Source of the DNA: Vulcanimicrobiota bacterium
GTDB taxonomy: Bacteria > Vulcanimicrobiota > Vulcanimicrobiia > Eremiobacterales > Eremiobacteraceae
Assembly (NCBI GenBank): GCA_963812135.1
Contig: CAWETU010000001.1
Span: forward strand, 2,048,001 to 2,112,000
Reading direction: 5' to 3'
Length of the DNA: 64,000 nt
Under the pieces are notes generated by a model. The model made no database searches, was not told the DNA's origin, and was given only the letters and a program-made list of their open reading frames with translations. The position numbers and the translations under genes are program-made. Below are positions 1 through 64,000 of this stretch, piece by piece. Numbering within the stretch: the first letter of the stretch is position 1; every line of letters starts with the position of its first letter.

Positions 1-1191
1 CGTCATGACGACGCTGCGCGTGTTGTCGAAGAGCCGTTCGCGCAGGGTCGGCGCGACCGTCACCGGCGCGCAGATCGCCGCGTATGAATCTCGCCGCTCG
101 CTCTCGCGCTCGACCCAGCAGATCCAACCGTCCAGGTTGAGCCGCAGCCGCTCGATCGTCTGAGCCGTCGCGGAGACCGAGGCCGCGAGCAGATCGCGGC
201 GGCGTTCGAGTGCGGCCTCGCCCAGCTGCGGGAACCGCGCGGCGCGCGACCAGTTCTCGGCGATCCAGTTCTCGACGCGATAGAGCGCGCGCTGCAGCGG
301 ATCCATCAGCTCGATGGCGCGCGGATTCTTCTCCAGTGGATACCGGCCGGCCGGCCCGTCGGCGAGCGCAGCGCTGAAGTCGTCGGCCGCCGCAGCGAGC
401 TCATCGCGTAGCAACTCTTTGAAGATGTAGGCGCGGTCGATCTTCTGCAGCAGCCGGCCGACGATCGCGCGCGAGAGCGATGATGAGAATGCGGCCGTCG
501 CCCATTCTTCGATCTGGTGTGCTTCGTCGAGCACCGCGTAGTCGTACGGCGGGATCAGGCCGCCGCCGCTCGCCAGGTCGATGAAGAAAAGCGCGTGGTT
601 GACGACGACGATGTCGGCGTGCCGCGCGCTTTCGCGGGCACGCATGTGGAAGCAGCGCTCGGGGCCGAAGAACTGGCATGCTTCCATGATGCAATCGTCG
701 GCGTCGGTGTCGACCTCGCGCCACAATGCGTCCGGCGGGATGAAGTCAAGCTCCGCGCGATCGCCGGTATCCGTGTGGCCGGCCCAACGGAACAGCTTGC
801 GATCGTGCTCGCCATGCGCGAGGACGAGACGCTTACGCAGCGTCTCCAACTTGTCGCGGCACAAATAGTTGTGCCGGCCTTTGAGCACGACGACGCGCGC
901 TTCGCTGGCGAGCGCGTCGAGGATCATCGGGATGTCTTTGGTCAGCAGCTGCTCTTGCAGCGCGAGCGTGGCCGTGGAAATGACGATGCGCTGGCCCGAC
1001 AGCAGGGCGGGCACGAGGTAGCCGAGCGACTTGCCCGTGCCGGTGCCGGCTTCGACCATGACGTGGACGTGTTCGAGCAGCCCGCGATTGACGAGTTTGG
1101 CCATGCCGATCTGCGCCGGCCGGCATTCATAGCCCGGTAGCGTGCGTGCGACAAGGCCACCTGGGCCGAGTACATCCTCGATCGTCAGCAT
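1..1191 (-). CDS. ATP-dependent DNA helicase, DinG/YoaA family (3' end runs off window)
   Basis: Manual translation from ATG 1191: MLTIEDVLGPGG...RPAQ (Q motif)...VEAGTGTGKS (Walker A)...ISTATLALQEQLL.KDIP...VVNHALFF...DEAH; frame stays open to position 1. Confidence 0.9.
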   Translation of the reverse strand, partial: MLTIEDVLGPGGLVARTLPGYECRPAQIGMAKLVNRGLLEHVHVMVEAGTGTGKSLGYLVPALLSGQRIVISTATLALQEQLLTKDIPMILDALASEARVVVLKGRHNYLCRDKLETLRKRLVLAHGEHDRKLFRWAGHTDTGDRAELDFIPPDALWREVDTDADDCIMEACQFFGPERCFHMRARESARHADIVVVNHALFFIDLASGGGLIPPYDYAVLDEAHQIEEWATAAFSSSLSRAIVGRLLQKIDRAYIFKELLRDELAAAADDFSAALADGPAGRYPLEKNPRAIELMDPLQRALYRVENWIAENWSRAARFPQLGEAALERRRDLLAASVSATAQTIERLRLNLDGWICWVERESERRDSYAAICAPVTVAPTLRERLFDNTRSVVMT

Positions 1192-1192
1192 G

Positions 1193-1206
1193 CGAACAGG
1201 TGTTCG
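1193..1206. promoter_or_regulatory. LexA (SOS) box, Gram-positive/Cheo type
   Basis: CGAACAGGTGTTCG matches CGAAC-RNRY-GTTCG exactly and lies 1 bp upstream of the helicase ATG. Confidence 0.8.
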
Positions 1207-1318
1207 TTTCGAGAGGGTCTGGGCCGGGACCCTTGAGTTGCGGATGATAACTAGGCCGACTCAGTCTGGCTCGCGAAACGGCCGCCTTCGAGTTCCCTTC
1301 ATCTCTTGGAGGACTGCA

Positions 1319-1627
1319 ATGCGTTCAATCGCCATCCTCACGTGCGCGTTCATCTTAGCGACCGTCGCCATAGCCGTCACGTCATCGCAGGCCAGCGCGG
1401 ACACGTACACTGGTCATGTGACACACGTTTCGACCGGCAATATCAAGGTCAAAGACAGCAGCGGCAAGGAGCTCAGTTTCCTTCTCGCGCCCTCGTTCGA
1501 TCAGATCTTCTCATCGGATGGGAAGACGACGTATCAGATGAAGGACATCACACCGGGCAGACACGTCAAGATCGTGTATCACCAGCAGCTTGGCATCCGC
1601 TACGCGGACAAGATCATCTTCTTATAG
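1319..1627 (+). CDS. Small secreted hypothetical protein
   Basis: GGAGG RBS before ATG; signal peptide MRSIAILTCAFILATVAIAVTSSQASA; beta-rich mature part. Confidence 0.7.
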   Translation: MRSIAILTCAFILATVAIAVTSSQASADTYTGHVTHVSTGNIKVKDSSGKELSFLLAPSFDQIFSSDGKTTYQMKDITPGRHVKIVYHQQLGIRYADKIIFL

Positions 1628-1651
1628 CCGTAAGGACTCAGCAAAAGCGCG

Positions 1652-1861
1652 CTAGATCTCATCCCAGTCGCGTTTTTGTTTGCGCCGGCGCTCGGCTTTT
1701 CGCTTGCGCTCGGCCAGCGTCTCGCTCACCCGAACCTGCGTGTTCACCGGCAACGTCGGCCGGACAGCACGACGGCGCTGCGCCTCGATCTTCTGCTTGA
1801 TCTCCGTCAGGCGCTTGGCGCTCGCTTTCTTCGGGTTTTTCCGCTTCTTGCTGCGCGACAT
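1652..1861 (-). CDS. Small, very basic hypothetical protein (69 aa)
   Basis: MSRSKKRKNPKK...RRRKQKRDWDEI fills the gap between genes; hairpin spans its stop codon. Confidence 0.55.
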   Translation of the reverse strand: MSRSKKRKNPKKASAKRLTEIKQKIEAQRRRAVRPTLPVNTQVRVSETLAERKRKAERRRKQKRDWDEI

Positions 1862-1918
1862 GCGCGCGGCTTTTCGGGCCGGAGGCGCGCGCGCCTGCCC
1901 GTGAGAATAGACCGGGCG

Positions 1919-3019
1919 ATGAAGACCACGACGGCGGCGCTCGCGCAGCCGACGAGCGGCTCGATCCCGACGACGATGCGAGCGCTTGTCAAAGAGCGGC
2001 CCGGCCCCGGCATGTCGTTGCGCGAAGTCCCCGTGCCCTCGATCGGCCCGAGCGACGTGCTGATCCGCGTCCACAAGGCAGGCATCTGCGGCACCGATCA
2101 GCACATCTGGAACTGGGACCCCTGGGCGGCCGGGCGGGTCCATCCGCCGTGCATCATCGGTCACGAATTCATGGGCGTTGTGGCGGCGGCCGGCGATCTG
2201 GTCAAGACCGTTGCGGTCGGCGAGCGCGTGTCGGCCGAGGGGCATATCGCCGATGGAACGTGCTTCTTGTGCCGCACCGGCCAACCGCACATCTGCGTCG
2301 CCGTGAAGGTCATCGGCGTCGATCGCGACGGCTGCTTCGCTGATTACATCGCGATGCCGGAGAGCAATGTTTGGAAACTTGACCCATCCGTGCCGGACAC
2401 GTGGGCCGCGATCTTCGATCCCTTCGGCAACGCGGTGCACACGGTCAGCGAGGCGCACGTCAGCCTCAAGTCGGTGCTCATCACCGGTGCGGGTTCGATC
2501 GGTCTGATGGCGGTTGCTGTAGCGGCGGCGGCCGGCGCGTCACGGGTCATCGCAGTCGATCCCAACCCGCACAAACGCGCGTTGGCGAAACAGCTGGGCG
2601 CGCACGCGGTCTTCGATCCTTCCGATCGCGGCATGCGCCGTGCGATCCTCGATCTCACCAGCGACACCGGTCCTGACGTGTTCTTGGAGATGAGCGGTAG
2701 CGGGGCGGCGCTAGAATCCGGTCTTTCGATGTTGCGCCATGGCGGGCGCGCAGCCATCCTGGGCATCTCCGCGGGCAAGGTCACCCTCGACGTGTCGGAG
2801 CTCATCGTGCTCAAAGGCATCACCGTGCTCGGGATCTTTGGACGCAAGATCTGGGAGACATGGTATCAGATGCAGCAGCTGGTGAAAGACAAGCGCGTCG
2901 ATCTTGCGCCCGTCATCTCGCACGTGGTTCCATTCGAGCGATTTGAAGAATGCTTCACGACGTTGAAGCAGCACGACGCGGTGAAGATCGTCTTGGACAT
3001 CGCCGGGCCGGCGTCGTGA
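1919..3019 (+). CDS. tdh: L-threonine 3-dehydrogenase
   Basis: GICGTD, GHE, GAGSIG and EMSG motifs of the Zn-MDR family; overlaps kbl. Start could instead be MRALVK at 1976. Confidence 0.9.
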   Translation: MKTTTAALAQPTSGSIPTTMRALVKERPGPGMSLREVPVPSIGPSDVLIRVHKAGICGTDQHIWNWDPWAAGRVHPPCIIGHEFMGVVAAAGDLVKTVAVGERVSAEGHIADGTCFLCRTGQPHICVAVKVIGVDRDGCFADYIAMPESNVWKLDPSVPDTWAAIFDPFGNAVHTVSEAHVSLKSVLITGAGSIGLMAVAVAAAAGASRVIAVDPNPHKRALAKQLGAHAVFDPSDRGMRRAILDLTSDTGPDVFLEMSGSGAALESGLSMLRHGGRAAILGISAGKVTLDVSELIVLKGITVLGIFGRKIWETWYQMQQLVKDKRVDLAPVISHVVPFERFEECFTTLKQHDAVKIVLDIAGPAS

Positions 3020-4209
3020 ATCAGGTCTTCAACCGCAAACTCAAATCGGAACTTGACGCGCTGCGCGAGGCGGGTACGTTCAAGCATCTACGGCACATCA
3101 CGACGCCGATGGCGGCAACCGTGCACATGGCTGAGACGGGCGACGCCATCGTCTTGTCGAGCAACAACTACCTGGGGCTCGCCGACAATCCGCGAGTCGT
3201 GCAAGCCGGCATCGATGGGCTGAAGCATTACGGAGCCGGTACGGCGAGCGTGCGTTTCATCTGCGGCACGTTGGATATACACAAGCGTTTGGAAGAGCGG
3301 ATCGCGCGCTTTTTGGGGACCGCGAATTCGCTGACCTATGTCTCGTGCTGGGCCGCGAACACCGGTCTCATCCCGACGATCGCGGTCGAAGGGACCGCTA
3401 TCGTGTCGGACGAGCTCAACCATGCGTCCATCATCGATGGTTGCCGGATGGCGACGCAAGCGCAGCGCCTGCGCTACAAGCACTCCGACATGGCGGATCT
3501 CGAAGCCAAGCTCGCGGATCTCCCGCCGGATATGATCAAGTTCATCATCACGGACGGCGTCTTCTCGATGGAAGGCGACCTCGCCAAGCTCCCGCAGATC
3601 GTCGCCTTGGCGAAACGCTATAACGCGGTGACCATCGTGGACGACAGCCACGGCACCGGCGTAATGGGAAAGACCGGCCGCGGCACGATCGAGCACTTCG
3701 GGCTCACTGGGCAGATCGATATCATCACCGGCACGTTAGGCAAGGCTCTGGGCGGCGCAGCGGGCGGATTCGTGGCCGGCTCGGACGATCTGATCGAAAC
3801 GCTCATCCAAAAATCGCGGCCGCAACTGTTCTCCAACGCGCTGCCGGCGACCGTCGCGTGCAGCGCGCTTGCCGCGATCGAGGAGCTCGACAGCCAGCCC
3901 GAGATGCTCACGAAGCAGCGCGATAACATCGCGTATTTTCGCGCGGGTCTGGCTCGGCTCGGCTACAAGCCGATCGAAGGCGATAGCGCGATCATCCCCA
4001 TCATCGTCGGCGAGACCTCGTTCGCCATAAAAATGAGCGACATGCTCTTAAAGGAAGGCGTGTTCGTCACCGGTTTCGGCTTCCCGGTCGTGCCTGAAGG
4101 CACGGCGCGCATCCGCGTGCAGATGAGCGCGGCGCTCGAGCGCGAGCACCTCGATCGCGCGCTGGCGGCGTTCCAACGCGTCGGACGCGAACTAGGTCTG
4201 ATAAAGTAG
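3016..4209 (+). CDS. kbl: Glycine C-acetyltransferase (2-amino-3-ketobutyrate CoA ligase)
   Basis: SNNYLGLA, SVRFICGT, LNHASIIDG, DGVFSMEG, TLGKALGG; GTGA overlap with tdh. Confidence 0.92.
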   Translation: MNQVFNRKLKSELDALREAGTFKHLRHITTPMAATVHMAETGDAIVLSSNNYLGLADNPRVVQAGIDGLKHYGAGTASVRFICGTLDIHKRLEERIARFLGTANSLTYVSCWAANTGLIPTIAVEGTAIVSDELNHASIIDGCRMATQAQRLRYKHSDMADLEAKLADLPPDMIKFIITDGVFSMEGDLAKLPQIVALAKRYNAVTIVDDSHGTGVMGKTGRGTIEHFGLTGQIDIITGTLGKALGGAAGGFVAGSDDLIETLIQKSRPQLFSNALPATVACSALAAIEELDSQPEMLTKQRDNIAYFRAGLARLGYKPIEGDSAIIPIIVGETSFAIKMSDMLLKEGVFVTGFGFPVVPEGTARIRVQMSAALEREHLDRALAAFQRVGRELGLIK

Positions 4210-4271
4210 GAACTATTCGGCCCGCCGAAGCGTTGCACGGGTAGCGTTCTTCGCTTTTTGGAGGATGGCTT

Positions 4272-5816
4272 ATGCGTTGGCATTCGATCGTCATCGCCTT
4301 TTCTCTCGCTCTTGCTTCGATTGCCGGCCCCAGCACGGGCTTGCCGGCAGCCACGTCCGCAACGACCACGATGAGCCGGCCCGTGCTTGCGGCAGCGCCT
4401 TCAGGCCTTCAGGTTTTCACGTCGCCGAGCGCTTGCGCCTCACACCCGGGCATGCCGAACTGCGCGAACGCGCTCTCGGGCGGTCTGGTGCTCTTCGCTT
4501 GGACCTGCGCCGGCTGCGATCCGAAATGGTCAGCGCTCTTCGTCGTCAACGGGCAAGCCTCGCCTGCAACCGATATCACGCTCGCTCCTTCAAAAGTGCT
4601 CGGTCTCACGGTCCGCAAGAATCAATTCAAGCCGGCAGACTGCGTCGCGATCCGGATCTACAATCCGGCGAACGCCGCGCAAAACGCGACGAGCAATGCG
4701 GTCTGCCTGACCTCAGCGCTCGCGGTGCATGCGATGACACCGGTTATGCCAGCTGGGCCAGGTACTTTAAAACCAGGAACGGTGCAGAGCAGCACGACGT
4801 CCGCGCACGCAGGCGCTGTCAACCCCGCGCTCACGATGGTCAATCCGAACTTTGTGCCGGCGCCGAGCGGCATGGGCATCACGCACGACACGCCGACCTG
4901 CACCGCGCACGGCGGGTTCGGCGGCGGCTTGGCGTGCACGGCAGGACTGCAGGCCGGGATGCTCGCGTTGGTCTGGAACTGCGCTAATTGCAAGGTCGAT
5001 GGTTATCGGCTCTACCGCGTAGACGGTGGCCGGCACGATTTGCAGCCGTCCGGTGGGGCGTACGCCAGCGACGCGACCGTCACACTCGCGCTGCTGAGTG
5101 CGCCCAGCGATGGCTTCAACGGCAAGTGCTACGCGGTGACCGCGTATAAGGGTGCAAACGAGTCAGCGCTCAGCAACTGGGGATGCGCCGGCGCCGGGAG
5201 CACGGCCACGACGACGACCCTGTCGGCGGCGCACGTGCTGCATTGGTACCATTCTCGCGAGAGCAGAACCGGGACGATCGGATGGACGCACTCGCCCTAC
5301 GACAATTACGATTCCAGCCTCTACGTCGGCTACGCTGATCATTACGGCGAGAACACGTTCGGCGATCTTTATTTCGACCAATTCAATCGCCTCGGCCTCA
5401 TGTACGACCTCTCGCCGCTGTCAGGCCACCCGATTAGCAAGGCGATCCTCAAGCTCTCCGCACTCTCGTCGTGGCATGACTTCGACAGCACGGACTATGT
5501 GAAGGTCGAGACGGCAAACCTGTCGTCGCAAAGCCCGGAGGCCTGCGTCACGATCGTCGACGTCGCCACCGACCACTGGTGGCTCAACAACGACATGAAC
5601 AGCACGGTCAGCTATCTCTCGCCCGGCGCATTCATGGGTCCGGATTTCAGCATCGACGTCACGAGCGAAGTGCAGAAATGGCTCGGGTTGGCAGCGCCGC
5701 CGAATTTCGGCTTCGTGCTGCGCGGTGACGATGAGAACGACCTGTGGCATGGCAACACCAACCACGTGTGTCTGACGCAGCTGCAATCCGCCTCGCTCGT
5801 GGTCACGTATTATTAG
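4272..5816 (+). CDS. Secreted Cys-rich protein with a duplicated N-terminal module and a DNRLRE-like C-terminal domain
   Basis: GGAGG RBS, signal peptide, two similar C..H....C...L..G.....W.C..C modules, DVT..V..W...N.GF.L motif. Confidence 0.7.
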   Translation: MRWHSIVIAFSLALASIAGPSTGLPAATSATTTMSRPVLAAAPSGLQVFTSPSACASHPGMPNCANALSGGLVLFAWTCAGCDPKWSALFVVNGQASPATDITLAPSKVLGLTVRKNQFKPADCVAIRIYNPANAAQNATSNAVCLTSALAVHAMTPVMPAGPGTLKPGTVQSSTTSAHAGAVNPALTMVNPNFVPAPSGMGITHDTPTCTAHGGFGGGLACTAGLQAGMLALVWNCANCKVDGYRLYRVDGGRHDLQPSGGAYASDATVTLALLSAPSDGFNGKCYAVTAYKGANESALSNWGCAGAGSTATTTTLSAAHVLHWYHSRESRTGTIGWTHSPYDNYDSSLYVGYADHYGENTFGDLYFDQFNRLGLMYDLSPLSGHPISKAILKLSALSSWHDFDSTDYVKVETANLSSQSPEACVTIVDVATDHWWLNNDMNSTVSYLSPGAFMGPDFSIDVTSEVQKWLGLAAPPNFGFVLRGDDENDLWHGNTNHVCLTQLQSASLVVTYY

Positions 5817-7228
5817 AGATGCTCGTCTTGGAGCAGCCAGGTCATGGCCTGGACGCACGTGCCCCAGTTCATCCATAGCTGCGGCGGCCGGACGAGGATG
5901 GGCGTCTGTTGGATAGCGTTCTCCAGATTCGAGTCCGGTATGGGCGGCAGCGGATCTGCGTCGAATCCGCCAGCGCTTCGGAAGATCAATTCGGCGAACA
6001 TCGCGTCTGCCCAACCGAAGGACGTTCGTGTGAACCGGCTTGGGTCGTCCGGATCGAAACTTTCGTGGAATAGCGCCCCGATGCGCATCGCGGACGCGAC
6101 CTGGCGGATGGCGGTCATCGTCTCAGCATCTGATTCACCAGTGATGCCCTGCGCCGCGATACCGAGCGGCCACACGTAGCCGGTCGGCGTGTGCGGGCTA
6201 CCCAGACCCGCGGCGTACTTTCCGGTGTAGAAGTACGGGTTGCTCTTCGAGAGCGCGAAGCGGCGCGTGTTCGTGTAGAAAGGATCATCGGCGGCCGCGT
6301 ATCCGTAATACGTCGCGGAGATAAGATTTGGAAGGTTCGCGTCGTCCATGAACAGCGTGTGCCCGAGACCATCGACCTCATATGCATACATCCAGCCGAA
6401 CGTGACGTTGTACACCCTGCCGTAGCGCTTGATGCCATCGTCGACGTCGTTCGCGAGCTTCGCCGCCTGTGCTGCGAGGTTCGTGTCGCTGTACCCCTGC
6501 GTCGCGAGGTCGGCCGCTTCGCGCATCGCCACGACCGCGAACATGTTCTGCGGCACGTTGTACGAGTACCTGACCGGATCGTCTGACGGCCGGAAAGCGG
6601 ACCAGATCATCCCCGTGTAGGCGAAGTCGGCGCCTCGGCCACTCATAAGAAAGCGCGAGCGGTAGTGCGAGCACGTCGCGTGGTGCTGCTCGCACACAAG
6701 CGTCGCCACGCTGTGCTGCAGCGCCCAATGCAGCCGTGGCGTGAACATCGCGCGATCGCCGGTGCGTCGCCAGTATGTGTAGGCGAGCGTCACCGGATAT
6801 GCGAGCGAATCGACCTCCCACTTCTCCTCCCATATCTTGTAGCCGGCGGTGAACGCGTTGGCGTAAGGATCGGTCAGCACGTTCTTGGCATTGCGCTCGA
6901 TCACGCCTCTGATGAGCGGCCCCGTCTTCGGAAGCTGCGCGACGAATCGCACGTACGGCTTGGCCTGCGCGGAGGAATCGCGCAGCCACATCGCCGGGAT
7001 GTCGCCTGTCTGGACATAGATAGTGCCGTCGTTCTGCAAGAAAAAATCGGCACCCAGCGTTTGGAAGAGCACCGCAGCGGGGATTTGAACCGGATCCGGA
7101 TTGATCCGCGACTTCGGAATGGCGACGTATTGCAGGCTAGGACCGTGAAAGGCCAGCGCCATCGCCGGCGAGAGCGACACCGCCAGCGAGATCGCGATCG
7201 CGCGCGCCAGTCGGTGCAGCAAAGTCAC
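5813..7228 (-). CDS. Glycoside hydrolase family 125 (exo-alpha-1,6-mannosidase-like), secreted
   Basis: TGDIPAMWLRDS, EEKWEVDSL, FRPSDD, MDDANLP, HESF, FGWADAMF; start estimated at GTG 7228. Confidence 0.88.
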   Translation of the reverse strand: MTLLHRLARAIAISLAVSLSPAMALAFHGPSLQYVAIPKSRINPDPVQIPAAVLFQTLGADFFLQNDGTIYVQTGDIPAMWLRDSSAQAKPYVRFVAQLPKTGPLIRGVIERNAKNVLTDPYANAFTAGYKIWEEKWEVDSLAYPVTLAYTYWRRTGDRAMFTPRLHWALQHSVATLVCEQHHATCSHYRSRFLMSGRGADFAYTGMIWSAFRPSDDPVRYSYNVPQNMFAVVAMREAADLATQGYSDTNLAAQAAKLANDVDDGIKRYGRVYNVTFGWMYAYEVDGLGHTLFMDDANLPNLISATYYGYAAADDPFYTNTRRFALSKSNPYFYTGKYAAGLGSPHTPTGYVWPLGIAAQGITGESDAETMTAIRQVASAMRIGALFHESFDPDDPSRFTRTSFGWADAMFAELIFRSAGGFDADPLPPIPDSNLENAIQQTPILVRPPQLWMNWGTCVQAMTWLLQDEHL

Positions 7229-7314
7229 GTCCCGCTGGTTCGCAAAAGCGCTCCGTATTCCCGCCCGCGATATGTCGGAGGTTATCAACCCGCTGCAAAA
7301 CGAAGCGGGAGCCA

Positions 7315-8526
7315 ATGGTCGCTCGTATCCTGCCCATCCTCGGCATCACGTTCATCGACATCTTCGGCTTCTCGATCCTCATCCCGATCATGCCGTATTT
7401 CGTCACCAGTTTCGGCGCGTCGGATCTGACGGTCGGCCTGTTGTTCTCGACGTTCGCCGCGTGCCAGTTCGTCGCCGGGCCGGTCTGGGGCAATGTCAGC
7501 GACCGCTATGGCCGAAAACGCGTGCTCATCATCAGCCAGATCGGCGCGATCATCGGCTGGACGATGCTCGCGTTCGCGAATACGCTCAATCTCGTGTTCA
7601 TCGCACGCATCATCGAAGGCACGTCGGGCGGCAACATCAGCGTGACGCAAGCATACGTCGCCGATCTCGTCGAGCCCAAGGACCGTGCGCGTGCGTTCGG
7701 TTATGTTGGCGCAGCCTTCAGCGTCGGCTTTGTGTTCGGGCCGTTGCTCGGAGGATTCTTGCTGCGGTACGGCTACGCTTGGCCCTTTCTGGCCGCCGCC
7801 GCGCTCCAACTACTCACGTTGTTGTTGACGATCTTCATGCTGCCCGAGTCGACGACCAAAGACGAGCGCTCGAAGGTCGCCACGCTCGCCGACATCTGGA
7901 CATCGTTGACGAATCGAGACTTGTCGCCGCTGCTCATCCAGCTTTGGGCGGTGTCGCTGGCGCTGTATGCGTGGTTTGCCGTGGTGACGCTCCTGCTCAA
8001 AGAGGCTGTCGGCTTTAGCGCGATCTCAAGCAGTTTCTTCTTCGCGGCCTTCGGCGTGATCAGCGTGCTTTTCCAAGTGTTGGCGGTCGGAGAGACCAAC
8101 GACCGGCTCGGGGCCCGCAACACGGCCAATCTCGGCATCGGCTGCTTGCTGCTCGGCTTCTTGCTCGTGCCGCTGGTCCACGGCGTGTGGACCGTGCTGC
8201 CGACGATGGTGCTCTTCGGATTCGGAATGGCGATCGCTCGGCCGAGCCTCACCGCGTTGTTGACCGATCGCACTCCTGAGAATCAGCGCGGCACGATCTT
8301 GGGCGTCAATTCAGCGTTGGACAACCTTTCAGGCATCCTCATGCCGCCACTGTCGACCGGCGTGCTCGGTCGATTCGGCCCAGCGTGGGCCGGCGCTCCG
8401 TCCGCGTTCTGGTCAGCGATCGCGTTGGCGCTCGGATTGAACGCCCGCCGCAAAGAGCGAATGACAGAGGTGAAGCTTGATCCGCGCACGGCCCCACTCG
8501 GGCCGACGCCTGAAACGGCCGAATAA
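7315..8526 (+). CDS. MFS transporter (TetA/DHA1-like)
   Basis: Motif A GNVSDRYGRKRVL, GFVFGPLLGG, ~12 TM segments. Confidence 0.88.
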   Translation: MVARILPILGITFIDIFGFSILIPIMPYFVTSFGASDLTVGLLFSTFAACQFVAGPVWGNVSDRYGRKRVLIISQIGAIIGWTMLAFANTLNLVFIARIIEGTSGGNISVTQAYVADLVEPKDRARAFGYVGAAFSVGFVFGPLLGGFLLRYGYAWPFLAAAALQLLTLLLTIFMLPESTTKDERSKVATLADIWTSLTNRDLSPLLIQLWAVSLALYAWFAVVTLLLKEAVGFSAISSSFFFAAFGVISVLFQVLAVGETNDRLGARNTANLGIGCLLLGFLLVPLVHGVWTVLPTMVLFGFGMAIARPSLTALLTDRTPENQRGTILGVNSALDNLSGILMPPLSTGVLGRFGPAWAGAPSAFWSAIALALGLNARRKERMTEVKLDPRTAPLGPTPETAE

Positions 8527-8541
8527 ATATTCGGCCGCTAC
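8516..8541 (-). repeat. GTAG-tagged REP-like palindrome, family A
   Basis: CGGCCGAATA-AA-TATTCGGCCG-CTAC; contains the stop codons of both convergent genes. Confidence 0.8.
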
Positions 8542-8984
8542 GATATCTCGAGGCGCATACGAATGCCGGGGCCGAAACGCGTCGGCACGTGACCTGATCC
8601 CGTGAAGCCGACCTTCGTATAGAAATCCTCGGCGCGTGGGTTGGCGATAACGTCGATCGCGCGCACGCCTTCATGCCGAGCGAGCTCCATTGCGTCGAGC
8701 ACCAACGCCCGGCCGATGCCTTTACCCCAATGCGACGGCTCGACGAAAAGGCCATCGAGCTCCCACGCACCTGACGTTTGCGGTAAGGTCACCGAAAAGC
8801 CGACCGGCTGATTTTCGATCTCGGCCACTCGCACTCGGCGCTCTTCAAGCTGACTCCCGGGCAGCTCGATCGCATCGGGATGCGCTAAGAGATCCTCGCG
8901 CGTCTCTTCATAGACGAGTGAAGCGCGCCGCTGAAGGTCTTCCAGCGTTACGCGCTCCGAGACAATACCGTATCGGATATGCAC
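8538..8984 (-). CDS. GNAT family N-acetyltransferase
   Basis: LFVEPSHWGKGIGRAL, ANPRAEDFYTKVGF. Confidence 0.85.
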   Translation of the reverse strand: MHIRYGIVSERVTLEDLQRRASLVYEETREDLLAHPDAIELPGSQLEERRVRVAEIENQPVGFSVTLPQTSGAWELDGLFVEPSHWGKGIGRALVLDAMELARHEGVRAIDVIANPRAEDFYTKVGFTGSGHVPTRFGPGIRMRLEIS

Positions 8985-9000
8985 GCCCGATATTATAGCA

Positions 9001-9024
9001 CGGTCGAATAAATTCGACCGCTAC
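9001..9024 (-). repeat. GTAG-tagged REP-like palindrome, family A (consensus copy)
   Basis: CGGTCGAA-TAAA-TTCGACCG-CTAC; the TAG of GTAG is the TPR gene stop. Confidence 0.85.
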
Positions 9025-10331
9025 ATTTGGCTTAGGAGGCGGCGGGCGTCGTCCGCGTACAGGGGATGGAACTGCGGATTAAGCTCGAGCGCGCGCGAGA
9101 GGCGGCGCTTTGCTTCCGCGCTGTCGCCGTTGCGCAGCGCGATGACGCCCGCATGGTACTGCAGGCGGGCATCTTGCGTGTCTAACGCGATGGCCCGGCG
9201 GGCATGAAGCTGTGCTTCGCGCCATTGCCCGGCCTGCGCAAGCGCCCAGGCTAGCGTGTCCTCGGCGAAGACGTCGTCGCGTACGATCACATCGCGGCGC
9301 GCGATCGCGATCGCGTCGGCGGTGCGGATGCCGTGCTCAGAATAGTAGACGGCGAGCGCCCGATCGTTGACGCGCTGCGCGTTGCCGATGCGCTCGATCG
9401 CGAGAATCGTGTCCTGCGTGACCTTTGCGCCTTGCAGATCGCCGAGCGCCCGCTGGGCATCGGCCTTGTAGCCGAGCGTCTCGGGCAACGGCAGGATGTC
9501 GGCAGCACGCGTGGCTGCGTCGAGCGCCTCGCGCCAGCGCTTTTGCCCGAGGTACATGCGCGCGAGCGCGTTGTACGCGCGCGGATACGCAGGGAAGATG
9601 GCCAACGCTTCGTTGAAACGCCGCTCTGCGGTGGAGACATCGCCGACCGCCCAAGCGAGCTCGCCGTCGCGGAAGTGGTACCAGGCGCGCGCCTCTGCAG
9701 GCGAGTCGATGATCGAGTCGACCGAGGCCATGGAGCGTTGGGTCAGACGGCGCGCCTCTGAGATATCGCCGCTCAATTCATCGTAGCGGGCCTGGGCGGT
9801 GTAGAGCGCGACATCGACCTCAGGGCCAGGGTGGGCCGAGCGAAGCAATCGCTCCGCGTCGTCGTAGCGCCCGAGTTCCGTGTCGATGCTCGCAACCTGT
9901 GCGATGGCGCCCGAGTTCCACGGCTCGATGGCGTGCGCGTCGAGCGCATAGGTCAGCGCGCTCTTGAAGCGATGCAGCGAGAGCAGCGCCGACGCGAGCG
10001 TCATGTCCGCGGTGACGTTGTTGCGCGGTTGATACACGAGCGAGCGGCGCGCGACGTTTTCCGCGCGTAGCAGATCGCCGATGTCGCCTGTTTCGCGAAA
10101 GCGCATGAGATATTGCGTTGCGAGCATGCGCGTGATCAGCTGGTCAGGATTCTTCTTGACGTCGCGTTCGAACACCGCGACGATCGCGTCGCGATGCAGA
10201 TAGTCGGCCATCACCGGCGCGGGTGACGGCGCTGCCGCCATCGCGCGGTTCTGGCTGAGGATGAACGCCGGCCACGCAGCGATGGCCACGAAGGCCACCG
10301 CTGCAAGGACGACGAGTGTTCGGACGTTCAC
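9021..10331 (-). CDS. Tetratricopeptide repeat protein (exported/membrane-anchored)
   Basis: Repeated A..Y/F..AL...P TPR motifs, DTLAWAL, YHAGVI; GTG start overlaps upstream stop by 1 nt. Confidence 0.8.
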   Translation of the reverse strand: MNVRTLVVLAAVAFVAIAAWPAFILSQNRAMAAAPSPAPVMADYLHRDAIVAVFERDVKKNPDQLITRMLATQYLMRFRETGDIGDLLRAENVARRSLVYQPRNNVTADMTLASALLSLHRFKSALTYALDAHAIEPWNSGAIAQVASIDTELGRYDDAERLLRSAHPGPEVDVALYTAQARYDELSGDISEARRLTQRSMASVDSIIDSPAEARAWYHFRDGELAWAVGDVSTAERRFNEALAIFPAYPRAYNALARMYLGQKRWREALDAATRAADILPLPETLGYKADAQRALGDLQGAKVTQDTILAIERIGNAQRVNDRALAVYYSEHGIRTADAIAIARRDVIVRDDVFAEDTLAWALAQAGQWREAQLHARRAIALDTQDARLQYHAGVIALRNGDSAEAKRRLSRALELNPQFHPLYADDARRLLSQM

Positions 10332-12409
10332 TAGTTCGGGATGCCCACGTACGGGAACGAACCGAGATAGTGATGCCCATCGGGTCCAACGTTGTCGGTC
10401 GTCAAGCACTTGGATTCTTTCCCGTCGTCGGGGGTCAGCTTGAGCGCCGGCAACGTGCCGCCGAAGATCGCGCCGAGCGAGATGTCGATGACATCGTCAT
10501 TCAGTCCGCGGCCCCCGAACGTGCTGCCTGTCGCGCCACCGGTCTCGGTGCCGAGATAAGCGGCTTTGACGCCCATCTTCGAAAGGTCCACGAGGATCTC
10601 GTCGGGGATGAGCACGGCTTTGAGTGTGTTGGCAATCGCGTCCGACCGGCCGGCGACGGTCTTCGTGAAGCTCACGATGTCGTCAGGCAGATACGGATCG
10701 CTCGTCGGAGTGCTGCGGTTGGTCTTGTCGTGGCGTTCGAATGACTCGAACGCCTCTTTGACCGCGGGCCGGCCCAGGCGCTCGATCTGCGTGTAGGTGC
10801 CGCCGTACGGTGAGGCGGAGTTGCTGATCGATGTCGAAGCCCACACGTTGATCTTGCCGGGCGTGCCGCCGGCCGAAGCCAGCGCCGTGCGCGGCAACTC
10901 GATCACGAGCGACAGCACATTGAACTTGTTGGCTGACAAGAAGTCCTGCGATGGCGTCGTGTCGCAGCTGCTGCCCGCTGCAAATCCGCGGAAACCGGTA
11001 GCCGTCGCCGCCGGCACTGTCTTCCCATTGAGGTGGTAGCCGAAGTTGCGGTCTGGGATGATCGCGAAGAAGCGCGCGAGGTCGAAGAAGAACGGATCCT
11101 CACGCGGGCCTGCGAAGACGGTGACGCCGCCTTTGAGCTTCGAGACCGTGTTGTACTTGAACGTGCCCGATGAGCCGATCCACGTGTTCTCTGTGCCGAC
11201 CTGATTCGGTTTGCCCGGGCCGTGGAGCGTGATCATCTGCGAACCGTCCTTCGGCTCGCTCGCCGAGAACTGGATCACCAGATCCTCGACATGGTCGCCG
11301 GTGTTGTCGATGCGCAGCTGATACATCACGCCGGGGTCGAAGAACGTCGAGGGGCCTTGACCCGCAGGGATGAGCGGGTGCACGTCCATCGCGAGCACGA
11401 CGTTGTTCGTGTCGGCTGCGGGGAACACGTACACGTCGGTGATGTCCGCGCCGGGTCGCGCGAGCACTGCCGGCGAGTCGGCGTGGTCCGAGCTGACGCC
11501 CGGGCGTGCGCCGTAGAGCGAGAACGCCGTGCCGAGTCCGGCAAGCACGGCGACGGCGGCGACGATGCCGATGGCTTTCCGATTCATCTTGAAACCTCCA
11601 GTAGAGCCGGCGCCTTCGGGATCTCGGGCCGACCAGGTGAACGTCCATGCGAAGACGAGTAGGAGCGCGCCGACGAGGACCGCGCTCACCGCGAGGTCCG
11701 GCACCGGCGATTCCCATCCCAGCGCCTGCGCCATTTCGTAGCTTGCTACGAACAGCGCGAGCGCCGTGACGGCAATGATCCACACGCGGGTCGCGCGCAC
11801 GAGTTCGAGCGGCTGGCGCGTGCACAGTTTGTAGACCAGCAGGCTGTCGAGCGTGTCGGTGACGGCCATGCCGAACGAGAATAGCGCGCCGATCAGCAGG
11901 CCAAGCAGGATGCCGCCGCCCGCGGTCAGCGCGAGCGCGTACGTCGCGACTTGACTCGACGTGTCAAAACCAAGGCCGAAGAGGAGTCCGATCGGGATCG
12001 CGGCCAGCGGACTGGTGGCGGCGCGCAACGATTTGGGGAGCAGCGCGTTCTTCAGACCGGCGATCGGGCCGGTGCGGTGCAGGATCAGCTGGCGGATGTT
12101 CAAGCCGGCGATCGCGAGCAGCGTCACGATGCTCACCCACGTGCCGATCGTCTCGAGCAGCGCGCCATGGAGCGCGAGCCGGCTGCCGAACAGGCCCGCG
12201 AGCGCCGCGATCGAGAGCACCATCACGGAGTGGCCGCCGGCGAACAGGGTTCCCACGAATCTGCTGAGCCGTTCTTTGGCGCCGAGGCTGTTGCGCGTCA
12301 GGTTATCGATGGCGGCGAGATGGTCGGGATCGGCGCCGTGGCGCAGGCCCAGCACGAAAACCGTGAACGCGATGACCCCGATCGACAACGGCGCTGCGTG
12401 GGGGATCAT
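10331..12409 (-). CDS. NiCoT (HoxN/HupN/NixA) Ni/Co permease fused in frame to a DUF4331 protein
   Basis: RHGADPDHLAAID, GHS, LGFDTSSQ NiCoT motifs; then SSDHADSP, DITDVYVF, FAGPREDPFFFDL, QIERLGRP, DDVID, FPY (DUF4331). Internal GGAGG-N7-ATG at 11587. Confidence 0.8.
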   Translation of the reverse strand: MIPHAAPLSIGVIAFTVFVLGLRHGADPDHLAAIDNLTRNSLGAKERLSRFVGTLFAGGHSVMVLSIAALAGLFGSRLALHGALLETIGTWVSIVTLLAIAGLNIRQLILHRTGPIAGLKNALLPKSLRAATSPLAAIPIGLLFGLGFDTSSQVATYALALTAGGGILLGLLIGALFSFGMAVTDTLDSLLVYKLCTRQPLELVRATRVWIIAVTALALFVASYEMAQALGWESPVPDLAVSAVLVGALLLVFAWTFTWSARDPEGAGSTGGFKMNRKAIGIVAAVAVLAGLGTAFSLYGARPGVSSDHADSPAVLARPGADITDVYVFPAADTNNVVLAMDVHPLIPAGQGPSTFFDPGVMYQLRIDNTGDHVEDLVIQFSASEPKDGSQMITLHGPGKPNQVGTENTWIGSSGTFKYNTVSKLKGGVTVFAGPREDPFFFDLARFFAIIPDRNFGYHLNGKTVPAATATGFRGFAAGSSCDTTPSQDFLSANKFNVLSLVIELPRTALASAGGTPGKINVWASTSISNSASPYGGTYTQIERLGRPAVKEAFESFERHDKTNRSTPTSDPYLPDDIVSFTKTVAGRSDAIANTLKAVLIPDEILVDLSKMGVKAAYLGTETGGATGSTFGGRGLNDDVIDISLGAIFGGTLPALKLTPDDGKESKCLTTDNVGPDGHHYLGSFPYVGIPN

Positions 12410-13977
12410 GAGGCGTTTCCTTCGGTCGAATAAATTCGACCGCTACTGATGTCGTGGGTGTGGTCGTGCGAGTGAACATGGCCCGGCGAGAACGCAAACC
12501 CGGCGATCGCCGCGATCACCAGCGTGGTGACGATGATCGCGGGCGCGTGGAGCGTCGACGCGGCGGCGCCCTGGCCGAGCATCAACGCGCCGATCGCCGC
12601 GATCACCGTCGCCGAGACGAGCGGGCCGTATCGGACGAAGCGATCGAGGCTGGGCCGGCCGGACAACCACGACGCGCCATGAACGAGCGCGATGCCAAGG
12701 CCCGTGAGCACGCCCGCAAGGCCGACGCTGAACGCGATGATGACCAGCAGGCCGTACGCGAGCTGATGGAGCGTGAGCGCGGCGAGCAACACGACCAGCG
12801 CCGCCGGACAGGGCGCGATGTTGCCGCTCATCGCGACCAGCACGACGCTGCCGAACGAGAGCGGTGCGTTGCCGGCCGGCACGTGGTCGTGGCCGTGCGG
12901 GTGGTCGTGGTCGGTCGAATGGATTTGACCGCTACTTTCGCCGTGAGCGTGCGCGTGGGCGTGTGCGCCGCCGCGGCGTATCTTAATGAAGCGCGACAGC
13001 GCGTTTGCGCCAAGGACGGCCACCATCGCGCCCGACGCCAGCGTGATCCATGGGTAGACGTTCTCGGGAACGATCCATTGGGCGGCGGCGAGCATGAGCA
13101 GGCCGAGCGCGAGCACCCCGGCGGTGTGTGCGAACGTCAAGCCGACCGCCAAGATGAGCGCCTGCTTCGAGGTCGCGCGCGCGCCGACCAGCGACACCGC
13201 GAGCAGCGTCTTGCCGTGACCGGGTTCGAGGGCGTGCAGCGCACCGAGCCCGACGGCCATGATCATCGTGAGCAACACGAGCCATGGACTGGACGCGCCT
13301 TTCGCGAGCATGTCGGAGAGCGCGTTGGAACGGAATTGGGGAGCAGCCGGTGCCATTGTCGCCGGGCGCTCGCTGGTGGTCACGCTGGCCAACACTGAGC
13401 CGCTCGATGCGAGCGTGAGCTGCACGCCGCTCACCTCGCGCGGCGAGCCGAGCAGCGCGCTCGGGTAGGCGCGCAGTTCTTGCGTCGGCTCGCGTTGCGG
13501 ATAGACGACGACGTCTTTCCAACCGATGCGCCCCGGATATGCGAGATCGAGCACGGTGAGATGACGCTGGGCTGCCGCGGCCGAGCGCGGCAACGCCGCA
13601 TGGAACTCGTCGACCCAATACAGCGTCGGCAGTCCGCCGGCGCCAGGGCGAGTCGAGGCGTGCGGTTGACCGGCTTGGAGCTGGAGCGCGCTTCCGTCGA
13701 GCGTGACGGAGAGGCTTGGTTGGATGACCGCTACTTCATCGGACGCCCAGCGGTCGAGCAGCGCTTGCGGGTCGGGACCGTCGATACCGCGCGCGTGCAT
13801 GATCTGGAACGTGGGGATCTCGGCGATGTCGAGGACATATCGAATGGTGAGGTCGGTCGCGCCGACGCGGACTTTCGTGAGATGGTTGATCGTGAAATTG
13901 CCGAGCGGGTGCGCGTCCGCCGGCACTGCGGATGCCAGGACGAATAGAAACGCGACCAACGCCAGAACTCGACGCAC
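12406..13977 (-). CDS. RcnA-like His-rich Ni/Co transporter with an N-terminal extracytoplasmic domain
   Basis: Signal peptide, HPLGNFTINH, HALEPGHGK, His-rich loop, PCPAAL. Confidence 0.82.
   Translation of the reverse strand: MRRVLALVAFLFVLASAVPADAHPLGNFTINHLTKVRVGATDLTIRYVLDIAEIPTFQIMHARGIDGPDPQALLDRWASDEVAVIQPSLSVTLDGSALQLQAGQPHASTRPGAGGLPTLYWVDEFHAALPRSAAAAQRHLTVLDLAYPGRIGWKDVVVYPQREPTQELRAYPSALLGSPREVSGVQLTLASSGSVLASVTTSERPATMAPAAPQFRSNALSDMLAKGASSPWLVLLTMIMAVGLGALHALEPGHGKTLLAVSLVGARATSKQALILAVGLTFAHTAGVLALGLLMLAAAQWIVPENVYPWITLASGAMVAVLGANALSRFIKIRRGGAHAHAHAHGESSGQIHSTDHDHPHGHDHVPAGNAPLSFGSVVLVAMSGNIAPCPAALVVLLAALTLHQLAYGLLVIIAFSVGLAGVLTGLGIALVHGASWLSGRPSLDRFVRYGPLVSATVIAAIGALMLGQGAAASTLHAPAIIVTTLVIAAIAGFAFSPGHVHSHDHTHDISSGRIYSTEGNAS
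12423..12446 (-). repeat. REP-like palindrome, family A, inside coding sequence
   Basis: Consensus copy translated as (S)SGRIYST at the RcnA-like C-terminus. Confidence 0.8.
12912..12935 (-). repeat. Degenerate REP-like palindrome, family A, inside coding sequence
   Basis: CGGTCGAATGGATTTGACCG-CTAC translated as (S)SGQIHST within the His-rich loop. Confidence 0.7.
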
Positions 13978-14043
13978 TCCACCGGCCTCCTTCGGCTGGC
14001 CTTTTGCATTCGAGTCTGTAACGGCCTGGCGCCGCGAACGGAT

Positions 14044-15927
14044 TTACTTGAGCGTGTGAGGCTTGTCTATGTAGTCCTGATAGATCAGGCCTTGGGCGAT
14101 CTCCATCGATTCGGTGAGCAGGCCACGCGCGAGCGCCATGTCCTCACACGTCTCGCCCGTCGCCTGCGCCTGCGAGACGATCGCATCGACCGGCTGTTTG
14201 GTCTCGAACGACAGCCAGGCTGCGCAGCTGATCTCCCCGGGCGGGAGGCCGCTGCTCACGGCGGCTGCGTATTCGGGCGTGGCGACGCCGTTGAACCGGT
14301 ACGCCATGGCATGACGGAAGTCGTTATAGCGCTGGGGCGAAGAGGTCAGGTCGAGCATGGTGATGTGCGCCGAAAGCCACCGGCTTTGCGCGGTGTAGAC
14401 CTCGTCATCGGCCTGGAGCGCAAGCGCCTTGACCTGATCCCAGCTCGTCTGGGCCGCGTCTAAGGCGGCTTTGACTTTCGGCATATCGGCTTCTTTGATG
14501 TCGCCCGACGTCGTGTCGATCGTGTCGAGCACGAGGAAGTAATCCTTGAGCAGCTTGACGCTGTCGCCCGCCGCGCTGACCGATCCGCGCGCGTGGTCGA
14601 TGGCGCGCACCAGCTCGTCCGACGACGTCGTGAGCTGCGCGGCGATCGCGGGATAGTACCCGATCACCGGCTGTGCTGCCGGCGCGGTCGAGCTCAGCTG
14701 CGCAGCCATCTCGTGCAGCATCGAACGATTGTCCGCGAACAGGCCAGGAGCCGAGGACATCACGTCAGCGCTCAGGTCGAGCGAACCGTTGACATCGACG
14801 ACCATGCGGTCCAATGCGGCGATCGCGGTCGCGAGATTGTTGGTCGGCGTCTTGGGGTGGCCGAGGTTCGGCACGCCGCCGGAGAGGGAGTTGAGCTGCG
14901 TGTAGAGCGCCTCGGCGTCGCGATTGCCCCACTTCTCCTGCTCCGCCGCCGCAAGCGCGTCGTCGTGCGTGATGTTGAGCGCCTGTTGGATCAGCGAGGC
15001 GGTCGATGCCCGCCCAGCCGGATCGAGCGCAAACGCGAACTGCATCTGGCCCGCGGGCACGACATCTTTGAGCGCGACCTCAACGGCGGCAAGATGCTGG
15101 GCGGCCTGCGGCTCGTTGGGCTGGACGCGCAGCGCTTGCTGGAAGCGGACTTGCGCGTACGAAAAACGTCCCTCGGTCTCGTCGTGGATCGCGTCGGCGG
15201 TGATCTGCGTGGCGCTGGGATTGTCCAGCTGCGGATAGCCCATGAGGTGCGAGATGCGATCGCTTGGGACCGGATGATCCTGGAACGCCTTGTCGGCCTT
15301 GCTCTCGGGCATTGTTTCGGAGAGCTGGCGCAATTGGTCCATGAAGTCGACCATCGATTGCGGGTCGTAGCCCGCGCGCGACATCAGCTGCAACCCGTAT
15401 TGGTCCGCCTGCAACTCGTCTTGCCGAGAGAATTTGTTCATCGCGAGATCGCCGCCGTAGCCGCCGAGCAGCGACGTCAGCGGAGACAAGATCGAGAGGA
15501 TGCCGATCAGGATGCCGAGGATGTTGCCCTTCTCCTCCAACGTGACGACATGGCCGCGCTCGACGTGGCCCATCTCGTGCGCCATCACGCCGGCCAGCTC
15601 GTCATCCGACGAGACCGTGTTAAGCAGCCCCATGTCGACGTGGAGGAATCCGCCGGGCAGCGCGAACGCGTTGATCTCGTTCGAGTTGATGATCTTGAAC
15701 GAATACGTGATGTCTTGGCGCGCGCGGTACTTGGCGAGGTTGTCGCCGACGCCGTTCACCCAGGTCGTCAGGAATGGATCGTCGACGAGCAGGCTCTGCC
15801 GGTCGATCTGCTTGGAGATGTCGGCGCCTTTAGCGATCTCGGCTTGGGTGCTCATGGCGAGCACCGGCAATGGAGATGCGACGTTGCACAGGAACGCGGC
15901 GAGCACGATCGCGGAGACGAGGCGCAT
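14044..15927 (-). CDS. M48 (BepA/YfgC-like) zinc metalloprotease with a long helical C-terminal extension
   Basis: NAFALPGG, HEMGH, SRQDELQAD, HP...RI. Confidence 0.85.
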   Translation of the reverse strand: MRLVSAIVLAAFLCNVASPLPVLAMSTQAEIAKGADISKQIDRQSLLVDDPFLTTWVNGVGDNLAKYRARQDITYSFKIINSNEINAFALPGGFLHVDMGLLNTVSSDDELAGVMAHEMGHVERGHVVTLEEKGNILGILIGILSILSPLTSLLGGYGGDLAMNKFSRQDELQADQYGLQLMSRAGYDPQSMVDFMDQLRQLSETMPESKADKAFQDHPVPSDRISHLMGYPQLDNPSATQITADAIHDETEGRFSYAQVRFQQALRVQPNEPQAAQHLAAVEVALKDVVPAGQMQFAFALDPAGRASTASLIQQALNITHDDALAAAEQEKWGNRDAEALYTQLNSLSGGVPNLGHPKTPTNNLATAIAALDRMVVDVNGSLDLSADVMSSAPGLFADNRSMLHEMAAQLSSTAPAAQPVIGYYPAIAAQLTTSSDELVRAIDHARGSVSAAGDSVKLLKDYFLVLDTIDTTSGDIKEADMPKVKAALDAAQTSWDQVKALALQADDEVYTAQSRWLSAHITMLDLTSSPQRYNDFRHAMAYRFNGVATPEYAAAVSSGLPPGEISCAAWLSFETKQPVDAIVSQAQATGETCEDMALARGLLTESMEIAQGLIYQDYIDKPHTLK

Positions 15928-15929
15928 GC

Positions 15930-16445
15930 TTAGCCTTTGTAAATCGTCGCGATGTTATCCTTGAACGCGTCGGGCGTCATGAAGCCGCGGTAGACTTTGC
16001 GCACGATCCCGTCCTTGTCGATGAAAAAACTCGCCGGCAGCGAGCTGACTTCATACGTGTCCGCGAAGCTGCCTGGGTCGAGCGCCACCTGGTAGACGAT
16101 GCCGAATCTTTTCAGGAAGGGAAGCACGAGCTCGGCGTCCTCTTGCTCGTCGATCCCGAGGAAGACGACCTTTCCTTTATATTCAGGATAGCTCTTCACG
16201 AGGCCGGGCAGCTCTTGCTTGCACGGCGGGCACCACGTGGCGAACGCGTTGATGAAAACCGGCTGGCCGCGGAACTGGGCGAGCGTCACGGGTTTGCCGT
16301 CGACATCCTTGAGGGCGATCGGCGGGGCCGGCTCGCCGACGACCACGCCATGGGCAGGATGGTTCGTGCTGCCTTGCTTGGCGCTGCAGCCGGTCGCGAT
16401 GACGGCCAGGAGCGGTAGTAAAAGGAAGAAACGCGTTTTTGTCAT
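15930..16445 (-). CDS. TlpA/ResA family thiol-disulfide oxidoreductase (lipoprotein)
   Basis: Lipobox ATGC; FATWCPPCKQELP; LP.SFFIDKDG. Confidence 0.88.
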   Translation of the reverse strand: MTKTRFFLLLPLLAVIATGCSAKQGSTNHPAHGVVVGEPAPPIALKDVDGKPVTLAQFRGQPVFINAFATWCPPCKQELPGLVKSYPEYKGKVVFLGIDEQEDAELVLPFLKRFGIVYQVALDPGSFADTYEVSSLPASFFIDKDGIVRKVYRGFMTPDAFKDNIATIYKG

Positions 16446-16453
16446 GTCCTGTG

Positions 16454-18359
16454 CTATGCGCCTGCGGCGGTGAGGATGAGGTCGGTGCCCCACCCGAGCA
16501 TGAATCCTAAGAACACGCCGATCGTGGCGAATTCCTTATAGCCGATGCGGCCGCCGGCCTTCGTCATCTCCGTGATGACGTAGATGATGGCGCCCGCGGC
16601 CAGCGTGAGGAACAGCACCGACAGCGTCGGCGAGACGAAGTGGTAGCCGATGACCGTGCCGAGGAATGTGGGGCCGCCGCCGATGAGGCCCAAAATAACG
16701 ATCTCGCGCAGACCGATGCGGTGCTCCGCGCCCACGAGCGGCGCGGCGATGCCGAACCCTTCGGTCATGTTGTGCAATCCGAAACCGATGATGAGCAGCA
16801 CGGCGAGCTCGATCGCGCCGGTCGCGGCGGATTGGCCGATCGCCAGCCCTTCGCTGAAGTTGTGCAGGCCGATGCCGAGCGCGATGGTCGTCGCCAACGC
16901 CATCGGACTCAAGATGCCGCCTTCGGCCACCGCTTCACGCTGCTTTGCCAGCACGATCCGCGAGAAATACACGAGACCGATAAGACCGAGCCCGAATCCC
17001 GCGAGATAGACAAACGCGAGCCAGACGAATGGTCCGGCGCCGGCGCCTTGCTGCATTTTGCCGAGTGCTTCGACGATTGGTTCGCCGGCTTGGCGCAAGA
17101 TGTCGAACAAGAGGAAGAACAACACGCCGATCGCGACGGCGTTGAGAAACGCGATCCATCGTCTGGACACGCCGCGCATCGTCGCAAAGGGTAGGCCCAA
17201 GAAGATCGTCAGGCCGGCGATGGCGCCGAGGATCAGCGTCTCGGTTTGCGTCATCTTCGGGCCGCTCGCGCCGGAGCCGTTCTGGGGCGCTGCGGCCATC
17301 TGGTCTTCCATGGCCATCGAAGCGAATCGATCGGGCGCGCCTTCGTATTGGACCGCGGAGACCAGTCCCCCGGGACCGCGGTCGCCGTTCATCATGTGGT
17401 CGGCGACATGGCAATGGAACATCCACGTGCCCGGCTGCGCGTCGGCGATGAATTCGATGTCGCGCGTCTCACCCGGACCAAGCGTGACCGTGTCCATCAT
17501 CTGGCGCGCGTTAGCGGCGACCGGTTGACCGTCGAATGCGACGATCTGGAAATGGTGGCCATGCAGGTGCATCGTGTGGAATTCGGTGCCGCTGATGTCG
17601 ATCTCGCGCACGCGGATGCGCTGGCCGCGCTTGACCGTCGAAGGGCTTGCCGAGCGGATAGCTCTTGCCGTTGATGCTGAAGTAATTCTCGGTCGAGCTG
17701 AAGACTTTCCACGACGAGATCAGCATGAGATAGTCGCGGTCAGGCTTGGGACCGGTTGCTGGAGTACGCGGCTCGACGACTACGGCGCCATACAGGCCGC
17801 GGTCGAGTTGATTCAGATCGTCGACGTGCGTGTGATAGATGTACGTGCCGGGCTGCTGCACGACGAACTGATAGATGAAGCTTTGCCCTGGCGGCACCGG
17901 CGCTTGGCTGAATCCCGGCGAGCCGTCCATCGCAGCGGGTACATTCATGCCGTGCCAGTGGATGGTCGTCGGCGCCGGCAGATGGTTGGTGAGGATGACG
18001 CGTAGCGTGTCGCCTTGGCGAACGTGGATGGTCGGACCCGGCACGGTGCCGTTGAACGTCCACGCTTCGACGGTGACGTTTGGCGCCGGCGTCCACGGCT
18101 TGACTTCGGCGATGAGATGAATCGTTTTTGTCGAGCCGGTGGTCAGCGGCGGGAGCAACGGCAGCAGCGAGTAGTCGCGCTGCGCGTCGGCCTCGGCTTG
18201 CGCGACGATCGACTGCGAAACGTCGGCGGCGAGCGGGCCCGCCGGGGCGCTGCTGAACGCATCGTCCGCTCTCGCCTGTTGCGTCGCGGGCGTCAGGCAT
18301 GCGGCACTGAAGGCGATGGCGATGCCGGCGAGCGCGAACCGCCGCGCGAAGTCGTGCAT
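16454..18359 (-). CDS. Two-domain multicopper oxidase fused to a ZIP-family metal transporter (+1 frameshift near 17639)
   Basis: HWHG and YHTH (domain 1); HTMHLHGH and HCHVADH (domain 2), continuous in one ORF with ZIP motifs LHNFSEG and LHNMTEG; removing one base restores GKPFTVKRGQRIRVR. Confidence 0.82.
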
Positions 18360-18366
18360 GGGTCCG

Positions 18367-19113
18367 CTATTTGCCTTTCGCCGGTTTTTGGTGCGGATGT
18401 TTGACGGTGATCGCGCCGGCGAGCTGCGTGCTCACCGAGTGCGTCTTGCCGTTGACTTTGAGGGTGAGCAGGCCGACGGCGCGCTCGAACTTTTCGACCA
18501 TGACGGTGGTGCCTGGGCGCAGGCCGAGTTGCGCGAGGTACTTCAAGAGCTCGGGCATGTCGTGCTTGACTTCGAGCACCTTGGCGCTCACGCCGAGCGG
18601 CAGCTCGACCAGACCGATCGCGTCCTCGTGGTCCCAGAGCGAGCCGTCTTCACGCGGGATCGCGTGGCCGTGCGGGCACGTCGTCGGCTCGCCCGTAAAA
18701 CGGTAGAGATGTTGTTCGACCAGCGGCGAGATCGCGTGCTCGAGTCTGCACGCCTCTGCGTAGGCGAACTCCCATGGGATTTGGAGATGATCGACCAGCA
18801 ATCGTTCGGCGAGCCGCTGACGTCGCAGCGTGAGCGCGCCGATGCGCGCGCCGGACGACGTGGGCATCACGCCGTGGCGTCCTTCGTGTTTGACGTAGCC
18901 GTCGGCATCGAGTTTCTTAAGCATCGCCGACGCGGATGCGGCTGAGACGGAGAGCTCGGCGGCGATCGCCGACGTGGAGACGGGGTCGCTATCGCGTTGC
19001 AAGCGCACGATCGTCTTCAGATACATCTCGACGTTCGGGCTGACCTCAGGCTCTGAGGTCGGCTCGACGAGCGGAGTGCGCAAGGCGGAGTTGACGCTGC
19101 GTTGTGTGGCCAT
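18367..19113 (-). CDS. DtxR/IdeR-family metal-dependent repressor with FeoA domain
   Basis: EMYLK, HTH, RLAERLL, EACRLEH, CPHGHAIP, LGLRPG; start uncertain. Confidence 0.9.
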   Translation of the reverse strand: MATQRSVNSALRTPLVEPTSEPEVSPNVEMYLKTIVRLQRDSDPVSTSAIAAELSVSAASASAMLKKLDADGYVKHEGRHGVMPTSSGARIGALTLRRQRLAERLLVDHLQIPWEFAYAEACRLEHAISPLVEQHLYRFTGEPTTCPHGHAIPREDGSLWDHEDAIGLVELPLGVSAKVLEVKHDMPELLKYLAQLGLRPGTTVMVEKFERAVGLLTLKVNGKTHSVSTQLAGAITVKHPHQKPAKGK

Positions 19114-19114
19114 G

Positions 19115-19128
19115 TTAGCCTTGCCTAA
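19115..19128. promoter_or_regulatory. Putative DtxR-type operator
   Basis: TTAGGCAAGGCTAA (minus strand), an imperfect TTAG..CTAA palindrome just upstream of the regulator ORF. Confidence 0.6.
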
Positions 19129-19273
19129 TTCGGGGCCTCAGGCTTGGTTATCCTGTGCCATGAGGCGGGACTTAATGGCCTTAGGGGTTGTACCGGCGCT
19201 TCGAGGGGTAAATCGGAGATAGCGAAACATTGTATGCTCTTACGTACGTTCAGTGTTAGGGGTATCAAACTCA

Positions 19274-19738
19274 ATGAAAACAACGAAATTTATCGCAGCC
19301 GGCCTGATCGCCGCCTTCATGCTTGCCATGGCTCCGAAGCCTATGGCGTTAGCAGACGGCGCGGCCAGCACCCGTAACATCCTGTTGGGCGGCGCAGCTG
19401 CGGCCGCGGCAGCGATCATCATCATCAACCACAACAAGCAAGTCCACGCGAAATACGCCGCGGACGCGCAGCAGCAAGCCGCGCTCGCCGAACAGGCCAA
19501 CAACGCGCAGGCGGCCGCGAAGCAGTACAAGCTCGCGTATACACATGAAGTGGCCGTCGCCGACTCGCTGAAGCAGGAAGTGGCGCTCCAGCAAACCCAG
19601 ATCAACAAGCTGAACGCGGCGGTCGCTGCGATCAGCCCTCCTGGCTCGAACTTCGTCGCTTCGAAACCGGTCGCGGTGGTTCCAGCATCAGGCGCTAACG
19701 CGCCTCAGGTGGTCTCGTACGGCTGGGGTACGTTTTGA
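19274..19738 (+). CDS. Secreted/membrane hypothetical protein with coiled coil
   Basis: Signal peptide, Ala/Ile hydrophobic stretch, Gln/Ala heptads. Confidence 0.65.
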   Translation: MKTTKFIAAGLIAAFMLAMAPKPMALADGAASTRNILLGGAAAAAAAIIIINHNKQVHAKYAADAQQQAALAEQANNAQAAAKQYKLAYTHEVAVADSLKQEVALQQTQINKLNAAVAAISPPGSNFVASKPVAVVPASGANAPQVVSYGWGTF

Positions 19739-20106
19739 TCGCCCGTAGACTGATCATCGCATGCGTGCTGGCTGTGGGCCTGGTGGCCTGCAGCCAGTCG
19801 CACGCCAATGACCCGACAGCGGTGGCGACGTCGGCCGCGCAGGCCCTGTACAACAACGACTACAGCGGCGCCACGGCGAATTTCGACGATGCGCTGAAGG
19901 GCCAAGCGACGCGCACGCAAGTCGCGGTGATCTCCGACAAGATGCACACGCTTGGCGATTTCCAAGGCCTGACGCTGACCAAGAGCGACGAAGACACGCG
20001 CCGCTATTGGTTCGACGCCAAGTTCAGCAAAGGCACGATGACCGTCGAGATGAAGCTGCACGCGAACGGGCAGATCGCGGCCTATCGGATCGTCCCCGCC
20101 TCATAA
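19735..20106 (+). CDS. Lipoprotein, DUF3887-like
   Basis: Lipobox LVAC; A...FD..LK, LG.F, F.KG...GQIA pattern. Confidence 0.6.
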   Translation: MIARRLIIACVLAVGLVACSQSHANDPTAVATSAAQALYNNDYSGATANFDDALKGQATRTQVAVISDKMHTLGDFQGLTLTKSDEDTRRYWFDAKFSKGTMTVEMKLHANGQIAAYRIVPAS

Positions 20107-20107
20107 T

Positions 20108-20162
20108 GTAGCGGTCGAGTTTACTCGACCGAGTGGATGTAGCGGCCGAATTCATTCGGCCG
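20108..20162 (+). repeat. Tandem pair of REP-like palindromes, family A
   Basis: GTAG-CGGTCGAG-TTTA-CTCGACCG (20108-20131) and GTAG-CGGCCGAA-TTCA-TTCGGCCG (20139-20162); the add stop lies in the second loop. Confidence 0.85.
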
Positions 20163-21168
20163 TTCTTTTTTCGTACGCATCGACCTCGGCGATCCAGCGA
20201 CGCTTGTCTTCTTCTCTTGCAAAGGAGGCTTTGAAGCCATTGCGCGCTAGATGGGCAAGCTCTACTTTGGGAAAACCATGTCGCGCGAGGCTTGCGTATT
20301 CGTCCACGAGCGTCGCGCCGAAGAACGTCGGATCATCCGAGCTGAGTGTCACAGTCAGGCCTTCGCTCAAGAATTCGTAGAGCGGATGCGCCTTGACGTG
20401 GCGGACGGCGCCGGTTATTACGTTGCTCGTGGGGCATGCATCTATGGCTACCCCGCGCTCGCGTAGTAGCTCCATGACATCTCGGCGGCCACGCGCGCTC
20501 ACCCCGTGACCGATGCGCTCCGCGTGGAGCAATTCCACCGCGTCGACGATGCTTTCCGCGCCGGCCGCCTCGCCCGCGTGAACAGTGCGACGAAGACCAA
20601 CTTCTTCTGCTTTTCGAAATGCTGCTTGGAAGTCGCGCGCGGGAAAGTTTCGTTCATCGCCGCCGAGCCCTACGCCGATCACACCTTGCGCCCGCCAGCG
20701 TTGCGCTAGCGCGATATCTTCAAACGCATCGCCTTCGCCGAGGTTGCGCACCAGGTCGAAGATCAGGAGCGACGAGATACCGGACTCGCGATGCGCCCGA
20801 TCGCAGGCCTCGCACACGGCACCCACCAGCTGCTCAAGGTTAATTCCAGGCACGAACTTGCGCTGCGTCGCCGGTGAAAGGAAGATTTCGACATGGCGGA
20901 CCCCATCGGCGGCGGAGGATGTAAGATATTCGCTTGCAAGCTCGGCAAAATCACGCGGCTCTTTGAGAACCCGAACGACTTTGAGAAACGCCCGTAGGAA
21001 CGAGTCAAAGTCGCGGCAGTGGAACAGCGCAGCCGGATCTTCTGCCGGTTCGATGCCGTTGCGTCTGGCGATCCGGACATATGCCTGCGGTGTGATGGTC
21101 CCTTCGAGATGCACGTGGAGTTCAGGCTTGGGAAGGCCCTTGATCCAAGCGTGGTCGCTTTCGCTCAC
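20152..21168 (-). CDS. add: Adenosine/adenine deaminase
   Basis: LPKPELHVHLEG, TVHAGE, RIGHG, CPTSN, SSDDP. Confidence 0.9.
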   Translation of the reverse strand: MSESDHAWIKGLPKPELHVHLEGTITPQAYVRIARRNGIEPAEDPAALFHCRDFDSFLRAFLKVVRVLKEPRDFAELASEYLTSSAADGVRHVEIFLSPATQRKFVPGINLEQLVGAVCEACDRAHRESGISSLLIFDLVRNLGEGDAFEDIALAQRWRAQGVIGVGLGGDERNFPARDFQAAFRKAEEVGLRRTVHAGEAAGAESIVDAVELLHAERIGHGVSARGRRDVMELLRERGVAIDACPTSNVITGAVRHVKAHPLYEFLSEGLTVTLSSDDPTFFGATLVDEYASLARHGFPKVELAHLARNGFKASFAREEDKRRWIAEVDAYEKRTAE

Positions 21169-22028
21169 TGCGCCGAGAACGTGCGTAAGTACTCGAGCGT
21201 TTGGAGATCGATGCAGCCGTCGTCGCGAACGCGGTCTTCAAGGTTTTCGCGATGCATGAACGAGACGAGCGCTTTACGCGCGTTGTCGTCGAATCGACTA
21301 CCTTGGGGTAACTCGCGCGCTTTGGTAAGCAGTTCCGCCAGTTGGGCTCCGAGCTTGTCGTCGATCGGTAAGATCTCGTCGGGCAATGGCTTGAAGTAGT
21401 ACAGCTTATGGATCTCGAGGATTCGCGCAAGTTCTTCAATGGGCCGCGGATTGTCGTCGACCCTCAGATCGACATACCGATCGTTGAAACCGGCGTATCC
21501 GCCGCCTGGTTTTGCGATGTAAAGCGCAGCGCTTTGCTGGCCGCGCTTGTCGCCGCCGGCGGCCTGACCCGCGCGCAATGCGGCCACTAATCGGTCCGCA
21601 AGATGCCCTTTGGTTTGATGGAAAGCGCTCACCATCGAGTCGACGACGGCTTGGCCCACGAGAATGTTTCCTTGAGCGGCGAAGTTTGGTCCGTTCTCTC
21701 CGCCTGCCCAATCCTTGCATTTCTCGCCAGTGTACGTGGCGGAGCGGCCCTTGGCATCGACGATTCCGACCTGACGTTCATCGGCGTGTTCGTCATCGCC
21801 AGTCAGCGTGCGCATTGTCTCTTCGGGGGTCGCCCCTTTGCGTAGTAAATCAAGACCACGGGGTCCATATGTCGTGTTCGCCCACGATTGCGTGGCGATC
21901 GCGCCGACGCCGCCCTCGACCCACGGAACGGCTGACCCCACGGAGAGGAATTTGGATTCCACTGCGACGCCGAGTTCGTTCTTTTCTGGATCGAACGCGA
22001 CGATGGAAAATGTCGATGGCACCAACAT
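21165..22028 (-). CDS. DUF1028 (Ntn-hydrolase-like) protein with a C-terminal putative peptidoglycan-binding domain
   Basis: TFSIVA, GAIATQS, AQGNIL, GGDKRGQQSAAL, DLRVDD...P, ENLEDR. Confidence 0.85.
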   Translation of the reverse strand: MLVPSTFSIVAFDPEKNELGVAVESKFLSVGSAVPWVEGGVGAIATQSWANTTYGPRGLDLLRKGATPEETMRTLTGDDEHADERQVGIVDAKGRSATYTGEKCKDWAGGENGPNFAAQGNILVGQAVVDSMVSAFHQTKGHLADRLVAALRAGQAAGGDKRGQQSAALYIAKPGGGYAGFNDRYVDLRVDDNPRPIEELARILEIHKLYYFKPLPDEILPIDDKLGAQLAELLTKARELPQGSRFDDNARKALVSFMHRENLEDRVRDDGCIDLQTLEYLRTFSAQ

Positions 22029-22067
22029 GCGGGCAGGTACGCGACGTAGTCTCGACGTACCTATCAG

Positions 22068-22453
<386 letters not shown>

Positions 22454-22465
22454 ATTTTCAGGATA

Positions 22466-22514
22466 AAGAAAACGCGCAATCTTCTGTCGGACGAGAGATT
22501 GCGCGTTCTTGTTT
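22466..22514. terminator. Probable bidirectional intrinsic terminator
   Basis: AACGCGCAATCT/AGATTGCGCGTT 12-bp stem, A-rich left flank and T-rich right flank, between tRNA and convergent sulfatase. Confidence 0.7.
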
Positions 22515-22526
22515 ACGTCGCCGAGT

Positions 22527-24908
22527 TTAGACGTTGAGCGCTTTCTTCATATGCAGTTCTTGGATAGCTTTCTGCGCCTCCTCGCTGAGGTTTGACTTTC
22601 CGACCTGGACGGTCACCTTGTGAATCTTGCCGGTGAACTTGTTGTCGCCCGCTTTGTAGTCGTCGCTGACACACGTGTAGAGGTTCTCGCCCACGTCCGT
22701 CGTCTCCGCACCGAATGCGAACGGCTGAGTGTGTTCGATCCGCCCCGTGCCGACTTGTGCACCATTGACGAAGAGCACGCCGTCACCGCCCGCGCCGAGC
22801 TTGCCGCCACCATCGTACGCGAACTCGAAACGCAATGTCACCCGCCCAGCCGGCAGACGAGCGGATCCGACAATCTTGTAAATCTCGCGGCCGAGAAAGT
22901 TCCAGGCAAACCGGGGTGCGCCGTCCTTGACGTACAGGCTCCAGCCTCCCATATCCCCGCCTTGGGCGATGACCACTCCCTCCGCGCCAGCCTTCGGGAC
23001 CTCGATGTCGGCCGTAATGACGAAAGATCGGTTCTTGATGTTGATGAAGCCATTTTCGGGAATCCCTTTCATCCCCTCATAGACCGTCATCTCGGTACGA
23101 CCTTCCATCAGGTCCGGACGGCCTGCCAGAGCGGCGTTGAAGCGCTCCCAAGCGCGATCGTCAAGCGGAAGCACATGGTACTTGACGGCCTCTTCCAGGA
23201 AGACTCCCTTTAGCTTCTCAAGTTTGTCCGGATACTTCGCGGCAAGGTCGTGCGCGCAACTGAAATCTTCCTCGACGTTGTAAAGCTCCCACTTGTCGTT
23301 TTCAAACGTAGCTCGCGGCTTGGGCTCCCACGGCGGGCGATGCACCGTGGTGGCGAACCAGCCGTCTTGGTAGATCCCCCGGTTGCCCGCCATCTCGAAG
23401 TACTGCGTGGTGTGGCGAGATTTCGCATCGGGGTTATTCAGGGTGTCGAGCACGCTCACGCCTTCGAGGGGCTTCTGCTCGACGCCATAGACGACCGCGG
23501 GCTCGGGCACACCAACTGCCTCCAACACCGTCGGCGCGATATCGATCATGTGCATCCATTGCGTACGTAGACCGCCCTTCTCCGCAATGCCCTTCGGCCA
23601 GTTGACGACCATGGATTGGCAGACGCCGCCGTACGAGGCGACTTGGTGGCCCCATCCAAACGGCGTGGCGCCGGCAAAAGCCCAGCCATTGTTGTACAGA
23701 ATATGGGACTTGGGGCCGCCGATTTCGTCGAAATTCTTGAGCGCAACCTCCAGCGGCTCTGGCAGCCCGTTAAACACGGACAGCTCATTGAAGGCGCCAT
23801 TCAGGCCGCCTTGAAAAACCGAACCGTTGTCGCCCGTGATGTACACGATCAGCGTGTTGTCCATTTCGCCAAGGGCCTCAATCTCATCCAGGAACCGGCC
23901 GACTTCGTAGTCGGTCACCTCGGCAAAGGCGGCATAGATCTCCATATATCTAGCAAAGACTTTTTTCTCGTCGGCTGTCAATTGGTCCCATTCCTGAATC
24001 CCCGGCGGCTTCGGCGCGGCATCGGTGCCCGGGGGCACGACGCCGAGCTCGATTTGGCGGGCCAGCGTCTCCTTACGTACCTGGTCCCACCCCTGGTCGA
24101 ACTTGCCCTTGTACCTGTCGCGCCACGAATCGGGCACCTGGAACGGGCCGTGTGTACCGATCGCGGAGTAGTAGACGAAGAATGGTTTGTCGGGCGCCAA
24201 CGAACGCTGCGAACGCAGCCAGAGGATAGCCTTGTCGGTGATGTCGGTACTCGCGTAGTAATCGGGATCGGGGCGTATGTCCACCCTCGTCATGTTGTCG
24301 TAAATGACAGGATGGAAGAGGTCAGCCTCTCCAGACATGAAGCCGTAGAACTTCTCAAACCCGCTATGCACGGGCCAGCGATCGAACGGCCCGACCACAC
24401 TCGCTTCCCAGGGTCCCAGCTCGTGACATTTGCCGAACATGGCAGTGCTATAGCCGTTGAGTCGCAAGATCTGGGGCAACATTGTGATGCTGTCGGGACG
24501 CATCGCGGTGTACCCCGGAAAACCGGTCGCAATTTCCGAGATCACGCCGAAGTTCGCGCTATGATTGTTGCGGCCAGTGAGCAGGGCCACGCGGGCCGGC
24601 GAACACAACGGGGGGACTTTGAGGTTATTGTAGCGCAGCCCGGTCTTGGCCAGCCGGTCCAGCGTCGGCATCTGTATCGGCCCTCCGAACGTCGATATGT
24701 CGCCGAAGCCCATGTTGTCGAGAAGGATGACTACCACGTTCGGCGCACCTTTGGGCGCCTTTACCTCGAATCGCGGCGGAGCTTTCGCGTTGTGCGCATC
24801 AAGCTCGGTGATCGGCGGATACTCAGGGGGTTGGATGGGCAGCACGGTGCGGTCCATAGATGCGGCTGCCCCTGGCTTGCCGCTTTGCGCCGCGGAATCG
24901 TTTGTCAT
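22527..24908 (-). CDS. Arylsulfatase (AtsA-like, C-terminal LamG-like domain)
   Basis: PNVVVILLD, LCSPARVALLTGRN (CxPxR), GYSTAMFGKCH, DNG. Confidence 0.9.
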   Translation of the reverse strand: MTNDSAAQSGKPGAAASMDRTVLPIQPPEYPPITELDAHNAKAPPRFEVKAPKGAPNVVVILLDNMGFGDISTFGGPIQMPTLDRLAKTGLRYNNLKVPPLCSPARVALLTGRNNHSANFGVISEIATGFPGYTAMRPDSITMLPQILRLNGYSTAMFGKCHELGPWEASVVGPFDRWPVHSGFEKFYGFMSGEADLFHPVIYDNMTRVDIRPDPDYYASTDITDKAILWLRSQRSLAPDKPFFVYYSAIGTHGPFQVPDSWRDRYKGKFDQGWDQVRKETLARQIELGVVPPGTDAAPKPPGIQEWDQLTADEKKVFARYMEIYAAFAEVTDYEVGRFLDEIEALGEMDNTLIVYITGDNGSVFQGGLNGAFNELSVFNGLPEPLEVALKNFDEIGGPKSHILYNNGWAFAGATPFGWGHQVASYGGVCQSMVVNWPKGIAEKGGLRTQWMHMIDIAPTVLEAVGVPEPAVVYGVEQKPLEGVSVLDTLNNPDAKSRHTTQYFEMAGNRGIYQDGWFATTVHRPPWEPKPRATFENDKWELYNVEEDFSCAHDLAAKYPDKLEKLKGVFLEEAVKYHVLPLDDRAWERFNAALAGRPDLMEGRTEMTVYEGMKGIPENGFINIKNRSFVITADIEVPKAGAEGVVIAQGGDMGGWSLYVKDGAPRFAWNFLGREIYKIVGSARLPAGRVTLRFEFAYDGGGKLGAGGDGVLFVNGAQVGTGRIEHTQPFAFGAETTDVGENLYTCVSDDYKAGDNKFTGKIHKVTVQVGKSNLSEEAQKAIQELHMKKALNV

Positions 24909-25188
24909 GGATTTTTCCCCCTATCGCCCGATCGAAGACGTATGGCTTTATCGAAGAGAAGATATGTCGCCACGTTCACGCCCGAGCCCTTCTCCTGCCC
25001 GCGGTCTCTCTAGGCCGTCGACTTCGCCGAGTGCGTCATCTTAACGGAAGGTAAAGAATGCCGGAATCGTTGGCTCATGGCTGCTGCGACGAGCTCAAAT
25101 CAATCCCCGCAAATTTCCGGGACATAGATAGTTACGATCGCATCTCCGCGGACAAGCGCGACTTGATGCGTTATGAGGAGGTACGGAC

Positions 25189-25578
25189 GTGAAAGTACAG
25201 CTTGGCGCGGTCTGGCATTTCAGCCTTGCCGTCAGAGACCCGGAGAAGAGCGCGCAGTTTTGGACCAAGAACTTCGATCTGCAGGAAATGTTTCGGTCCG
25301 ACGAGGCCATCGCGCTGACGAACGACGCGATGATCATCGGGTTCTTCAAAGGCATACCACATCCGGACGCGATCGACCACATGTCGTTTCACCTCGACAG
25401 TATGCGCGCGCTGCGCGAAGCGTTCGAGATGTTGAAGAAAAACGGCGTAGAACTGGAAGATCCGGGCGACGAGATCGGCCCCACATCGCCGGGCTCGCCG
25501 CATATGGGCCTGTGGTTTCACGATCCGGACGGGTATCGCTGGGAGCTCGCGGTTCAGAACGGTGCCCGCGAGCGCTAA
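25189..25578 (+). CDS. VOC/glyoxalase family protein
   Basis: HFSLAVRD..KS..FW, IDHMSF, FHDPDGYRWEL; GAGGAGG RBS. Confidence 0.85.
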   Translation: MKVQLGAVWHFSLAVRDPEKSAQFWTKNFDLQEMFRSDEAIALTNDAMIIGFFKGIPHPDAIDHMSFHLDSMRALREAFEMLKKNGVELEDPGDEIGPTSPGSPHMGLWFHDPDGYRWELAVQNGARER

Positions 25579-25720
25579 CCGTGCAGCTCGGCTCAGTTCC
25601 TAATTTGCCAGCGCGCCTCTATGTGAATGACACAAGTTGTCAAGGTTTTGTTATCCGATCATTTGTGCGCCCCCGCAAATGCAATATTCGCCGCCCTCTC
25701 ACTCATTAGGGAGGGCGATC

Positions 25721-26917
25721 TTATTTTGCGCGGTACAGTGAGTGGCCGCCCAGATTGATCCAGTCAAACGTCCGGTTGTTTTCCTGAGCTTTCGGCGCAT
25801 AAAAGGTGCGCATAGCGCGCCGTCCATCAGCGAAGGTGAAGATCATCGTCTGGTTCTGGATGGAGTAGGTACCTTGCTGTATTCGAGGATGTTCATAGAA
25901 GGCGCTAGGCACAATCATCTGGTCCATGACCTGGTGATCAATAAACGTCCCATCTGCCGAAAACTGCAAGTACTGGCCTGCGCCGGTGACGCCCCAGTTA
26001 TAGCTCCCGGAGAATCTCTTTCCTGTGCAGCGGCACATCGGAACATAGACGTCGAGCCCCGGATTTGCGGAGCTCTCGTTCCGCGTGATGACTTGGCGGT
26101 CCCCAGCGTAATCCTGCCACTGGATGCTGATCTGGTTGCCATCCACGCGATATCGGCCGACCCAACTACGGTTGGTATTGGGATCGTTGCGATTTGCGGT
26201 GAAATCGAACCCGATCATGCCATCCTTAGGCACATTCTTGACGACCCAACCATCCGGACTGAAAAGCAAAGGCTTGGCTCCAAGCCCGCCGCTCGCGTCG
26301 AGACTGAAGCTGACATAGATTCCCTCGAGCGCTCCCGGCGGCAGCTTGTGTGGTGCTTCCGCAACCGGGCCTGAGCCGGCAGGTGGGGGAGTCTTCGAAC
26401 CAGGGAGCGCGTCACCGAAGCTCAGACTGGCGAGAAAAGTCTGCTGAAAGACCTGCTCGTATGCGGAAAGCATGGTGCCCGAAGGCACGTTGCTCATGAA
26501 CATCACGGTCTGGATGCGCTTCTTGTACTGCGCTCCCATCAGGAACGCGTTCCACTGGACGCCGTTGCGATCACGCGCGATACCCGTTGCGTAGTACGCG
26601 TCGTAGCCGTTAGCGTGCATCTGCGTGATTTGTCCGCCTTGCAATATCTGGTACGAGCTCGTGAAGCCCTGCCAGAGCTCGCCGAACGATTTCGCTAGGT
26701 CGCCGTCAATATTGTCGGCGGCGATCGCGATGTACGTCACCGTGCCCGGCGGAGGTGCCGGGGCGTAGATGATCGTCGTGTCTCCCTTTTGAATCGGATT
26801 CCAGCCGTTAGGCATCTTGAAAAGGAAGTTGCCGACCTGCGTGTCCGGAGCGAGCTGCGCTGCCGCAGCCGGCATTGCGGCAAGCAGGGCAAGAAGAAGC
26901 GCTCCAAGACGAATCAT
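25721..26917 (-). CDS. Secreted hypothetical protein
   Basis: Signal peptide MIRLGALLLALLAAMPAAAA; ATGA overlap with upstream ORF. Confidence 0.7.
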   Translation of the reverse strand: MIRLGALLLALLAAMPAAAAQLAPDTQVGNFLFKMPNGWNPIQKGDTTIIYAPAPPPGTVTYIAIAADNIDGDLAKSFGELWQGFTSSYQILQGGQITQMHANGYDAYYATGIARDRNGVQWNAFLMGAQYKKRIQTVMFMSNVPSGTMLSAYEQVFQQTFLASLSFGDALPGSKTPPPAGSGPVAEAPHKLPPGALEGIYVSFSLDASGGLGAKPLLFSPDGWVVKNVPKDGMIGFDFTANRNDPNTNRSWVGRYRVDGNQISIQWQDYAGDRQVITRNESSANPGLDVYVPMCRCTGKRFSGSYNWGVTGAGQYLQFSADGTFIDHQVMDQMIVPSAFYEHPRIQQGTYSIQNQTMIFTFADGRRAMRTFYAPKAQENNRTFDWINLGGHSLYRAK

Positions 26918-29005
26918 TTCAGCGGTGCGGGATTTTCCTGCGGCGTCGTGCGCCGCAACTCCAGCACCGTATGCTCGTGCGCTTGGCATGGTAGGCCGGG
27001 CGAAGAACCGCAATCGCTTTCTCGATCGTAGACCTTGCGCGCAAGTATCCCACCGCTGCCGCGCTGCCAGTCGGTGATCGTGAACGCGACACCGGCGATC
27101 ACGCCCGGGCGGGCGAGGTACAGTTCCGACATGTGCGCTTGCATAAAGAGGCGGCCAGTGAAGACCGTCGACGTTATGTCAGACCCATTCTCCGGTCCAC
27201 ACCGGGCCCACAAAACGTCGTGCGATTGCGACATGCCTAGCACCAGGGTCACTCCGAAGTTCTGCCCCAGCCGGACCTTCATCGGATCGGCGACGACGAG
27301 CACATAGCCCGGGAATTCCCCGTGAAAGCGCGATTGACACGAGCATTCAATCAACTTGGCGGTGTACGCGTCTGGCGAGGCTTGACCAAGCAATGCGTAC
27401 GACCGGTTCTGCATGCCTTGCACCGTCTCGAGCGAGATCGGCACGTCGGCGCTCATATGGTAGTGCATCGTATAGTCCCACCCACCCGGCCCGACGATCG
27501 CCTGATGGTAATCGAATGTGGAGTTCATCAAGAGCTCGAGGTTGACGTCGTAGTCGATCACGGCAAACGTGTATGACGCCACTTTGGTGAGCAGCGTCGT
27601 CCGTTTGATCAGCTCGACCGGGACGGTGAGAAAAGCGAGGATGCTGCGCGGCTGGCCGATCGCCGAGACGAAGTCTTCCTTGATGTTCGCGCGCTGCAGC
27701 TGCAGTAGGCCGACGACCGTCGCCTGCTTCTCGACCTCGGTGGAGAAATCAGGCAGATCATCGGGCCGAGCTTTACCCTCGACGATGACGTGCGACTCGC
27801 CCGCCTCGTCGGTGGGCACGCGTGCGGTCTCGATGCCGCGGTAGTCCACCAGCGCTTGACCGTCGGTGATCCTCCAATCAACGGCGGCATCGCCGACCGG
27901 GCCATCGTGGAAAATATCGCCCGTATCAAGCCCAACGGTGGCCAGCGCGTTCTTGAGGCAGTTCGTCCAGGTCCAATTCTTCGCGTTGATGCGCACCGAG
28001 CCGATAAGCTCGCGCTGCTCGCCCGCGGCTCGCGTCCTGTTGCGCCGCAGCGGTGGCTTATCCATCGTGATCTTGAACTCGAGCAGCGACTAGGTAGGTG
28101 AGCAACAGCTGCGCCCACGCCACGATAACGTTGAAGGCTGCCGAAATCGCTTGCGCTTTCGAGATCCCCGGCTCAGCCGCGTGGATGTGTTCCGCCACGT
28201 ATTCGAGCAGCTTATCGAAACCTTGGCTCTCGACAGATCCGCCCAGTTCCATGATCTGCCCCGCGCCTTCTGACGGATCGCAGGGAGGCTTGGCATCGGC
28301 GACGCGCACCGGCCCGAAATCGAGCGTTCCGATCTCGGCAACGCGCACGGACCTCGGGGCTGATGCGGCCGCACTGCGCGACGCGGCGAACAAGTCAGCC
28401 GCGAGCCTGCGCAAGACCAACGCTGTTTGGATCGCATCAAGATCGATCTTGCTCGTATCGGATTCGGTGGAAAGATCGTAGTGCTGCGTGCCTTCGCGGC
28501 CGAGCGCGATGATGAACTGCGCCCAGAAGCGCAGCGCGGGATCTGCGCTTTGCGCATCCGTGCGGATCCCGGCGGTGATGAGCCCGGCGACATCCGCACC
28601 TTTGAAAGGCGCCAGCTCATCTTGCATAGCGGCTCCAAGCGAAGACAACGGCGCCAGCGCGACGCCGTGTTCCATCGCCTTCAGCATCGCCTCGATCTCC
28701 CAAGAGGAAAAGCCCACGTGCTGATTCGCTCCCGCGGGCTGGACGAGATAGGAGCCGTCGGCGTTGCGCACCGGCATGCCGGCCAGTCCGAGCGCCTGCA
28801 ACAATCCTTGTCGCGCTCCAGGGCCACCGGCGAGGACTTGGCGAGCAAGCACCGTCGCTTGATCGCTGACGGGGGCGGGCGATACCGCCGCCGGCGCGGG
28901 CTGCGCGGAGGTTGGCGCGGAGGTTGTCGCGGACGCGCTCGCCAGGGGCATGACCGCGAGATTGAACGCCAGCAGGACGGCGACGCAGCTTCTCACGTTC
29001 ATCAT
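26914..29005 (-). CDS. Large secreted hypothetical protein, frameshifted near 28090
   Basis: ORFs 28058-29005 and 26914-28065 join as ...LLLTY-SLLEFKITMDKPP... if a +1 shift is corrected. Confidence 0.6.
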
Positions 29006-29008
29006 CGG

Positions 29009-30034
29009 CTACGATTGCGCTTGCGGTGGCGCGGCGGGCGTCGCGCTCGGCTGTGGCGGCGGGCCGCTAGCCGACGGCGACGGCCTGCCAGTCGGCGGTC
29101 CCGGCGGCGCGAGGCTTGGCGGCGGCACTTGCGTGTAACCGGAAGGCACGTCGAAGAAGGCCGGATCGTAGGCGATCTTGCTGATGGATGTCGTCTCGAT
29201 GCGCGTAGTTAGTAATGAAGCGAAATCGAGTCCCGGCATCGTCGGGAGTTGGAACGGCATCGTGGACAGGTCGACCTTTCGCTCTAAGCGCAGGGGTATC
29301 TCGATATTCCCGGCCATGATCTGCCCTGACTGGCTGCAGCTGTTGGGCATGTCGGAGAGCGCATACCACTTGTCGGTGGTCGCGCTCGGGATACCCGGCG
29401 CAGAAAAAGTTTCGACTTCGTGGTGCGCCTGCATGCCGGCGATCGTCTGGACCTGATCATCCTTTTGGCGGTCGATGTGCACCTGGGCTTGCGAAGCGTT
29501 CTGGTGGACCGCCGCCGCGATGAGTGCGTCGCTGGAATCGAGCGTCGTCACGAAATAGGTCTTCGCGTCGTGATTCAGCGTGATGATCTTGCCGGCGTCG
29601 CACTGGGCGATGAGCGAGATGTGTTCGTAATCAACACGCGCGCGCTGCGGCGAGATGGTTGTGGTCGAGCTGATCGTTTTGTCTTTTATGATAACGGTAG
29701 GCATCACGTGCCCCATCACGTTCTTCTCGAGCTTGCTCGCGACGGTGTCCGCGAGCGAACCGAGGATCGGCGACGCGCGGCTCAATGCGGCGCGGATGAC
29801 TCCGGTGAGGAAGTCGTGGATCCGGTCTTGGATCTGCGCTTGGAACGCCTGCGCCATCACCTGCGCCGGGTTGAACCCCGGCTTGCTCGGCATCCCCCCA
29901 GGCGCCGTGGGCACCTTCACGTGCGTGACCTGCACGTACTGCAGCACCTGTTCATCTGCGCGTGCGCTCACCGGCGTCGCGGCGAGCGATGCCGCGAGCA
30001 GCGCGCATATCAATGGAATGCATATGTGCTTCAT
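29009..30034 (-). CDS. Secreted protein, DUF4412/LolA-like, Pro-rich tail
   Basis: Signal peptide; KIITLNHDAKTY, TIAG..AHH, DPAFFDVPSGY. Confidence 0.6.
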   Translation of the reverse strand: MKHICIPLICALLAASLAATPVSARADEQVLQYVQVTHVKVPTAPGGMPSKPGFNPAQVMAQAFQAQIQDRIHDFLTGVIRAALSRASPILGSLADTVASKLEKNVMGHVMPTVIIKDKTISSTTTISPQRARVDYEHISLIAQCDAGKIITLNHDAKTYFVTTLDSSDALIAAAVHQNASQAQVHIDRQKDDQVQTIAGMQAHHEVETFSAPGIPSATTDKWYALSDMPNSCSQSGQIMAGNIEIPLRLERKVDLSTMPFQLPTMPGLDFASLLTTRIETTSISKIAYDPAFFDVPSGYTQVPPPSLAPPGPPTGRPSPSASGPPPQPSATPAAPPQAQS

Positions 30035-30035
30035 A

Positions 30036-31091
30036 TTAATGAGCCGCCGCGAAATCCGGCGGCGGCGCGAACAGCGATGCGTCGTCCGGACCGAGCTGCT
30101 TGATGTTGGAGCGCATCGAAACCGCGATCAACGGTCCATCGACGTTTGCGGCCTCGCTGTCGACACGGACCAGCCGGTACAGATAGAGATGAGCGCTTGG
30201 ATCGTCGCCACTGTTATGATGGTCGATCGTCGGCGCGCATCCCGTCGGCAGCGCGAGGGACTCGAGCCCGCCGGCGAGCGGCGCCGGTTCGGGCAGATCC
30301 GTCACGTACTCGGTCACAGATTCGCGGGTCTCGCCATCTTCGCAAGCGCCGCGGGCTTCGCTCACCAGTAGCATCGCGGTGCCCTCGTAATGCGTCGCCG
30401 TCTGCCCGTCAATGACGAGCGGGTCTTTGAGCGTCCATGATGCCGTTGTTTGGAGCTGCGCCGTGCTCGACGCAGTCAGCGTCTTCGAGCCCGCGACGGC
30501 GGTGCCGTAGGCGGTCGTCGAAAACAACTTATTCTGGAGATCGAGCGTGTACTTCTTGCCGAGATCGGGGCGCGTGATGATCGCATACTCGCCCGGCACT
30601 TCGACGCGCGTCCACCCGTTGTAGAACGCGTAGCGGGTGAGCACGCCGGCGTTCATGACGTTGCGCATCTCGGCGGCGGCTTGCTCCGCCTTCCTCTCCT
30701 GCGCGTGTGAACCCAGGCTTGTGATCCAGCTTCCGACGAACGGAATCGGGATCTCGCTGGCGGCGATGTTCGCAAGCGTATCCGTGATCGACTCACCGTG
30801 CGCGGCCGATGTCGTCTGACTGTTCTTCGCGATCGCTTGGCGTTTCTTGATCAGCTCCAGCTCAACCGCGAACGAGCCCGGCGGCGGAGGCGTCGCAGTG
30901 CCGGCGACCGTCCGGTCGATCTGATCGAACATCACGCCGACGGGAGGGGATTTCGGCGGCGCGATCGTCGCGGTCGAAGAGGACGCGGCCGGCAGCCTGG
31001 CAACTGCCACGGCGGCGACCACCGCGAACAGTCCCGCGGCGACAGCAGCTGGCCACGGTCGCCAGAGCTGTTTGAAAGTTGGATGTTGCAC
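30036..31091 (-). CDS. Secreted/membrane-anchored protein, DUF4412/LolA-like (paralog of neighbour)
   Basis: KKYTLDLQNKLF, IDGQTATHY, DASLFAPPPDF; start estimated at GTG 31091. Confidence 0.6.
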   Translation of the reverse strand: MQHPTFKQLWRPWPAAVAAGLFAVVAAVAVARLPAASSSTATIAPPKSPPVGVMFDQIDRTVAGTATPPPPGSFAVELELIKKRQAIAKNSQTTSAAHGESITDTLANIAASEIPIPFVGSWITSLGSHAQERKAEQAAAEMRNVMNAGVLTRYAFYNGWTRVEVPGEYAIITRPDLGKKYTLDLQNKLFSTTAYGTAVAGSKTLTASSTAQLQTTASWTLKDPLVIDGQTATHYEGTAMLLVSEARGACEDGETRESVTEYVTDLPEPAPLAGGLESLALPTGCAPTIDHHNSGDDPSAHLYLYRLVRVDSEAANVDGPLIAVSMRSNIKQLGPDDASLFAPPPDFAAAH

Positions 31092-31311
31092 GAGCCCACC
31101 TTGCCGGTCGCCGAAAGTTCGTCGAGTTACCTTGCGCAGCGACGGTCGCGACCGTGGCGTCTGGAGTCGTGGCGGTGAAGATCTTGTCGCCGTTGTTCTC
31201 CGACGCTGCGAGCGTCCCCCCACTGCGAAGGGCTCGTCAACACCCTACGCCTGGACCGCAAATCAATCGTGAAATGGACGACTGGCTGCCCGTCGAACTA
31301 TGTCCCGCTTG

Positions 31312-32488
31312 TCAAGGTCGTTTGTTGAAGACGTCATCGCCGAATGCCGCGAGCCCAGTCGCCCCAGAATAGCCGAGGTGTGGGAGTTCGAAGATGTCTT
31401 CGATCGTTTTGAGCGTCGAGTAGTGGTTGTACGGTTGTTTGGACACCGTGCCTGGCTTGATGAACGGTGACACTGCGATGGCGCCGGTGTTGCCGCCGCC
31501 CGGACCGATCTGACCGGCTAGTCCCGTGTTCGGACCGCTTTGTTCGTTGCAACACGCGGTCGCATCACCGATCATCGTGAATTGACCGTTGACCATCTTC
31601 CCTTCAACCTCGGTCTCGTCGAAAAGGATCAAGCAGCAGGCCGTCACGCGAGTACGCGGGTGATGCCAAGATCATCGGTACCCAGAGCGCAAGCCACGCA
31701 TTCGCGGATATCAAGCCGCCCGGCTGTCGCGTCACGCACGGGGCGTCGTGCCCATCGTCGCACAAGTTGGGTGTGATGAATGTGAGGTTGGCAGTGGTCT
31801 CGTACGAGGCGAGATCGCGCGGCAGCTGGCGGAAGTTGACGACGTGCGCCGCGCAATCCGGCGAGTCGATCACCGAGTGGAAATACATGAATGGATTGTG
31901 CCGCGTCGCGTATTGATCGCCTTGCGGTGCCGCGGCCGACGGCGCCTGTGCTTTTTGCGTGTTGTCCGGGGCGCCAAGCGGGGGGTGTCCGCAGGTCGAG
32001 CTCTCGCGAGCCGGATCGTTGCCCATGTCTTCGGCGTAGGATCGCCAGCTCAATCCCTTGGATGCGAGTTCATCGGCGAGGTTGTGCACCGACGACGGGT
32101 AGACGCAGCCGTGTCCAATGGCCTGGCCGTCTGAGGTTGTGCCGCTGCTCGCGAACTCGATGTAGTCTTGGCAGTCGCGCTGCGTATCGGGGTTCGGCGC
32201 TTGGCCGCTGATCAGTGCGATGTAGTTGTCGAGGCTGACGTGCCCGATGCCGAAGTAGTTCTGGAGATACGCGCCTTGCGCGACGAGCGTCTGCGAGAGA
32301 TACGGTGCCGGCGATGAGGGGCCAAAGGTAGCGGCGTTGTCCTTGTTCTCGAGCATGATGATGAAGACGTGGCGTACCGGTGGAAGGCTGGTCGCGCCGG
32401 CCGCGGCGACGTTCGCCAAGATCCCTAAGAATATCAGACACGACGCAACGGCTGCACGCGGGATACGTCCGAATATATGCATGCGCAC
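31312..32488 (-). CDS. Phosphoesterase/acid phosphatase family protein (+1 frameshift near 31632)
   Basis: HVFIIMLEN, HVSLDNYIALISG, RHNPF, PNLCDDGHD, then ILFDE...YNHYSTLKTIEDIF in the second frame. Confidence 0.8.
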
Positions 32489-32609
32489 TCCTTACGATGA
32501 AGAGTTCTTAGCAAGATGCGACCTACTACCTCCGATTAGCCTGATTTAGAGGCCGCGAACCCTCGGCTCGGAAGCACCTTTCGAATCACGATTTAGGTCG
32601 CGGAGGAGA

Positions 32610-33371
32610 TTGATCATGAGTAAGCTATTACCCGTTGCTTTTGTCATCGCTGGCATGCTGGCAGTGTCACCGGCGGGAGCTGCGCCAGCGCCGACCGCTA
32701 CCGGATCGATGGCACCTTCCGCGATGCCGGCCGCCGTTGGACTGCCTAGGGTGCGCCATCTCGTTTATCAATTCGGCTACAACACCAAGGCCACGAAATC
32801 GGGGAACGGGACTGGAACGAGCACCGTCGATATCGTCGGACTTGCCAGCGATGGCGGCTTGACCGTCAAGGCGACCGACAATTGGTGGATGGCGTACCAG
32901 CCGAAGCAAAGCTCGACCTGTGAGGTCTATGCGAACGGCAGCGTCACCTGCGCCAAAGCCCCGTATTCGCTGACGCTGATTCAAGTGACCATCCTTCCGC
33001 TTCTTGGGCAGCAGTATTTCGCTGCGTTGTCCGGGGGGCCGACCTCGAGCTGGAAGCAGAGCTATAACGTAAAGGCGACATTCGCGCCAGGCGCAGCAGG
33101 CATGGGATTCGCAGGTCAAGTCTACACGTGGAATGGCGCGTACACCTTAACCGGAAAAGGCGTTAATCCAGCACAGCCGCCGCTGATCCTGATCCATTCC
33201 GACGGCTCGATGAAACAACAAGGCGGGCGGTATATCACCGCCAATCAACAGGCCAATATCTTGTACGACCCGCGCATTCATATGCCGGTCTATGTGGATG
33301 AGATCATGAGGTTCGTTCCGCAACAGAGCACCAACTCGTACACGATCGAGATGAAGCTTATCCAAACCTAA
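32610..33371 (+). CDS. Secreted hypothetical protein
   Basis: GGAGG RBS, signal peptide, Pro/Ala linker. Confidence 0.7.
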   Translation: MIMSKLLPVAFVIAGMLAVSPAGAAPAPTATGSMAPSAMPAAVGLPRVRHLVYQFGYNTKATKSGNGTGTSTVDIVGLASDGGLTVKATDNWWMAYQPKQSSTCEVYANGSVTCAKAPYSLTLIQVTILPLLGQQYFAALSGGPTSSWKQSYNVKATFAPGAAGMGFAGQVYTWNGAYTLTGKGVNPAQPPLILIHSDGSMKQQGGRYITANQQANILYDPRIHMPVYVDEIMRFVPQQSTNSYTIEMKLIQT

Positions 33372-33850
33372 TTGTTGGTGGTCTTGTGCGTTTGCACGTA
33401 GACCTTGGCGAGCTTACCGGCCCGTAGCACGTACGTCCTGACCTCGCGCGTCGTGCAGTCATCGTCTTGGCACGAATCGACGTAGAGATAGTTATTCCTA
33501 AACGTGATGTGGATCGAGTCTGGGCCCCTCCCCCAGTCTCCGCCCCAATTGGCGTCACCGACCTCTCCGAGCAGCGCTGCAGTGTTCCCGCGAATATCGT
33601 AGGCGAACGCCTCGGCGGTACCGCCGATCGGGAAATCGCACGTGATCACGACGACTGCCTGTTGCGTGCCGGCGCTTAAACTACCGGTCTTGACGTTGCG
33701 GACGTAAAGATCGAATCCCGTGCCCATCTTCTCATCGTAGTACGAGGACGACCCTTTGCTCATGACCACCGGCGGAGGGACGTTGGAACATGGCGAGACT
33801 GCGTACGTGAAGTTCATGAAATCCACGACCAAGAGCAGCGGCAAGATCAT
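33368..33850 (-). CDS. Hypothetical protein
   Basis: 160-aa ORF coupled (ATGA) to the DyP gene. Confidence 0.6.
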   Translation of the reverse strand: MILPLLLVVDFMNFTYAVSPCSNVPPPVVMSKGSSSYYDEKMGTGFDLYVRNVKTGSLSAGTQQAVVVITCDFPIGGTAEAFAYDIRGNTAALLGEVGDANWGGDWGRGPDSIHITFRNNYLYVDSCQDDDCTTREVRTYVLRAGKLAKVYVQTHKTTNN

Positions 33851-34773
33851 GGCTGGAGCCTAGTCGTCGTCGACGCCGCGAGCCGGCCTAACGTCGAGAG
33901 CGCTGGGATGAAGTAGTACGCTCCCGTGAGTGGGTTCGAGTAGCGCGTCAGCGCATCGCGCACGCCATCGCCGATGCCGGCCATGCGTTCCAGCATGCGC
34001 TGGAGCCGGTGCTGATCCTTGGCGAAGCCGACGAACATGGTGCCGTGATCCTCGACGGTGCCGTACGGCGTGTTGCGCCGGAAGATCTTGAGCTCTTCGC
34101 CGTTCTCATCGAGCGTCGTCCTCGTCACGTGCGAATCCGCCGGCATTTTATCCTCGGGAAATTCGATGCTGTCCGTTTTGGTGCGCCCGATGACGCGTTC
34201 TTGCTCGGCCACCGGCAGCGCGCGCCATAGTTTAACGTCGTGCATCCATTGCTGCACAAGAAGGATGCTGCCGCCCGCGCCGGGTTGACCCTCGGGTATC
34301 AGCACGATATCGGGCGCGTCGACGAGCGACGGATTCTCTGTCCCGTCTTGGAACCCGGTGAGGTCACGGTTGTGTTGGTATGTCCAGCCGACCAGCTCGC
34401 GCTCGACCGTCGCGACCGGCGCGAGCTCGCTTGCGATGCTCGTGGCGACGTCGAAGACGTTGTCATACGCGGCGCCGGCGATCCAGATGAAGATGTCGGA
34501 CTGGGTCGCGGGCATCGTATAGCCGCCCGTGCCGACGAGATCTCGCTCAAACGACGCGACCTTCGCGGGCGCATCGGCGGGTTCTGCGGCGCGCCACAGT
34601 TCGGGGCGAAAACCTGCGACGAGATTGACGCCCTCAACGGTTTCCCGCGGGTTGTGCATGCTCGCGACCGCGTGGACGGCGGCTTCGGGCGAGACGCCAC
34701 CGCGCAAGGCAAACTCAATGAAATCATGCGACGCATCGCCGAGCGCGAAAATACCCATCTGCGCAATGTTCAT
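33847..34773 (-). CDS. DyP-type peroxidase
   Basis: MPATQ.D, DLTGFQDGTENP (GxxDG), IGRTK, SHV, IFRRN.PYG. Confidence 0.9.
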   Translation of the reverse strand: MNIAQMGIFALGDASHDFIEFALRGGVSPEAAVHAVASMHNPRETVEGVNLVAGFRPELWRAAEPADAPAKVASFERDLVGTGGYTMPATQSDIFIWIAGAAYDNVFDVATSIASELAPVATVERELVGWTYQHNRDLTGFQDGTENPSLVDAPDIVLIPEGQPGAGGSILLVQQWMHDVKLWRALPVAEQERVIGRTKTDSIEFPEDKMPADSHVTRTTLDENGEELKIFRRNTPYGTVEDHGTMFVGFAKDQHRLQRMLERMAGIGDGVRDALTRYSNPLTGAYYFIPALSTLGRLAASTTTRLQP

Positions 34774-34826
34774 CGGCCCGCACGCTTGGCCCGGCGCCCG
34801 CCGGTGCCCTTCATCTTGATGTCGCT

Positions 34827-35669
34827 CTACAATAAGAGCGTGATTCCGACGTCCACCGCGTGCTGGGCCAACCCCGGATGCGGCAGGACGTTCACCTCAA
34901 ACTCGCCGTCGAGAACGACCCTGGGAGAAACCGCGCATTGCAATCCTACAAGTCCGCGATTGCCTGTGCCCGCACCCGGAGCTGTGGGTATCGTCAGTTG
35001 GTCCTGTACCATGCTCGTGAAATTGGGCGAGAGCGCATACGATGCGCTGAGCGCCGGCTGATACGCCCCATATCGCTGGACTCCGGTCGAGCTCTCTGTT
35101 GCGTTGAGCACATAGTTCTGCGTCGTCGAAACCCCGATCCGGCTGGTGAGCGCAAAGACGACGCTGTAGCCGAACGTGTACGTCGGCGCTCCCGCGGTGA
35201 ACCCGACGGGACCGCTCGGGTAGCCATTGGGAAGCGTCACAAAGACATTGATCGCGTCCTGCCGCCAACTATCATCGCGTAGCAGATGTTTGAATCCGAA
35301 GCCAGCGTCTTGCATGCCGACCGCGGGAACGGATCCAGTGACCGGGTCCGCACCCGTGCGCTGCGTGTAGACGGCAGGTGAGAGGAGGATCTCGTTTCGT
35401 CCACGCAGGCCGAAGCGAATGATCGGATTCGGATACACCGCGAGAACTTGAGTGCCGGGTGCGACCGTGACTTGGTTGCGATAGCCGGCCTCGATGACGA
35501 CCGTGCCTGGAAGCGCCACGCACGCCGCACCGTTCGTCGCAGGTGCACGGCCGACACCAGGGCGATCGGTGATCGACGCAAGCGCGCCTTGTGCGCATGG
35601 TCCCGGCGGACTTGCTGTCGGCGCGGGACTCGGAGCGGCGACAGCAACCGCCAGTATTATTGGCAGCAT
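34827..35669 (-). CDS. Putative outer-membrane beta-barrel (MetA-pathway/transporter-like)
   Basis: Signal peptide, TDRPG, G...IEAGY, D..FGFK, alternating C-terminal strand. Confidence 0.55.
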   Translation of the reverse strand: MLPIILAVAVAAPSPAPTASPPGPCAQGALASITDRPGVGRAPATNGAACVALPGTVVIEAGYRNQVTVAPGTQVLAVYPNPIIRFGLRGRNEILLSPAVYTQRTGADPVTGSVPAVGMQDAGFGFKHLLRDDSWRQDAINVFVTLPNGYPSGPVGFTAGAPTYTFGYSVVFALTSRIGVSTTQNYVLNATESSTGVQRYGAYQPALSASYALSPNFTSMVQDQLTIPTAPGAGTGNRGLVGLQCAVSPRVVLDGEFEVNVLPHPGLAQHAVDVGITLLL

Positions 35670-35749
35670 GTTCGCATCGTACCCATTACTTGAGAGTATT
35701 CCTTGGCTTGACCAGAGCTTTTTGCTATCCTGAGCGGGTGGAGGAACCC

Positions 35750-36574
35750 ATGACCGATCTCAACCCGCAGGGCAAGCAGATGGCCGATGAGTCGATGGTG
35801 CGCAACTTGGACGCGCAAGCGCGGGCGATCTGGCCTCAGGAAGTCCAGTTGTTCCGGCGGTATGCGCTCCCGGCCGAGCCTCGCATCCTCGATGCCGGCT
35901 GCGGAACCGGCGAGATCGCTTCGCGCTTGGCCGAGCTTTACCCGAACGCACGCGTGCTCGGTATCGACATCATCGACCCCCATCTCGATCTTGCGCGGTC
36001 GCGCTACGCCGGGCTTGCGCCCCGGCTATCGTTCGAGCACCAGAGCGTGTACGAGCTCCGAGCCGCAGACAACACCTTCGACCTGACCGTGTGCCGCCAT
36101 GTGCTGCACTCGATACCGCACGTGGATCGCGTGATCGCAGAGTTCGCGCGGGTGACGCGGCCTGGCGGCTACTTGCATCTCATCCCCGAGGACTACGGGA
36201 TGCTCCATTTCCAGCGCGGACAGCTCGACCCGAGCGATTTTTGGCATGTGGCACCGAGGAGCTTCGAGGCCGCGACAGCGACCGATCTGTTCGTCGGCCG
36301 TAACACCTACTCGATTTTCGCCGCGCTGAAGCTCGAAGAGATCAAGGTGGACTACATCGTCGTCGACACGCTGCGCGTGCCGCGAGAGACGTTTGCGACC
36401 ATCATCGAAGCGTGGCGAGACGGCTACGTCGACTCGATCGGTGAGCTCACGCCGTTCTCGCGCGACTCCGCGCGCGCGTACTTCGATCAGATGATCGCCA
36501 ACATCAAAGACCCGAGCAGATACGCGGTGTGGATGGTCCCCGTGGTGAGCGCCCGAATCCCTCGGACCGCATGA
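35750..36574 (+). CDS. Class I SAM-dependent methyltransferase
   Basis: ILDAGCGTG, FDLTVCRHVLH, RVTRPGG; GGAGG RBS. Confidence 0.88.
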   Translation: MTDLNPQGKQMADESMVRNLDAQARAIWPQEVQLFRRYALPAEPRILDAGCGTGEIASRLAELYPNARVLGIDIIDPHLDLARSRYAGLAPRLSFEHQSVYELRAADNTFDLTVCRHVLHSIPHVDRVIAEFARVTRPGGYLHLIPEDYGMLHFQRGQLDPSDFWHVAPRSFEAATATDLFVGRNTYSIFAALKLEEIKVDYIVVDTLRVPRETFATIIEAWRDGYVDSIGELTPFSRDSARAYFDQMIANIKDPSRYAVWMVPVVSARIPRTA

Positions 36575-37708
36575 AAGCACTCATCCTCAGCGGCGGCGGC
36601 GCGAGGGGCGCGTACGAGGCCGGCGCGGTACGCGCGCTGCTCGAACACGAGAGCTTCGACATCATCTGCGGCACGTCCATCGGCGCCATCAATGGAACGC
36701 TGGTCGCCCAAGACGAGGTCGAGAAGCTCGAGCGTATCTGGCGATCGATCGCCTCGAGCAAGGTGATCCGCCTTGCGCCTCGAGATCGACGCCGTGGCCA
36801 AAGTCGTCGCGGATCTCCGCGCGCTGTCCGAAGATCCGCTGCCGCGCCGCCCATCGATACTGGTCCAGCTAGCCCAAGACTATGCGCGCATCGGACCGCC
36901 CAGCCGATTTGCTCATCTGCTGGGCGTGCTCAACTCGCAACCCATCGTCGAATTGCTCGCCCCGCACGTGCGCTACGCGTCGCTCAAGCACACGCTGATC
37001 GTCGCGGTCACCAATCTGACGCGCGGCAGGCCAGAGGCGTTCTACTATTTCACCGGCCCGAACGCCGGCGAAAGTGCGAAGCTTTTCGCCGAGCGTGAGG
37101 CGTTCAGCCATCCGCTCAGCGAGTCGAACTATCTCGACGCGGTCCGTGCGTCCTCGGCGATCCCCGGCGCGTTCCCGCCGGTCGGCATATCGGACGAGGC
37201 ATGCGCCGCCTGCGAGTACGTCGACGGCGGCGTCGCCGGCACCGCACCGATCAATATAGCGATCCGCGCGGGTGCCGACGACGTCACCGTCATCTACATG
37301 AATCGTCCGGATCTGCGACCGCCGAATTGGCGCATTTCGTCGATCGCGGACATCGCGTTGATCAGCCACGACATCATGCAGCAGGGGATGATCGACCGCG
37401 ATCTGCGCTTTGCCGCGGCCATCAACGAAGCGGTTCGAGCGAACGAGGCACCTGGTAAACGCTACATCGCGATCCGGACGATCAGTCCGCAGGCTCCGCT
37501 TAATTTGTCCGTGCTTGATTTCGATGACCAAGATCGCATCGACGCCGCGATCGAGCAGGGTAAACAGGACGCGCAGCGCGTCCTCGCGACCGCCGAGCCG
37601 TCACCAAATAAACGGGACAAGGCGATACTTCACCTTGTCGCGATAATCTGGATAGCCCGGCAAGATTCTTTGCGAGAAAACGCTCTTCGTCGAGCAGGCG
37701 CCAGATGA
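36571..37708 (+). CDS. Patatin-like phospholipase (+1 frameshift near 36781)
   Basis: SGGGARG and GTSIG in the first frame; ASSAIPGAFPP and DGG in the second; 3' end uncertain. Confidence 0.8.
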
Positions 37709-38279
37709 CGACCGCAGTGATCGGGACGACCGCGAGCAATCCCCACCACGACCCAAGTGCAAGCGGGATGCCCACGAGCATGATGATGGCTCCGATATAC
37801 ATCGGATGCCGGACGAGCGCATATGGTCCGGTCGTGATGATCGTCTGGCCGGGTGCGACCTCGATGGTGCCCGACGTGTACGTGTTCGCTTTGAACACGA
37901 GAAACACGATGAAGAAACCGAGAGCGATGAGGATGTCCCCGGCGGCCACCACGTAGGGCGGCACCGCAGACCATGCGAGGCGATGATCGATCGCGGGCAC
38001 GACGATCAGCGCGATGAACGAGATCGACGCGAGAACCTGGATGATCTTCTGGATTGGCTCCTGTTCGGCGGCGGGGCCGGCTTTGACGCGGCGCTCCAAG
38101 AGCTGCGGATCCTTCTGCCGTAAGTAAATAGTGACCGCGAGGGCGGACGTCATGAATATGGCAAGGAAAACCCATGCCTGCCAGTAGTGGAGGGTCCATG
38201 CCGGAATGAAAAGCGCGGCCGCAATGATGACGAACAAGCTCGTCAATCCGCCCAGCGCCTGCTTATCCAGCTCCTTCAT
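37601..38279 (-). CDS. Isoprenylcysteine carboxylmethyltransferase-family membrane protein (+1 frameshift near 37661)
   Basis: TTGPYALVRHPMY, DEERFL, then PGYPDYRDKVKYRLVPFIW in the second frame. Confidence 0.8.
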
Positions 38280-38393
38280 CTTGTGCTCAATGATATACGC
38301 TCATCCGTTTCTCATCCCCGCATGAACCCTTTCCCAGCCGGGTACGGTTACGATGGTGTGGATGCTCGTCTTGGAATGGCCGAAGGGATATAG

Positions 38394-38930
38394 ATGATAC
38401 GATACGTCGCGTTGGGCGCCGCTGGGGTTATCGTTGCCGGCTTGGTGCTCGTCTACTTCGCCGTGATTTTTGGACTGATGCCTGCCAACGCCGACGCCAA
38501 GCCAAGCGCCCTCGAGCGCTGGGCGGCCCGTACGTCGCTGCGCGCGACGGTCGCGCGTGAGGCACCCAAGCAAGCCGATCCGCTGCCGGCCGACGACACT
38601 AACCTGACCGACGCTGTCAAACTCTACGCCGACAATTGCATGATCTGCCATGGCGCGTCGGACGGCCAAGCCTCGAATGTCGCCGCCGGCCTCTATCAGC
38701 ACGCACCGCAACTCGCCAAGCACGGCGTTGAAGACGATCCCGAGAGCGCCACGTATTGGAAGATCGATCATGGCGTCCGGTTGACCGGTATGCCCTCGTT
38801 CGGGAAATCGTTGACCGACACTCAGATCTGGCAGCTCACGATGTTACTCAAACACATGGACTCGCTCCCGCCCAAGGCTCAAGCAGCGTGGAAGAAACTC
38901 CCGAGCCAAGTGAGCAGTTCAGGCACGTAA
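38394..38930 (+). CDS. Membrane-anchored c-type cytochrome
   Basis: CMICH haem motif, GVRLTGMPSF. Confidence 0.85.
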   Translation: MIRYVALGAAGVIVAGLVLVYFAVIFGLMPANADAKPSALERWAARTSLRATVAREAPKQADPLPADDTNLTDAVKLYADNCMICHGASDGQASNVAAGLYQHAPQLAKHGVEDDPESATYWKIDHGVRLTGMPSFGKSLTDTQIWQLTMLLKHMDSLPPKAQAAWKKLPSQVSSSGT

Positions 38931-39024
38931 GTGCGCTGTTATAGAGGAATCGCGCTCATCTGCGTGGCAAAGTAAGTCAGATTCGACCTGTCTGGGTCGA
39001 TCAATGGAAGTTGGGAGCGACACC

Positions 39025-39198
39025 ATGCCACGCGGATCCAACTATTGCAAGTGCGGACATTCCCTGAGATCTCATGGAAGCGCGGGTTGTTCTGCATTTG
39101 GCGCCCCAGTGATGGGGAAGAAAGGCTCGACCGACGTGACGATGTCGTCGTGCACGTGCACGACCACGCGTAGACAGCTGGACGAACCGAAGCACTAG
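39025..39198 (+). CDS. Small Cys/His-rich putative metal-binding protein (57 aa)
   Basis: GGGAG RBS; CKCGH-x4-H-x4-C...CTC; followed by a hairpin. Confidence 0.5.
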   Translation: MPRGSNYCKCGHSLRSHGSAGCSAFGAPVMGKKGSTDVTMSSCTCTTTRRQLDEPKH

Positions 39199-39208
39199 AT
39201 CTCGAACA

Positions 39209-39236
39209 CGAAGACACCCCGCTGGAGGTGTCTTCG
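39209..39236. terminator. Hairpin, probable terminator
   Basis: CGAAGACACC/GGTGTCTTCG 10-bp stem between convergent small ORFs. Confidence 0.5.
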
Positions 39237-39267
39237 ATCTACCCTGTTGTAGCGCCCGAGTCATAGT

Positions 39268-39477
39268 CTAGCCGCTGAGCTCCAGCATCTTCGCCTGGAA
39301 GTCGCCGGCGATATCGATCGGCGCGATATGCACGTCAAGCCCCGGTTGAGGTTGCTGAGTCGCCACCGCCCGGACCGGGATCAAGGCGGCCATCGGCGCG
39401 GGTGCGGTATCCTTGGCCGGCGTCGCGCTCGTGAGCACGGCCGCTGCGACCAATCCTACTAGTGTCATGTCTTTCAC
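39268..39477 (-). CDS. Small secreted hypothetical protein
   Basis: Hydrophobic N-terminus, 69 aa. Confidence 0.4.
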   Translation of the reverse strand: MKDMTLVGLVAAAVLTSATPAKDTAPAPMAALIPVRAVATQQPQPGLDVHIAPIDIAGDFQAKMLELSG

Positions 39478-39567
39478 CTTTCGTTTGGCGTCGCGACGTC
39501 CAACCTATAGATGCCGCCGGCCAGCGTTTGGTTCACATGAAAGATTTCTTGTGCAGTCGGGCAAACA

Positions 39568-40383
39568 GTGCGCGCTGTGTTCCTCTACGATGTCCCACCT
39601 CTTCTGCTATTGTTCGGCGCGCTGGTGCTCGGCGTCGCGATCGCGGCCGGCGGGCAGCGCTTCGTCCACCACCGCTTTGGCGGACAAGATTTCGTCCAGC
39701 ATAACGAGGTCGGCGGCTTCATCATCGCGGTCGTCGGCACGCTCTATGCCGTGGTGCTTGGTTTCCTTACGGTAATCGTCTGGCAGCATTTCGCCGACGC
39801 GCGCGATCTGGTCGCGCTCGAGTCGGCCGCCGCAGCCGACACGTGGCACGCTGCGATCGGCCTGCCATATCAGGCGCGCTCACGCGTGCGAAACGACATC
39901 CTTCAGTACTCCGAGATCATGATCGATCGCGAGTGGCCCGAGATGCGCCACGGCGGTTTCGAAAAGCAAGGGGACATCATCGTCATGGATGCCATGGTCG
40001 CCGCAGGCACCGTGACACCCGCCAATCTGCGTGAGTCGAACGCCCAAGCCGCGACGATGCAGCAGCTCACCGTGCTGCATGACGATCGTTCGCGACGGCT
40101 CGTCTCGAACGGAAGCGGCGTCTTGAGGTTTGAGTGGCTCATCCTGTACATCGGCGCGTTCTGCGTCATCGGTTTTTGCTGGCTTTTCGGCTTGAAGAAC
40201 GCAACCACGCACCTGCTCATGACCTCAGCGGTCGCAATCGTCATCGTCTCGATGTTGGTGCTGCTGTTTGAACTTCAGTACCCGTTTCGAAGCCAGCTCG
40301 GTGTCGGGCCTGACGCCTGGCAGGGCGTGGTCGACCACATCCACCTGATGCAGTCCGGCGATCAGATGAACATGCGCGTGTGA
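39568..40383 (+). CDS. DUF4239-like membrane protein
   Basis: GTLYAVVLGF..V.VW, EWPEM, ELQYPF pattern. Confidence 0.7.
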   Translation: MRAVFLYDVPPLLLLFGALVLGVAIAAGGQRFVHHRFGGQDFVQHNEVGGFIIAVVGTLYAVVLGFLTVIVWQHFADARDLVALESAAAADTWHAAIGLPYQARSRVRNDILQYSEIMIDREWPEMRHGGFEKQGDIIVMDAMVAAGTVTPANLRESNAQAATMQQLTVLHDDRSRRLVSNGSGVLRFEWLILYIGAFCVIGFCWLFGLKNATTHLLMTSAVAIVIVSMLVLLFELQYPFRSQLGVGPDAWQGVVDHIHLMQSGDQMNMRV

Positions 40384-40967
40384 TGAAACTCTTTGGTTTG
40401 TCACGCTGGCTCGCCACGCTCGCAGGCTGCGCGCTGCTTTCGTCCATGGCGATGGCCGATCAAACGCCCCTGGCTCCCCAACCTGGAGAACCGGCGATTT
40501 CGCCGTCGGGAGAATGGGCGCTCGCGAGCCTTAGTTTCGTCAACAGGCGTATGGCGCACATGCTCGTCCTCGTGAACCTTCAGACGAGCGAAATTCGACA
40601 CGTGAAAGACTACGGCCGCGGAGTCGATGTAGCATGGTCGCCGGATAATGCGCATTTCCTTGTGAACGACCACTTTGCGAGCGATGAATCGGATTGCTAC
40701 ATTTATGACCGCGACACGTTGCAGGCCAAGCGGCTGTCGACGATCCTCGTCGTGGCGCTGCCCGAGACGAAGAAATTCTTCCAGTATTTTCCGAACTATC
40801 TCAGTTGCGAGTCCTTTGTCTCGAACAGCGCGTTGGTCGTCCATTTCTTCGGTTGGGGCGGCGACACGCCCAGCGGGTTTGACTTCCTTTTGAGATATGA
40901 CGGCGCCCGCGGCTTCACGACAGTGTCTAAGTCATTTAAGTATGGAGCGCCGTTCCCTAGGCGTTGA
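40380..40967 (+). CDS. Secreted hypothetical protein (partial beta-propeller-like)
   Basis: Signal peptide, SPSG and WSPD motifs. Confidence 0.55.
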
Positions 40968-41937
40968 CCGTGCTCATGTCCGCATAACGCTGACCGGCGA
41001 ACGCCCCAGGTCGCGCGACCGCGTCGATGCGTTCGACATCTTCTTTCGTCAGTTCGATGTCCACGGCGGCACAGTTCTCTTCCAAGTGTTTGCGCTTACG
41101 AGCGCCTGGGATCGGCACGATGTCCGGCCCTTGCGCCAGCAGCCAGGCGAGCGCGAGCTGCGCCGGCGTGATCCCTTTTTCCGACGCGATCTGCTTGAGC
41201 AGCGCGACGAGTTCGAGGTTGTGCTTGAAATTGTCGCCTTGGAATCGCGGATGATTTTCGCGATAGTCGCCTTCGGTGAAATCTCCCGGCTTTGCGATGG
41301 AGCCGGTCAGCAGTCCGCGACCGAGCGGGCTGTAGGCGACAAACCCGGCTCCGAGCTCCCGCACGGTGGGCAGGACCTCTGCCTCGACGTCGCGTGTGAA
41401 CAATGAATACTCGGTCTGCAGGGCGGTGATCTTGTGCACGGCGTTTGCGCGGCGCAACGTCGCAGGCGCTGCCTCACTCAGACCCAGATATCGGACCTTG
41501 CCTTCCTTCACGAGCTCGGCCATCGCGTTGACCGTCTCTTCGATCGGCACCGTCTTGTCGACGCGGTGCTGATAGTACAGGTCGATCGTGTTCACGCGCA
41601 GCCGCTTGAGCGACGCATCGCAGGCACGTTTGACGTAATCCGGTTTGCCGTTGATCGAGATCCACGAGCCGTCAGGATTGCGCTCGTTGCCGAACTTGGT
41701 CGCCAAGAATACCTTGTCGCGCCGGTCCTCGATCGCGCGGCCGACCAGCTCTTCATTTGTGAACGGTCCATACATGTCGGCGGTGTCGAGAAAGTTGCTG
41801 CCCAATTCGATGGCTCGGTGGATCGTCGTAATCGACTCTTCATCGTCTGACGGGCCATAGAATTCGGACATGCCCATGCAGCCAAGACCGATCGCCGAGA
41901 CGACGGGTCCATCGGGGCCAAGCCTGCGCTGCTTCAT
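40957..41937 (-). CDS. Aldo/keto reductase
   Basis: [36 protein letters not shown]. Confidence 0.92.
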
Positions 41938-42308
41938 TTGAACTCTCCAGAGGAAGGAACGGGGACACCGAGGTTGCGGCAGCTTGGTCCCTATTCCTGG
42001 TCCTCTGCAGTAGCTAACTCAGCGCGCACCCTCGATACGATTTGTGCGAACTCCAGTTGAGCTTCATTCGTTGTGCGCTCCGATCGCAGCTAACGCTACG
42101 AGAACCGAGTCCGCCCCGGTGGTAGAGCGCTTCGTGGATCATAGGGGTCCGGCAACCCAGCGCCCCTCCCCGCAGGCCGCTAACTCGGCCCGCTCCAACC
42201 ATCACGCGCATTCCCAGCGGCGTCAATACCGTCACCCTCACATCACAGAAGGGGCTAATCGGCGAGAAACGGTCACTCTCTCCCGGAACTTCGCCGATTA
42301 CAAGTATA

Positions 42309-43115
42309 ATGAAGTCCGCCTTGGGGGTGCTCTTCGTGCTCGTGTCGCTCGCGAGCTCGGGCTGCATCGCGCGACCGCCGGACGTGGCATTGGTGACCGC
42401 ACCGCCCGTGCCCGGCACGCTCTACATCATGCATCCGTCGAACCGTCCCGATGGTCTGCTGGACGTCGAAGTGCGTCACAACGGCGCGCTCATCGATGGG
42501 CCATCGGTGACCGGTATGCTCATCGCCCGTGCGCAACCCGCATTGCGGATCTCCACCAAAGTCATCACCACGCGCAGCGGCGGCTGCGCGCCGATGGCGA
42601 TCTCGCCGCGCGGCATCTTCGTCGCATGCCTGCGTTCGGACGGCAGCGGCACCGTTTCGGTGATGCGGCGCGATTCCCCGACGGCGCCGCTGCACGACAC
42701 GCACGCGCGCGTCAGCGTCGACACACACCACATCGTCGGCTTCACGTCCGACACCGAGTTCGCGGTCGCCGGCGACGACACGACGTGCCCGATGTATTTT
42801 CGCACCGATGCACATGTGTACTCCGCCGAGCCGCGCGCGCGTTTGTTCGTGATCGACGCGGTCACCGGGCGGACAGTCCGCTCCGGCCCCTGCATCCACG
42901 GAGTCGTGACGGGCGATCACACCATCGTCTTCGTCGGCCACGATTCAAGCGAGGAACCGCAATACTCACGCGACGGCACGAATTGGCAGCCGGGTCTGGT
43001 CGTGGCACTCGACGGCGGCGGGCACGTGCTCGTCATCGACAAGAGCAACCGGCTTGTCGACGAACAAGATCGCCTCGTGTCGGACGACGTCGTCGATGCG
43101 ATGTGGACGCGTTGA
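42309..43115 (+). CDS. Hypothetical lipoprotein
   Basis: Signal peptide ending SSGC. Confidence 0.6.
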   Translation: MKSALGVLFVLVSLASSGCIARPPDVALVTAPPVPGTLYIMHPSNRPDGLLDVEVRHNGALIDGPSVTGMLIARAQPALRISTKVITTRSGGCAPMAISPRGIFVACLRSDGSGTVSVMRRDSPTAPLHDTHARVSVDTHHIVGFTSDTEFAVAGDDTTCPMYFRTDAHVYSAEPRARLFVIDAVTGRTVRSGPCIHGVVTGDHTIVFVGHDSSEEPQYSRDGTNWQPGLVVALDGGGHVLVIDKSNRLVDEQDRLVSDDVVDAMWTR

Positions 43116-43177
43116 GCCACGCCCGCGTCTGAACCTCACTCGCAGGCAATACCTTCGGTCGAACAAAACCAACGGCA

Positions 43178-43804
43178 GTGATCGAAAAGATAGAGACGCG
43201 TTGGCCCGTCGCTTTGGCTATTGTCGCGCTCCTGTGGCTGCTCTTATCATTGCCTGCGCGACTTGCGCTTTTCCCGGTTTGGACGCTCTATGCAGCCGGG
43301 ATCGCGATGCTTGCGCCGTTGCTCGCGGTCGCGCTCGCGCGAGACAAGCGGAGATGGATGCGCATCGAACGCGGCGTGCTCGTCGTGCTCGTGGTGCTCG
43401 CCATCGTGGTCAACGTCATCGCGCTCTCGCGTCTTGTGCACGCGATGCTCAGCTCGCCGAGCGACATCCCGCCGCTCACGTTGCTCACGTCATCCGTGGC
43501 AGACTGGGTCGCGAACGTCATCTTGTTCGCGTTGCTCTATTGGCTGCTCGACCGCGGCGGGCCGGAAGGCCGGTCGAGCGACTCGTACGAGCCTGAAGAT
43601 TTCACCTTTACACAAGGATCCGTGCCGCGCGTGCCGGCCTTTGTCGACTACCTGGCGCTCGCGTTCAACACATCGACAGCGTTCAGTCCGACCGACACGC
43701 TGCCGGTCACGCCCCGCGGCAAACTGCTGATGATGACGCAAAGCGCGATCTCGCTCGTGACGGTCGTGGTTGTCGGCGCGCGTGCGATCAACATCCTGAA
43801 ATAG
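43178..43804 (+). CDS. DUF1345-like membrane protein
   Basis: YWLLDRGGP, FVDYL..AFNTSTAFSPTD. Confidence 0.75.
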   Translation: MIEKIETRWPVALAIVALLWLLLSLPARLALFPVWTLYAAGIAMLAPLLAVALARDKRRWMRIERGVLVVLVVLAIVVNVIALSRLVHAMLSSPSDIPPLTLLTSSVADWVANVILFALLYWLLDRGGPEGRSSDSYEPEDFTFTQGSVPRVPAFVDYLALAFNTSTAFSPTDTLPVTPRGKLLMMTQSAISLVTVVVVGARAINILK

Positions 43805-43893
43805 CGTTAACCCCAGGCGCCGGCTAGTCACATTCGCGCCCTCCGGCAGGGAACTGGCAGGAACGGCTTTGCGACACACCATAGCGTGTCGGT

Positions 43894-45831
43894 GTGGCAC
43901 AGCAGCGTCGCCTTACGGCGGAGCACCTTTATTCGCTGCCGATCGTCAGCGCGTGCGCGCTCGATTCGGGCGGCGGTCGCGTCGCGTACGTCAGAACGGT
44001 CGTAGACGCGGAGGCGAACGCCTATCGCGGCAGCGTTCGCGTCTTTGATCTCGGATCGCGCGGCACGACGGTGTTCACGCGCGGTGTGGCGCGCGACGCC
44101 GCGCCTGCGTGGTCGTCGGACGGCAGTCGCCTCTTCTTCCTGAGCGATCGCAGCGGCACAATGCAGGTGTGGTGCATCGATTGCGCCGGCGGCGAGGCGT
44201 ACGCAGCACCCGCGATCGACGGTTCCGTTTCTGAGTTTTCCGTCTCGCCCGATGGACGCTTCCTCGTGGCCGTCGCCGTGGACGGACAGGCGCGACGCGA
44301 TGTCGAGGCGCGCGGCTGGCGGCGCATCACGCGCCAGCGTTATCGTGCCGATGGCATCGGCTATCACGACGCCTACCCGCGTATCTGGCTGCTCGATCTC
44401 GTGCAAGGGACGGCGCGAGCCCTCACCGATGGAACGGGATTCATCGCCGGTCCTGCCTGGTCGCCCGATGGCGCGCAGATCGCGTACGCGGGCGAGCACG
44501 GTGCCGACGCCGACGGCGTCGCGATGCGCGAGCTGTGGGTGATGGCGGTGCGCGACGGAAGCGCGCCCCAGAAGATCCTCACGCTGCGCGGCTCGGTGAA
44601 TGCGCCTGCGTGGTCGAACGATGGATCACGCATCGCGTTCGTCGGTAGCGATAATCTCAAAGGCGCCTATGGGCTTGCGAATCAGAGGCTGTTCACGATC
44701 GCTGCGGGCGGCGAGCCGACGTGCCTCACGCCCGCGGAAGAGTGGACGTGCGGCGACGCGACGATCACCGATACCGGCGGCGCCGGCGCTCCGTCCGCGC
44801 CACAGTGGATGGCCGACGGCTCGATCGCGGTGCTCGGCACGCAGCGCGGCGCCACGCGCATCTTCGTGATCTCGCCGGATCTCGCGATCCGCGAAGCGAC
44901 GCCGTCGACGTTGTCGGTGAACGCGTTCGGACCAAGCCAGAGCGGCGGGTTCGTCTGCTGCGCGTCGCGATCGTCCATGCCGCCCGAGCTGTACAACATC
45001 AACGCCGGCGGCGCGCTGGACCGTCTCACATCTGAGACCAAGACGTGGTGCGAGCAGACCGGCGTGCGCGAAGCGGCGCGTCTCTCGGTGGACGGACCGG
45101 CGGGTCCGCTCGACGCCTGGCACCTTTCGTCCGACGCGGCTGCGCCCCGCCCATGCATCTTGCAGATCCACGGCGGGCCGCACTTCGCGTACGGCGAGAC
45201 CTTCTTCTTCGAATTTCAACTGCTCGCAGCCGCAGGCTACGACGTTGTCTATTGCAATCCGCGCGGCAGCCAAGGATATGGCGAGAGCTTCGCTGCGGCG
45301 ATCGTCGGCAAGTGGGGCGGGCCTCCGCTCGCCGATTGCCAAGCGGCTTTGGACACGGTGATTCTCCAAGGCGGCATCGACGAGAAGCGGCTGGGTGTGG
45401 CCGGCGGATCGTACGGCGGATATCTGACCGCGTGGGCGATCGGCCAGACGCGCCGTTTCGCCGCCGCGGTGGCGATGCGCTCAGCGACCAATCTCGAAAG
45501 TTTGTGGGGCACGTCCGAGGTGGGCCGGATGCTCGAGCTGGAGCTCGGCGGCACGCCTGCGCAGATCCCTGACGTCTATCGCCGCAACTCGCCGATCACG
45601 TACGCGGATGAGATGCGCACGCCGCTGCTGCTCATCCACGGCGAGCGCGACTATCGTTGTCCGATCGAGCAAGCCGAACAGCTGTTCAGCGCGCTGTATC
45701 AGCGCGGGCGCACCGTTGAGTTCATGCGCTTCCTCGAAGCCGATCACGGGCTTTCGCGCGGCGGTCCGCCGAAATTGCGGGTCGCGCGCCTGAACGCGAT
45801 CGTCGAGTGGTTCGACCACCGCCTTACCTAA
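43894..45831 (+). CDS. S9 family peptidase (acylaminoacyl peptidase-like)
   Basis: WSPDG propeller repeats, IHGGPH, GGSYGG, D.RCP, H.LSR. Confidence 0.9.
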   Translation: MAQQRRLTAEHLYSLPIVSACALDSGGGRVAYVRTVVDAEANAYRGSVRVFDLGSRGTTVFTRGVARDAAPAWSSDGSRLFFLSDRSGTMQVWCIDCAGGEAYAAPAIDGSVSEFSVSPDGRFLVAVAVDGQARRDVEARGWRRITRQRYRADGIGYHDAYPRIWLLDLVQGTARALTDGTGFIAGPAWSPDGAQIAYAGEHGADADGVAMRELWVMAVRDGSAPQKILTLRGSVNAPAWSNDGSRIAFVGSDNLKGAYGLANQRLFTIAAGGEPTCLTPAEEWTCGDATITDTGGAGAPSAPQWMADGSIAVLGTQRGATRIFVISPDLAIREATPSTLSVNAFGPSQSGGFVCCASRSSMPPELYNINAGGALDRLTSETKTWCEQTGVREAARLSVDGPAGPLDAWHLSSDAAAPRPCILQIHGGPHFAYGETFFFEFQLLAAAGYDVVYCNPRGSQGYGESFAAAIVGKWGGPPLADCQAALDTVILQGGIDEKRLGVAGGSYGGYLTAWAIGQTRRFAAAVAMRSATNLESLWGTSEVGRMLELELGGTPAQIPDVYRRNSPITYADEMRTPLLLIHGERDYRCPIEQAEQLFSALYQRGRTVEFMRFLEADHGLSRGGPPKLRVARLNAIVEWFDHRLT

Positions 45832-46253
45832 TGTAAGCGCTGCGCCAGAAAGTCATACTGCTTCGCGTTCTGGTCGGTCGCTATTCCGCTGAAGTTGTCG
45901 CCGAGGAACTGCGCCTCGACCTTGAACTTATTCGGCGACAGCATGTGGAAGACCAGCTCGATCTGCTTGGCCTTCTCGTGCCCGGACACCGTCACGTGTT
46001 GGCTGTAAAACGGGTCGGGGACGATGCTCGTCGTCTTGTAAGTCCCGGCGACGGCGCCGCCGGCGTTGATCGCGATCGTGAGCGCGCCGGTCCATTGCCT
46101 GCCGCGCCCGAATCGCGGTGTGATGGTGACTGTGTATTTGAGCGGCGCCACGGTCGGCGTCGGATGCGGCGCGGGCATTGCGGCCCCGGTCACCGGCGCT
46201 GAAGCTGCGCCGGCGAGGGCCGCCATGAGTAGCGCGATGCTCAAGACCTTCAT
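45828..46253 (-). CDS. Secreted hypothetical protein (paralog of 47228-47653)
   Basis: GGAGG RBS, signal peptide, WTG.LTI..N..G...G.YKTTSI.PDP.Y. Confidence 0.7.
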   Translation of the reverse strand: MKVLSIALLMAALAGAASAPVTGAAMPAPHPTPTVAPLKYTVTITPRFGRGRQWTGALTIAINAGGAVAGTYKTTSIVPDPFYSQHVTVSGHEKAKQIELVFHMLSPNKFKVEAQFLGDNFSGIATDQNAKQYDFLAQRLH

Positions 46254-46267
46254 GGTCACCTCCGAGC

Positions 46268-46291
46268 CGGTCGAATAAATTCGACCGCTAC
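46268..46291 (-). repeat. REP-like palindrome, family A
   Basis: Consensus copy 1 nt after the ribF stop. Confidence 0.85.
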
Positions 46292-46292
46292 A

Positions 46293-47201
46293 TTACAGAC
46301 GGGCGGCGGCGACGTCGCGTTTCATCTGTTCGATGAGCGCGTCCGCATTTTCGAAGCGCTGCTGTTCGCGTAGGAACCGCCAACCGCTCACGCCGAGCTG
46401 CTCGCCGTAGATGCTCTTGTCGAAATCAAGCACGTGGACCTCGAGCGCTGTCTCATGCCCGCCGAACGTCGGTTTGTCGCCGATGCTCACGACCGACGCA
46501 TAGTCTTGGCCATCGTAGCGCGTGGTGGCTGCGTACACGCCGGCGGGCGGTACGAGCTTCTCCTTGGGGACCTCGAGATTCGCGGTGGGGAAGCCGAGCA
46601 GATGTCCGCGGCCCTCGCCGCCGCGCACGATGCCGTGCACCGTGAACGGCGAGCCGAGCAGCTCATCGGCTTCGTCGAAGCGCCGTTCGTCGATCAGCTC
46701 GCGGATGCGCGAGCTCGAGACGCGCTGGCCGTCGTGCATGGTCAGCGTTTCGACTTCGAACGCGCAGTCCGAGCGCTCCAGCACGCTGCGCGCAAGCGCG
46801 ATGTCGCCGGTGCGCTCTTTGCCGAAACGCCAGTTGCCGCCGACCACGAGCAGACGCGTTCGCAGTTTGGCCAACAGCATGTCCTCGAGGAACGCTCGCG
46901 CACCAACTTGCTGGATGCGCTCGTCGAACGGCAACAAGAAGAGCACGTCGAGACCGCACGCGTCGAGCAGGTTGATCTTCTCCGCCACCGTGGTCAGCGC
47001 TTTGGGGGCTTTGTCCGGGTGTAGATAGGCGAGCGGATGGTGTTCGAACGTCAGGGCGCCCGCCAACATACCCGGCTTACGTCTGCCGCGTAAACGCTCG
47101 AGCACCGCGCGATGGCCGACGTGCACGCCGTCAAAGACGCCGATCGTCAGAAGAAGATCGGCGTCTGCGTGATATGCGTCGAGATCACGGACGATTTGCA
47201 T
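46293..47201 (-). CDS. ribF: Bifunctional riboflavin kinase/FAD synthetase
   Basis: GVFDGVHVGH, VSSSRIR, GFPTANL, EVHVLDF. Confidence 0.95.
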   Translation of the reverse strand: MQIVRDLDAYHADADLLLTIGVFDGVHVGHRAVLERLRGRRKPGMLAGALTFEHHPLAYLHPDKAPKALTTVAEKINLLDACGLDVLFLLPFDERIQQVGARAFLEDMLLAKLRTRLLVVGGNWRFGKERTGDIALARSVLERSDCAFEVETLTMHDGQRVSSSRIRELIDERRFDEADELLGSPFTVHGIVRGGEGRGHLLGFPTANLEVPKEKLVPPAGVYAATTRYDGQDYASVVSIGDKPTFGGHETALEVHVLDFDKSIYGEQLGVSGWRFLREQQRFENADALIEQMKRDVAAARL

Positions 47202-47227
47202 CGCCGGCTATCGTGGTCTCACTGCGG

Positions 47228-47653
47228 CTAGTGCGATTTTGCGTTCGCACACGCCAACACTAGCGTGCCGCCGTTGTAGGACGAGGTGCCTTGGATGCCG
47301 TTGCTCATCACCTCGCCGCGAACGGTGAGGCTTGGCGAGACGCCGAAGCTCAGCCGGATATCTTTGCCGCTCAAGCCACCCGTGACCGTGATGATCCTGC
47401 CGTAGAGCGGATCGGGCTTGATCGATGTGCTTTTGTATTTGCCGTTGATGATGCCCTCAGCATTGACGGTGATCGTCATGTTGCCGGTCCACGGCGCGCT
47501 GTTCTTAAAGCGCTGCGTCCATTGACAGTTGTATGCTAGGGGAGTACCGACCGGCAACGCGCTCGCGGCGGGTTCGTTAGCGGCTACGGGACCACCGGAC
47601 GAAGCGGCGGCGAACAAGAGCGTTGCGACGAGACCGAAGATTAGATTTCTCAC
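47228..47653 (-). CDS. Secreted hypothetical protein (paralog of 45828-46253)
   Basis: AGGAG RBS, signal peptide, WTGNMTITVNAEGIINGKYKSTSIKPDPLY. Confidence 0.7.
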   Translation of the reverse strand: MRNLIFGLVATLLFAAASSGGPVAANEPAASALPVGTPLAYNCQWTQRFKNSAPWTGNMTITVNAEGIINGKYKSTSIKPDPLYGRIITVTGGLSGKDIRLSFGVSPSLTVRGEVMSNGIQGTSSYNGGTLVLACANAKSH

Positions 47654-47665
47654 TGAACATTTCTC

Positions 47666-48568
47666 CTATTGCGTCATGGATGGCGGAAAAACGCGATGCG
47701 GTGACAACGCACCGCCCGCATCGACGCTTCCAAACCCGATCAAGCGATTCCCGTGAAGGACGAGTGTAAGCGTACCCGAGCTGCGCTCGGGTGCTACATC
47801 CGGCTGCGAAGGGACGGGGTTGCCGTTGCGAAAGCGGCGCGCGGCTGCCTCATCGAGTTCGATGCGGGGGCCGCGCAGCACCGAGAGCGGGTCGAGCAGA
47901 CATGCGACCGGCGCCTTGGCGATGTCTTCGGGCAAGCATGCGGAGCCGATGCTGAACGGACCGGCGGCGGTGCGCACGAGTGCGCCCATGTGCGCGGGAA
48001 CGCCAAGCTGCCGACCGATCTCCTCGCAGAGCGAACGCACGTAGAGCCCCGCTTCGCATTCCACAAGCAGTCGCGCACCGCGTTCGCTCTTGGAGAGCAC
48101 GCGCAGCGTGTGCACCTTGGTGGGCCGGGCCGCGCGAGCCACATGCTGGCCGCGACGCGCGCTGACGTAGAGCGCTCGACCTGCGACCTTGACGGCAGAA
48201 TACATCGGCGGGACTTGGTCGAGCGGCCCCACCAGGCCCGCGGCGACCGAGTCGAGCCGAGCGCTCCAATCAGCCGGCAGCTGGCCCGTCTCAAGCACGC
48301 GGCCGCTTTCGTCAGCCGTGTCGGTCGAGGAGCCTAGGTTGAGATCGAAGACGTACTGTTTGTGCGAAGGCGAGATCAGGGGCAGCAACCGCGTCGCGTG
48401 ACCCACCGCAAGCACGAGCACGCCGCATGCTGTTGGATCCAGCGTGCCCCAGTGGCCGACCGGCGTCTTCCCCAACAGGCGCTTCACCCAACCGCCGAAT
48501 GCGGTGGACGTCATGCCGGGCGGCTTGAACGCGTTCAGAAAGCCGAAGTGGGAGAAGGTTTCGGTCAA
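47666..48568 (-). CDS. truB: tRNA pseudouridine(55) synthase
   Basis: KPPGMTS, GHWGTLDP, QVPPMYSAVK, GLYVRSL. Confidence 0.93.
   Translation of the reverse strand: MTETFSHFGFLNAFKPPGMTSTAFGGWVKRLLGKTPVGHWGTLDPTACGVLVLAVGHATRLLPLISPSHKQYVFDLNLGSSTDTADESGRVLETGQLPADWSARLDSVAAGLVGPLDQVPPMYSAVKVAGRALYVSARRGQHVARAARPTKVHTLRVLSKSERGARLLVECEAGLYVRSLCEEIGRQLGVPAHMGALVRTAAGPFSIGSACLPEDIAKAPVACLLDPLSVLRGPRIELDEAAARRFRNGNPVPSQPDVAPERSSGTLTLVLHGNRLIGFGSVDAGGALSPHRVFPPSMTQ
47774..47797 (-). repeat. GTAG-tagged palindrome, family B, inside truB
   Basis: GTAG-C-ACCCGAGC-GCA-GCTCGGGT, perfect 8-bp stem, translated VAPERSSG. Confidence 0.65.
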
Positions 48569-49572
48569 CGCACCGCCATCTGAGCGCGAACCGCGCTGAG
48601 CACTTTGGCGAGGGCCGCATCCGCCGGCCCGCTGAGCGGCGCGCCCGCCGCGCGGAAATGTCCGCCGCCACCGAGCGCCTTGGCGATCGCCATGACGTTG
48701 ACGCGCCCGCGCGAGCGCAGGCTCAACCGAAATGTGCCGTCGGGCTGCTCTTTGAGCAACGCCGCCACCTGCGATCGATCGACGGCGCGCAGCGCGCCGA
48801 CCACTTCCTCTAGATCTTCGCTGTCCGCGCCGATGTCAGCCAGCATGGCTTGCGTGACCACTGAGTAGCAGATGCCGTCATCGGTGAGCACCGCAGCATC
48901 CAGCGTGCGCCCGAGGATCTTCTGCGCGGCGAAGGTACGCGTCTGATACAGCTGCTCGGTGATGCGGTCTTTGTCGGCGCCGGCCTCGATGAGCGCGGCT
49001 CCGATGCGCAGCGTATCGGGCGTCGCGTTCGAATACATGAAGCAACCGGTGTCCGACAGGATGGCGCTGAGCAGGCATTCGGCGATATCTTTGGAGACCT
49101 CGACGTGCAGCCCGACGATGAGATGCAGCACGAGCACGCCGGTGGCCGCTTCGTGCTCGCGCACGTAGTTCCAACGGCCGAAGCGCGTATTGGAAAGGTG
49201 GTGGTCGATGTTGACGATGCGCTCGTGCGGCACCCAGGCCAGCGCCTTTCCGGCGCGCGCCTGATCGCTCATGTCGAAGAAGATGAACAGCGCGTCGTCC
49301 GCGACGCCGTCGAAGTTGCGCTGCGTCAAACCCGATTCGGGCAAGAACGTCAAGTTGCGCGGCACGTCGTCATCGAGGAAGTATTTGACGTCTTTGCCGA
49401 GCCGTTTGAGCGCGAGCCCAAGGGCGAAGCCGCTTGCGAGCACGTCGCAGTCGGGGTTCTCGTGGGCGCACATGACGAACTGGCGATGCGAACGCAGGGC
49501 TTCGAGCACGTCGCCGCCCGGCGCCTCGCCAGGTTGCCCGTTACTCTTTGTCGCGGTTGGCTCGAGCTTCAT
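48565..49572 (-). CDS. DHH-family phosphoesterase (NrnA-like oligoribonuclease/PAP phosphatase)
   Basis: HENPD.D, NIDHH, DTG.F, SLRS, GGGGH..AAG. Confidence 0.9.
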   Translation of the reverse strand: MKLEPTATKSNGQPGEAPGGDVLEALRSHRQFVMCAHENPDCDVLASGFALGLALKRLGKDVKYFLDDDVPRNLTFLPESGLTQRNFDGVADDALFIFFDMSDQARAGKALAWVPHERIVNIDHHLSNTRFGRWNYVREHEAATGVLVLHLIVGLHVEVSKDIAECLLSAILSDTGCFMYSNATPDTLRIGAALIEAGADKDRITEQLYQTRTFAAQKILGRTLDAAVLTDDGICYSVVTQAMLADIGADSEDLEEVVGALRAVDRSQVAALLKEQPDGTFRLSLRSRGRVNVMAIAKALGGGGHFRAAGAPLSGPADAALAKVLSAVRAQMAVR

Positions 49573-49924
49573 CTCGTCGTTGCACCTCGTCGATGATGTT
49601 CGTCAATTTGACGCCTCGCTCGATGGACTCGTCGCGCACGAAGTGGATGGCCGGTGTGCGCCGCATGCCGAGGCGTTTGCCGAGCTCGACGCTCAAGAAG
49701 CCGGCGGCCGATGCGAGGCCCTTCATGCTCTGCGCGACGGCGCGCGGATCTCCCATCGGGCTGGCGAACACCTTCGCGCTGCTCAGATCAGGACTGATCT
49801 TGGCACCGGTGATCGTGACGAACCCCACGCGCGGGTCCTTCAGCTCCTTATGCAGCAACTCGCTCAGCTCGCGCACGATCTCGTGCTCCACCCGCTCAAG
49901 CCGTTTGCTTTTGGCGTCGTTCAA
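49541..49924 (-). CDS. rbfA: Ribosome-binding factor A
   Basis: KDPRVGFVTIT...SPDLS.AKVF, RRTP.I.F..DES. Confidence 0.93.
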   Translation of the reverse strand: MNDAKSKRLERVEHEIVRELSELLHKELKDPRVGFVTITGAKISPDLSSAKVFASPMGDPRAVAQSMKGLASAAGFLSVELGKRLGMRRTPAIHFVRDESIERGVKLTNIIDEVQRRDEARANRDKE

Positions 49925-49962
49925 AGTCTCTATCCCACACAGGCGTTCGGTTGTCTAGGGTT

Positions 49963-49986
49963 CGGTCGAATAAATTCGACCGCTAC
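49963..49986 (-). repeat. REP-like palindrome, family A
   Basis: Consensus copy 1 nt after the upstream stop. Confidence 0.85.
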
Positions 49987-49987
49987 A

Positions 49988-50527
49988 TCACTCGGCAGAT
50001 TCTTCTTCTTCGTCTTCGGACTCATCGTCCTCAAGCCACGCGCGCGCCTTGTCGTCCTGCGCGGAGGCGAGCGCCCAGACGCGCACCGCTTCGGCGCGCT
50101 CCTGGTCGCCGCACTCGTTGAGCGTGTCGATGAGTTGCGAGCACGCGGCCGCCCACTGTTCGTCGGGCTCGTCCACGCCGAGCACGACCGCCGCCGCAAG
50201 ATGCGCGATCGCTGGCGGCCAGCGCTCGAGATTGGCAAGCGCTGCGCCAAGGTCGCCGTGCAGGCCCGCCGCGCTCGGATGGCGGTCCAGCCCTTGGCGC
50301 AACAGGTGTTCCTCGCGTTCGTCGTTGCCGAGCTCGAGACACAACGAGGCCATCAGCTGGACGCCGTCGGGGCCGAGGTCGCCGGATTCTTCGAACGGCT
50401 CGAGCAGCTGCAGCGCGCGGCGCAGCTCGGCGCGTTGCTCGGGCGACCACGGGTCGTCCGCATCGCCGTGGGCGACGATCACGTTGAAGTAGATCTCGTG
50501 CGCCTGCTCGACCACGTCGTTGTCCAT
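49988..50527 (-). CDS. Acidic TPR-like hypothetical protein between infB and rbfA
   Basis: Helical repeats, acidic tail; TAATG coupling to infB. Confidence 0.65.
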   Translation of the reverse strand: MDNDVVEQAHEIYFNVIVAHGDADDPWSPEQRAELRRALQLLEPFEESGDLGPDGVQLMASLCLELGNDEREEHLLRQGLDRHPSAAGLHGDLGAALANLERWPPAIAHLAAAVVLGVDEPDEQWAAACSQLIDTLNECGDQERAEAVRVWALASAQDDKARAWLEDDESEDEEEESAE

Positions 50528-53103
50528 TACGCCGGCGCGGCCGCCACCTCTTCGGTCGTGAACGCTTCGATCACATCGCCTTCTTTGATGTCGTTGTAGT
50601 TCTCGATCGACAGGCCGAGCTCGTAGCCCTCGGCGACCTCGCGGACGTCATCCTTGAAGCGCTTGAGCGACGCGAGCTTGCCTTCGTACACGACGACGCT
50701 GTCGCGCAGCACGCGCACGCCGGAGTCGCGCGTGATCTTGCCCGACTTGACGTAGGCGCCGGCGATCGTGCCGACCTTGCTGACTTTGAAGAGCTTGCGC
50801 ACTTCGACTTGACCGAGCACGACCTCGCGCGTCTGCGGCTTGAGCATGCCTGCGATGGCCGCCTTGACGTCGTCGATGACGTTGTAAATGACGTCGTACA
50901 ACCGGATATCGACGCCTTCCGATTCGGCTTTGCGCGATATCGTGGCGTCGGGCCGGATGTTGAAGCCGATGATGATCGCGTTGGACGCGCTGGCCAGCAT
51001 GACGTCGGACTCGTTGATGCCGCCGACGCCGGTGTGGATGACGCGCGTGCGCACCTCATCGTTCGCGAGGCCGTCAAGCTGCGACTTGAGCGCCTCGACC
51101 GAGCCTTGCGCATCGGTCTTGATGATGAGGTTGAGGTCCTTGATGCCGCCTTCTTTGGCTTGCGCCAAGAAGCCGTCGAGCGTCACGGTGCGCTTGGCGG
51201 TGGCCATGCGCTGCTCGCGCTTGCGCTGCGAACGTTTAGCGGCGAGCTCACGCGCGTCGCGTTCGTCCGAAACGACTTCCATAATATCGCCTGCGGCGGG
51301 CACATCGGACAAGCCCATGATCTCGGCCGGGATGGCCGGTCCCGCGCGCTTGATGGCTTCGAGCTTGTCGTCGAACAGCGCGCGCACGCGACCCCAGGTG
51401 GATCCGACGACGACGATGTCGCCGACGCGCAACGTGCCGTTCTTGACGAGCACGGTGGCGACCGGACCACGCGCCTTGTCGAGGCGCGCTTCGATGATCA
51501 CGCCTTGGGCGCGGCGGCTCTTGTTCGCCTTGAGGTCCAACAGGTCGGCGTTGAGCAACACCATCTCGAGCAGTTCGTCGATGCCGGTCTTCTGCTTGGC
51601 CGAAACGGGTATGAATTGCGTCGTTCCGCCATATTCTTCCGGCGCGAGCCCAAGGTCCGACAGCTGTTGCTTGACGCGATCTGGATTCGCATCGGGGCGG
51701 TCCATCTTATTGATGGCGACGACGATCGGCACGCCCGCCGCTTTCGCGTGGTTCATCGCTTCGATGGTCTGCGGCATGACGCCGTCGTCGGCGGCGACCA
51801 CAAGGATCGCGACGTCGGTGACTTTGGCGCCGCGCGCGCGCATCTCGGTGAACGCTTCGTGGCCGGGCGTGTCGATGAACGTGACTTTGCGGTCGCCCGT
51901 CTCAACCGTGTAGGCGCCGATGCGCTGCGTGATGCCGCCCGCCTCGCCCGCCGCCACCTTCGTGGAACGGATGGCGTCGAGCAGCGACGTCTTGCCGTGG
52001 TCAACGTGGCCGAGCACGGTGACGACCGGCGGCCGCGTGGTGAGCGAACCCGGCGGATCCGCCTCGACGACGATCTCCGGCGCGGCTTCTTCGCCGACTT
52101 CCTTGACGATCGTGTTGAAGCCGAAGCGGCGCGCCACTTGGCTGGCGACGTCGGGCGTGATGTGCTGATTGATGGTCGCCATCGTGCCCATGCGGATGAG
52201 CTGCGCGATGACTTGGCCCGCCGGCGTCTCCATCGCGGCGGCGAGCTGCTGCACGGTGATGAGGTCGGGAATCGGCAGATCCTTGAGGATCTCCGGTTCG
52301 GTGACCGTCGCGCCGACTTGCGCCGCGCGCGATCTCGGCTGCTGTTTCTTGAGCAGCGACTCGCGTTCGCGCTCTTTGCGGTCGCGCTCGAGCTCTTCGC
52401 GTGACTTCTTGCGCCCGCCACTCGGCGGGGCGCTCGGCATCGGGCCGGATTGCACCATGCCGCGGCCTGGACCGCCGGGGCCACCAGGGCGGCCGGCGCC
52501 TGGACCACCGGGGCGCGAGAATCCGGGGCGCGGACCAACACCGCGACCACCGAGCGGCTGCGGACCTGGACGAAGGTTGCCGCCGAGCGGACGTTGCGGC
52601 GGACGAGGCGGCGCAACTGCGCCCGCTTGCGCTGCGGGCCGTAGCGTCGGAATCGGCGCGGTTGGATCGGCCGATGCGGCCGGTATGACTTTGGGCGCCG
52701 GCGCAGGACGAGGCGCTGGGCGCGGCTGCTTTTGCGCAGGCGGCACTACGCGCAAGCGCACGACCGGCTCTTCGGGAATGACGGGGGCGGATGGCTGAGC
52801 GGGTGCTGGCGTCACGGCAGCGGTGGATTGCGCCGGCGGCGCGACAGGCGGCGGCGCAACTGCTTGTGCAGCGGCGGCGCCATTGCCCGTTGCGGGGGCG
52901 CTCTTCTTGGGGGCGATCTTGACGCGCTTTGCCTCTTCGGCGAGATTGCCCGTGAGCACGCCCTTGACGATCCGCGCGCGGTGCTCGTCGATCAGGCTCA
53001 TGTGCGTTGAGGCGGAAATGCCGACCTTGCTCAGGAGCGCGATCGTCTCCTGACTTGAGAGGTTGAGCTCTTTTGCGAGCTCATGTACTCGAACTCCAGC
53101 CAT
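50527..53103 (-). CDS. infB: Translation initiation factor IF-2
   Basis: [46 protein letters not shown]. Confidence 0.97.
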
Positions 53104-53124
53104 GTGTCCGGCCGCCACAGCGGC

Positions 53125-53390
53125 CTACTCGTTTCCTTTCATCGTATCGGGCCAGGCGGTGGGCGGGATGTCCGCCGTCGCCAGGCCTTTGTATTTCTTG
53201 TTCTTCTTCACGCGCTCGACGCACTGCGGCGAGCATAGGTACGCGCCCCTGCCGTCGCTGCGCGCCTCCGGATCGGCGCTCCAGCGCCCATCCGCGACCC
53301 GCACGAAGCGCAGCAGATGCCGTTTTTCGCGACGCGTGCGGCATCCAACGCATTGCCGGATCGGTACGCGTTCGGATTCCGCGAGATCAT
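53125..53390 (-). CDS. YlxR/RnpM family protein (start uncertain, possible 1-nt deletion near 53372)
   Basis: PIRQCVGCR, LLRFV, GRGAYLC...C between nusA and infB. Confidence 0.85.
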
Positions 53391-54742
53391 TCGGTTGCGC
53401 CAGTCTTTTCGGCGTCGTCGGCGGCATCCTCCGTAGCCTCGGGTTGGGCATCGCCGTCGCTGCCGGCCTCCGCGCCGCTCTCGGTGCGCTGCAGTTCTTG
53501 CAGACGGCGGATCAAATCTTCGTCCTGTGCGAGCATCTCGGGCGTCAGGTCGACGCCGGACTCTTGCGCGGCCGCTTCGGCCATCGCGGCGAGCTCCTCA
53601 GACTCTTGCTCTTCTTCGACGCGCTGCGAGACGACCTTGGTCCACTGCTCTTCGTTGTGGATGTCGATGCGCCAGCCGGTGAGCCGCGCTGCGAGCCGCA
53701 CGTTTTGGCCTTCTTTGCCGATCGCCAGCGACAGCTGGTGGTCCGGCACGACCGCTTCAGCCAGATGTTGGCGCTCGCTCAAGTGGACTTGGATGACTTT
53801 GGCGGGCTGCAGCGCGTTGGCGACGTACGTGGCCGTGTCGGCCGCCCATTGGATCACGTCGATCTTCTCGCCGTGCAGCTCATCGCTGATGTTGTTGATG
53901 CGCGAACTGCGCGGACCAAGACAGGCGCCGACCGCGTCGATGTCCTCTTCGTCCGTCCAGACCGACACTTTGGAGCGCGAGCCGGGTTCGCGTGCGATAT
54001 CTTTGAGCTCGACCAGACCCTGCGCGACTTCGGGGATCTCGGTTTCGAACAGCCGGCGCACGACGTTCGGATGCGTGCGCGACACGACGATCTGCGGGCC
54101 CTTGTTGGTCTTGCGCGCTTCCATCACGTAGACGCGCACGCGCGAGCCGATGCGGAACGATTCGTGCGGCACTTGCTCGGACAGCGGCAGGATGGCTTCG
54201 GCTTTTCCGAGGTCGATGAACATGTTGCGCTGCTCGTAGCGCAGCACCGTGCCGCTGATCATGTGATCGATGCGATCGTTATACTCGTCGAACACGAGAT
54301 CGCGCTCCGCCTCGCGGATGCGCTGCACGATGACCTGCTTGGCCGTCTGCGCGGCGATGCGTCCGAATTCTTTGGGCGTCACTTCGATGTCGAAATTGTC
54401 GCCGATCTTGTACTTGTCGCCGGCCTCAGCCGGGCTGATCTCGATCAGCGGGTCGGTGACCTCTTCGACGACCGTGCGGCGCGCGAACACTCGATACGAA
54501 CCATCTTCGCGATCGACGATCACGACAGGATTGCCGTGCGCTTCGGCCTCGCGGGCGAAATTGCGCTTGTACGCGGACACCAGCGCGGCTTCTAAGGCGT
54601 CGATCAGGACAGCGAACGATAAGCCCCGGTCGCGCTCCAGATCGTGGAGGGCCGCGATGAGCTCCGGATTCGGTTGCGCGGGTGCTGCGACGGCCGAGCC
54701 GTTGGATGCCGCCGTCTTCTTTGCGGTTTTCCGAGGTGCCAT
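53387..54742 (-). CDS. nusA: Transcription termination factor NusA
   Basis: FGRIAAQTAKQ, VSRTHP, AREPG.RSK, SLAIGKEGQNVRLAARLTGWRIDI. Confidence 0.97.
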   Translation of the reverse strand: MAPRKTAKKTAASNGSAVAAPAQPNPELIAALHDLERDRGLSFAVLIDALEAALVSAYKRNFAREAEAHGNPVVIVDREDGSYRVFARRTVVEEVTDPLIEISPAEAGDKYKIGDNFDIEVTPKEFGRIAAQTAKQVIVQRIREAERDLVFDEYNDRIDHMISGTVLRYEQRNMFIDLGKAEAILPLSEQVPHESFRIGSRVRVYVMEARKTNKGPQIVVSRTHPNVVRRLFETEIPEVAQGLVELKDIAREPGSRSKVSVWTDEEDIDAVGACLGPRSSRINNISDELHGEKIDVIQWAADTATYVANALQPAKVIQVHLSERQHLAEAVVPDHQLSLAIGKEGQNVRLAARLTGWRIDIHNEEQWTKVVSQRVEEEQESEELAAMAEAAAQESGVDLTPEMLAQDEDLIRRLQELQRTESGAEAGSDGDAQPEATEDAADDAEKTGATE

Positions 54743-54767
54743 GACGGTGTGCTTTAGTCCCCTAGGA

Positions 54768-54798
54768 GAAACGAAAGGAGTGGGCTGTCCCACTCCTC
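54768..54798 (-). promoter_or_regulatory. rimP-leader-like attenuator hairpin upstream of nusA
   Basis: AGGAGTGGG-ACAG-CCCACTCCT followed by TTCGTTT (weak U tract). Confidence 0.6.
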
Positions 54799-54865
54799 AC
54801 GGAGAATACACTCGTAGTTTACCATATGCGCCGTCCCGGCGCAAGCGTCACGGGACCGTCAACGG

Positions 54866-55342
54866 TTAGAGCCAGCGGCCGACTTTTTCTTTATATCCGA
54901 GGTACTGCTCGCCGAAACGGCGCTCCAGATAACGCTCTTCGGCGGCGATGACTGAGTAGCGAATGATGAGCATGACGGGCATCAAGAAGATAAGCATCCA
55001 GCCGGACTGCATAAGCGCCGCCACACCGAGATAGAACAGCGTCAGTCCGAGATAGAGCGGGTTGCGCGTGCGGCTATAGATCCCCGACGTCATCAGCGCG
55101 GTGACCGGTTCCCGCGGGCTCACGGGCGTGCGCGCCGCGCGGAACATCGGCAGCGCGCCGATCCAGAGCGCGAGCCATCCGATCAGAAAGATCGTGGCGA
55201 GCGGCCAGCGTGCGGGACCGAGCGGGATGTGCAGCGGCACGAATCGCTCCAGCACTAGCCCGGCCAGCAAGCCGGCGAGATAGATGAACGGCGGCGGGAA
55301 ACGGACGCCCGCGTTGTCGGTTGGCGCGGCGGCACTCATCAC
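54866..55342 (-). CDS. Isoprenylcysteine carboxylmethyltransferase-family protein
   Basis: PPPFIY, GIYSRTRNPLYLG, EERYLERRFGEQY..Y...V.RWL. Confidence 0.85.
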   Translation of the reverse strand: MMSAAAPTDNAGVRFPPPFIYLAGLLAGLVLERFVPLHIPLGPARWPLATIFLIGWLALWIGALPMFRAARTPVSPREPVTALMTSGIYSRTRNPLYLGLTLFYLGVAALMQSGWMLIFLMPVMLIIRYSVIAAEERYLERRFGEQYLGYKEKVGRWL

Positions 55343-55827
55343 TTGCGCTTCTTCTTGAGATCGTCAGCGGGCTCGTAGACAAGATTGGCGCGCTTGATGG
55401 CGGCGTATGGGATCTCTACCGCGCCTGCGTAGCGGTCCGCGATGGTGACCTTTTCGTCGTCGGCCGCGTCGAGCTTGCCGGTGAACTCCACGCGATTGCT
55501 GATGCGCAGTTTGGTGATGATGCGCGCGTCGCGCCCGAAGAAGCGTTTGAAGTGCGCCGGTGTGAGCAGCGGGCGGTCGAGGCCTGCGGAGGCGACTTCG
55601 ATCGTGTACGGTCCGACGACCCCGCCCAGCCCTTCGACGCGGTGATCGATGTAGCGCGTGAGCTGTTCGCACAGCGCGATATCGACGCCGCCGTCGCGAT
55701 CGACCGTCACGGCCAGCGCGTACGCGCCGCGCTCGCGGCGCGCGCTCGCCTTGAGGACCTCGATCGACGGAAACTCCGTCGCGATGCCATGCAGAATCGA
55801 ATCGAGATTTTCTATCGTGCTCGACAT
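55339..55827 (-). CDS. rimP: Ribosome maturation factor RimP
   Basis: DRDGGVDI..C, YTIEVASAGLDRPL, IKRANL. Confidence 0.88.
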   Translation of the reverse strand: MSSTIENLDSILHGIATEFPSIEVLKASARRERGAYALAVTVDRDGGVDIALCEQLTRYIDHRVEGLGGVVGPYTIEVASAGLDRPLLTPAHFKRFFGRDARIITKLRISNRVEFTGKLDAADDEKVTIADRYAGAVEIPYAAIKRANLVYEPADDLKKKRK

Positions 55828-55828
55828 G

Positions 55829-56554
55829 TCAATGCGGGGGCGCGATGGTGAAACCGGCCTCGCGCAGTGCTGCCGTCACCGCGAGCGCGATTCCGGCTGC
55901 GCCGGGCGTGTCGCCGTGGATGCAGAGCGTTTGCACGCGGCCGCTGCGCGCAAGATCGAGGGCCTGGTTCGCGCAGCGCACCGGGTCGGAGATCAGTGCT
56001 CCCTTGAGCGTACGCGAGCGCAGCGAACCGTCGGGCTCGTACGCCCGGTCGCAAAATCCCTCGGCGGCCGTTTTTAGGCCCGCTTCGTCGCCGGCGGCGA
56101 GCAGCGCCGAACCCGGTAGGCCGACAAGCGTGAGGGGGACGTCAGCGCGCGCGACCGCGCGGGCGATCGCTTTAGCGATCGTTTCGCGGCGCGACGCATC
56201 ATTATAGAGCGCACCGTGCGGCTTGACGTGATGCAGCTTCGCGCCATACGAGTCGACGAACGCGATCAGCGCGCCGATCTGATAGAGCACGCCCGACTCG
56301 ACATCGTCGGGTGAGATCTCCATGCTGCGCCGGCCGAAACCCGCGAGGTCGGGATATGAAGGATGGGCACCGATGGCGACGCCGCGCTGCGTGGCGGCGC
56401 ACACGGTCGCGTCGATCGTCGATGGGTCGCCGGCGTGGAACCCGCAGGCGATGTTCGCCGAGCTGACGAGGTCCAGCAGCGCGTCGTCGTCGCCCATGCG
56501 CCACGCCCCGTATGACTCGCCGATGTCGCAGTTCAGATCGATCGTTTTTTCCAT
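55829..56554 (-). CDS. pxpA: 5-oxoprolinase subunit PxpA (LamB/YcsF)
   Basis: IDLNCDIGES, ANIACGFHAGDP, HVKPHGALYN, CIHGDTP. Confidence 0.92.
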   Translation of the reverse strand: MEKTIDLNCDIGESYGAWRMGDDDALLDLVSSANIACGFHAGDPSTIDATVCAATQRGVAIGAHPSYPDLAGFGRRSMEISPDDVESGVLYQIGALIAFVDSYGAKLHHVKPHGALYNDASRRETIAKAIARAVARADVPLTLVGLPGSALLAAGDEAGLKTAAEGFCDRAYEPDGSLRSRTLKGALISDPVRCANQALDLARSGRVQTLCIHGDTPGAAGIALAVTAALREAGFTIAPPH

Positions 56555-56555
56555 G

Positions 56556-57525
56556 TCAGCATTCGTCAGCGGAGTCGAGCGTGCGCCGCAGCCCGCGCAG
56601 CGCGTGCACCGCATCGGCCTGCGACGCGAGCGCAAACCGCACGACATCACCGGGGCGCAACTGTCCGGCGCGCGGTGTATCCGCCGCGATGATACACGCC
56701 GCGGTTGCGTAGCCGCCCGTCGTCTGGTGCTCCGCGAGCAGGATCACGGGCAGCCCGGCGCTCGTTACTTGAACGCATCCCGCATACGCACCCGCTGAGA
56801 TGACATCGGTCGGACGCTCGAGCTCGATGGCGTCTCCTTCTAACTGCACGCCTTGGCGAGTCGAACGGCTGGAGACGCCGTACGAGCGCGCGAGTAACTC
56901 CTGCCACGCACGATCGGAGAGCGACGATCGGTGCGGGCCGGGCAGCACGCGCAGTATGGCCGATGGATCCCACCTTGGGATGGCTTGGGGCGGATAGGCG
57001 AACTGCGCGACGCCGGGCTTCGCTCTGTGCGACACGCGAGCTCCGCTCGGGTTCTACATTTAAGAGGTCGCCCGCCCGCAGCGCGCGGCCTTGGTATCCG
57101 CCGAAGCCCGCGCCAAGATCGGTCGACGCGCTGCCGAGCACGAGCGGTACTTCGATGCCGCCCTCGACCCCGAGGTACGACCGCGCGCCGCATTCGGCCG
57201 GCCCTATAGAGATGCGCGCCCCTGCCCGGACGTCGTGCGAGCGCCATGCATGCGCGGTCGCGCCGTCGATGGTCAGCGGCGCAAACGCGCCGGTGATCGC
57301 GATCCTCGCATCGCACGATATTTCGAAGCTCGCGCCAAGCAGCGTCGTCTCGATGACCGCCGCGCCCGCCGCGTTTCCGACAAGCAGATTTGCGGCACGT
57401 GCGCTGAACCAATCGACCGCGCCCGAGGGCGACACGCCAAAGCGCGCGACATCGCGCCGTCCATCGTCTTGCACGGTGGATTGAAGGCCCGGGTTGATCA
57501 CGCGCAGCGTGCGCGGAGCCGTCAC
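56556..57525 (-). CDS. pxpC: 5-oxoprolinase subunit PxpC (+1 frameshift within ~57005-57055)
   Basis: PGLQSTVQD.GR, ANLLVGN, GARSYL, LGSASTD; second frame LRVLPGP, G.VQV, QTTGGY. Confidence 0.85.
57034..57057 (-). repeat. GTAG-tagged palindrome, family B, inside the pxpC linker
   Basis: GTAG-A-ACCCGAGC-GGA-GCTCGCGT, translated VEPERSSR. Confidence 0.6.
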
Positions 57526-58199
57526 CACGTGAGCTCCGCCATCGCGTCCGCGATCTTCTTGACCGGCGCAAACCGCACTTCGTCGCCGGGCGCGAACAGC
57601 GCGGCGGGTTCGCGCGCCGGATCGAAGACCGTCGCGCGAGTCTGGCCCAAGAGGCGCCACCCGCCGGGCGAGCTGCGAGGATAGATGCCGCATTGGGTGC
57701 CGGCGATCGCGACGCTGCCCGCTGGAACGCGATCGCGCGGCTTGCTTAAGCGCGGCGCGCCCAGCTGGGCGGGCAGCCCCATCAGGTACGGAAATCCGGC
57801 GATGAAACCGAGGAACGCCACCCGGTATTCCGCGGCGCAGAGCTGTTTGACGTACGCGGCCGGGGAAAGTCCCGACTCGCTCGCGGTCTCGTCCAAATCC
57901 TCGCCATACTCGCCGCCGAAACACACGCCGACGCGGATGCTCCGCGGAGTGAGGATCACGTGGTCGGCGCTCTCGTTCACGACGCCCCGCATGCATGCGA
58001 GCGCGAGCGCGAGATCCAGCCGCGAAAGGTCGACGCGCACGAGCACAGAGGCGTAGGCAGCGACCACGTCGAGCGCGCTCTCGCCGAACCGTTCGCGCGC
58101 CAGCGCCGCGATCGCCCAAGCGCGCCGGGTTGTGGCGAGGTCGATCGTGTCGCCGAGTTTGGCGATGACGGCGGCGTCGCCGGCCGGTTCGACGGTCAT
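57522..58199 (-). CDS. pxpB: 5-oxoprolinase subunit PxpB
   Basis: GDAA, YGEDL, FLGF.AGFPYL, VPAGSVAIAG...GIYP.SSPGGWRLLG. Confidence 0.9.
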   Translation of the reverse strand: MTVEPAGDAAVIAKLGDTIDLATTRRAWAIAALARERFGESALDVVAAYASVLVRVDLSRLDLALALACMRGVVNESADHVILTPRSIRVGVCFGGEYGEDLDETASESGLSPAAYVKQLCAAEYRVAFLGFIAGFPYLMGLPAQLGAPRLSKPRDRVPAGSVAIAGTQCGIYPRSSPGGWRLLGQTRATVFDPAREPAALFAPGDEVRFAPVKKIADAMAELTW

Positions 58200-58207
58200 G
58201 TCGCGCT

Positions 58208-58231
58208 CGGTCGAATGAGTTCGACCGCTAC
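58208..58231 (-). repeat. REP-like palindrome, family A
   Basis: CGGTCGAA-TGAG-TTCGACCG-CTAC in a 53-bp divergent intergenic gap. Confidence 0.8.
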
Positions 58232-58252
58232 GCCGGCGAAGCACGGGCGTCC

Positions 58253-60058
58253 ATGGCGACGAAGCTTCATTTCTCTCCGCGGCCCAATCGAGCGGCCGAC
58301 ATCAACTGGCAACCGTGGAGTCCCGATGCGTTCGAGCGGGCCGAGGCCGAGCACAAACCGGTACTGCTGGCCATCTCCGCGGTGTGGTGCCATTGGTGTC
58401 ACGTGATGGACGAGACCTCGTACTCGGATCCTGCAGTGATCGATACGATCAATCAGCGTTTCGTGCCGTTGCGGGTCGACAATGATCAGCGTCCCGACGT
58501 CAACGCGCGCTACAACATGGGCGGCTGGCCGACCACCGTCATCCTCACGCCCGAGGGCGAGATTCTGCGCGGGGGCACTTACATTCCGCCGGAGGCGATG
58601 CTTCCATTTCTCCAACAGGTGGCCGACCTGTACGAGGAGCCGGCCAACCGGCTTGAGTTCGCGCGCCGGATCGCGGAATTGAAGGCGAAGCGGACCTCTA
58701 GGCCAGCGGCGGTCTCGGGCGAGCTCGACGCGGAGGCGCCGCAGTTCGTGCTCGGCGCCTTGTCCGAAGCGTTTGACGATGATTACGGCGGTTTCGGGAC
58801 GGAGCCCAAGTTCCCGCAGACCGACGTGCTCCATTTCTTGCTCGATTCGTTCGCCCGCAAGCCCGAGGGCCGCACGCAGACGATGGTCCAGATGACCTTG
58901 CGCGCCTTTGCGGGCGGCGGGATGTACGACCACGTCGAGGGCGGCTTCTTCCGCTATTCGACGACGCGCGATTTCAGCGTGCCGCATTTCGAGAAGATGC
59001 TCGAGGATTTGGGCGGGCTCTTGCTCGCATGCGCTCGCGCCAGCGCGCTGTTCGGCGATGCGGCGCTCGGCCGGGTCGCCGCCGACGTGAAGCGCTACAT
59101 GGACGCGACGCTCTGGAACCCGCAACGGCAGGGCTACGGCGGCAGCCAGGACGCGGATGAGGAATATTACCGGCTTGATAAAGACGGTCGATTAAAATCG
59201 ACCGCTCCCTATGTGGATCCTATCATCTATACGTCGTGGAACGCAGAGGCGGCGCGCGCGCTGATCGTCGGCGGGCCGCTGCTCGCGCAGAGCGGCGTCG
59301 ATGCAGCAGCGTGGATCGCGCGCGGGCTTGAGATCCTGGAGATGCTCTGGTCGACGGCGCTCGTCGACGGGCTTATGACGCGGTATTTCGACGGCACCGC
59401 GCACGTGCGCGGTCTGCTCGGCGATCAGACGTGGAGCGCATGGGCCGCCCTTGCAGCGTTCTCAGCGACCGGCGACGTGCGGTGGTTGGCGCGCGCGCAG
59501 GCGTTGGTCGACACATCGAACGAGCTGTTCGACCAGGCCGCCGGCGCGTATCGGGATCGGGCGCCGCACGCGGTGGACGCCGGGCGATTGAGCGAGCCTA
59601 TCTTCCCCATGCCTGAGAACGCGCTCATGGCGCGCTCGCTGCTCGCGCTGAGCGCGTTCACCGGCGACGAGCGTTTCACGGAGCGGGCGCGGCTGGTGCT
59701 CGATCATTTCGCGCCCTCCTATAAGAAGATGGGCGCCTTCGCGGCGCCGTATGCGTCGGCGGTGCTCGACGCCGTCGAACCGCCCTACGACGTCAAGCTC
59801 GTCGGCGAGCCATCGTCGCCCGCCGCGCGCGACCTGCGGGACCGCTTGCTCGCCGTCGCGTCCCCGCCGCTGCGCATCAACGTCGTGGATCCGCGCGACG
59901 AGGCGCGCATGCGCGCAGCCGCGCTCGAGGGCGTCGCGGAGCCGACCGCCTTCGTGTGTCGCGGCGCGGCGTGTTTCGCGAAGGCAACGTCCGCGGAGGA
60001 CGTGATCGCGGCTATCGGTCGAATAAATCCGACCACTCCATCAATGCCGCTATCTTAA
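58253..60058 (+). CDS. Thioredoxin-domain protein, YyaL/SPATA20 (DUF255) family
   Basis: WCHWCHVM, GGWPTT, GGFG..PKFP, GGFFRYS, PHFEKML, DAD. Confidence 0.9.
   Translation: MATKLHFSPRPNRAADINWQPWSPDAFERAEAEHKPVLLAISAVWCHWCHVMDETSYSDPAVIDTINQRFVPLRVDNDQRPDVNARYNMGGWPTTVILTPEGEILRGGTYIPPEAMLPFLQQVADLYEEPANRLEFARRIAELKAKRTSRPAAVSGELDAEAPQFVLGALSEAFDDDYGGFGTEPKFPQTDVLHFLLDSFARKPEGRTQTMVQMTLRAFAGGGMYDHVEGGFFRYSTTRDFSVPHFEKMLEDLGGLLLACARASALFGDAALGRVAADVKRYMDATLWNPQRQGYGGSQDADEEYYRLDKDGRLKSTAPYVDPIIYTSWNAEAARALIVGGPLLAQSGVDAAAWIARGLEILEMLWSTALVDGLMTRYFDGTAHVRGLLGDQTWSAWAALAAFSATGDVRWLARAQALVDTSNELFDQAAGAYRDRAPHAVDAGRLSEPIFPMPENALMARSLLALSAFTGDERFTERARLVLDHFAPSYKKMGAFAAPYASAVLDAVEPPYDVKLVGEPSSPAARDLRDRLLAVASPPLRINVVDPRDEARMRAAALEGVAEPTAFVCRGAACFAKATSAEDVIAAIGRINPTTPSMPLS
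60016..60039 (-). repeat. Degenerate REP-like palindrome, family A, inside coding sequence
   Basis: CGGTCGAATAAATCCGACCA-CTCC translated GRINPTTP at the protein C-terminus. Confidence 0.65.
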
Positions 60059-60214
60059 TGCGCTCGTCCCGGACCTGCGGCTCAAATGCTACATATGACG
60101 AGCCGAAAAATATTTTAGTGATTCGTTTCGGCAAGACGAGGAAAACTTCAAGCGCCTGGCCGAACCGAATGCACTTCGCAAGGTTCCGCACAACCGACGT
60201 TCGCCTACACTCGG

Positions 60215-60868
60215 TTGTGCTCTATCGTTCAGACGCTTATTGTGGAGGCACGCGTGCTACAAGAATTGCGAGTCGACGTCGACGTCACCGATATTCGATC
60301 TGCAATCCGCGAGCGGCTGAGAGAATACGACGACGGCGGACGCGAGGCGCGCACGAATGCCGAGCGCGCGGACAATGCGTGGCGCGTCGTGCAGAACATG
60401 TTAGCCGAAGAGCTCGCCGAGCTCAACGACGGGCTCGCGAGCGAAGCGAAAATCACCGAAAAAGACCGCTTGGCGTTGCCGGACGGCAGCCAGGCGATCG
60501 ACATCGTGTACCGGGACCACAAGTTCTCGATCGTGCGGCCCAAAGACAAGCGCCATCTGGCTTTGGTGGACCCCTCGGCGGGCACTATGCCCATCGAAAA
60601 CCTCGGCAGCAAGCTGTTCATCGCGGGCGAGCCCATCGCCGCCGGTCTACTGCGTGCGATCAACCGGCTCGTCGAACGCGCGACCGCCGGCGTCAACAGT
60701 CATCCGAAGAACGATCACCACTACATGGCGTTGGAGCTGCCCGCGGCAAGCGCGGCGAAGATCGAAGCCGCGCTCAATCTCGCGCGCGACAACGGCTACC
60801 GGTTCGTGGAGTCGTATCGCGGGCAGAGCAAGACGCGCCGCGTGTTCTTATTCGAGACGCTCGAATAG
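60215..60868 (+). CDS. Hypothetical protein
   Basis: 217-aa ORF with coding-like composition; start uncertain. Confidence 0.6.
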   Translation: MCSIVQTLIVEARVLQELRVDVDVTDIRSAIRERLREYDDGGREARTNAERADNAWRVVQNMLAEELAELNDGLASEAKITEKDRLALPDGSQAIDIVYRDHKFSIVRPKDKRHLALVDPSAGTMPIENLGSKLFIAGEPIAAGLLRAINRLVERATAGVNSHPKNDHHYMALELPAASAAKIEAALNLARDNGYRFVESYRGQSKTRRVFLFETLE

Positions 60869-60888
60869 CTCCAGACGAGTGAACGCGA

Positions 60889-60912
60889 CGGTCGAATAAA
60901 TTCGACCGCTAC
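60889..60912 (-). repeat. REP-like palindrome, family A
   Basis: Consensus copy 1 nt after the DUF1232 gene stop. Confidence 0.85.
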
Positions 60913-60913
60913 A

Positions 60914-61267
60914 TCATTGGCGCGGGGTGACGTTCTTGATCTGCGGCGTCGCATCCGACGGTGGGCGCCAATTGGCGGCCGCCGGATCCGCGCCCACGTT
61001 CGACTGATGCTCCCTGACGACGTTGGCAGGGCACAGCTTGACGAAGAACGTCACGAGCAGCATGAGCAGCGCGATATCGTCGATCGGCCCCATCAGCGGG
61101 ATGTCGCCGAGCAGGTCCACCGGCGAAATGATGACAAGGGCAGCGGCGGCGAGGCCCAGTTTGAGCACCGACGGAACCCGCGTGTCGAGGAACAGGCGCG
61201 ACGCGAGCATAGCTGTCTTGGGGAACTGCAGCGCCCAGCGTGCGGCAGAGACGAGAGATAAGGCCAT
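60914..61267 (-). CDS. DUF1232/YkvA family membrane protein
   Basis: D.RVP...K, SPVDLLGDIPLMGPIDD, P..VV.EH. Confidence 0.85.
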   Translation of the reverse strand: MALSLVSAARWALQFPKTAMLASRLFLDTRVPSVLKLGLAAAALVIISPVDLLGDIPLMGPIDDIALLMLLVTFFVKLCPANVVREHQSNVGADPAAANWRPPSDATPQIKNVTPRQ

Positions 61268-61344
61268 GGCGGTAGGAATCCTCCGGGCCTATTATACCCG
61301 AGGGACGCCGGGATTGTTACCTGTCAAAAAATGGGACGCTTGCA

Positions 61345-61368
61345 CGGTCGACTAAGGTCGACCGCTAC
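61345..61368 (-). repeat. REP-like palindrome, family A variant
   Basis: CGGTCGAC-TAAG-GTCGACCG-CTAC, with a compensatory stem change. Confidence 0.8.
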
Positions 61369-61383
61369 ATTTGGGGAGAGAGA

Positions 61384-62961
61384 TTGAAGTACGACGCCAT
61401 CATCATCGGCGGGGGCCACAACGGTCTCGTGACCGCCGGCTACCTCGCGCGCGCCGGGCGCAAAGTGCTGGTGCTCGAGCGCCGCTACATCGTCGGCGGC
61501 GCGTGCGTCACTGAAGAACCGTTTCCCGGCTTCAAAGTTTCGACTGCGGCGTACGTCAATAGCTTGTTCCGCCCCGAGATCATCCGCGACTTGCGGCTGC
61601 GCGATTACGGCTTCGACCTGATCGAGCGCAACCCGGCGTCGTTCTCACCGACGCTGGACGGTCGCTACCTCATGCTCGGCAGCGGTCTCGACTCGGATGT
61701 GCGCGAGATCGCGAAGTTCAGCAAAAAAGACGCGCAGGCGTATCCATTATACGAGCAGATGCTCGAGCGCGTCGCCTCGGTAGTCGAGCCGACGCTCATC
61801 CAGTCGCCGCCGAACATCGCCAAACCGGGCCTTGGCGACCTGTTCAAGATGGCCCCGATGGGCCGCAGGATGAGCAAACTCGGGTCGGCGATGGGCGAAG
61901 CGATCGAGGTGCTCACGGGACCCGCCAGTCCCATCTTGGATCGCTGGTTCGAATCAGAGCAATTGAAAGGGACGCTGGCGACCGACGCCATCATCGGCGC
62001 CTTCGCATCGCCGTCCATGCCGGGCACGGCGTACGTGCTCTTCCATCATGTCATGGGCGAGACCAACGGAAAACGCGGCGTGTGGGCGTACGTTCGAGGC
62101 GGCATGGGCGGGCTCACCCAAGCGCTCGCGCGTGCGGCTACCGACCTCGGCGCGGAGATCCGCACCGAAGCGGAGGTCTCGAAGATCCTCGTGCGAGACG
62201 GCGCGGTCGAAGGCGTGGTCCTGCGCAACGGCGATGAGCTCCGCGCGCGGCATGTCGCCAGCAACGTCGATTGCAATGTCACATTCTTGCAGCTGCTCGA
62301 CTCGAAGCTGCTGCCGGACGACTTCGTCGCGGCCGTCAAGCGCATCGATTACAGCAGCGCGTCACTGAAGATCAATGCGGCGGTGTCGTCGCTGCCCAAC
62401 TTCACTGCATGTCCGGGAACGGAGGCCGGGCCGCAGCATCACGGCACGGTGCATCTGGTGCCAAGCCAAGAGTTCATCGAGCGCGCATTTGACGACGCGA
62501 AGTACGGCTATCCTTCGAAAGAGCCGGTGGTCGAGTGCCAGTTCCCGTCCTCGCTGGATCCGAGCCTCGCGCCGGCCGGCAAGCACGTCATGTCGATGTT
62601 CGTGCAGTACGCGCCGTATCACCTCAAGGAAGGCACGTGGGACGACGCCACCAAAAACGCCTTTGCGGACCGCTGCTTCGACATCGTCGAGCGCTATGCG
62701 CCGGGGTTCAAGAGCACGGTGATCGCGCGCCAGGTGCTCAGCCCGGTCGATCTCGAGCGCACGTTCAATCTGACCGGCGGCAACATCTTCCAGGGATCGA
62801 TGTCGCTGCACCAGCTGTTCATGTTCCGGCCCGTGCCGGGTTTTGCGAACTACCGCACGCCGATCCGAGGCCTGTTCCTATGCGGCGCGGCCGCGCATCC
62901 CGGAGGCGGGGTTATGGGTGCCGCGGGTTGGAACGCGGCGCGTGAGATGTTGCGAGCGTAA
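61384..62961 (+). CDS. Phytoene dehydrogenase-like FAD oxidoreductase (PYROXD2-like)
   Basis: IIGGGHNGL, GGMGGLT, GGNIFQG, YRTPI.GLFLCG..AHPGGGVMG..G.NAA. Confidence 0.88.
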   Translation: MKYDAIIIGGGHNGLVTAGYLARAGRKVLVLERRYIVGGACVTEEPFPGFKVSTAAYVNSLFRPEIIRDLRLRDYGFDLIERNPASFSPTLDGRYLMLGSGLDSDVREIAKFSKKDAQAYPLYEQMLERVASVVEPTLIQSPPNIAKPGLGDLFKMAPMGRRMSKLGSAMGEAIEVLTGPASPILDRWFESEQLKGTLATDAIIGAFASPSMPGTAYVLFHHVMGETNGKRGVWAYVRGGMGGLTQALARAATDLGAEIRTEAEVSKILVRDGAVEGVVLRNGDELRARHVASNVDCNVTFLQLLDSKLLPDDFVAAVKRIDYSSASLKINAAVSSLPNFTACPGTEAGPQHHGTVHLVPSQEFIERAFDDAKYGYPSKEPVVECQFPSSLDPSLAPAGKHVMSMFVQYAPYHLKEGTWDDATKNAFADRCFDIVERYAPGFKSTVIARQVLSPVDLERTFNLTGGNIFQGSMSLHQLFMFRPVPGFANYRTPIRGLFLCGAAAHPGGGVMGAAGWNAAREMLRA

Positions 62962-63030
62962 TTTTTCGCAATACTCACCTTTCAGACAGCAGGCCTTATG
63001 CGGCATGCGTCAGTAGTTAGGCGCCTTAGC

Positions 63031-64000
63031 ATGCGCTTACTAGCTCGTCCGACACCGACCCAAACGGCACGAATCATCCTTCTCCTCTGCGTCAGCGCTG
63101 CGGCGCTGGCCACCGGCGCCTGCGCCAAGCGCGGCGGGTATCCGGGCGGCGGCGGCGGTGCGGGTGGTTTCGCATTTCCGGTAGCGGCCGCACCCATCGT
63201 GCGCGGCGACATCTCACAGTATGCCAGCGTGACAGGCACTGTCGTTGCCAAGCAAGTGGGCGATCTGTCTTCGGTCGCGTCGGGCAACGTGATCTCGGTT
63301 GGGGCGCAGATCGGCCAGCACGTCCGGCAGGGCCAGCTGCTCGTACAGATCGACGACACCACGCTGCGCGCGCAAGCAGCACAACAAGCGGCTAACCTCG
63401 CGGAGCTGGAAGCCACCGCGACCGGTGGATCGTCGACCGCTCAGGCGCAACTCCATTCGGCGCAAGTGGCGTACGATACCGCCGCGCGCAACCTGCAACG
63501 CAATCAGCAGCTGTTCACCCACGGCTACGTCTCGAAGTCCGCGCTTGACGACTCGGTCAGCGCCGCGGCGGCGGCGCAAGCTTCGCTTCGCTCGGCGCAA
63601 GTGGCCGCGCAGAACGCCAGTCTAAGCTCGGGCAACAGCGCGGCGACGGCTTCCATCGCGGCGGCACAGGCTTCGCTAGCCGCGGTCCAGCACCAGCTGG
63701 AGCAGACACGGGTGAGTGCGCCGTTTGACGGCGTGGTGACGCAACGCAACGTGGACCCCGGCTCGCTCGCCGTTCCCGGCACGGTTCTTATGGAAGTCTC
63801 GCAGCTCGACACCTTGTACGTCGATGCAGGCGTCGCGGGGAGCGATCTTGGCTACGTGCGCGTCGGCACGCCGGTGACCATCACGGTTGCGGGATTGACC
63901 GGGCGCTCGTGGCAGGGTACCGTGCGCTATCTCAACGCATCGGCAGACCCGGGCACGTCGGTGTACAAGGCGCGCATCCCGCTCGCTAACCCCGATCTCG
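63031..64000 (+). CDS. RND efflux periplasmic adaptor subunit (partial)
   Basis: Manual translation: lipobox TGAC, G.V..V....G..V..GQLLVQID, coiled coil, APFDGVV..RNVDPG. Confidence 0.88.
   Translation, partial: MRLLARPTPTQTARIILLLCVSAAALATGACAKRGGYPGGGGGAGGFAFPVAAAPIVRGDISQYASVTGTVVAKQVGDLSSVASGNVISVGAQIGQHVRQGQLLVQIDDTTLRAQAAQQAANLAELEATATGGSSTAQAQLHSAQVAYDTAARNLQRNQQLFTHGYVSKSALDDSVSAAAAAQASLRSAQVAAQNASLSSGNSAATASIAAAQASLAAVQHQLEQTRVSAPFDGVVTQRNVDPGSLAVPGTVLMEVSQLDTLYVDAGVAGSDLGYVRVGTPVTITVAGLTGRSWQGTVRYLNASADPGTSVYKARIPLANPDL

Follow-up and report, generated by a model that had tools for sequence, protein, structure and literature searches.

Transporters of the ZIP family play a central part in how organisms from bacteria to humans obtain zinc, iron and manganese, and we know of no ZIP that works with a redox partner. 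Metal uptake by an oxidase together with a permease is, to our knowledge, known only with FTR1-type permeases. Kerou 2016 is reportedly the cited source for a pair of adjacent genes in ammonia-oxidising archaea, one encoding a two-domain multicopper oxidase (2dMCO), MCO1, and the other a ZIP protein. This pair, the nearest described system in the portions of the literature drawn on here, has been proposed to serve in copper uptake (PMC7785015, PMC5817080). The first of these sources puts forward that MCO1 oxidises Cu+ to Cu2+, which would then be taken up by the adjacent ZIP, and reports that both genes are moderately up-regulated under Cu limitation and that MCO1 of N. viennensis has a Leu at the axial T1 position (PMC7785015). 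A literature search for a fusion of a multicopper oxidase (MCO) with a ZIP found no paper on such a protein. The initial annotation of the DNA considered here had called this architecture not described, which holds for the fused polypeptide and fails for the association of the two proteins, given that the adjacent archaeal genes are described.

The window (the whole 64,000-nucleotide stretch of DNA that was analysed) carries an MCO-ZIP fusion gene on its minus strand. The features of the locus are given below, with residues numbered where needed on P0001, an intact homologue of 634 aa.

14044..15927, minus strand: M48-family peptidase-like protein, 627 aa (Pfam Peptidase_M48, 5.2e-29)
15930..16445, minus strand: TlpA-like thioredoxin-fold lipoprotein (AhpC-TSA 2.8e-22, Redoxin 3.7e-21)
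16454..18359, minus strand: MCO-ZIP fusion gene, its frame broken by a single extra base in this assembly
16457..17242, minus strand: ZIP domain with 8 helices (profiles, BbZIP alignment, P0001 model)
16757-16774, minus strand: ZIP motif HNMTEG
16847-16864, minus strand: ZIP motif HNFSEG
17243..17332, minus strand: Met-rich flexible linker, corresponding to P0001 residues 343-372 (model pLDDT, Met content)
17384..17653, minus strand: second cupredoxin domain, bearing the T1 site (Pfam Cu-oxidase_2, 2.7e-20)
17408-17416, minus strand: cupredoxin 2 motif HCH
17561-17578, minus strand: cupredoxin 2 motif HTMHLH
17639..17639, minus strand: extra base shifting the frame (homologue colinearity; contigs X1, X2 and X3)
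17766..18101, minus strand: cupredoxin domain 1 with HWH and HTH and no T1 Cys (Pfam Cu-oxidase_3)
18261..18359, minus strand: signal peptide, approximately residues 1-33, ending between ARA and DD (sequence; P0001 model)
18367..19113, minus strand: DtxR/IdeR-family repressor with helix-turn-helix, metal-binding/dimerisation and FeoA/SH3-like domains (Pfam)
19114..19131, minus strand: operator-like palindrome GAATTAGGCAAGGCTAAC abutting the regulator ATG (read in the sequence)

All the parts that had been read in the gene, namely a signal, two cupredoxins, a Met-rich linker and a ZIP domain, were recovered. ORF A (18359..17511, minus strand, 282 aa) contains an N-terminal hydrophobic signal followed by Cu-oxidase_3 at residues 87-198 (Pfam E 7e-36), with the HWH and HTH motifs and without the Cys. 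The stop-to-stop frame at 17719..16454 (minus strand) holds Cu-oxidase_2 (HTMHLH, HCHVADH), the linker with SMAMEDQM and the ZIP part, and it bears out the claim that cupredoxin 2 and ZIP lie in a single open frame independent of any repair of the frameshift. Exactly two cupredoxin domains are present, as Pfam reports only Cu-oxidase_3 and Cu-oxidase_2. The P0001 model has an N-terminal helix at residues 2-23. A pair of arginines within the first 20 residues is found in only 25 of 88 homologues (the window has RRF and P0001 has QR), and since the twin arginine is so poorly conserved, Tat export is unsupported; the export signal itself stands, and it is more likely of the Sec type judging from the sequence.

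The alignment of the 88 homologues shows that the copper ligands H134, H136 and H178 are kept in all of them and H176 in 87, while H261, H264, H266, H315, C316, H317 and H321 are invariant. The eight trinuclear-cluster His residues, arranged in four HxH motifs, are thus retained in 87-88 of 88 homologues and are all present in the window copy. The T1 His-Cys-His is confined to domain 2, with HTH in domain 1, an arrangement that we take to be that of the "type B" two-domain MCOs; the 2dMCO ligand pattern proposed for the window is therefore a conserved property of the family.

The ZIP part scores below the cut-off in both profile libraries, with E 1.6e-7 and 31.3 bits against a cut-off of 35.1 for Pfam Zip, and E 6e-13 and 48.7 bits against an equivalog cut-off of 252 for NCBIfam ZupT. 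Comparison with the BbZIP chains gave phmmer E-values of 2-4e-6 spanning TM1-8, in which HNFSEG and HNMTEG align with the TM4 and TM5 motifs of BbZIP. HNxxEG is found in 87-88 of 88 homologues, N500, E503, H529, N530 and E533 being kept in all 88 and H499 in 87, and PF02535 is annotated (precomputed) on homologues of the fusion. On all the profile and alignment evidence combined, we accept this part as a member of the ZIP superfamily. The AF2 model of P0001 (pLDDT 87.8) contains eight helices between residues 371 and 633. A Foldseek search with the whole model returned only oxidases among its top 50 matches, with no ZIP match among them; nearest among solved structures come 2ZWN, 3G5W and 3GDC, all two-domain oxidases (TM 0.77-0.81), and Fet3p also appears (1ZPU, Foldseek E 1.4e-19). 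Because residues 355-365 of the linker are modelled at low confidence (pLDDT <50), no contact between oxidase and ZIP is demonstrated.

The change of frame is caused by an extra minus-strand G at 17639 (TTC-G-ACG-GTC), so that the approximate position first assigned to the break proved exact. Removing this base gives a protein reading ..GKPF-TVKRGQRIRVRE.., in agreement with homologues reading ..GKPF[LVE]VK... Three Logan contigs (X1, X2 and X3) span the site, each of them one base short at 17639 or 17638, and the frameshift is consequently absent from this public sequence. X1, of 334 nt, is nearly identical to the window with 2 other differences. It may come from the window's own source sample, and for this reason it is not independent proof of an error. 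In its C-terminal 394 residues, the window copy is 96% identical to P0001. An attempt to count frameshifts from overlaps between ORFs on one strand gave 471 "cases" and was discarded, as operon overlaps could not be distinguished from errors. Several frame breaks of the kind typical of consensus errors are seen in neighbouring genes of the long-contig metagenome-assembled genome L010.

It is conceivable that the extra base is real and that the window copy is a recent pseudogene of an otherwise functional family, given that the insertion is present in the assembly as it stands and that X1, with its two further differences, may represent another strain. We consider this unlikely, since all three spanning contigs lack the base, both halves of the window copy keep every catalytic residue at 90-96% identity to P0001, all same-genus genomes searched have a match that is unbroken save where a contig end cuts it, and the breaks in L010 resemble consensus errors. 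Since the spanning contigs lack the extra base and intact homologues are common, it probably arose as an error of assembly or else as a private mutation.

The fusion is real and conserved. The initial annotation had raised the chance that the architecture is unique to this assembly; a search of protein records yielded more than 100 full-length proteins of 580-645 aa with PF07732, PF00394, PF07731 and PF02535. In a sample of the phylum's genomes (Eremiobacterota in the record names), a match at E<=1e-30 was found in 175 of 301, or in 167 of 293 without the 8 that are unpublished; these include 21 of 21 genomes in the window's own family and 139 of 207 in a second family, f2. Among the matches listed, all those outside G000 and contig ends are colinear and free of stops. 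Clustering of 1.84 billion proteins at 50% gave two colinear fusion clusters, P0007 and P0240, together with rare proteins in the reverse order, ZIP then MCO (P0241, P0243 and P0409/P0410), which support a functional coupling of the oxidase with the ZIP. Both orders would leave the oxidase outside the cell. A search of the ESM Atlas returned nothing beyond the cluster of the fusion family itself. Five large-genome members of the phylum have the oxidase part only, and relatives of the ZIP subfamily stand alone in Actinomycetota and Chloroflexota, being 48-55% identical and having no oxidase nearby.

Downstream of the fusion, the TlpA-like gene adjoins it only in the four closest loci, L007-L010, and it is probably a tight downstream neighbour and not a core part. 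The M48 gene is adjacent in the same four loci and elsewhere lies 2-5 kb off, with an acetyl-CoA synthetase gene between, so its tie to the fusion is probably one of synteny only. With adjacency limited to L007-L010, both genes were ruled out as core parts of the system. The genes around the fusion vary within family f2 and offer no clue to the metal.

Upstream, a regulator with Fe_dep_repress (4.8e-18), Fe_dep_repr_C (3e-24) and FeoA (5.6e-12) domains is co-oriented with the fusion gene across a gap of 7 nt, as expected from the DtxR control that had been suggested. A regulator lies directly upstream in the same orientation in 19 of the 26 fusion loci that have upstream sequence; seven loci of another clade lack an adjacent regulator and are adjoined by an ECF sigma/anti-sigma unit instead. 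Its best solved relatives are IdeR 1fx7 (5e-24) and SloR 5cvi (3e-23). The equivalents of IdeR M10, C102, E105 and H106 are kept, also in L008, L011 and L027, and Q and Y occupy the positions of IdeR H79 and H98, so that the ancillary His/Glu/His site has lost both its His residues, two of its three ligands. Met/Cys ligands in the DtxR family as a rule point to iron. Regulators adjoining the stand-alone ZIP orthologues of Actinomycetota are mostly of the carboxylate type.

In 18 of 18 related loci, as well as in the window, a single copy of the palindrome in its relaxed form lies ahead of the regulator at a distance of no more than 160 nt. Among 10 f2 loci whose fusion gene has no regulator beside it, 5 carry the palindrome just 5' of that gene, and near-misses were seen in a further 4. 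The 2.79 Mb genome contains 2 strict and 5 relaxed matches. Four of the matches lie outside the operon, within genes or close to ones that have no link to metals, which encode an unknown 358-aa protein, a HicA-like product and a hydrolase; the palindrome search of this genome brought up no additional members of the regulon in the vicinity of metal genes. A 19-nt iron-box consensus fits the palindrome region of the 18 loci at only 10-14 of its 19 positions. The palindrome, a putative operator, is thus not a canonical iron box, and the regulator appears to control its own operon only. An iron master regulator would not usually have so small a regulon as one operon. Besides a Fur-family gene, the genome encodes a second DtxR paralogue, which is MntR-like, has Asp/Glu at the primary-site positions and overlaps an NRAMP gene.

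We propose that the fusion is a starvation-induced, oxidase-coupled metal importer with iron as the likeliest cargo, a reading to which we give about an even chance of being right. In this mechanism, the signal peptide would export the two-domain MCO with its T1 copper in domain 2, the trinuclear site would be built between the subunits of an oxidase trimer, and a flexible tether, rich in Met and some 30 residues long, would link the oxidase to the 8-helix ZIP permease. With the N-terminus of the ZIP outside the cell, the oxidase would sit over the mouth of the transporter. The fusion gene would be co-transcribed with the DtxR/IdeR-type repressor, which most likely binds the promoter palindrome when its metal abounds, so that the module would be produced when metal runs short. 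At the mouth of the transporter, the oxidase most likely acts on a reduced metal ion and, by oxidising it, feeds or gates import by the ZIP, in a logic like that of the ferroxidase-permease Fet3-Ftr1 of yeast with a ZIP as the permease. The conserved architecture, copper ligands, ZIP motifs, regulator linkage and operator-like palindrome are observed here and the fold and trimer are predicted; the topology, the repression by metal, the identity of the metal and any hand-off from oxidase to ZIP are what we infer. The evidence leans towards iron rather than manganese, given the Met/Cys ligands of the regulator, its best solved match in IdeR, the mostly carboxylate-type regulators beside stand-alone ZIP orthologues and, elsewhere in this genome, the MntR-like regulator whose gene overlaps that of an NRAMP. 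This last regulator also lessens the likelihood that manganese is the metal sensed. A production of Fe3+ ahead of the ZIP would not be obviously useful, since the ions that ZIPs are known to carry are divalent.

The trimer suggested earlier for the MCO part was predicted in multimer modelling with ipSAE 0.96 in three runs, compared with 0.00 for the best control, and H134/H136 of one copy contact H264/H266 of the neighbouring copy. A trimer with the trinuclear cluster between subunits is therefore the predicted state, and since similar trimers are already solved, the prediction may reproduce them. It can be speculated that the ZIP is the permease half proper and that an oxidase trimer, covalently attached above three ZIP protomers, passes the freshly oxidised Fe3+ or Cu2+ directly to the ZIP entrance, an idea we hold as tentative and on balance doubtful. 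If true, it would define a second class of oxidase-permease transporters, independent of FTR1 and fused in both domain orders, it would account for the long-noted pairing of MCO1 with a ZIP gene in ammonia-oxidising archaea, and it would make ZIPs candidate partners for ferroxidases that lack a known permease, such as Drosophila Mco4 (PMC12218971).

The surroundings of the T1 site and the linker also bear on the metal. E259 (87 of 88 homologues) and D320 (88 of 88) flank the T1 His residues and may or may not correspond to the acidic Fe2+ site that a Fet3-type ferroxidase has next to its T1 copper, and M323, beside a T1 His, is kept in 82 of 88. The axial Met of relatives aligns with an invariant Leu in the fusion family, as in Fet3p, which speaks for iron. 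Met makes up 9.7% of the linker compared with 3.1% of the whole protein, with MxM or MxxM in 69 of 88 homologues. The Met-rich linker and the Met beside the T1 His look like features for handling Cu(I) rather than iron, as judged from residue conservation. They fit a role in copper acquisition, in which the tether would capture Cu(I), the oxidase would convert it to Cu(II) and the ZIP would import the Cu(II), and M323, together with the flanking E259 and D320, speaks for the same. The DtxR family, to which the linked regulator belongs, is not known to sense copper, and in the annotated loci the fusion was flanked neither by a copper chaperone nor by a CopZ/CsoR/CueR-type gene or a P-type ATPase. 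The precedent of the archaeal MCO1 and ZIP, as outlined in PMC7785015, also favours copper, but is itself a hypothesis. All considered, we judge copper acquisition to be unlikely.

The DtxR-type regulation and the Cu(I)-like Met features could be reconciled if the ZIP imported Fe2+, Mn2+ or Zn2+ under starvation and the oxidase acted as a guard or selectivity filter that removes Cu+ or excess Fe2+ at the entrance, a harmful or competing ion that a channel of broad specificity might otherwise let in. The stand-alone ZIP relatives of Actinomycetota and Chloroflexota are consistent with this, as their having no oxidase nearby suggests that the oxidase is an add-on and not a requirement for transport. 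Free periplasmic oxidases give general protection in other bacteria, and the covalent fusion in both domain orders suggests a coupling tighter than general protection. A guarding role seems improbable.

The least probable of the readings, in our estimate with only a slim chance, is that the oxidase is a laccase that attacks phenolic or humic chelators or siderophores in acidic organic soils and so frees metal beside the ZIP. Database entries for the nearest solved relatives (2ZWN, 3G5W) name them two-domain laccases or oxidases, and the window stretch is found mostly in soil metagenome runs, with 0.62 of its words in one run and small shares in others. Shares below 0.2 were not used for habitat claims, and the small shares make for a weak inference of habitat. 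Nothing in the protein is specific to an organic substrate, and the conserved carboxylates and Met around the T1 site speak against it. Carboxylates and Met on the T1 side are more typical of metallo-oxidases.

We contend that the natural occurrence of this fusion, widely across a soil phylum and in both orders, is strong "Rosetta stone" evidence for joint action of oxidase and ZIP, and that one gene now suffices to put the decade-old hypothesis on the archaeal MCO1 and ZIP pair to the test. The fusion further raises a structural question, in that the oxidase needs a trimer for its copper cluster and ZIPs are described as dimers. For uncultured bacteria of acidic, nutrient-poor soils, the fusion may be a main route of iron or copper supply.

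Compared with the known 2dMCOs, i.e., 2ZWN (mgLAC), 3G5W from Nitrosomonas europaea, 3GDC from Arthrobacter and SLAC-type enzymes, the fusion has the same fold and the eight trinuclear-site His residues, and shares, by prediction, the trimer with an inter-subunit copper cluster. In 2ZWN and 3G5W, however, the T1 Cys is in domain 1 and HDH in domain 2, whereas domain 1 of the fusion shows HTH and its domain 2 shows HCH; the fusion also differs from its 2dMCO relatives by a 6-residue insertion in the T1 loop, by Leu in place of the axial Met and by the attached membrane transporter. The ZIP part resembles ZupT and BbZIP in its eight helices, the HNxxEG of TM4 and the alignment over TM1-8, but has HNMTEG in TM5 where BbZIP has QDVPEG, falls at 48.7 bits far short of the 252-bit ZupT cut-off and has an oxidase some 340 residues long attached to its outer N-terminus. 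The regulator shares the three-domain layout and the primary-site Met/Cys/Glu/His of DtxR/IdeR, while the ancillary His residues of IdeR are replaced by Q and Y, the motif CPHGH is like that of SloR and the palindrome is shorter than the classical box.

As set out in PMC7785015, the archaeal pair is alike in that a two-domain MCO is genetically coupled to a ZIP-family permease, that Leu is found at, or aligned with, the axial position, and that a model of oxidase-then-permease uptake has been proposed. The archaeal proteins are encoded by separate adjacent genes and appear in the context of copper limitation, whereas the fusion is a single polypeptide, rarely in reverse order, and is linked to a DtxR/IdeR-type regulator. 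Fet3p/Ftr1p of yeast likewise consists of an extracytoplasmic MCO physically coupled to a permease and is induced by metal starvation. Fet3p, however, has three domains and is anchored by a helix of its own, in contrast to the two-domain oxidase tethered to a ZIP, and it works as a separate protein with an FTR1-type permease bearing REXXE, in the place of which the fusion has a ZIP. The fusion may work like Fet3/Ftr1, yet it is not a member of that family, and it looks like an unstudied way to couple metal oxidation with metal uptake.

The MCO-ZIP fusion, a two-domain multicopper oxidase (2dMCO) joined to a ZIP metal transporter, is spanned by two overlapping minus-strand frames, listed here together with the features directly upstream:

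19114-19131, minus strand: palindrome GAATTAGGCAAGGCTAAC, touching the regulator ATG
19113..18367, minus strand: DtxR-family repressor with all three domains (Pfam), 7 nt upstream of the fusion gene
18359..17511, minus strand: ORF A, 282 aa, hydrophobic N-terminal signal (MHDFARRFALAGIAIAFSAACL...ARA|DD), then Cu-oxidase_3
17719 to 16454, minus strand: second frame, 421 aa stop to stop, with Cu-oxidase_2, SMAMEDQM and a membrane domain

The Cu-oxidase_3 domain (Pfam, 7e-36) carries HWH and HTH without Cys, Cu-oxidase_2 (2.7e-20) carries HTMHLH and HCHVADH, and the membrane domain that comes after SMAMEDQM contains HNFSEG and HNMTEG. This last domain scores 31.3 bits against Pfam Zip, just below the cut-off of 35.1, is matched by NCBIfam ZupT (6e-13), and aligns with solved BbZIP chains over TM1-8 (2-4e-6). 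All motifs listed in the initial annotation are present, and its statement that cupredoxin 2 and the ZIP share one uninterrupted frame holds, as nothing breaks the second frame between 17719 and 16454. The fusion is confirmed.

In the closest homologue, P0001 (634 aa; 96% identity in the last 394 residues), the sequence is ..INGKSYPLGKPFLVKRGQRIRVRE.., while the two frames of the window give ..GKPF and TVKRGQRIRVRE, respectively. Since the DNA reads TTC-G-ACG-GTC, the minus-strand G at 17639 is one base too many, which places the frameshift suspected near this position. Logan contigs from four public runs were aligned to window 17000-18300, and all three that span the site lack one base there: X1 record 2 (334 nt, 2 further differences from the window), X3 record 14 (641 nt, 53 differences) and X2 record 7 (320 nt, 20 differences, gap placed at 17638); this evidence is not fully independent because the window itself may come from the sample behind X1. 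The same-genus genomes G071, G134 and G227 have uninterrupted frames, with matches from residue 11-15 to 634 and zero stops. The extra base probably arose in the assembly, or else as a private change of very recent date; that the insertion at 17639 is genuine, leaving a real pseudogene in the window's strain, seems unlikely, and the fusion family is intact in either case. In L010 (5155-10369), from a related long-contig MAG, the regulator, oxidase and M48 gene each lie in two or three frame-shifted pieces, a pattern that indel errors in the consensus typically leave in assemblies of this kind.

The eight trinuclear-site His and the His-Cys-His of the blue copper (T1) site are kept in 87-88 of 88 aligned fusions. 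The closest solved proteins are the two-domain oxidases 2ZWN (phmmer 4e-50, Foldseek TM 0.78), 3G5W (8.5e-48), 3GDC and 7RAB. In the alignments, domain 1 of 2ZWN and 3G5W has HCH and domain 2 has HDH, against HTH and HCH, respectively, in the fusions, which therefore house the T1 copper in the opposite domain. The label 'type B' proposed earlier, which we take to be the name for a 2dMCO with T1 in domain 2, suits this ligand pattern, although the best-matching solved proteins belong to the other type. Stand-alone oxidase relatives (335-346 aa, 40-47% identity, some named Chloroflexota) have the same pattern. The T1 His pair is flanked by E259 (87/88) and D320 (88/88), and M323 (82/88) follows one T1 His. 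The axial Met of the related P0135 (His, four residues, Met) aligns, after a six-residue insertion, with a Leu332 that is invariant across the 88 fusions and which, judged by alignment only, would be the axial-position residue. Fet3p likewise has Leu at the axial T1 position. An axial-position Leu is also reported for archaeal MCO1 (PMC7785015).

An AlphaFold2 model of P0001 built on the 88-sequence alignment (pLDDT 87.8, pTM 0.69) comprises two beta-sandwich domains and eight long helices (371-633), with pLDDT <50 in the linker at residues 355-365; oxidase-ZIP contact cannot be claimed from this model. Three copies of residues 38-352 were predicted as a trimer with an ipSAE of 0.96 in 3/3 runs (best of three controls 0.00), contact agreement of at least 95% and partner pLDDT of at least 93 (94 every time). 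Of proteins solved as same-chain pairs, 20 of 30 attain the method's pass mark, as does 1 of 23 solved as single chains; these counts are only rough for the fusion trimer, with its own alignment and three copies. H134/H136 of one predicted copy contact H266/H264 of its neighbour, as in known two-domain oxidases, whose copper cluster lies between subunits. As similar trimers have been solved, the prediction may simply reproduce them, and the score can be taken to show likeness, not binding.

The linker (24-39 residues) is 9.7% Met vs 3.1% in the whole protein; MxM or MxxM occurs in 69/88 fusions, and M..SH motifs are found in the linker of a second clade. The suggested Tat export is not borne out, as RR stands among the first 20 residues in only 25/88, so that Sec export appears more likely.

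Among 5.8 billion clustered proteins, more than 100 of 580-645 aa have all four Pfam families, labelled, where named, as Candidatus Eremiobacteraeota, Eremiobacteraceae or Vulcanimicrobiaceae, and the fusions bear only the names 'multicopper oxidase domain-containing protein' or 'zinc transporter ZupT'. From species-representative genomes 79 loci were kept, ~27 with fusions (a few under the odd MAG labels Binatus, Acidiferrales or 'proteobacterium') and the remainder with stand-alone ZIPs (48-55% identity; Chloroflexota, Actinomycetota, Ktedonobacteria and others). In a phylum sample 175 of 301 genomes match at E<=1e-30, or 167/293 without the eight that are unpublished (G128, G232, G245, G177, G247, G275, G263, G237). 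The rate is 21/21 in the window's own family, 139/207 in a second family (f2) and zero in several others, and thirteen large genomes match over part of the length only; the oxidase part occurs alone in five large-genome members of the phylum.

At 50% identity (1.84 billion representatives), colinear fusions form only two clusters, P0007 and P0240, and the same search returned P0241 (667 aa) and P0243 (620 aa), both with Zip ahead of the two oxidase domains by Pfam. P0409/P0410 are colinear with P0241 across 96% of its length (39% identity), and the nearest relatives of these reverse-order proteins are the MCO-ZIP fusions themselves. Both termini of the ZIP family are extracellular, consistent with the BbZIP alignment, so the oxidase lies outside the cell in either order. 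The two orders imply that fusion or permutation took place at least twice, and argue for functional coupling over accident. P0241 has an extra domain of ~100 residues between ZIP and oxidase, and the T1 motif of P0243 is QCH in place of HCH. Other Pfam partners of the same oxidase subfamily are DUF4396 (a membrane domain), OEP outer-membrane efflux, a beta-propeller and S-layer homology repeats (P0320, P0305, P0276, P0255, P0358); the subfamily is often tethered to envelope components.

The DtxR control envisaged in the initial annotation agrees with the neighbouring repressor, which lies directly upstream and co-oriented in 19/26 fusion loci having upstream sequence. The repressor is missing from seven loci in a clade with 52-57% identity, which adjoin an ECF sigma factor, a zf-HC2 anti-sigma factor and a MucB/RseB-like gene; in L020-L024 and L032 the fusion gene is divergent from these. 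A relaxed form of the palindrome occurs exactly once in the 160 nt preceding the regulator gene in all 18 of 18 loci examined, often with a second half-site ~20 nt farther upstream. Ten f2 genomes have variable fusion neighbours and no adjacent regulator; the palindrome stands just ahead of the fusion gene in five (L096, L097, L098, L101, L103), four more have a near-miss, and L095 has none. As the window's whole genome holds only five relaxed matches, chance cannot explain the palindrome ahead of the f2 fusion genes. The element is not the classical 19-nt iron box, whose consensus fits only 10-14/19 positions; what is conserved is a palindrome of lesser length, its arms resembling those of the box.

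Divergent from the regulator (19253-20106, plus strand) are two small secreted or lipoprotein-like genes, of 161 aa without family and 123 aa with a weak DUF3887 match, and a similar pair occurs at L011 4113-4960. Just downstream on the fusion's strand (10331-13977, minus) are two more metal-related genes, of 523 aa (weak NicO) and 692 aa (NicO, 3.9e-21; DUF4331, 1.8e-54), which together may form a larger metal-handling cluster.

Among solved proteins, the top match of the fusion-linked regulator is IdeR (5e-24), and the manganese regulator SloR comes second (3e-23). The regulator retains Met, Cys, Glu and His where IdeR has its primary site but, unlike IdeR, carries Q and Y in place of two His of the ancillary site, and shares CPHGH with SloR. 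A 34%-identical DtxR paralogue in the genome, which also has one Fur-family gene, carries Asp, His, His, Glu, Glu and His at the corresponding positions:

G000:C1:2215588-2217520 (L106 1276-3208), outside the window: MntR-like DtxR paralogue and NRAMP gene

The paralogue's stop overlaps the NRAMP start (Pfam 4.8e-54), as in the classical MntR-MntH arrangement. Divergent regulators of Actinomycetota stand-alone ZIP orthologues mostly have carboxylates at the Met/Cys positions, and these ZIPs are likely a Mn-regulated subfamily. A divergent DtxR-family regulator directly upstream was observed at Actinomycetota ZIP loci (Gaiellaceae, others) L044, L047, L048, L053, L054, L058, L062, L064, L065, L072, L077 and L078. 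Met/Cys reportedly favours Fe2+ and Asp/Glu Mn2+, a rule credited to Guedon and Helmann in 2003, by which the MCO-ZIP regulator would be the iron-type one. We give oxidase-coupled iron uptake, the general oxidase-coupled reading included, about an even chance; against iron, however, stand the Cu(I)-like Met features of the fusion, the missing ancillary site and a regulon of one operon. Copper uptake is improbable and ranks second to oxidase-coupled iron uptake, followed by a guard role, for which the prospects are poorer, and by ligand oxidation, to which we allow a slim chance.

The redox-coupled transport module proposed initially stands in its architecture, while its mechanism and metal are what we infer. 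A literature search for the fusion, with most subscription journals outside its coverage, found nothing. A fly ferroxidase acts in iron import with permease partner unknown (PMC12218971), and Streptococcus sanguinis is reported to import manganese by a ZIP (PMC8844249). Two-domain MCO1 genes of ammonia-oxidising archaea adjoin a zinc/iron permease, both being moderately induced by copper limitation, and Cu+ oxidation followed by ZIP uptake was proposed by analogy with Fet3p, a proposal that the authors call unvalidated (PMC7785015); 'MCO1 + ZIP' is also tabulated across archaeal genomes in another article (PMC5817080). Compared with FTR1-based oxidase-permease systems, a ZIP replaces FTR1 in the MCO-ZIP fusion, and what are adjacent genes in the archaea are here fused into one.
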